Shown here in pieces: positions 1 to 20,000 of a DNA stretch of 20,000 nucleotides. The DNA is taken from the sequence record SRR2962707_896, one strand, 5' to 3'. Position 1 is the first letter of the stretch, and each line of letters starts with the position of its first letter. The notes beneath the pieces were generated by a model. It saw only the letters and a list, made by a program, of their open reading frames with translations. It made no database searches and was not told the origin of the DNA. The translations under genes and the position numbers were made by a program.

Positions 1-1966
1 CCTCGCGGGCTGCGGCAGCGATAGCGACAATCACGGCGGCCCCTCCAGCCCTGATACCCAGACAGGTACCTTTATCGACAGCCCGGTGGCCGGGATCGAT
101 TACGTCGGGACCGAAACCGTGGCGGGTATCACCGACCAGGCCGGTCAGTTCCACTATCAAAGCGGAGAGCAGATCACTTTCTCCATTGGTGAATTGAAAC
201 TGGGCAGCGCGGAAGGGGCGCCCCAGCTCACCCCGCTGAACATCACCGAGGACGCCACCTCCGCTGAAGACGAACGCGTGAGCAACAAACTCATTCTGCT
301 GCAGTCACTGGACCAGGATGGCGATTTGAACAATGGCATTCAAATCACCGATATGATTCGCTCACAGGTTTCCGACAACGCGGAGATCATCAATTTTAAC
401 CAGTCGCCTGACCAGTTCCGGGAGGCTCTGCAATCGATCCTCACCGATCTGGAAAACAACCAAGTCTTCTCGGATACCGATCCACGCCCACGACGTGTCC
501 GCTACTTTGACGAAGCAGTGGAGCATTTCACCCGCTCCATCAGCCGGCGGATCGTCGTCGCCACCACCGGCGGTGACCTGCGTGGCTTCGAAGCAAACGA
601 GAACACCTGGCAATTTCTCGGCATCCCCTACGCTAAACCACCCCTCGGCGAACTGCGCTGGCGGCCGCCGGTGAAGCCCGAACCCTGGGAAGGCATCCGC
701 GACGCCGTGGCCTGGGCCGACCAATCCGCCCAGGCCACGGCTTTGGAAAGCGTCAATGAAGGCGGCATGAGCGAGGATTCCTTGTACCTCAACATCTCCG
801 CTCCGAAAAACGCCGACAACCTGCCGGTAATGGTCTGGTTCCACGGCGGTGCCTTCGCCATTCTTTCCGCCAACTCCAGGCAGTACAACAACCCGGACAG
901 CCTCACCAGCAAGGGAGTAGTACTGGTAACGGTCAACCATCGCCTGGGACCGTTCGGCTATATCGCCCACCCCGAACTCAGCGAGGAAAGCGGCTACGGA
1001 GGCTCCGGCAACTATGGGCAGATGGATCTGGTAATGGCACTAGAGTGGGTGCGGGACAATATCGCCGCCTTTGGCGGAGACGCCGGCAACGTCACTCTAT
1101 TCGGTCAATCCGGCGGCGGCGGAAAAACCTATTCACTGATGAATTCCCCCCAGGCCGCTGGTTTGTTTCACAAGGCCATCGTGATGAGCGGCTTCGCGCC
1201 TCTGGAAACGGGAGGCGCGCCAGGGGATTCACTGGCAGAATCCGAACTCGTGGGCACCGCCCTGTTCGACCGGGCCGGCGTCGATACCCTGGAGCAAGCC
1301 CGGCAGTTACCTTGGACCGCGTTCACCGATGCCGACGCGCAACACGGCATCCCACGCCAAACCTACCGGCCCAATGTGGATTACTACTATCAGCCCAAGA
1401 CCTACTATCAAAACGTCATCGACGGCATGCCCAGCGACGTCCCCCTGATGGCCGGTGTCACCGCCGGTGACTATCCCCATTTGCGCGCGGCCCTGCCTGT
1501 ATGGCTGAGCCAGCGTTCCTCGCATTATCAGTCCGACCAGTACGTTTATAAGTTCAGCCGGGTTCCATCGGGTTGGCTGAGCCGGGACATCATGAGCTGC
1601 CACGGGTGCGAATTACCCTACCTGTTCAACCATCCGGCCGGTCTGGTGCAGAACTATCAACTTGGGCTGGTCAACACGGTGGACGGCGAGAAGCCGGAAA
1701 TCGGTGATCTGAACGGAAACGGCATCGACGGCACGGACGGCGACGTAGCGGATGTCTTCGCTTCCATGAGCTACGGCCAGGACGATGAAACCGTGGTGGA
1801 GCTGATGATGACCATGTGGACCAACTTCGCCAAAACCGGCGATCCCAGCCCGGCCCATCTGCAGTGGCCCGCCTACACCGAGGACAACGGCAGCTTCCTG
1901 GAAATCAGGCAGGATACCGAAGCCTCGGTGGAAGCCGGCGTTGCGGAGGCCATGGGGTTGGAGTAA
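1..1966 (+). CDS. Lipoprotein carboxylesterase, type B family, with an extra N-terminal domain (5' end lies outside the window)
   Basis: The frame is open from base 2 (LAGC-GSDSD lipobox) and in frame with ORF 86..1966. Motifs: FLGIPYAKPP.G.LRW.PP, SEDSLYLNI, PVMVWFHGGAF, NVTLFGQSGGG (GxSxG), HGCELPYLF, MMTMWTNFAKTGDP. Confidence 0.92.
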   Translation, partial: LAGCGSDSDNHGGPSSPDTQTGTFIDSPVAGIDYVGTETVAGITDQAGQFHYQSGEQITFSIGELKLGSAEGAPQLTPLNITEDATSAEDERVSNKLILLQSLDQDGDLNNGIQITDMIRSQVSDNAEIINFNQSPDQFREALQSILTDLENNQVFSDTDPRPRRVRYFDEAVEHFTRSISRRIVVATTGGDLRGFEANENTWQFLGIPYAKPPLGELRWRPPVKPEPWEGIRDAVAWADQSAQATALESVNEGGMSEDSLYLNISAPKNADNLPVMVWFHGGAFAILSANSRQYNNPDSLTSKGVVLVTVNHRLGPFGYIAHPELSEESGYGGSGNYGQMDLVMALEWVRDNIAAFGGDAGNVTLFGQSGGGGKTYSLMNSPQAAGLFHKAIVMSGFAPLETGGAPGDSLAESELVGTALFDRAGVDTLEQARQLPWTAFTDADAQHGIPRQTYRPNVDYYYQPKTYYQNVIDGMPSDVPLMAGVTAGDYPHLRAALPVWLSQRSSHYQSDQYVYKFSRVPSGWLSRDIMSCHGCELPYLFNHPAGLVQNYQLGLVNTVDGEKPEIGDLNGNGIDGTDGDVADVFASMSYGQDDETVVELMMTMWTNFAKTGDPSPAHLQWPAYTEDNGSFLEIRQDTEASVEAGVAEAMGLE

Positions 1967-1985
1967 CCCTAAACAGAAACTGAGA

Positions 1986-2052
1986 GCCAATCGAAAATTG
2001 GCGCAAAGTGAGGTCTGGTCTTGTCTTGGGCTCAAAGAGAAGACCAGACCTC
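1986..2052. repeat. Two adjacent hairpins between convergent genes (bidirectional terminator or REP-like palindrome)
   Basis: GCCAAT/ATTGGC at 1986-2002. GAGGTCTGGTCTT/AAGACCAGACCTC is a perfect 13-bp inverted repeat at 2010-2052, with an inner TCTT/AAGA pair. Confidence 0.65.
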
Positions 2053-2081
2053 CTGTTCTCAAGCCGCTAACATCATTCCGC

Positions 2082-3305
2082 TCAAGCCTCAAACCCCACC
2101 CCGGGCTTTAGCTTTCGGGTCAGTGCCCAGAACACCAACGCCAACAAACTCACCACCGCTCCCAGGGCACAGACGCCCACCCAGCCTGAATACGCGTAAG
2201 CCACCGTGGTACTGATGGCACCAAGACCGCTGCCCACCGAGTAGAACAGCATATAAAGCCCCACCAGACGGCTGTGCGCTTCCGGATGCGTGCGAAAAAT
2301 CATGCTCTGGTTGGTAACGTGCAGCGCCTGGCCACCGAGATCCAGCAACACGATGCCAATCAACAGCGCCCACAGCGACCATGCCATCAACGATAGCGGA
2401 ATCCACGATAACAACAGTAATACCAAAGCGGCGGCACTGGTGTATTGACCGTAACCCCGGTCGGCCCAGTAGCCGGCACGGGCGGCAGCCAGGGCTCCGG
2501 CCGCCCCCACCAGCCCGAAGGCGCCGATCAGGGAGTGCGAGAACTCATAGGGAGGAGCGCTCAACGGCAGCACCAGTGCACTCCAGAAAATATTGAAAGC
2601 GGCGAACATCAGCAACGCCAATACACCGCGCACTTGCAATACCCGCTCTGTTCTCAGAAGCGCGAGCATGGAACGCAATAAACGCGGGTAGCTCATGCTA
2701 TCCGAAAGCACCACCAGAACCGGTAACCTTCGCCACAACGGCCAGGCCAGTGCCAACATCATTGCCGCCGAGCAAAAATAGACACCTCGCCAACCAGCCA
2801 CATCGCTGACACCGCCGGCAAAAACACGGGCCAGTAACAACCCGACGAACACGCCGCCCTGGGCCGCGCCCACCACCCGGCCCTGTTCATGGGGCCCCGC
2901 GGCGCTGGCAGCGTAGGCGATCAGCCCCTGGGTCATGGCGGTACCCAGTAACCCCACGGCGAGCATGCCCGCCAGCAACACCGGCGTTGATTGCGCCAGG
3001 GCCACCGTGATCAACGCGATCACCAGAGCCAGCAACTGCCCCGCCATCAACCGGCGACGGTCCAGCCGATCCCCCAACGGCACCAGTAGTAACAGAGCCA
3101 GGGCGCATCCCACCTGGGTAGCGGTAACCACGCCACCCACCGCCGCATGACTGATGCCGAAATCCAGCGCCAGCGTATCCAGTAACGGTTGCGCGTAATA
3201 GACATTGGCCACGCTCAAACCGCTGGCGGCGGCGAACAGCAGAACCAGAGCACGCGGTAATACAGCACGCGCCGTTGATGAACAGGAAACGGGGGACGTC
3301 GTCAT
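2082..3305 (-). CDS. MFS transporter (putative efflux)
   Basis: About 12 hydrophobic helices; ANVYYAQPLL and motif A LVPLGDRLDRRR. Start moved to the ATG at 3305 (MTTSPV) because the longer ORF start overlaps the divergent regulatory region. Confidence 0.9.
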   Translation of the reverse strand: MTTSPVSCSSTARAVLPRALVLLFAAASGLSVANVYYAQPLLDTLALDFGISHAAVGGVVTATQVGCALALLLLVPLGDRLDRRRLMAGQLLALVIALITVALAQSTPVLLAGMLAVGLLGTAMTQGLIAYAASAAGPHEQGRVVGAAQGGVFVGLLLARVFAGGVSDVAGWRGVYFCSAAMMLALAWPLWRRLPVLVVLSDSMSYPRLLRSMLALLRTERVLQVRGVLALLMFAAFNIFWSALVLPLSAPPYEFSHSLIGAFGLVGAAGALAAARAGYWADRGYGQYTSAAALVLLLLSWIPLSLMAWSLWALLIGIVLLDLGGQALHVTNQSMIFRTHPEAHSRLVGLYMLFYSVGSGLGAISTTVAYAYSGWVGVCALGAVVSLLALVFWALTRKLKPGVGFEA

Positions 3306-3372
3306 AGCATCCAGCCAGTTGCAAATAGAAACTGGTTGGATGCTATGCATTCCAGTTTTAAAATGCAACTAC
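3303..3372. promoter_or_regulatory. Divergent MFS/HxlR control region with two AGTT-N9-AACT palindromes (putative HxlR operators) and an 18-bp inverted repeat
   Basis: AGTTgcaaatagaAACT at 3317-3333 and AGTTttaaaatgcAACT at 3354-3370. The second read on the minus strand is AGTTGCAttttaAAACT, closely matching the first. Inverted repeat arms 3303-3320 and 3330-3347 have 1 mismatch. Confidence 0.65.
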
Positions 3373-3404
3373 AACATCCACCACCTGATATCATCGGAGA
3401 CGCC

Positions 3405-3848
3405 ATGCCCCGCCGACCCAGCTCTGACAGCACCTGCCCGGTGGCCCGCGCCGTCGATGTGATCGGCGATCGCTGGTGCCTGCTGATCCTGCGGGATGCC
3501 TTTGACGGCGTATGTCGCTTCCGGGACTTCCAGCGCGATCTCGGCATGGCCCGCAATATTCTCACCGACCGTCTGCGCCGCCTGGTGGATGCGGGTGTGC
3601 TGGACACCCGGCCGGCTTCCGACGGCACCGCCTATCAGGAGTATGTGCTGACCGCCAAGGGAAAAAGCCTGTTTCCCGTCGTTGTCGCGCTACGTCAATG
3701 GGGTGAGCATCACCTGTTTGCCCGCGGCGAACGCCATTCGTTACTGATCGACAAGAACACCGGCAAGCCGGTGCCCTTCATGACCCCTCGGGATGAGGAT
3801 GGCCATATGCTGCCCCCGGATCAGTCGGAAGTGAGGAAGCTGACGTAA
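3405..3848 (+). CDS. HxlR/DUF24-family winged-helix transcriptional regulator
   Basis: CPVARAVDVIGDRWCLLILRDAF..RFRDFQRDLG.ARNILTDRL..EYVLTAKG..L.QWG. GGAG RBS before the ATG at 3405. Confidence 0.92.
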   Translation: MPRRPSSDSTCPVARAVDVIGDRWCLLILRDAFDGVCRFRDFQRDLGMARNILTDRLRRLVDAGVLDTRPASDGTAYQEYVLTAKGKSLFPVVVALRQWGEHHLFARGERHSLLIDKNTGKPVPFMTPRDEDGHMLPPDQSEVRKLT

Positions 3849-3899
3849 AGAAAAGCACAGGCGAGGAGCAGGCACCGTCTCCTCCCCGCCCGGCAGGAT

Positions 3900-5726
3900 T
3901 CAATCCTGAAGGGGAATATCGAACGAATAGCTGGCGTGGGAGCCCGGGCCTTTTTCGATAAACAGAAAACCCACCGGCTCATCGTAGAAGTGGTAAGCGC
4001 GCCGGGGCCACCCCTCGTCGAACGAATGACGAACTTCGGCGATTTTTTTCAGATAACGGCCCTGCGCGTCCCGGGCAAGCACCAAATCAGGGATATGATT
4101 ATCCGCCGCCGCCGGACCAAAAAGCACCTGTTTCCTATGCATTTCATAGCCTTCGGGTAAATCATCGATGGCAACCCAGCGTACCTTGATGTCTGGCAGT
4201 AGCAAAACATCCAGTTCTCCACGGGCGCGCACTGGGGGCCGCTCGAAGCGATCCGGATGATACTCGATCCGATTGACGGTGAATCTCACCGGGCCCTTCC
4301 GATCCTCCGGATCAAACCGGTAAACCGGTTCGCCATCTTTATCCAGGAAAACCAGTTCCTCGACATGATCGAAGCGATCAAAGTCGGACACCAGGCGGTT
4401 GCTCATTTGCTCCGGAAAATGAAAGTACAGTTTGTCGGCTATCGGATCCGATAGCCCCGGGTTCACCCCCTTTTTGAATTCCACCTGGATCAGTTCATCC
4501 AGTAAGGCGGGGTCGGCTTCCAGCGGCTGGTCCAGTTCCCAATCGCTGGCGGTGTGATCATACACCCGGGCCCGCACACCAAAGGAACGTGGCTCGGCCT
4601 GGTTGTCCGGCACATCAAACTGTACCGATGTCAGATCCAGCGGCACGGTCAGCGTTGTCTCACCGGAAAGCCCTGGCAGCAGCACTTTCACCTGCTTCAC
4701 CGTGCCACGGAACGCCACCTCCACAAACAACTGCCTATCCACACCCTCAAACATGGCCTTCCGCTGCGCCTGCATGCGCTGCTCCATGGCCTCCTTGTCC
4801 TTCAGTTCGCCGGATTCCGCCGCGTCGATCAGCTGGTCCAGCATCTCGATGATCAGGGTATCGTCACCGGCCGGCCCTTTCCCTGTGCTGCTGCTCGACA
4901 ACAGGCGACCGGTGCTGTCACTGGCCTCCACCTCAATCTGATTGAACCTCTCCTCCGCCTCGGCAAGCGCCATATCTTCCGGCACCTTGAACAGCAACCG
5001 AACCCGATGCCCTTCGACTTCTTCCAAGGTGATGCGCCACCCGAACAACTCCTGATGGTCGCCCACATCGGAGGCTGAGAAATCGACTTCCGGCAGTGTT
5101 TCCGGCACGGTCAGGATCATCTCGCCACGTGCCCGTGCTATCGGTGACGGTGGTGGCGGCACCTGACCAATGGGCAGGTTTTCGTGTTTTTTCACCTGGG
5201 TGGTGAAACGCTTATATGAGGTATTCCACAACGCCACCGGAATCAGATTGCTTTGATCGGTGAACGGGTCCCGCTCCACCACCGGCAGTTCGGTGCCATC
5301 CGCCAACACCACCTGCTGCCAGTTGACCTTGAGGTCAAAGGGATACGCGAACGGGAGCTCGAGTCGCGCCTCCTCGGGACGGTAGCGCGGGTCATGGGTC
5401 AGCAGCACGCCGGCGGCCAACTGATCAGCCATGTCCTTCGTGTCTTTATAATCATCCAGGATCGCGTAGGGCGAGGTGCTATATTGCACCTCCTCCGGTG
5501 GCACCTGGCGCTCCAGGTCCCCTTCCCGTATCCAGAACATGACATCGGTTATCGACGCCAGTGTTTGTTTGACGTCCTGATCGGGCAGGGCTTCGATCCG
5601 TGCCTGATACTCCGCCTTCTGTTCTTCCAGGTCCTGCCTTTGCTCTTCGAGGGTCTTCTCCGAACACCCCGCCGACAACACCGCAAGAAGCGGCAGCCAT
5701 AAAAACAACAACGTCATTCTGCGCAT
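3900..5726 (-). CDS. Hypothetical lipoprotein (~608 aa) with an N-terminal coiled coil
   Basis: Long ORF with typical codon use. Signal MRRMTLLFLWLPLLAVLSAG-C (lipobox), followed by EEQRQDLEEQKAEYQARIE. GAGG RBS upstream of the ATG at 5726. Confidence 0.8.
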   Translation of the reverse strand: MRRMTLLFLWLPLLAVLSAGCSEKTLEEQRQDLEEQKAEYQARIEALPDQDVKQTLASITDVMFWIREGDLERQVPPEEVQYSTSPYAILDDYKDTKDMADQLAAGVLLTHDPRYRPEEARLELPFAYPFDLKVNWQQVVLADGTELPVVERDPFTDQSNLIPVALWNTSYKRFTTQVKKHENLPIGQVPPPPSPIARARGEMILTVPETLPEVDFSASDVGDHQELFGWRITLEEVEGHRVRLLFKVPEDMALAEAEERFNQIEVEASDSTGRLLSSSSTGKGPAGDDTLIIEMLDQLIDAAESGELKDKEAMEQRMQAQRKAMFEGVDRQLFVEVAFRGTVKQVKVLLPGLSGETTLTVPLDLTSVQFDVPDNQAEPRSFGVRARVYDHTASDWELDQPLEADPALLDELIQVEFKKGVNPGLSDPIADKLYFHFPEQMSNRLVSDFDRFDHVEELVFLDKDGEPVYRFDPEDRKGPVRFTVNRIEYHPDRFERPPVRARGELDVLLLPDIKVRWVAIDDLPEGYEMHRKQVLFGPAAADNHIPDLVLARDAQGRYLKKIAEVRHSFDEGWPRRAYHFYDEPVGFLFIEKGPGSHASYSFDIPLQD

Positions 5727-5856
5727 GGAAAACCTCGGAAATGGCAAACATCCTTATCGCCGCCCTGGCGGCTCCGCCTTCCCGCCAGGAACCGGCCTGT
5801 TCCGGCTGACATTCCCCGCGGACTTTTTTCATTGCCCGCTATCCTACCCCAAGGTG

Positions 5857-6675
5857 CTAGGCCAAGGCCTCCCCATCCGTCTCACCGAACGTCCCGGACT
5901 CGGCTTCGAAGACCAGAGTCTCGCCATCCTCGGGAATCAGCAGCTGTTGTCGCAGACCGGCGCGATCCCGGGCATCACGCAACTCGGCGCGGGAAACCGG
6001 GCAATGGTCCAGAGCTTCCAGATGATTGGCCACCACCCGCCCCGCGCTCAGCCGCGCCACCTGTAAAGCCGCTTCCCGACCCATAATGATGTCGCCGCCC
6101 AGGTCGAAACGGGCACCGCCGGCGGGGATCACGGTCACCGCCGGACGCCGCTCTCGCAAGTGCTGACGAACCGTGTCGGTGAGCAACGTATCGCCGGCCA
6201 GATACAGGCTCGGCTCATCCGGCCACTCAAGGTGATAGCCATGGCCATGGGCCATCATCCTCCCCACCAGACCACGGCCATGCAGGCAAGGTACCGGCGT
6301 GACCCACCCGCCCAGAAACGGCTGACGGGTATTCTCGCGCAAAGGCCGCACCGTCAGCCCCTTGCCGCTGAGGAAATCCGCGTCGCCTTCCATGCAGAAC
6401 ACCGCAATGCCGCGCTGACGCAGCCATTTGGCGCCGGCCCGGTCCAAGTGGTCGAAATGGCCCTTCTGACAATGAGTGATCAGCGCGTGGGTCACTGTGT
6501 TCAAGCGTTGATCCGTGCCCGGCGGCAGGTCCACCAACGGATTGCGGCGGCGGCGGGCGGTGGCGTATTTGAGGGCGGGAATGGCACCGGCCGGCGCCAG
6601 CATGGGGTCCACCAACACCCGGTGGGGACCAGCTTCAACGATCAGGGTGGCGTTGCGCAATTGGGTCAGTTTCAT
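5857..6675 (-). CDS. MBL-fold metallo-hydrolase
   Basis: RNATLIVE..RVLVDPML, ITHCQKGHFDHLD (variant HxHxDH), LYLAGDT, ANHLEALDHC. GGAGAG RBS. Confidence 0.9.
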   Translation of the reverse strand: MKLTQLRNATLIVEAGPHRVLVDPMLAPAGAIPALKYATARRRRNPLVDLPPGTDQRLNTVTHALITHCQKGHFDHLDRAGAKWLRQRGIAVFCMEGDADFLSGKGLTVRPLRENTRQPFLGGWVTPVPCLHGRGLVGRMMAHGHGYHLEWPDEPSLYLAGDTLLTDTVRQHLRERRPAVTVIPAGGARFDLGGDIIMGREAALQVARLSAGRVVANHLEALDHCPVSRAELRDARDRAGLRQQLLIPEDGETLVFEAESGTFGETDGEALA

Positions 6676-6727
6676 GTCTCTCCTCCAAACGAGGGGCCAT
6701 TGTAGGAAGGGACACGCCGGGCTAATC

Positions 6728-6763
6728 TGGCAAGAACTGACAATAACCGGACAATTTCAGCCA
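6728..6763. promoter_or_regulatory. Putative GlxA/AraC-family operator in the divergent promoter
   Basis: TGGC-N7-GACA followed by GGAC-N7-GCCA, directly abutting the regulator start codon. The assignment is by analogy only. Confidence 0.4.
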
Positions 6764-6765
6764 CC

Positions 6766-7704
6766 ATGAATCTTGGTCTGCTGCTCTACCCTGGCTGCCT
6801 CCCCACCGGGCTGTTCGCCGCCTCTGACCTGCTTCTGGCCGCCAACCTGCGTCTGGGACGGGAGCTGTTCCGTTTCCAATGGCTGAGCCCGGACGGGCGG
6901 CCGGTGGCCTGCGCCAACGGCCCGGCCCTGCCCGCCGAGCCGCTGGGCGACGCCCGTCTGGATGCACTGTTGATACCCGGCGCCTGGCGCGACGCCGACC
7001 ACGTGCCCGCTCCCGGTGACGATGCCCTGGCCGCGGCTCTGGCCAGCCTGGACCATGACGTGCGCCTGCTCAGCTACTGCACCGGCGTCTGCCTGGTGGC
7101 GGCGGCCGGAAAACTGGATGATCACCCCGCCACCACCACCTGGTGGCTGGCCTCCGTGGCGGGAAAACACTGGCCAAAGGTACACTGGAAACTGACCGAA
7201 ACCGCCGTCCACGGCCCGCGCCACGCTACCGCCTCCGGGGTCAACGGCCACCTGCCTCTGACAATGCGGCTGATCGAGGAATATGGCGGTACCGCGGTGG
7301 CCGAGGATATCCACGCCGCCATGGTGTTGCCCCGGCCCGGACGTCACCACACGCCGTTTCAGACCCTGACCGCGCTGCTACAACAAAGCCCTCTGATCCG
7401 TCGCCTGGTGCACTGGGTGGAAGCCACGCCGGCCACCGATCTCACCCTGCCTCGAGCGGCGGCCCACCTGCACCTCACCGAGCGCACTCTGGCCCGGCGC
7501 CTGAAAACGGAAACCGGCGACAGCGCGGCCCATCTGATTCGTCTGATTAAGTTCAACCAGGTCAGCGACCGCCTGCTCACCAGTACCGATCCGGTGGGGC
7601 GCATCAGCGATCTTCTGGGGTTCGCCGACGACACCACTCTGCGGCGCGGCTTCAAGCGGCTCACCGGCCTGACTCCGGCGGCCTACCGGCGCCGCTACGG
7701 CTGA
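6766..7704 (+). CDS. GlxA-family AraC transcriptional regulator (DJ-1/PfpI sensor domain plus HTH)
   Basis: DALLIPG, SYCTG..LVAAAGKLD..ATTTWW; C-terminal TERTLARRLK.ETG and LLGFADDTTLRRGFKRLTGLTPAAYRRRY. Confidence 0.92.
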   Translation: MNLGLLLYPGCLPTGLFAASDLLLAANLRLGRELFRFQWLSPDGRPVACANGPALPAEPLGDARLDALLIPGAWRDADHVPAPGDDALAAALASLDHDVRLLSYCTGVCLVAAAGKLDDHPATTTWWLASVAGKHWPKVHWKLTETAVHGPRHATASGVNGHLPLTMRLIEEYGGTAVAEDIHAAMVLPRPGRHHTPFQTLTALLQQSPLIRRLVHWVEATPATDLTLPRAAAHLHLTERTLARRLKTETGDSAAHLIRLIKFNQVSDRLLTSTDPVGRISDLLGFADDTTLRRGFKRLTGLTPAAYRRRYG

Positions 7705-7756
7705 TTCTTTCTTTTGGGGGCTCTTCTGAGCAGCGGAGCGAGGTGTGCGTCTTGAT

Positions 7757-8308
7757 TCAGTTCACGGCTTCCGGCGCCCGGATCGCCTTGCTGTAGAACC
7801 CCGAAGGATCAAAGCAGCAGACCCGTTTTTTGCCCGAGGCCAGCATGTCGCAGGCGTCATCAATCCGCTTGGCACGGGTCTTGGCCTGTTTGGCGGTGGT
7901 GATCCAATGAATCCAGTCGACACGGGCCAGAGTGGTGGTGGCTTCCCAAACCGCCCTGGCCTCCGGAGCAGCCTGCAAAGCCTCCCGCAGATCCTCGGGG
8001 ACCTCCGGTTCCGGCTCCCGAGCCACCGGACTGATTTCCAACCGGGCGACATCGCCGAAGGTGGTGCCGGACGCTTCCATCAACGGCTGATCGATGCGAA
8101 GCCAATGGCTCTTGCGGCCGTCCGGTTCCAGCAAGACCCGGAACGCGTGGCCGTTCAGTGTGGCATCCACGGAGGTGCGGCCCCGTCTGGGCAGCTTTGC
8201 GCTGACCTCTCCGGGCAGTATCACGAAAGCCCAGGGCTCACCGTCGCCTTGCTTTCGGGGGCAAAGCAAACGCGCATCAAAACAGGATTTCTTGTCTTCT
8301 CCGGTCAT
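7757..8308 (-). CDS. DUF1905 plus YdeI/OmpD-associated (OmdA) domain protein
   Basis: WAFVILP..RGRTSVDATLNG..LEPDG..HWL; then EPEVPEDLREAL..ARVDWIHWITTAKQAKTRAKRI..MLASGK. Confidence 0.85.
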   Translation of the reverse strand: MTGEDKKSCFDARLLCPRKQGDGEPWAFVILPGEVSAKLPRRGRTSVDATLNGHAFRVLLEPDGRKSHWLRIDQPLMEASGTTFGDVARLEISPVAREPEPEVPEDLREALQAAPEARAVWEATTTLARVDWIHWITTAKQAKTRAKRIDDACDMLASGKKRVCCFDPSGFYSKAIRAPEAVN

Positions 8309-8524
8309 ATTCCATTCCTGACGTTATCCGGGAGCAGCAAGGTGGCGGTGAGATTCAGCGAATCCCAAGTTTGCCAAGGCGGGGTCCGCTGTCAACCGCG
8401 GCGCCCCATAGCGTGCCGCCCTCAGGCCAGCTCCGCCAATGGGTACTGGCGACGGCGCCTCTTGTTCCAGCTCATCCCTGCTCCCGTCGATTCGCCCACG
8501 CCGACTCCGCGGCCGGCGCGCCTT

Positions 8525-9283
8525 TCAGGCCCGCTTTTCCGACAGCGTGGCGATAATGGGAGCCCCCTTGGTGACGATAACGGTGTGCTCGAACTGCGCG
8601 GAAAGGTTGTCCGGATGGCCCACCAGAGTCCACCCGTCCTCCGCCTCCGTCACCAGCGTACTGCGGGTGGATAGAAACGGCTCGATGGCAATGACCTGGC
8701 CGAGCCGCAATCGGCGGGTATCGCGGCGGTCATAATAGCCCACGATGTCCTCCGGCTCTTCATGCAGTGTCCGCCCGATACCATGGCCGGCCAGATTCTT
8801 GATCACCTTGAAGCGATGCGACTTCGCGGTATGTTGAATCACTTTGCCGATGCGATTGATGGGAGCACCGGCTCGTGCTTCGCCCAAGGCGCGTTTCAAA
8901 GCCAGCCGGGTGGCATGACAAAGGCGTGCCTTCAGCGCCGACCCCGGCGGAACAACCGTCGTGCCGCCGGTATCCGCGAAATAGCCATCCAGTTCAGCGG
9001 ATACATCGACATTCACGATGTCACCGGCCTGGATCACCCTTTGCCCCGGAATACCATGCGCGGCTTCCTCATTGACGCTGATACAGGTGGCGCCGGGAAA
9101 ATCATAAGTCACCCTCGGTGCCGATCTGGCGCCGTACTGTTCCAGCAGCTGCTCTCCCAGCTTATCCAGCTCCGCCGTCGTCATGCCCGGTTCAACCGCA
9201 TCGAGCATGGCATCGCGCACCCTGGCGACGACCCGCCCGGTGTTCAGCACGCCATCAATGTCGTTCTGGCCTTCCACGGTCAT
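8525..9283 (-). CDS. map: Type I methionine aminopeptidase
   Basis: FPGATCISVNEEAAHGIP, GDIVNVDVS..DGYFADT, GHGIGRTLHEEP, IAIEPF, SAQFEHT; metal ligands D, D, H, E, E all present. GAGGTG RBS. Confidence 0.95.
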   Translation of the reverse strand: MTVEGQNDIDGVLNTGRVVARVRDAMLDAVEPGMTTAELDKLGEQLLEQYGARSAPRVTYDFPGATCISVNEEAAHGIPGQRVIQAGDIVNVDVSAELDGYFADTGGTTVVPPGSALKARLCHATRLALKRALGEARAGAPINRIGKVIQHTAKSHRFKVIKNLAGHGIGRTLHEEPEDIVGYYDRRDTRRLRLGQVIAIEPFLSTRSTLVTEAEDGWTLVGHPDNLSAQFEHTVIVTKGAPIIATLSEKRA

Positions 9284-9311
9284 GCGTTCACCTCTTGTCC
9301 GTTTATGCTCT

Positions 9312-10139
9312 TCAATAATATTCCATGACTCTTTTCTGAACGTAGATCAGAGCACCATTGTCGTACTTTTCCCTGTTCGTCCAATTCCCGAACTCGTCGT
9401 AGTCATACTCATAGACAACACGCTGCGTTCCGGCGTCGCCGTCTACCCAGCTTCTGGATGCCACGTCGCCATACTGGGTGTACTCGATCGTGTAAGGGAT
9501 ATTTCCCCAATCCTCCGATATGCTTTTGGATTCAATCAGGCGGCCGGAATCATCGTACTTGAAATCCATCACGACCTTTACCGATCCATCCTGGCGCAGT
9601 TCGGTTTCTTTCATGACATTGTTTTTATTGTCATATTCAAACAGCCTTTTCGACAAAACAATGGAGTCGGGTGATTTGTGGATCTCGGAAACCCTATTTC
9701 CCTTTGAGTCGTACTCCCGGAAATGAATGGCGGAGAGGCGGTCAACGCCAAAATAACTCCTGACTTCCACGGTACGCCCGGCTTCATCAAGTTCGTGGAC
9801 AAGCCTTTTCTTCACTTCTCCATTTGCCGCTGCGTAAACAATTTCCAGCAGGCGCCCATGGTCGTCTCTCTTGAACGTTCTGGTCTCGAAGAGCGTACCT
9901 TTCAGCCAGTATTCGCGCCTCGTGATATTCCCACTGTCATCGTAATGAGAAACTGTTTTACCCCTTTCCTTGAGAGCAGGGTCGGGCTCCACCGTATCGC
10001 GTTGTTCAATATTGTATTCTGTTTCCGTTACGGTCTTGAGAGTGGGCGCCTCATCAGCCGTGTCCACGCAGGAAGTTAAGGAGAGAACCAGGGCTGCCCA
10101 GAGGGAAGCAATCCTGGCTCTATGTTTGAAAAAAGACAT
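9312..10139 (-). CDS. YD/RHS-like repeat lipoprotein
   Basis: Signal MSFFKHRARIASLWAALVLSLTS-C. About 8 YDxxGN/R repeats at ~24-aa spacing; ends KRVMEYY. Visibly more AT-rich than its neighbours. Confidence 0.8.
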   Translation of the reverse strand: MSFFKHRARIASLWAALVLSLTSCVDTADEAPTLKTVTETEYNIEQRDTVEPDPALKERGKTVSHYDDSGNITRREYWLKGTLFETRTFKRDDHGRLLEIVYAAANGEVKKRLVHELDEAGRTVEVRSYFGVDRLSAIHFREYDSKGNRVSEIHKSPDSIVLSKRLFEYDNKNNVMKETELRQDGSVKVVMDFKYDDSGRLIESKSISEDWGNIPYTIEYTQYGDVASRSWVDGDAGTQRVVYEYDYDEFGNWTNREKYDNGALIYVQKRVMEYY

Positions 10140-10239
10140 ACAGGTTCTCTCTGTTTCCATGGCCCCAGGCAAAAGCCAAGATATCCGCCCTGGTACCCGG
10201 CACCTCCAGTGCGACAGCCCCTCGCCAACCGCTGCATGA

Positions 10240-10280
10240 ACCCCACCCACGAGTTTCAGACCTACTTGCGGGTGGGGGGT
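10240..10280 (-). terminator. Imperfect GC-rich hairpin just after the VOC gene stop
   Basis: ACCCCACCCACGAGT ... ACTTGCGGGTGGGG, about 7 nt downstream of the stop at 10287. The U-tract is weak. Confidence 0.4.
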
Positions 10281-10286
10281 GGAGAT

Positions 10287-10679
10287 TTACTTAACCCGAT
10301 GAATCGCGCAGAGCTTGTTGCCGTCAGGATCACGCACATAGGCCAGATGCATGGCGCCCATGCTGCCTTCGCGCAGCCCCGGCGGATCCTCGATGGGCTT
10401 GCCGCCCTGAGCCACCGCCACGTCATAGAATTCCTTTACCTGCTCGGGCGAATCGCACTTGAAACCGATGGTGCCGCCGTTGGCGCAGGTCGCGTCTTCG
10501 TCGTTGATCGGCTCACTGATAGCGAAGGTGCTGCCATCGTGGATATAGAACAGCCGGACGTGGCCGGAAGGCGCCACGTTGCGAAACGGCTCGCGCGCGC
10601 CGAGTACACCGAGCACCGCGTCATAGAATCTCTTGGAACGCTCGATGTCATTGGAACCGATCATGATGTGGTTGAACAT
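10287..10679 (-). CDS. VOC family (glyoxalase/bleomycin resistance-like) protein
   Basis: MFNHIMIGSNDIERSKRFYDAVLG..NGGTIGF..AQGG..EDPPGLR..LAYVRDPDGNKLCA. AGGAG RBS. Confidence 0.93.
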   Translation of the reverse strand: MFNHIMIGSNDIERSKRFYDAVLGVLGAREPFRNVAPSGHVRLFYIHDGSTFAISEPINDEDATCANGGTIGFKCDSPEQVKEFYDVAVAQGGKPIEDPPGLREGSMGAMHLAYVRDPDGNKLCAIHRVK

Positions 10680-11014
10680 GGTTGCTCTCCTTTTACGGTT
10701 TGTCGTTATGTCTTATTCGCCCAGCCCTTCAGCAAACAGGGCCCGTATCGCTCCAGGCCTCTTTTATCGCCGCCCGCCCACCTGCCAAACCTTCCCGACG
10801 TCACGCCGGATCACGCCAGTGGCGGCCCTCCCGGACTGGCTTGGGACTAAAGGCCGGATAGGCCAGGAAGACACGGCGAAGCGTTATATTCACCCGCCCA
10901 TGATCCGGCGGCAACCCGCCTTTTCTCATCGCCGCGCCGCCAACGACTGGCCGGTGCCGAGCGATAGGCTTTGCTCGGGACGTTGATTGCCTCTCTCCAT
11001 TCCACCCCGCGCGT

Positions 11015-11545
11015 TCACGTGAGGTCATGGAGCAGATGAATATCGTCCGGCTCCCGCCGATACAACGTTTCATCCAGCTGCTCGCATAACCGGCAGCCCA
11101 GTCTCATGTAGAAATCCACGGTGTTACGCGACGGCGTCGCCGAGACGTAGAGCGCGCCGGCCCCCACCTGCCGGGCCCGGGCGACAGCGAGACGGAAGAG
11201 ATGGGCGCCGAGGCCACGGCGGCGGTAAGCGTGACTGAGGTGGAGAAACGTCAGTTGCAGCCATTCGCCCGCCGGGCCAAAGCGGCGCGAATCGACAACC
11301 ACCGCGCCGATCAGGCGGCCCTGGTCGAACAGACCGAGGAACCAACCGCCACGGTCAAAGCAGTCAAGCAGGATGGGTGTGTAGTGCTCGGCCTCGCCGT
11401 CCGGCCAGCCGCTCATATGGTAAAACTCGGGACGGAGCACCAGCTTGCCGTTCTTGAGGGAATAGATCTCTTTGATCACTTCGCTGCGGTCGATCCCCCA
11501 GACCAGGGCGACCTCGTCTCGGCGCAACAGGCGCTCGTCGATCAT
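11015..11545 (-). CDS. GNAT-family N-acetyltransferase
   Basis: Motif A LHLSHAYRRRGLG..LF, then LYVSATPSRNTVDFYMRLG. AAGGA RBS. Confidence 0.9.
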   Translation of the reverse strand: MIDERLLRRDEVALVWGIDRSEVIKEIYSLKNGKLVLRPEFYHMSGWPDGEAEHYTPILLDCFDRGGWFLGLFDQGRLIGAVVVDSRRFGPAGEWLQLTFLHLSHAYRRRGLGAHLFRLAVARARQVGAGALYVSATPSRNTVDFYMRLGCRLCEQLDETLYRREPDDIHLLHDLT

Positions 11546-11919
11546 CGTGGTTTCCTTGCGTTCAGGTCGCGCACAGGGGCGGAACAGCCTACCTGCGCCT
11601 CGTGATATCTTAATGCCAAAGGAGACCGATCAGCCGGATTAGCCCTCTTCCAGTACGGACAGCAAGAACCCTCGCGAATCGACGCCCGCGCACCCACCGG
11701 CAATATGCCGGAGCCCTTCGGAAAACAGAGTCATTGGCCATTCCTTTTCGCCGTTGAAGGCCCCAACTCCACCCCGGATCGTCGACGCCACCACCGACGC
11801 GCCCGGTCCAGCGTGAGACACAGCTCTCATTCAAAGCGCATCCGGAGGTCGTGGAGGGTTGCGTTATGGCATTCACGCCACAAGATTCAGTGCTCGCACC
11901 GGCCAAGAGTTTCTTTTTC

Positions 11920-13551
11920 ATGTCCGACCACCCGATCCTGAACATCACCGACGTCGCCACCCCCGATGCCTACCCCGCCATCACCGCCGCCACCCTGAGT
12001 GGCGAATGGCCGGCGCTCACCGAGCGCCTGGAACGCACCGCCGCGGACTACCGCCGCGCGCCGTCCCTGCACACGTTGGTGCAACTGGAAGGCACGCTGC
12101 ACGCCATCCTCCGCGCCCCGCGCGACACCCTCGGCACCTGGGCCGACGCCGAGCCCGGCAACCCCTGGCCCTGGCTGGCGCAAGGCATGGCGGACACCTA
12201 CGCCGGGCTCGATGCGCGCGGCACGGAGACCGCCGACCAGCTCACCGAGGCCGAATGGGAGCAAGTGGCGGAGTACCTGACCCAAGCCCAGGCCCCGCTG
12301 ACCCGCGCCTTGGAACTGGGTGTGCAACCCGGGCCGGCACTGGCCGCCATCGGCCAGGCCGCCACGGTCATGGGCGTGCCCGAAGAGGACCACCAACAAC
12401 TGCTGGCGCAACTGGCGGAGGCCGACCCGAACTGGTTGCCCGCCTGGTCCAGCGCCCTGGCCCGCAGCGAAGCCCGCTGGGGTGGCAGCCTGGCGCACAT
12501 GGGCGAAGTGGTGGCTCTGGCCGAGCGCGCCATGACCGCCCCCGAGCTGCACCAGCTCCTCACCGCCGAGCGCTGGTGGTGGCGCGCCAACCGCGCCGCC
12601 ACCATTGACGGCGACCTGGTCACCGCCCGCGGGCACTTGCGCGCCGGCCTGGAAGACTGCCCGCCTGGGCGCATGCGCGCCGCCCTGCTGGTGTTGGAAG
12701 CACAAATCCTGGCCTCCCTGGACGCCCCCGCCCTGGAAATCGCCGAAGGCTGGCAGGCCGCCGTGGACGCCGCTCCGGACGACTCCACACATCAGTTCGA
12801 CCTCGGCCTGGCCTGGGTCAACGCCGGCGACATCGAGCGGGCCACCGCCGTGCTGAGCCGCCTGGCGGAACGGCCCGGCCCGGAGGGCCTGGAAGCGGCC
12901 AACTGGCTGGGGCGGTGCCTGGCCCGAGGCCGGCGTGGCTTTCCACAAGACCGCGCGGCGGCGGAGCGCTGGTTCCGCTTTGCCGCCGAAAAGGGTCCGG
13001 ACGGCAAACTCAACCTGGCCGAACTCCAACTGGAAGACGACCCGCACTCCGAGCAGGCCCTGGCCCTGTGCCGCGCCGCCATCGCCGAAGGCAACGGCTT
13101 TGGCGCCCTGCCCCTGGCCCGGGCCCTCCTGACCCAAGGCGAGCAGGCCGAAGCCAAGGCCCTGCTCAGCGACGCCCCTGTCGAGTTTACCGCCTGCAAA
13201 TACGCCCTGGCCCGCGGCCTGGACGAAGGCTGGTTCGGCACGCCCAACCCACGCGCCGCCCTCGACGTCAGCAGCACCGTGCTGCCCCAGGTGTTCGACC
13301 CGTACCTCTCCGTGCTGCACATGACCCTGCTCAGCGCCCAAGGCAATTGGGACGCCGCCCGGCAACATGGCCGCTGGCTGCTGGAAGAAACCGCCGAAGG
13401 TCGGCTCGACCTGCCCGACCCACTGTTCCACGAAGTCGAACGGCTGCTGGGCGCAATCCCCAAACCCGGCCTGGGCGGGTTCCTGAAACGGACCTTCAGT
13501 AATGAACGGTTGCGGCTGGAAGTGGAATCGCCGGATTTGTGGAACGTTTAA
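11920..13551 (+). CDS. DUF4034-like domain plus TPR/Sel1-repeat protein
   Basis: [19 protein letters not shown]...W and RWGGS..M resemble DUF4034. [34 protein letters not shown] is a Sel1-like repeat. Start is uncertain (11851, 11866 or 11920). Confidence 0.75.
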
Positions 13552-13709
13552 CCAGACTCTCCCGCAAAATCGCCCCAATCGCCCTCACCCCGGTGAGCGT
13601 CATCGCCACCTTCATCTCGCTGGCGATCAGGTCCGGCACATGGGCCACGCCCTGCTCGCCGGCGGCGGCCAGGGCGTAGACGAAGGGGCGGCCGAGCAGC
13701 ACGCCGCCG
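13551..13709 (-). pseudogene. lldD: Orphan copy of the lldD 3' end (last ~53 codons)
   Basis: Ungapped 159-bp match to 18305-18463 with 20 mismatches by hand count (~87%). Translates to [52 protein letters not shown]. Confidence 0.95.
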
Positions 13710-13767
13710 CTGTTCGATAACCCTTTCAATCATGTCCGCTCTCCTGATCGCCCCAGGTGGGCGCGGC

Positions 13768-14397
13768 TTATTCAGCGGCCTTCTCGACGTTGAAGCCGTC
13801 GAAGTTATCGAAGACGCCCATAAAGCCCGGCACCGTCGCCTCGCGTGCCCAGTCGCGCTGGAGTTCGCAGTACATCTGCACGCGACTGATGAGTTTCACA
13901 CCGGCCTGCTCCATTCGCCGCAGCGCGGCCTCGTGGGCGGCCAGCGAAGTACCGCCCACCGCATCGACGGGCACGTAAACCTCATAGCCTTCCTGGATGG
14001 CGTCCAGTGCCGGAAAGGTCAGGCACGCCTCGGTCCAGAGCGCGGTCATGATCAGCTTCTTGCGCCCGATCGATTTGACCGCCTCCTTGAACCCGGTGTC
14101 CTCCCAACTGTTGATGGAGGTGCGATCGTAGGGCGGCAGATGGCCGAGCACGTCTTGCAGTTCCTGGATCGGCGGTTTGTTGCGGCCGGTCGCGACGTTG
14201 ACGGTGGAGTGGACGATCGGCAGGTCGTAGTTGACCGCCGCCTTGGCGACGCTGGTGATGTTGAAGACCAATTCGTCGCGGGGCATGGAGCGGATCGACG
14301 AAACCTGAATCGGTTGGTAGTCGATGATGATCAACGCTGAATTTTCCGGGGTCAGCAGTTGGTCGGTGTGGGGATTACGGATCGTTTCACTTGCCAT
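13768..14397 (-). CDS. Isochorismatase-family cysteine hydrolase, YcaC-like
   Basis: LLTPENSALIIIDYQP, DRTSINSWED, ALWTEACL.FPAL, VDAVGG.S..AH..A..RM.QAG, ELQRDWAR. Confidence 0.92.
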   Translation of the reverse strand: MASETIRNPHTDQLLTPENSALIIIDYQPIQVSSIRSMPRDELVFNITSVAKAAVNYDLPIVHSTVNVATGRNKPPIQELQDVLGHLPPYDRTSINSWEDTGFKEAVKSIGRKKLIMTALWTEACLTFPALDAIQEGYEVYVPVDAVGGTSLAAHEAALRRMEQAGVKLISRVQMYCELQRDWAREATVPGFMGVFDNFDGFNVEKAAE

Positions 14398-14411
14398 GGG
14401 TAAAGTTCTCT

Positions 14412-15245
14412 CTATTCAGCGCGTATAAACTCGAGCAGATCAGCGTTGACCTGGTCAGGATGGGTGGCGAACAGGCCGTGGGACAGATAGGGATAGGTCT
14501 TGAGCGTGCCGTTGGGCAACAACTTGATCGCCTTGTGAGCGGAGGCCGCGATCGGCACCACCTGGTCGTCTTCGCCATGCAGGATCAACACCGGGATCTC
14601 GATGGCTTGAAGATCATCGGTGAAGTCGGTTTCCGAGAACGCCTGGATGGAGTCGTACTGGGCCTTGGCGCCGCCCGCCATGCCCTGGCGCCACCAGTTG
14701 TCGATCAGCCCCTGGCTGATTTCGGCGCCTTCGCGATTGAATCCATAGAACGGCCCCGTGGGTATGTCGCGGAAGAACTGGGCACGGTTGGATACCAGCG
14801 CGCTGCGGAAGCCGTCGAACACGGCCATGGGTGTGCCTTCCGGGTTAGCAGCCGACTGCAGCATGATCGGCGTCACCGAACCGATCAGCACCGCCTTGGC
14901 CACACGGCCCGGCTCTACCCGGGCAACATAACGGGCGACCACACCTCCGCCGGTGGAGTGCCCGACATGGATGGCGTTGCGAAGATCGAGCGCCTTCACC
15001 AGATCCGTGGTGTCGGCGGCATAAGTGTCCATGTCGTTGCCGGTGTCGGTCTGGTCGGAACGGCCGTGCCCACGCCGGTCGAACGCGACGACGCGGTAAC
15101 CCTGCGAGAGAAAGAACAGCATCTGGTTGTCCCAGTCGTCCGATGACAGCGGCCAACCGTGATGGAAAACGATAGGCTGAGCGTCCTTCGGTCCCCAGTC
15201 CTTGTAGAAGATGTGGGTACCGTCCTGAGCGGTGATGGTCGCCAT
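14412..15245 (-). CDS. cpo: Non-heme chloroperoxidase / perhydrolase (alpha/beta hydrolase)
   Basis: DGTHIFYKDWG, FHHGWPLSSDDW, DRRGHGRS, GHSTGGG, SETDFTDDL, HGEDDQVVP, SHG; Ser-Asp-His triad present. Confidence 0.93.
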   Translation of the reverse strand: MATITAQDGTHIFYKDWGPKDAQPIVFHHGWPLSSDDWDNQMLFFLSQGYRVVAFDRRGHGRSDQTDTGNDMDTYAADTTDLVKALDLRNAIHVGHSTGGGVVARYVARVEPGRVAKAVLIGSVTPIMLQSAANPEGTPMAVFDGFRSALVSNRAQFFRDIPTGPFYGFNREGAEISQGLIDNWWRQGMAGGAKAQYDSIQAFSETDFTDDLQAIEIPVLILHGEDDQVVPIAASAHKAIKLLPNGTLKTYPYLSHGLFATHPDQVNADLLEFIRAE

Positions 15246-15275
15246 GGAGACGTCCTCTTGGTCGCGTGGTTCGGA

Positions 15276-15929
15276 TCAGCCGGCGTCGCTCGGCACCGGC
15301 GTGTTGAGCAGTTGCTGCTCCCAAAGATAGGCGATGCCGCTGCCGCTGAAATGCTGAATGAGGATCTCGGTCAGCTCCTCGACATGCCCGGTACGCGCCC
15401 AATCGCGTTGCCATTCGCCAGCGAGCGCCATCACGGTCATCACGTTCGCGCCAGCCGCGATCATTCGCTGGATGGCCACTTCGTGAGACTCCTTCGAAAT
15501 CCCGCCCGACGCGTCGGTGACCACGGTCACGTCCCAGCCTTCGCCGGCGGCCTGGATGACAGGCATTGCGACGCAGATCTCGGTCCACAGGCCGGCGATG
15601 ATCAGCTGCTTGCGGCCGGTCTCCTTGACCAAGTTCACCACATTTTCGTCCTGCCAGGTGTTCACCCAGGTGCGATCGATGACATCCTGATCCGGAAATA
15701 CGTCGGTGATCTGCTTGAAGAGAAGCCCTCCGCGCGCCGCGATCACACTGGTGAGAATGGTCGGAACGTTGAAGGCTTTTGCCAGCTTGGCCAGCGCGGT
15801 GGTGCTGTTGACCACGGCTTGCGGGTCGTGACTGTTCAAGTTCGCGAGCTGGTAAGGCTGGTGGTCGATCAAAACCAGTACGGAATCTTCGGGACGAAGA
15901 AGCGAATCAAGGCCGTTGCGGAAGGTCAT
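15276..15929 (-). CDS. Isochorismatase-family cysteine hydrolase, YcaC-like (second paralog)
   Basis: LLRPEDSVLVLIDHQP, IDRTWVNTWQD, AGLWTEICVAMP, VTDASGG.S, EWQRDWAR. GAGG RBS. Confidence 0.92.
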   Translation of the reverse strand: MTFRNGLDSLLRPEDSVLVLIDHQPYQLANLNSHDPQAVVNSTTALAKLAKAFNVPTILTSVIAARGGLLFKQITDVFPDQDVIDRTWVNTWQDENVVNLVKETGRKQLIIAGLWTEICVAMPVIQAAGEGWDVTVVTDASGGISKESHEVAIQRMIAAGANVMTVMALAGEWQRDWARTGHVEELTEILIQHFSGSGIAYLWEQQLLNTPVPSDAG

Positions 15930-16081
15930 GAATACATCCTCTGCTGCCAGTATGAGTGAGATAGGTTTTCCGGGAGACAGGCGCCGGCTGCGGCGATGTC
16001 GAAGCCGATACTGGCATTGCCATTGATGACGCGGTAGCGTTCCATTCTGCTACGCTGTGTCGCGCAAAGAGGAACACCAAA

Positions 16082-16975
16082 GTGAACATCGAAGAGCTAC
16101 GGACCTTCGTGGAAGTCGCGGATGCCGGGGGCGTGTCGCCCGCCGCGCGCCGGCTCGGTGTCTCCAAGTCCATCGTCAGCCGGCGGCTGTTGCGACTTGA
16201 AGCGGAACTGGGTGTCCAGCTTCTGGCACGCACCACCCGTGGCGCCGCGCTCACCGAAGCCGGGATAACCTTCCGGGACTACGCGGCGCGGGTTTGCGCT
16301 GAGATCGACATGGCCAAGGAAACGCTCCTGCCCGCCGGCGACCTTCGCGGACGCTTGCGAGTCACCGTGCCACTCTCATTCGGCCCAACGCACTTCGCCC
16401 CGGTGCTCGCGGAAATGGCGCGGCGTCATCCGCAACTTCATATTCACACCAGCTACAGCGACCGCTTCGTGGACCTGATCGCGGAGGGATACGATTGCGC
16501 GATACGGGTGGGCTATCTTCAGGACTCGGACCTGATCGCAAGACGGGTCGGCCCGATCTACGGCAAGCTCGTCGCCAGCCCGGACTACATCAAAGCCCAC
16601 GGCGCGCCGGAAACGCCTGACGAGCTCCTCACCCATCAGGCCCTCATGCAGGGCACCGAGGCCTGGCAACTCATGGACGGCGACAAGATCATCACCGTGC
16701 GCCCGCAAGGCAACTTCAAGGCCGATAACGGCATCGCCCTGGTCGCCGCCGCAGTCGCCGGGATCGGGATCGGCTACCTGCCCGATTGCCTCACCCATGA
16801 ACACGTGGCCTCCGGCGCGTTGGTACCGATCATGACCAACCACCCGCCCCCGCCGGCCGGCGCCTATGTCATCCGGCCACCGGGACAGCACCCCGCCCGC
16901 AAGATCCGGGTGCTCACCGAGCTGTTGATCGAGAATTTTGAGCAGGATTCGCGGCGTTGGGGGCTTGGGGGTTGA
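16082..16975 (+). CDS. LysR-family transcriptional regulator (CrgA/YcaN-like)
   Basis: HTH LRTFVEVADAGGVSPAARRLGVSKSIVSRRLLRLEAELGVQLLARTTR; GRLRVTVPLSFG; DRFVDLIAEGYDCAIRVG. GTG start after GAGGA. Confidence 0.95.
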   Translation: MNIEELRTFVEVADAGGVSPAARRLGVSKSIVSRRLLRLEAELGVQLLARTTRGAALTEAGITFRDYAARVCAEIDMAKETLLPAGDLRGRLRVTVPLSFGPTHFAPVLAEMARRHPQLHIHTSYSDRFVDLIAEGYDCAIRVGYLQDSDLIARRVGPIYGKLVASPDYIKAHGAPETPDELLTHQALMQGTEAWQLMDGDKIITVRPQGNFKADNGIALVAAAVAGIGIGYLPDCLTHEHVASGALVPIMTNHPPPPAGAYVIRPPGQHPARKIRVLTELLIENFEQDSRRWGLGG

Positions 16976-17005
16976 AGGGAGGTGTCTGCAAGGCCAATGC
17001 CACCA

Positions 17006-17545
17006 TCAATCTGCCAGCCATCGGAGCGACGCTGTGGCGGATGAAACCAGGGCGAAAGGCAGATCGACGTCTTGGCGTGGCAACCTTACTCTGACTTCGC
17101 GATCAGCCACTCTTATATAAACCATGCCATCAGAGCCTCGCAAAGCCTGGACTTGCACTTCTTCCGAGACAGGCAATCCCGCGACAAGCACGACTTGCTC
17201 TTTGACTTCCCCATCTTTAACAACTTGGTACCCAGCATTGAGCTTCTCTGCTCCTGGCTCCGGCAAAGCGACAAATGCTTTTACCTGGTCTTTCCTGTCG
17301 ACAGTGGCAAAGCCCGCTGTCACCCAAGGCGCCCAGCTCGAGTCGGGATGAAGCCATTCAAATCGCAGCGCCACGACAAGCCGGGATTGCTCACTCTGCC
17401 CCAGGAACGGAATGGCAAAACCACTTTCCGGTGCTTCAACCACCATCGATTCCGCGGAATCCGTTAGTGACAAGTAGTCCACGTCATATCGCTTCTCGCA
17501 GGCAACAAGCGCTAAAGTAAGCAGTACCGGAAACAGTGCCTTCAT
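17006..17545 (-). CDS. Hypothetical lipoprotein
   Basis: Lipobox signal MKALFPVLLTLALVA-C, strong GGAGGG RBS, beta-rich 179-aa ORF, lower GC than flanks. Confidence 0.75.
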   Translation of the reverse strand: MKALFPVLLTLALVACEKRYDVDYLSLTDSAESMVVEAPESGFAIPFLGQSEQSRLVVALRFEWLHPDSSWAPWVTAGFATVDRKDQVKAFVALPEPGAEKLNAGYQVVKDGEVKEQVVLVAGLPVSEEVQVQALRGSDGMVYIRVADREVRVRLPRQDVDLPFALVSSATASLRWLAD

Positions 17546-17626
17546 AACCCTCCCCCCGACAATAGAATTTTATTACGCCAGCTAGACATATCGAAACGCA
17601 AACATGGTGTGGAAGGGTGTGTTGGT

Positions 17627-17700
17627 CAGCAGATGGGCAATACCGAACTCGTCAGCGGCGGCGAGGGCGTAAACAAAGGGGCGACCGAGCAGCACTCCGT
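17627..17700 (-). pseudogene. lldD: Second, shorter orphan copy of the lldD 3' region
   Basis: Ungapped 74-bp match to 18388-18461, 57/74 identical by hand count. Translates to [24 protein letters not shown] versus [24 protein letters not shown] in the intact gene. Confidence 0.85.
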
Positions 17701-17732
17701 GGTTGGAAGGGACGGAGCCGTCCGCACCAGAC

Positions 17733-17942
17733 CTACTGCCACTCGATTTTTATATCTTTGTGCGACTGAGCACAGTCCCGCAGGTAAAGATTGATCAGGC
17801 TCTGATACGGCAGGTCCGTCTTCTCCGCCAGATCCTTGAAGTACGCAATGGTGTCTTCATCCAGCCGGATCGTGACCTGCTTCTTGAGCTTCTTGGCGTA
17901 GGGGTTCTTGGTGGACTTGGAAAAATCGTAGTCGTCACGCAT
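17733..17942 (-). CDS. brnA: BrnA-family antitoxin (ribbon-helix-helix)
   Basis: MRDDYDFSKSTKNPYAKKLKKQVTIRLDEDTIAYFK..PYQSLINLYLRDC. Its start overlaps the brnT stop (ATGCGTGA). Confidence 0.9.
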   Translation of the reverse strand: MRDDYDFSKSTKNPYAKKLKKQVTIRLDEDTIAYFKDLAEKTDLPYQSLINLYLRDCAQSHKDIKIEWQ

Positions 17943-18228
17943 GGCGGTATTCCTCATAGGTGGTTCGCTCGCGCCTGTTCGCCTTACGGGCGGAGATGAT
18001 GCGGATGGTGTCCGCCTCTCGGACGCAATGGCAGACCACCAACAGGCGCGAATGGATGCTCGTGCCGAGAAGGATGAACCGGTCCTCCTCAGTAGAATGG
18101 TCCGGGTCTCCAATGACGCGGGCGAACTCGTCGGTAAACGCCGTTTTGGCTTCCTGAAACGAAACGCCGTGCTTGCGCTGGTTGGACGCTTCCTTTCGCG
18201 GGTCCCATTCAAATTCCAGATGGCTCAT
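17935..18228 (-). CDS. brnT: BrnT-family ribonuclease toxin
   Basis: FEWDPRK..SN.RKHGVSF.EA..D.DHS..EDRFILLG..LLVV.H..IRIISARKA..ER..Y. Confidence 0.93.
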   Translation of the reverse strand: MSHLEFEWDPRKEASNQRKHGVSFQEAKTAFTDEFARVIGDPDHSTEEDRFILLGTSIHSRLLVVCHCVREADTIRIISARKANRRERTTYEEYRHA

Positions 18229-18235
18229 GCATTAC

Positions 18236-18263
18236 AATGTAGTTATTTTGTAGTTTTTGTCAA
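18236..18263 (-). promoter_or_regulatory. Sigma70 promoter of brnTA
   Basis: Minus-strand TTGACA (18263-18258), 16-nt spacer, TACATT (18241-18236). The brnT ATG follows after 7 nt. A TGTAGTT direct repeat and TACAA/TTGTA inverted repeat overlap it and may be a BrnA operator. Confidence 0.7.
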
Positions 18264-18294
18264 GCAGGCGTGCCAAACCCGCTCGCTACCGGCA

Positions 18295-19431
18295 TCACAC
18301 CCGCACCAAACTCTCCCTCGAAACCTCCCCAACCGCCTGCGCCCCGGTCAACGTCATCGCCACCCGCATCTCGCTGGCGATCAGGTCCAGCACATGGGCC
18401 ACGCCCTGCTCACCGGCGGCGGCGAGGGCGTAGACGAAGGCGCGGCCCAGCAGTACGCCGTCGGCGCCCAGGGCGAGCAGGCGCACCACGTCCAGGCCGG
18501 AGCGGACGCCGGAATCCGCCAGGATCGTCAGGTCGCCCTGGACGGCGTCGGCGATGGCCGGCAGGGCCCGGGCGGAGGAGAGCACGCCATCGAGCTGGCG
18601 CCCGCCGTGGTTGGAGACAACGATGCCGTCCGCGCCGAAGCGCCCCGCCTCGCGGGCGTCCTCCGGGTCGAGAATGCCCTTGAGCACCATCGCGCCCTGC
18701 CAATACTCACGAATCCATTCCAGATCCCGCCAACCGATGGACGGATCGAAGTTCTCGCCCAGCCAGCCAATGTAATCCTCCAGGTGGATGCGATGGCCCA
18801 GATAGGCCGACACATTACCCAGATCGTGCGGCCGCCCGCGCAGGCCCACGTCCCACGCCCAGCGCGGGTGCGTCACCGCCTGCAGCATCCGCCGCCAGGC
18901 CGCGAAGGGCCCGGACATCCCCGAATGCCGATCGCGATAGCGCGCCCCCGGCACCGGCATATCCACCGTGAACACCAGGGTCCGCACCCCCGCCGCCCAG
19001 GCCCGCTCCAGTGCGTTCTTCATGAAACCGCGGTCGCGCAGCACATACAGTTGAAACCACATCGGCCGCGTCATCGCCGGCTGCACCTCCTCGATAGGAC
19101 ACACCGACACCGACGACAACGTAAACGGCACGCCCCGCGACGCCGCCGCCCGCGCCGCCTGCACCTCGCCCCGCCGCGCGAACATCCCGGTAAGCCCCAC
19201 CGGCGCCAACGCCACCGGCAGGCTCACCGCCTCCCCGAACAACCGCGCCGACAGATCCACCTCCCCCACTTCCTTCAACACCCGCTGCCGCAACGCCAAA
19301 TCGCGCAGATCCGCCACATTGCGCGCCAGGGTGTGCTCGTCGTACGCGCCCCCGTCGATGTAGTGGAACAGGAACGGCGGCAGGCGGCGTTTGGCGGCGA
19401 GGCGGTAATCGTGGGTGGAGGAGATGATCAT
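18295..19431 (-). CDS. lldD: FMN-dependent L-lactate dehydrogenase
   Basis: [94 protein letters not shown]. Confidence 0.97.
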
Positions 19432-19541
19432 GGTTGTCTCAACAAAGCGGGAAAGTGCTACTTATCGTCTGTAGACCGTAATTCGCCGTCTGCGCTCTAC
19501 TGGAAGGGTCAATTTAAGGAGAGTAATTGAAGGAGGCGGAG

Positions 19542-19766
19542 ATGACCAAGCCAGATGACCTGGAGCAGAGCGACGTGCGCGATGCGGCCTGCCTTGCTGT
19601 TGAGCAGTTTAACTACATGGAAGCACTGTTCTCAGCGCTAGCGGACCGGCTGGATGCTTTCGGCCGCGAAGACAAAACAATCTTGGATGCCAAAAGACTT
19701 GCCTTACTGGGCCGCAGTCATGCCGAACAGTGGGCCTGTGCCTTTCTGGATGAAACCAATGGCTAA
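19542..19766 (+). CDS. Small hypothetical protein, phage/satellite-like
   Basis: Strong AAGGAGG RBS; helical 74-aa protein (EQFNYMEALFSALADRL..AKRLALLGR); its stop overlaps the next ATG. Confidence 0.6.
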   Translation: MTKPDDLEQSDVRDAACLAVEQFNYMEALFSALADRLDAFGREDKTILDAKRLALLGRSHAEQWACAFLDETNG

Positions 19767-19932
19767 CCAAGCAGACAGAGAAAGCATCATGAAAAAGCGC
19801 AAGCCGAACATTGAGATCGGGCACTATCGTGGGAGCCGCTATTGGGGTGTTTGGGTTGATTCGGAGCTGCTTGCGGTGGTGTGTTATCGGAAGGGAGCTG
19901 AGGCGATTAAATCGGCTTTGTTGGATCGGTAG
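19759..19932 (+). CDS. Small hypothetical protein
   Basis: ATG overlaps the previous stop (ATGGCTAA); protein-like sequence RYWGVWVDSELLAVVCYRKGAEAIK. Alternative start at 19789. Confidence 0.55.
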   Translation: MANQADRESIMKKRKPNIEIGHYRGSRYWGVWVDSELLAVVCYRKGAEAIKSALLDR

Positions 19933-20000
19933 AGCTTCAAACCGCAGACTGGCTAAGGGGTATGATCAGCCTGTGTAGTGATGGTATTCACCTGACAGTC

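Follow-up and report, generated by a model that had tools for sequence, protein, structure and literature searches.

How two partial copies of the 3′ end of a metabolic gene came to lie downstream of the intact gene, each behind a different set of unrelated genes, is the question raised by the 20,000-nt stretch of sequence record SRR2962707_896 that we analysed here (the window). The intact gene, lldD (18295..19431, minus strand), encodes an FMN-dependent L-lactate dehydrogenase of 378 amino acids (Pfam FMN_dh, 1.9e-126; NCBIfam LldD NF033901, 727.5 bits against a cut-off of 550). It shows 94-96% nucleotide identity with lldD of other species of the genus and is the conserved anchor of the array. 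In minus-strand order, lldD is followed by brnT, brnA, an lldD fragment, genes for a lipoprotein, a LysR-family regulator, an isochorismatase, an alpha/beta hydrolase, and a second isochorismatase, another lldD fragment, and a convergent gene for a 566-aa protein. The domain assignments of the ORFs agreed with the gene order given in a preliminary description of this DNA, which had also reported two direct, ungapped copies of the lldD tail at about 77% and 87% identity. Both copies were recovered by a repeat finder and by BLASTN. Repeat family D1 pairs 13551-13709 with 18305-18463 (159 nt, 87%), and D2 pairs 17627-17700 with 18388-18461 (77%) and with 13634-13707 (78%) over 74 nt; neither contains gaps, and all lldD tail copies in the window are direct repeats. 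In a BLASTN search with lldD plus 100 nt as the query, the distal copy aligned with lldD nt 969-1127 (E 4e-49) and the proximal one with nt 971-1044 (E 1e-11).

A misassembly, which had been named as a possible origin of this arrangement, was rejected because contigs from other public runs span the junctions. Among the contigs of four runs listed across the array, there was no tail-to-tail joint representing the excised or empty form, and contigs cannot show rare forms. In run X8, cover ends at 16987, and the X8 contig continues beyond this point with sequence unlike the window.

We compared the region downstream of lldD among 19 species representatives of Alloalcanivorax, 18 of which bear lldD; this comparison is at the species level, and arrival events are undated. 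Displaced lldD 3′ fragments, one to four in number, were found in nine of the 18 lldD-bearing representatives. This range of 0 to 4 supports the earlier proposal of recurrent capture at the 3′ end of lldD, where units of tail plus cargo are added. The cargo between the tails, for which a catalogue had been suggested, differs between species and includes BrnTA, HigBA, HipBA, Fic/PDC-S24, PDC-M21, and unknown low-GC genes, with a GC content of 43-49% against a background of ~64%. The low-GC ORFs of loci L001 and L002 had no match in Pfam or PADLOC. In relatives, defence genes (Dsr1, an OLD/AriA-like ATPase, AbiE, PDC-S24, and PDC-M21) occur on both sides of lldD. Fragment starts range from lldD nt 648 to 1053 (those listed are 648, 684, 739, 832, ~862-871, 969, and ~1000-1015), and anchor sequence is duplicated in every case, by 74 to ~490 nt. 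The lldD side of the arrays is constant, whereas the right flanks are of at least three types (a TPR-like gene, TetR-DUF1348, sigma-FecR, and others).

The unit next to lldD in the window carries brnT (17935..18228, minus strand; Pfam BrnT_toxin PF04365, 1.5e-29), the toxin gene of a type II toxin-antitoxin pair, and the antitoxin gene brnA (17733..17951, minus strand; Pfam BrnA_antitoxin PF14384, 2.9e-10 on an overlapping frame). With its BrnT and BrnA domains adjacent, this pair is a BrnTA type II toxin-antitoxin module. The BrnA protein shows 93-97% amino acid identity in L001, L002, L004, and L007. The spacer between the lldD stop codon and brnT (18229..18294, minus strand) is cargo-specific and travels with brnTA: lldD with 100 nt downstream aligned over its full length (1-1237, 95.7%) with locus L001, which bears brnTA, and the last codons and post-stop sequence of the window lldD are common only to brnTA-linked tails, live or orphan.

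Immediately behind brnA lies the proximal orphan (17627..17732, minus strand), which corresponds to ~nt 791-826 and then nt 971-1044 of lldD. The 32 nt from the brnA stop codon to 17700 resemble lldD at ~nt 791-826 (repeat D7). The orphan as a whole thus extends further and is more fragmented than had been described from the 74-nt copy: it is a patchwork that has lost ~148 nt internally and breaks off at nt 1044. It is 98% identical in L007. Its differences are mainly synonymous (9/14 or 10/17, p ~0.01). Among 73 lldD loci of other genera, no donor was closer than the Alloalcanivorax alleles, at 80-81%.

The second cargo block begins with a lipoprotein gene of unknown family (17006..17545, minus strand, 179 aa) that has a lipobox-like N-terminus with a signal peptide ending in LVAC; it had no match in Pfam, NCBIfam, or PADLOC, and its product is 97% identical in L007. 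The block continues with the LysR-family regulator gene (16082..16975, plus strand; Pfam HTH_1 and LysR_substrate) and with the Pfam-assigned genes for an isochorismatase-family hydrolase, an alpha/beta hydrolase, and a second isochorismatase-family hydrolase (13768..15929, minus strand). The two isochorismatase-family genes are YcaC-like yet fall under the NCBIfam cut-off. In G006, this three-gene hydrolase block is 95% identical and lies ~8 kb from lldD without the distal fragment.

A three-way alignment revealed the 5′ stump of a pirin gene, a start codon and ~11 codons (13700..13733, minus strand), at the end of the hydrolase block. In L097, a full-length pirin gene (Pfam Pirin and Pirin_C) follows the same hydrolase operon. 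In the window, the pirin gene breaks off after ~35 nt, where a 10-nt GC-rich microhomology marks its join to lldD nt 969. This is the sole junction with a recoverable donor context. The lldD sequence after it is the distal orphan (nt 969-1127; 13551..13709, minus strand), a former 3′ end that was displaced and is now a pseudogene; an ORF over it matches Pfam FMN_dh positions 298-348 of 350 (E 7.6e-13). The stop codon of the 566-aa gene (11851..13551, plus strand) abuts the end of this orphan. The latter gene encodes a repeat protein and constitutes the native right flank: its orthologues show 89-93% amino acid identity in L008 and L010 and 75% in L014, and nucleotide homology of the flank to relatives ends at 13542. 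It had been called a DUF4034 gene, but there was no DUF4034 match at E<=0.001, only weak Pfam matches to TPR/Sel1.

All tails, live or orphan, are homologous ends of the FMN dehydrogenase. They could have arisen by purely local events, that is, by microhomology-born tandem duplications in one chromosome followed by divergence, gene conversion, and deletions, with no transfer between genomes. Microhomology joins are typical of tandem duplication, and the orphans are direct repeats. However, what lies behind the distal orphan is the native flank rather than a second copy of the cargo, and this orphan is 93-94% identical to the intact tails of other species against 87% to the resident tail. As the preliminary description had held, the fragments are no copies of the resident tail, and the distal orphan comes from a different, genus-typical allele. 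The accompanying claim that the differences are mostly synonymous, as between alleles from different donors, applies to the proximal orphan, which diverged mainly at synonymous sites like a working foreign allele. For the distal orphan, the different allele was borne out, but its private changes, 2-3 synonymous and 7-8 non-synonymous when set against the closest intact alleles, look neutral, which speaks for local events. The motif GRPF, taken earlier as a private mark of the orphans, is also carried by the intact alleles of G017 and G013. Local duplication is further contradicted by the cargo, which is foreign by its GC content of 43-49%, by the PDC-M21 units that occupy the same site in two species and are just 79% identical, and by the tail termini, which track cargo and not species. 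We therefore consider purely local events improbable.

The link between tail and cargo extends across the genus. In their last codons and post-stop sequence, all tails cluster according to the downstream cargo, across species and irrespective of whether the tail is live or orphan. The resident tail is nearest to the other tails linked to brnTA, from which it has 7 and 9 differences (all others, 9-15; G002 also has 9). All live lldD alleles diverge from one another within a few nt of nt 1121-1135. A sliding-window comparison of whole lldD alleles gave no clear recombination breakpoint, the signal being confined to the final 150 nt and weak.

Such a pattern recalls integrase-borne islands in the 3′ ends of genes (tRNA, icd, guaA), where the gene remains intact because the insert brings a substitute 3′ end, and the old end is left behind as a direct repeat. 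Elements that rebuild a gene 3′ end in this way are well known, and here also the live lldD is intact with a cargo-specific terminus. Site-specific integration would involve a recombinase encoded elsewhere in the genome and an att site in the lldD tail, with later deletions blurring the repeat lengths. The common divergence point of the live alleles, the starts of the two window fragments only 2 nt apart (969 and 971), and the tight unit ends at stop codons are in keeping with it. The start points, however, are spread across 400 nt, and start 969 is explained by the pirin microhomology join and start 971 by the internal deletion, which occurred at a 4-nt repeat. Integrase-borne islands carry a recombinase and att repeats of fixed length. 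Of 87 ORFs scanned from the cargo and flanks of the window array and its relatives (14 + 32 + 15 + 4 + 20, and 2 further window ORFs within or adjoining the array), none matched a Pfam recombinase or transposase; for recombinases, this had been noted earlier in the units of the window. In five multi-tail genomes, matches to the tyrosine recombinase family PF00589 were on other contigs or more than 90 kb off; one of these genomes, G017, has just two, both Xer-like by score. An integron cassette array would have intI, attI, and attC sites bounding its cassettes; here, there was no integrase-family gene nearby, and the repeat finder showed neither hairpin-like inverted repeats at the unit ends nor conserved inverted repeats flanking the units. 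Given the variable start points and the lack of a recombinase within the arrays or close to them, a fixed att site is unlikely. The earlier comparison with integrase-type elements, which use a fixed attachment site, is not supported by starts that vary from nt 648 to ~1015 and a traced junction that is a microhomology join, and for the ORFs and genomes covered we regard site-specific integration as very improbable.

The junctions themselves recur between genomes. The hipBA-orphan junction is identical in G005, G008, and G017, and a Fic-orphan junction is common to G002 and G006; because the latter differs by ~8 nt and is heavily deleted, its identity is probable, not certain. The hipBA cargo and the Fic cargo are each found on a TetR-DUF1348 flank and on a sigma-FecR flank. 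Since junctions are reused on different flanks, later homologous exchange is indicated. Recombination is also seen within the orphans, the G017 orphan looking chimeric, with 2 vs 6 differences in its first part and 5 vs 1 in the next, by a weak test (Fisher p = 0.10).

These junctions bear on another route, homology-facilitated illegitimate recombination (HFIR) of linear incoming DNA, in which homologous recombination of one end in lldD is accompanied by a microhomology join of the other end within the resident lldD, so that each unit requires one event. The short microhomology expected at the non-homologous join is present at the pirin-lldD junction, the one junction with donor context, and lldD as a highly conserved anchor (94-96% within the genus) would suit the homologous end; moreover, this route has been proposed for analogous T6SS effector-immunity arrays (PMC5361080). 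On the other hand, according to an E. coli study (PMC3240628), true HFIR would be expected to remove target DNA adjoining the anchor, and the duplications observed in that test were single crossovers of circles. At lldD, the anchor-adjacent recipient DNA is duplicated rather than deleted in every event, and the identical junctions on different flanks require further homologous exchange anyway. We consider HFIR rather unlikely as the origin of the array.

We favour the view that the region behind lldD is probably an integrase-free hotspot in Alloalcanivorax, in which toxin-antitoxin modules, candidate phage-defence systems, and small accessory operons accumulate; the partial lldD copies would be former 3′ ends displaced outward by each new packet, with units made by illegitimate joins and inserted by homologous recombination. 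First, a microhomology-mediated illegitimate join would fuse the far end of a cargo block with a site inside lldD and create a unit of lldD tail, cargo, and junction, possibly as a circle or as the junction of a local duplication. Host homologous recombination could then place this unit into any resident lldD, either by a single crossover of a circle (Campbell type) or by a double crossover with lldD as the left arm and an orphan tail as the right arm. The live gene would take the incoming tail, and the old tail with its own downstream cargo would become an orphan. Orphans would then decay through substitutions and deletions, and displaced toxin genes would often be lost. Starts located exactly at the brnA stop codon, in three or four different contexts, would not be expected from random illegitimate joins and count against our explanation, as does the fact that a single junction could be traced to its donor context. 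The circular intermediate, the dependence on RecA, and the route of DNA entry are elements that we infer. ComEC, considered as a hint of natural transformation, was found in 19 of 19 genus genomes, but this search was uninformative because a control search also matched 12 of 14 well-known genomes.

The insertion step has a laboratory counterpart. When a plasmid bearing the end of lacZ was used in E. coli, 56 of 60 integrants had a duplication of 109-950 bp of the homologous end, attributed to a single crossover of the circle (Amarir-Bouhram et al. 2011, PMC3240628). As in that Campbell-type insertion, the gene end is directly duplicated on both sides of the insert at lldD, by 74 to ~490 nt. 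That system employed a laboratory plasmid, whereas the lldD arrays are known here from assembled sequence, and circles would be a possible source of them.

The array also resembles arrays formed by C-terminal displacement, to which work by Jackson et al. in 2009 reportedly also relates. In Rhs/CDI/T6SS loci, new modules arrive beside a conserved region, the old 3′ end and its partner gene are pushed out, the ordered orphans keep a conserved piece, no integrase is involved, and homologous and illegitimate recombination are proposed (Kirchberger et al. 2017, PMC5361080). Likewise, the lldD orphans are distal to the live gene, retain the conserved part, and have a partner gene beside each. However, displaced ends in those loci are different toxin domains that diversify the gene, whereas one and the same enzyme end is encoded by every lldD tail; the anchor here is metabolic, and the cargo consists of separate genes (toxin-antitoxin modules, defence candidates, and an accessory operon). 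The lldD array works like a C-terminal displacement array and is not a member of that class.

Neisseria minimal mobile elements are alternative cassettes without mobility genes at a fixed chromosomal position, where transformation and homologous recombination bring about their exchange. Bordered by two conserved genes, they replace one another, with no stacking and no displaced gene ends. Core defence hotspots, as described by Johnson et al. 2023 (PMC10250203), share with lldD the variable defence cargo beside conserved core genes, many sites having no mobile-element gene. That source terms the hotspots enigmatic and suggests homologous exchange through the flanks, from which no scars are expected. 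They have two conserved flanks, whereas here the lldD side alone is constant and each event leaves an orphan-tail scar. A narrow literature search yielded nothing that describes lldD as an insertion hotspot; by title and abstract, the papers retrieved deal with a Corynebacterium variabile genome and with Neisseria meningitidis pathogenesis.

The way in which hotspots of defence and toxin-antitoxin genes form without an integrase is an open question, and at lldD there are scars by which it can be approached. The orphan tails give the order of arrival, their start points show no fixed attachment site, and one junction displays an illegitimate join at base resolution. The mechanism is testable in a culturable marine hydrocarbon degrader. 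Partial copies of the end of a core gene downstream of that gene provide a rule for searching for other hotspots, and the low-GC unknown genes between the tails are candidates for new defence or toxin-antitoxin systems. As a more tentative reading, the lldD tail may serve as a portable homology arm: a cassette carrying a fragment of a housekeeping gene could be inserted by the RecA of any host into any downstream context and would leave a second arm for the next transfer. The array might then be regarded as an "integron without an integrase" of selfish toxin-antitoxin and defence cassettes, in which the orphan tails would be an ordered record of how the hotspot was built.

Intact lldD (18295–19431, minus strand), encoding a full FMN-dependent L-lactate dehydrogenase (NCBIfam NF033901; 727 bits against a cut-off of 550), is accompanied in the window by two displaced copies of its 3′ end. 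A repeat finder paired 13551–13709 (distal fragment) with 18305–18463 as an ungapped direct repeat of 159 nt with 87% identity, and 17627–17700 (proximal fragment) defined a separate 74-nt family, with 77–78% identity to both other copies. Alignment to the intact gene placed the distal and proximal fragments at lldD nt 969–1127 and 971–1044, respectively, and the ORF spanning the distal copy still matched the end of Pfam FMN_dh (E 7.6e-13). In minus-strand order, lldD is followed by the toxin–antitoxin pair BrnT and BrnA; between the two fragments lie a lipoprotein without known family, a LysR regulator, and then an isochorismatase, an alpha/beta hydrolase, and a second isochorismatase, which precede the distal copy. 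The repeats and gene order of the preliminary description were thereby reproduced by repeat finding, alignment to lldD, and Pfam/NCBIfam searches. The convergent 566-aa gene beyond the distal copy, described there as DUF4034, gave no DUF4034 match at E ≤ 0.001 and only weak TPR/Sel1 matches. No recombinase was found among the genes between and around the lldD copies. Elsewhere in the window, a minus-strand 312-aa ORF (9312–10250) showed a weak YD-repeat match (NCBIfam TIGR01643, E 1e-5).

A misassembly could also produce such an array, and contig breaks in public runs tend to fall at lldD tails. At least half of the sampled words from 13300–14100 were found in 18 runs (of 19 matching rows, 12 studies). 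In the independent run X8, a 58-kb contig spans 11800–16987 at ca. 98% identity and carries the distal fragment and the second cargo block; it diverges from the window at 16987, just past the LysR gene, and the proximal part of the array is therefore different in that organism. A contig of another run, X14, spans 15394–18396. With these contigs spanning it, the array is real and not an assembly artefact.

Named records with 96–97% identical LldD belong to Alloalcanivorax/Alcanivorax. We compared 19 species representatives of Alloalcanivorax (G001–G019, one per species), 18 of which had the lldD tail. One to four extra 3′ fragments were present near lldD in nine (G002–G008, G016, and G017), and none in seven whose flank was visible (G001, G009, G011, G013, G015, G018, and G019); in the remaining two (G010 and G014), lldD lies at a contig edge, where fragment presence is not assessable. 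The number of tails thus varies from 0 to 4 extra fragments among relatives, as the preliminary description required. Among 80 bacterial lldD loci fetched, partial copies within 10 kb occurred at three of the seven loci of this genus and at none of the 73 of other genera, which makes the phenomenon a feature of this genus rather than of lldD as such. Upstream of its intact lldD, G019 has displaced 5′ pieces (L014:10470–10871 and 9687–10430; lldD nt 1–279 and 623–740) and, in between, an HTH gene, which shows that displacement can affect the 5′ end as well. At the G008 locus, the proximal lldD copy (L004:13040–13951) is broken by internal deletions at ca. nt 647–746 and 890–1002, the next copy (L004:10212–10764) starts at nt 648, and no intact lldD was seen. 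An LldD 97% identical to that of the window is encoded on a 4967-nt contig (L017) assigned to a Verrucomicrobiota MAG, an assignment that is probably a binning error.

The distal fragment was 93–94% identical to intact tails of other species and 87% to the resident tail, which rules it out as a duplicate of the gene's current 3′ end. Its differences from the nearest intact alleles, 2–3 synonymous and 7–8 non-synonymous, correspond to a neutral ratio; dN/dS between intact lldD alleles was 0.06–0.28. On these comparisons, the distal fragment is a genus-typical allele that drifted after displacement. The proximal fragment differed by ca. 20% from all alleles, and 9 of 14 or 10 of 17 changes were synonymous (p about 0.01), indicating that it diverged mainly inside the working gene of an unsampled lineage; a search for a closer donor among 73 lldD loci of other genera found none. 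The earlier view of both fragments as alleles from different donors, with many synonymous or conservative changes, thus holds for the proximal one, while for the distal one the foreign allele stands and the excess of synonymous changes does not. Over the final 150 nt, the resident tail had the fewest differences, 7 and 9, from other brnTA-linked tails; G002 tied at 9, and the others had 10–15.

A start codon and ca. 11 codons immediately upstream of the distal fragment represent the 5′ end of a pirin gene. The same operon runs on into full pirin (Pfam Pirin and Pirin_C), past an extra ABM-domain gene, in L097, a locus of G007. In a three-way alignment, the window tracks pirin up to the 10-nt run CGACGGCGTG, corresponding to lldD nt 968–977, and then tracks lldD, which makes this an illegitimate join at microhomology rather than a site-specific one; this is the one junction with known donor context. 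The ABM-domain gene (L097:614–931), between the isochorismatase gene and pirin, is absent from the window, and G007 seems to have a second, diverged operon copy that fragments its assembly. The proximal fragment begins right after the brnA stop, and its apparent start at nt 971 results from the loss of internal sequence between two ACGG repeats. The exact brnA stop is the start of three or four unrelated sequences in different genomes (window 17733; L004:9940; L001:11715; L002:7716). Homology among Fic units and among PDC-M21 units likewise ends near the stop codon of the last gene (33 nt past it for Fic). Deletion pressure up to a limit set by selection may account for these tight ends.

Fragments start at lldD nt 648, 684, 739, 832, ca. 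862–871, 969, and ca. 1000–1015, indicating no fixed site. In agreement with the preliminary description, Pfam detected no recombinase or transposase among 87 cargo and flank ORFs of the window and relatives (14+32+15+4+20 in five scans, and two from the window close to the array in a sixth, whose other 18 ORFs duplicated the first scan or lay far off in the window and are not counted). In five multi-tail genomes, all PF00589 matches (2 to 6 each) were on other contigs or >90 kb from lldD; G017 had only two, both Xer-like by score.

The last codons of the tail and the post-stop sequence grouped by downstream neighbour (brnTA, higBA, hipA, Fic, PDC-M21, or TetR-DUF1348), independently of species and of live or orphan state; for example, the G005 orphan before higA and the G017 live gene before higBA share a terminus. 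Therefore, the arrays can be read as stacks, with the newest unit beside lldD and older tails and cargo further out. G005, G008, and G017 share one hipBA/orphan junction, which is followed downstream by a TetR-DUF1348 flank in G005 and G008 and by a sigma-FecR flank in G017. For Fic cargo, the junction (33 nt in common, followed by lldD at ca. nt 862–871) was found with TetR-DUF1348 in G002 and with sigma-FecR in G006. All four cargo–flank combinations thus exist, so that either exchange took place within the orphan tail or the same illegitimate joins formed on two occasions. The orphan of G017 seems to be a chimera, with two differences to the G005 orphan versus six to its own live gene in the 5′ part and five versus one in the 3′ part, although these counts are low (Fisher p = 0.10).

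We propose that junctions would be created by illegitimate joins, and that units would be placed and reshuffled by homologous recombination in lldD. Canonical homology-facilitated illegitimate recombination was proposed for analogous T6SS arrays (PMC5361080). In an E. coli test of that process, however, true events were expected to delete target DNA, and 56 of 60 integrants had a 109–950 bp duplication of the homologous end, produced when a circular molecule integrated by a single crossover (PMC3240628). The duplications of 74 to ca. 490 nt found here fit this Campbell-type outcome, and fit equally a double crossover with the orphan as right arm. In this scheme, we infer the circle, its dependence on RecA, and the route by which DNA enters.

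In the window, the second cargo block, from LysR to isochorismatase, is an accessory operon of ordinary type and recurs at 95% identity in G006, ca. 8 kb from lldD, without the distal fragment. Downstream of lldD, relatives carry HipA with an HTH partner, HigBA, BrnTA, a Fic protein (PDC-S24 by PADLOC, 473 bits), AbiEi/AbiEii, HTH-MazG-Schlafen-helicase, and, in G003 and G008, the three-gene candidate system PDC-M21. Several cargo blocks have 43–49% GC against a background of ca. 64%, and some of their ORFs matched nothing in Pfam or PADLOC. Such inter-tail ORFs at loci of relatives (L002:8463–9536, 357 aa; L001:10541–11170, 209 aa, and 11179–11556, 125 aa), together with an equally unmatched one in a block of ca. 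55% GC (L003:9513–10379, 288 aa), are candidates for unknown toxin–antitoxin or defence genes. An identical deletion removed brnT in G004 and G008, G016 has no brnT sequence next to its brnA, and G005 lacks higB (sites with antitoxins retained, L002:7957–7983, L004:10185–10212, and L001:10052–10142); displaced modules lose toxins while antitoxins stay. On the upstream side of lldD, relatives carry the defence-type genes Dsr1 (1749 bits), an OLD/AriA/GajA-like ATPase, and a HATPase protein (L014:13162–15990, L103:1999–3999, and L002:13490–15883), and lldD is located between two variable regions.
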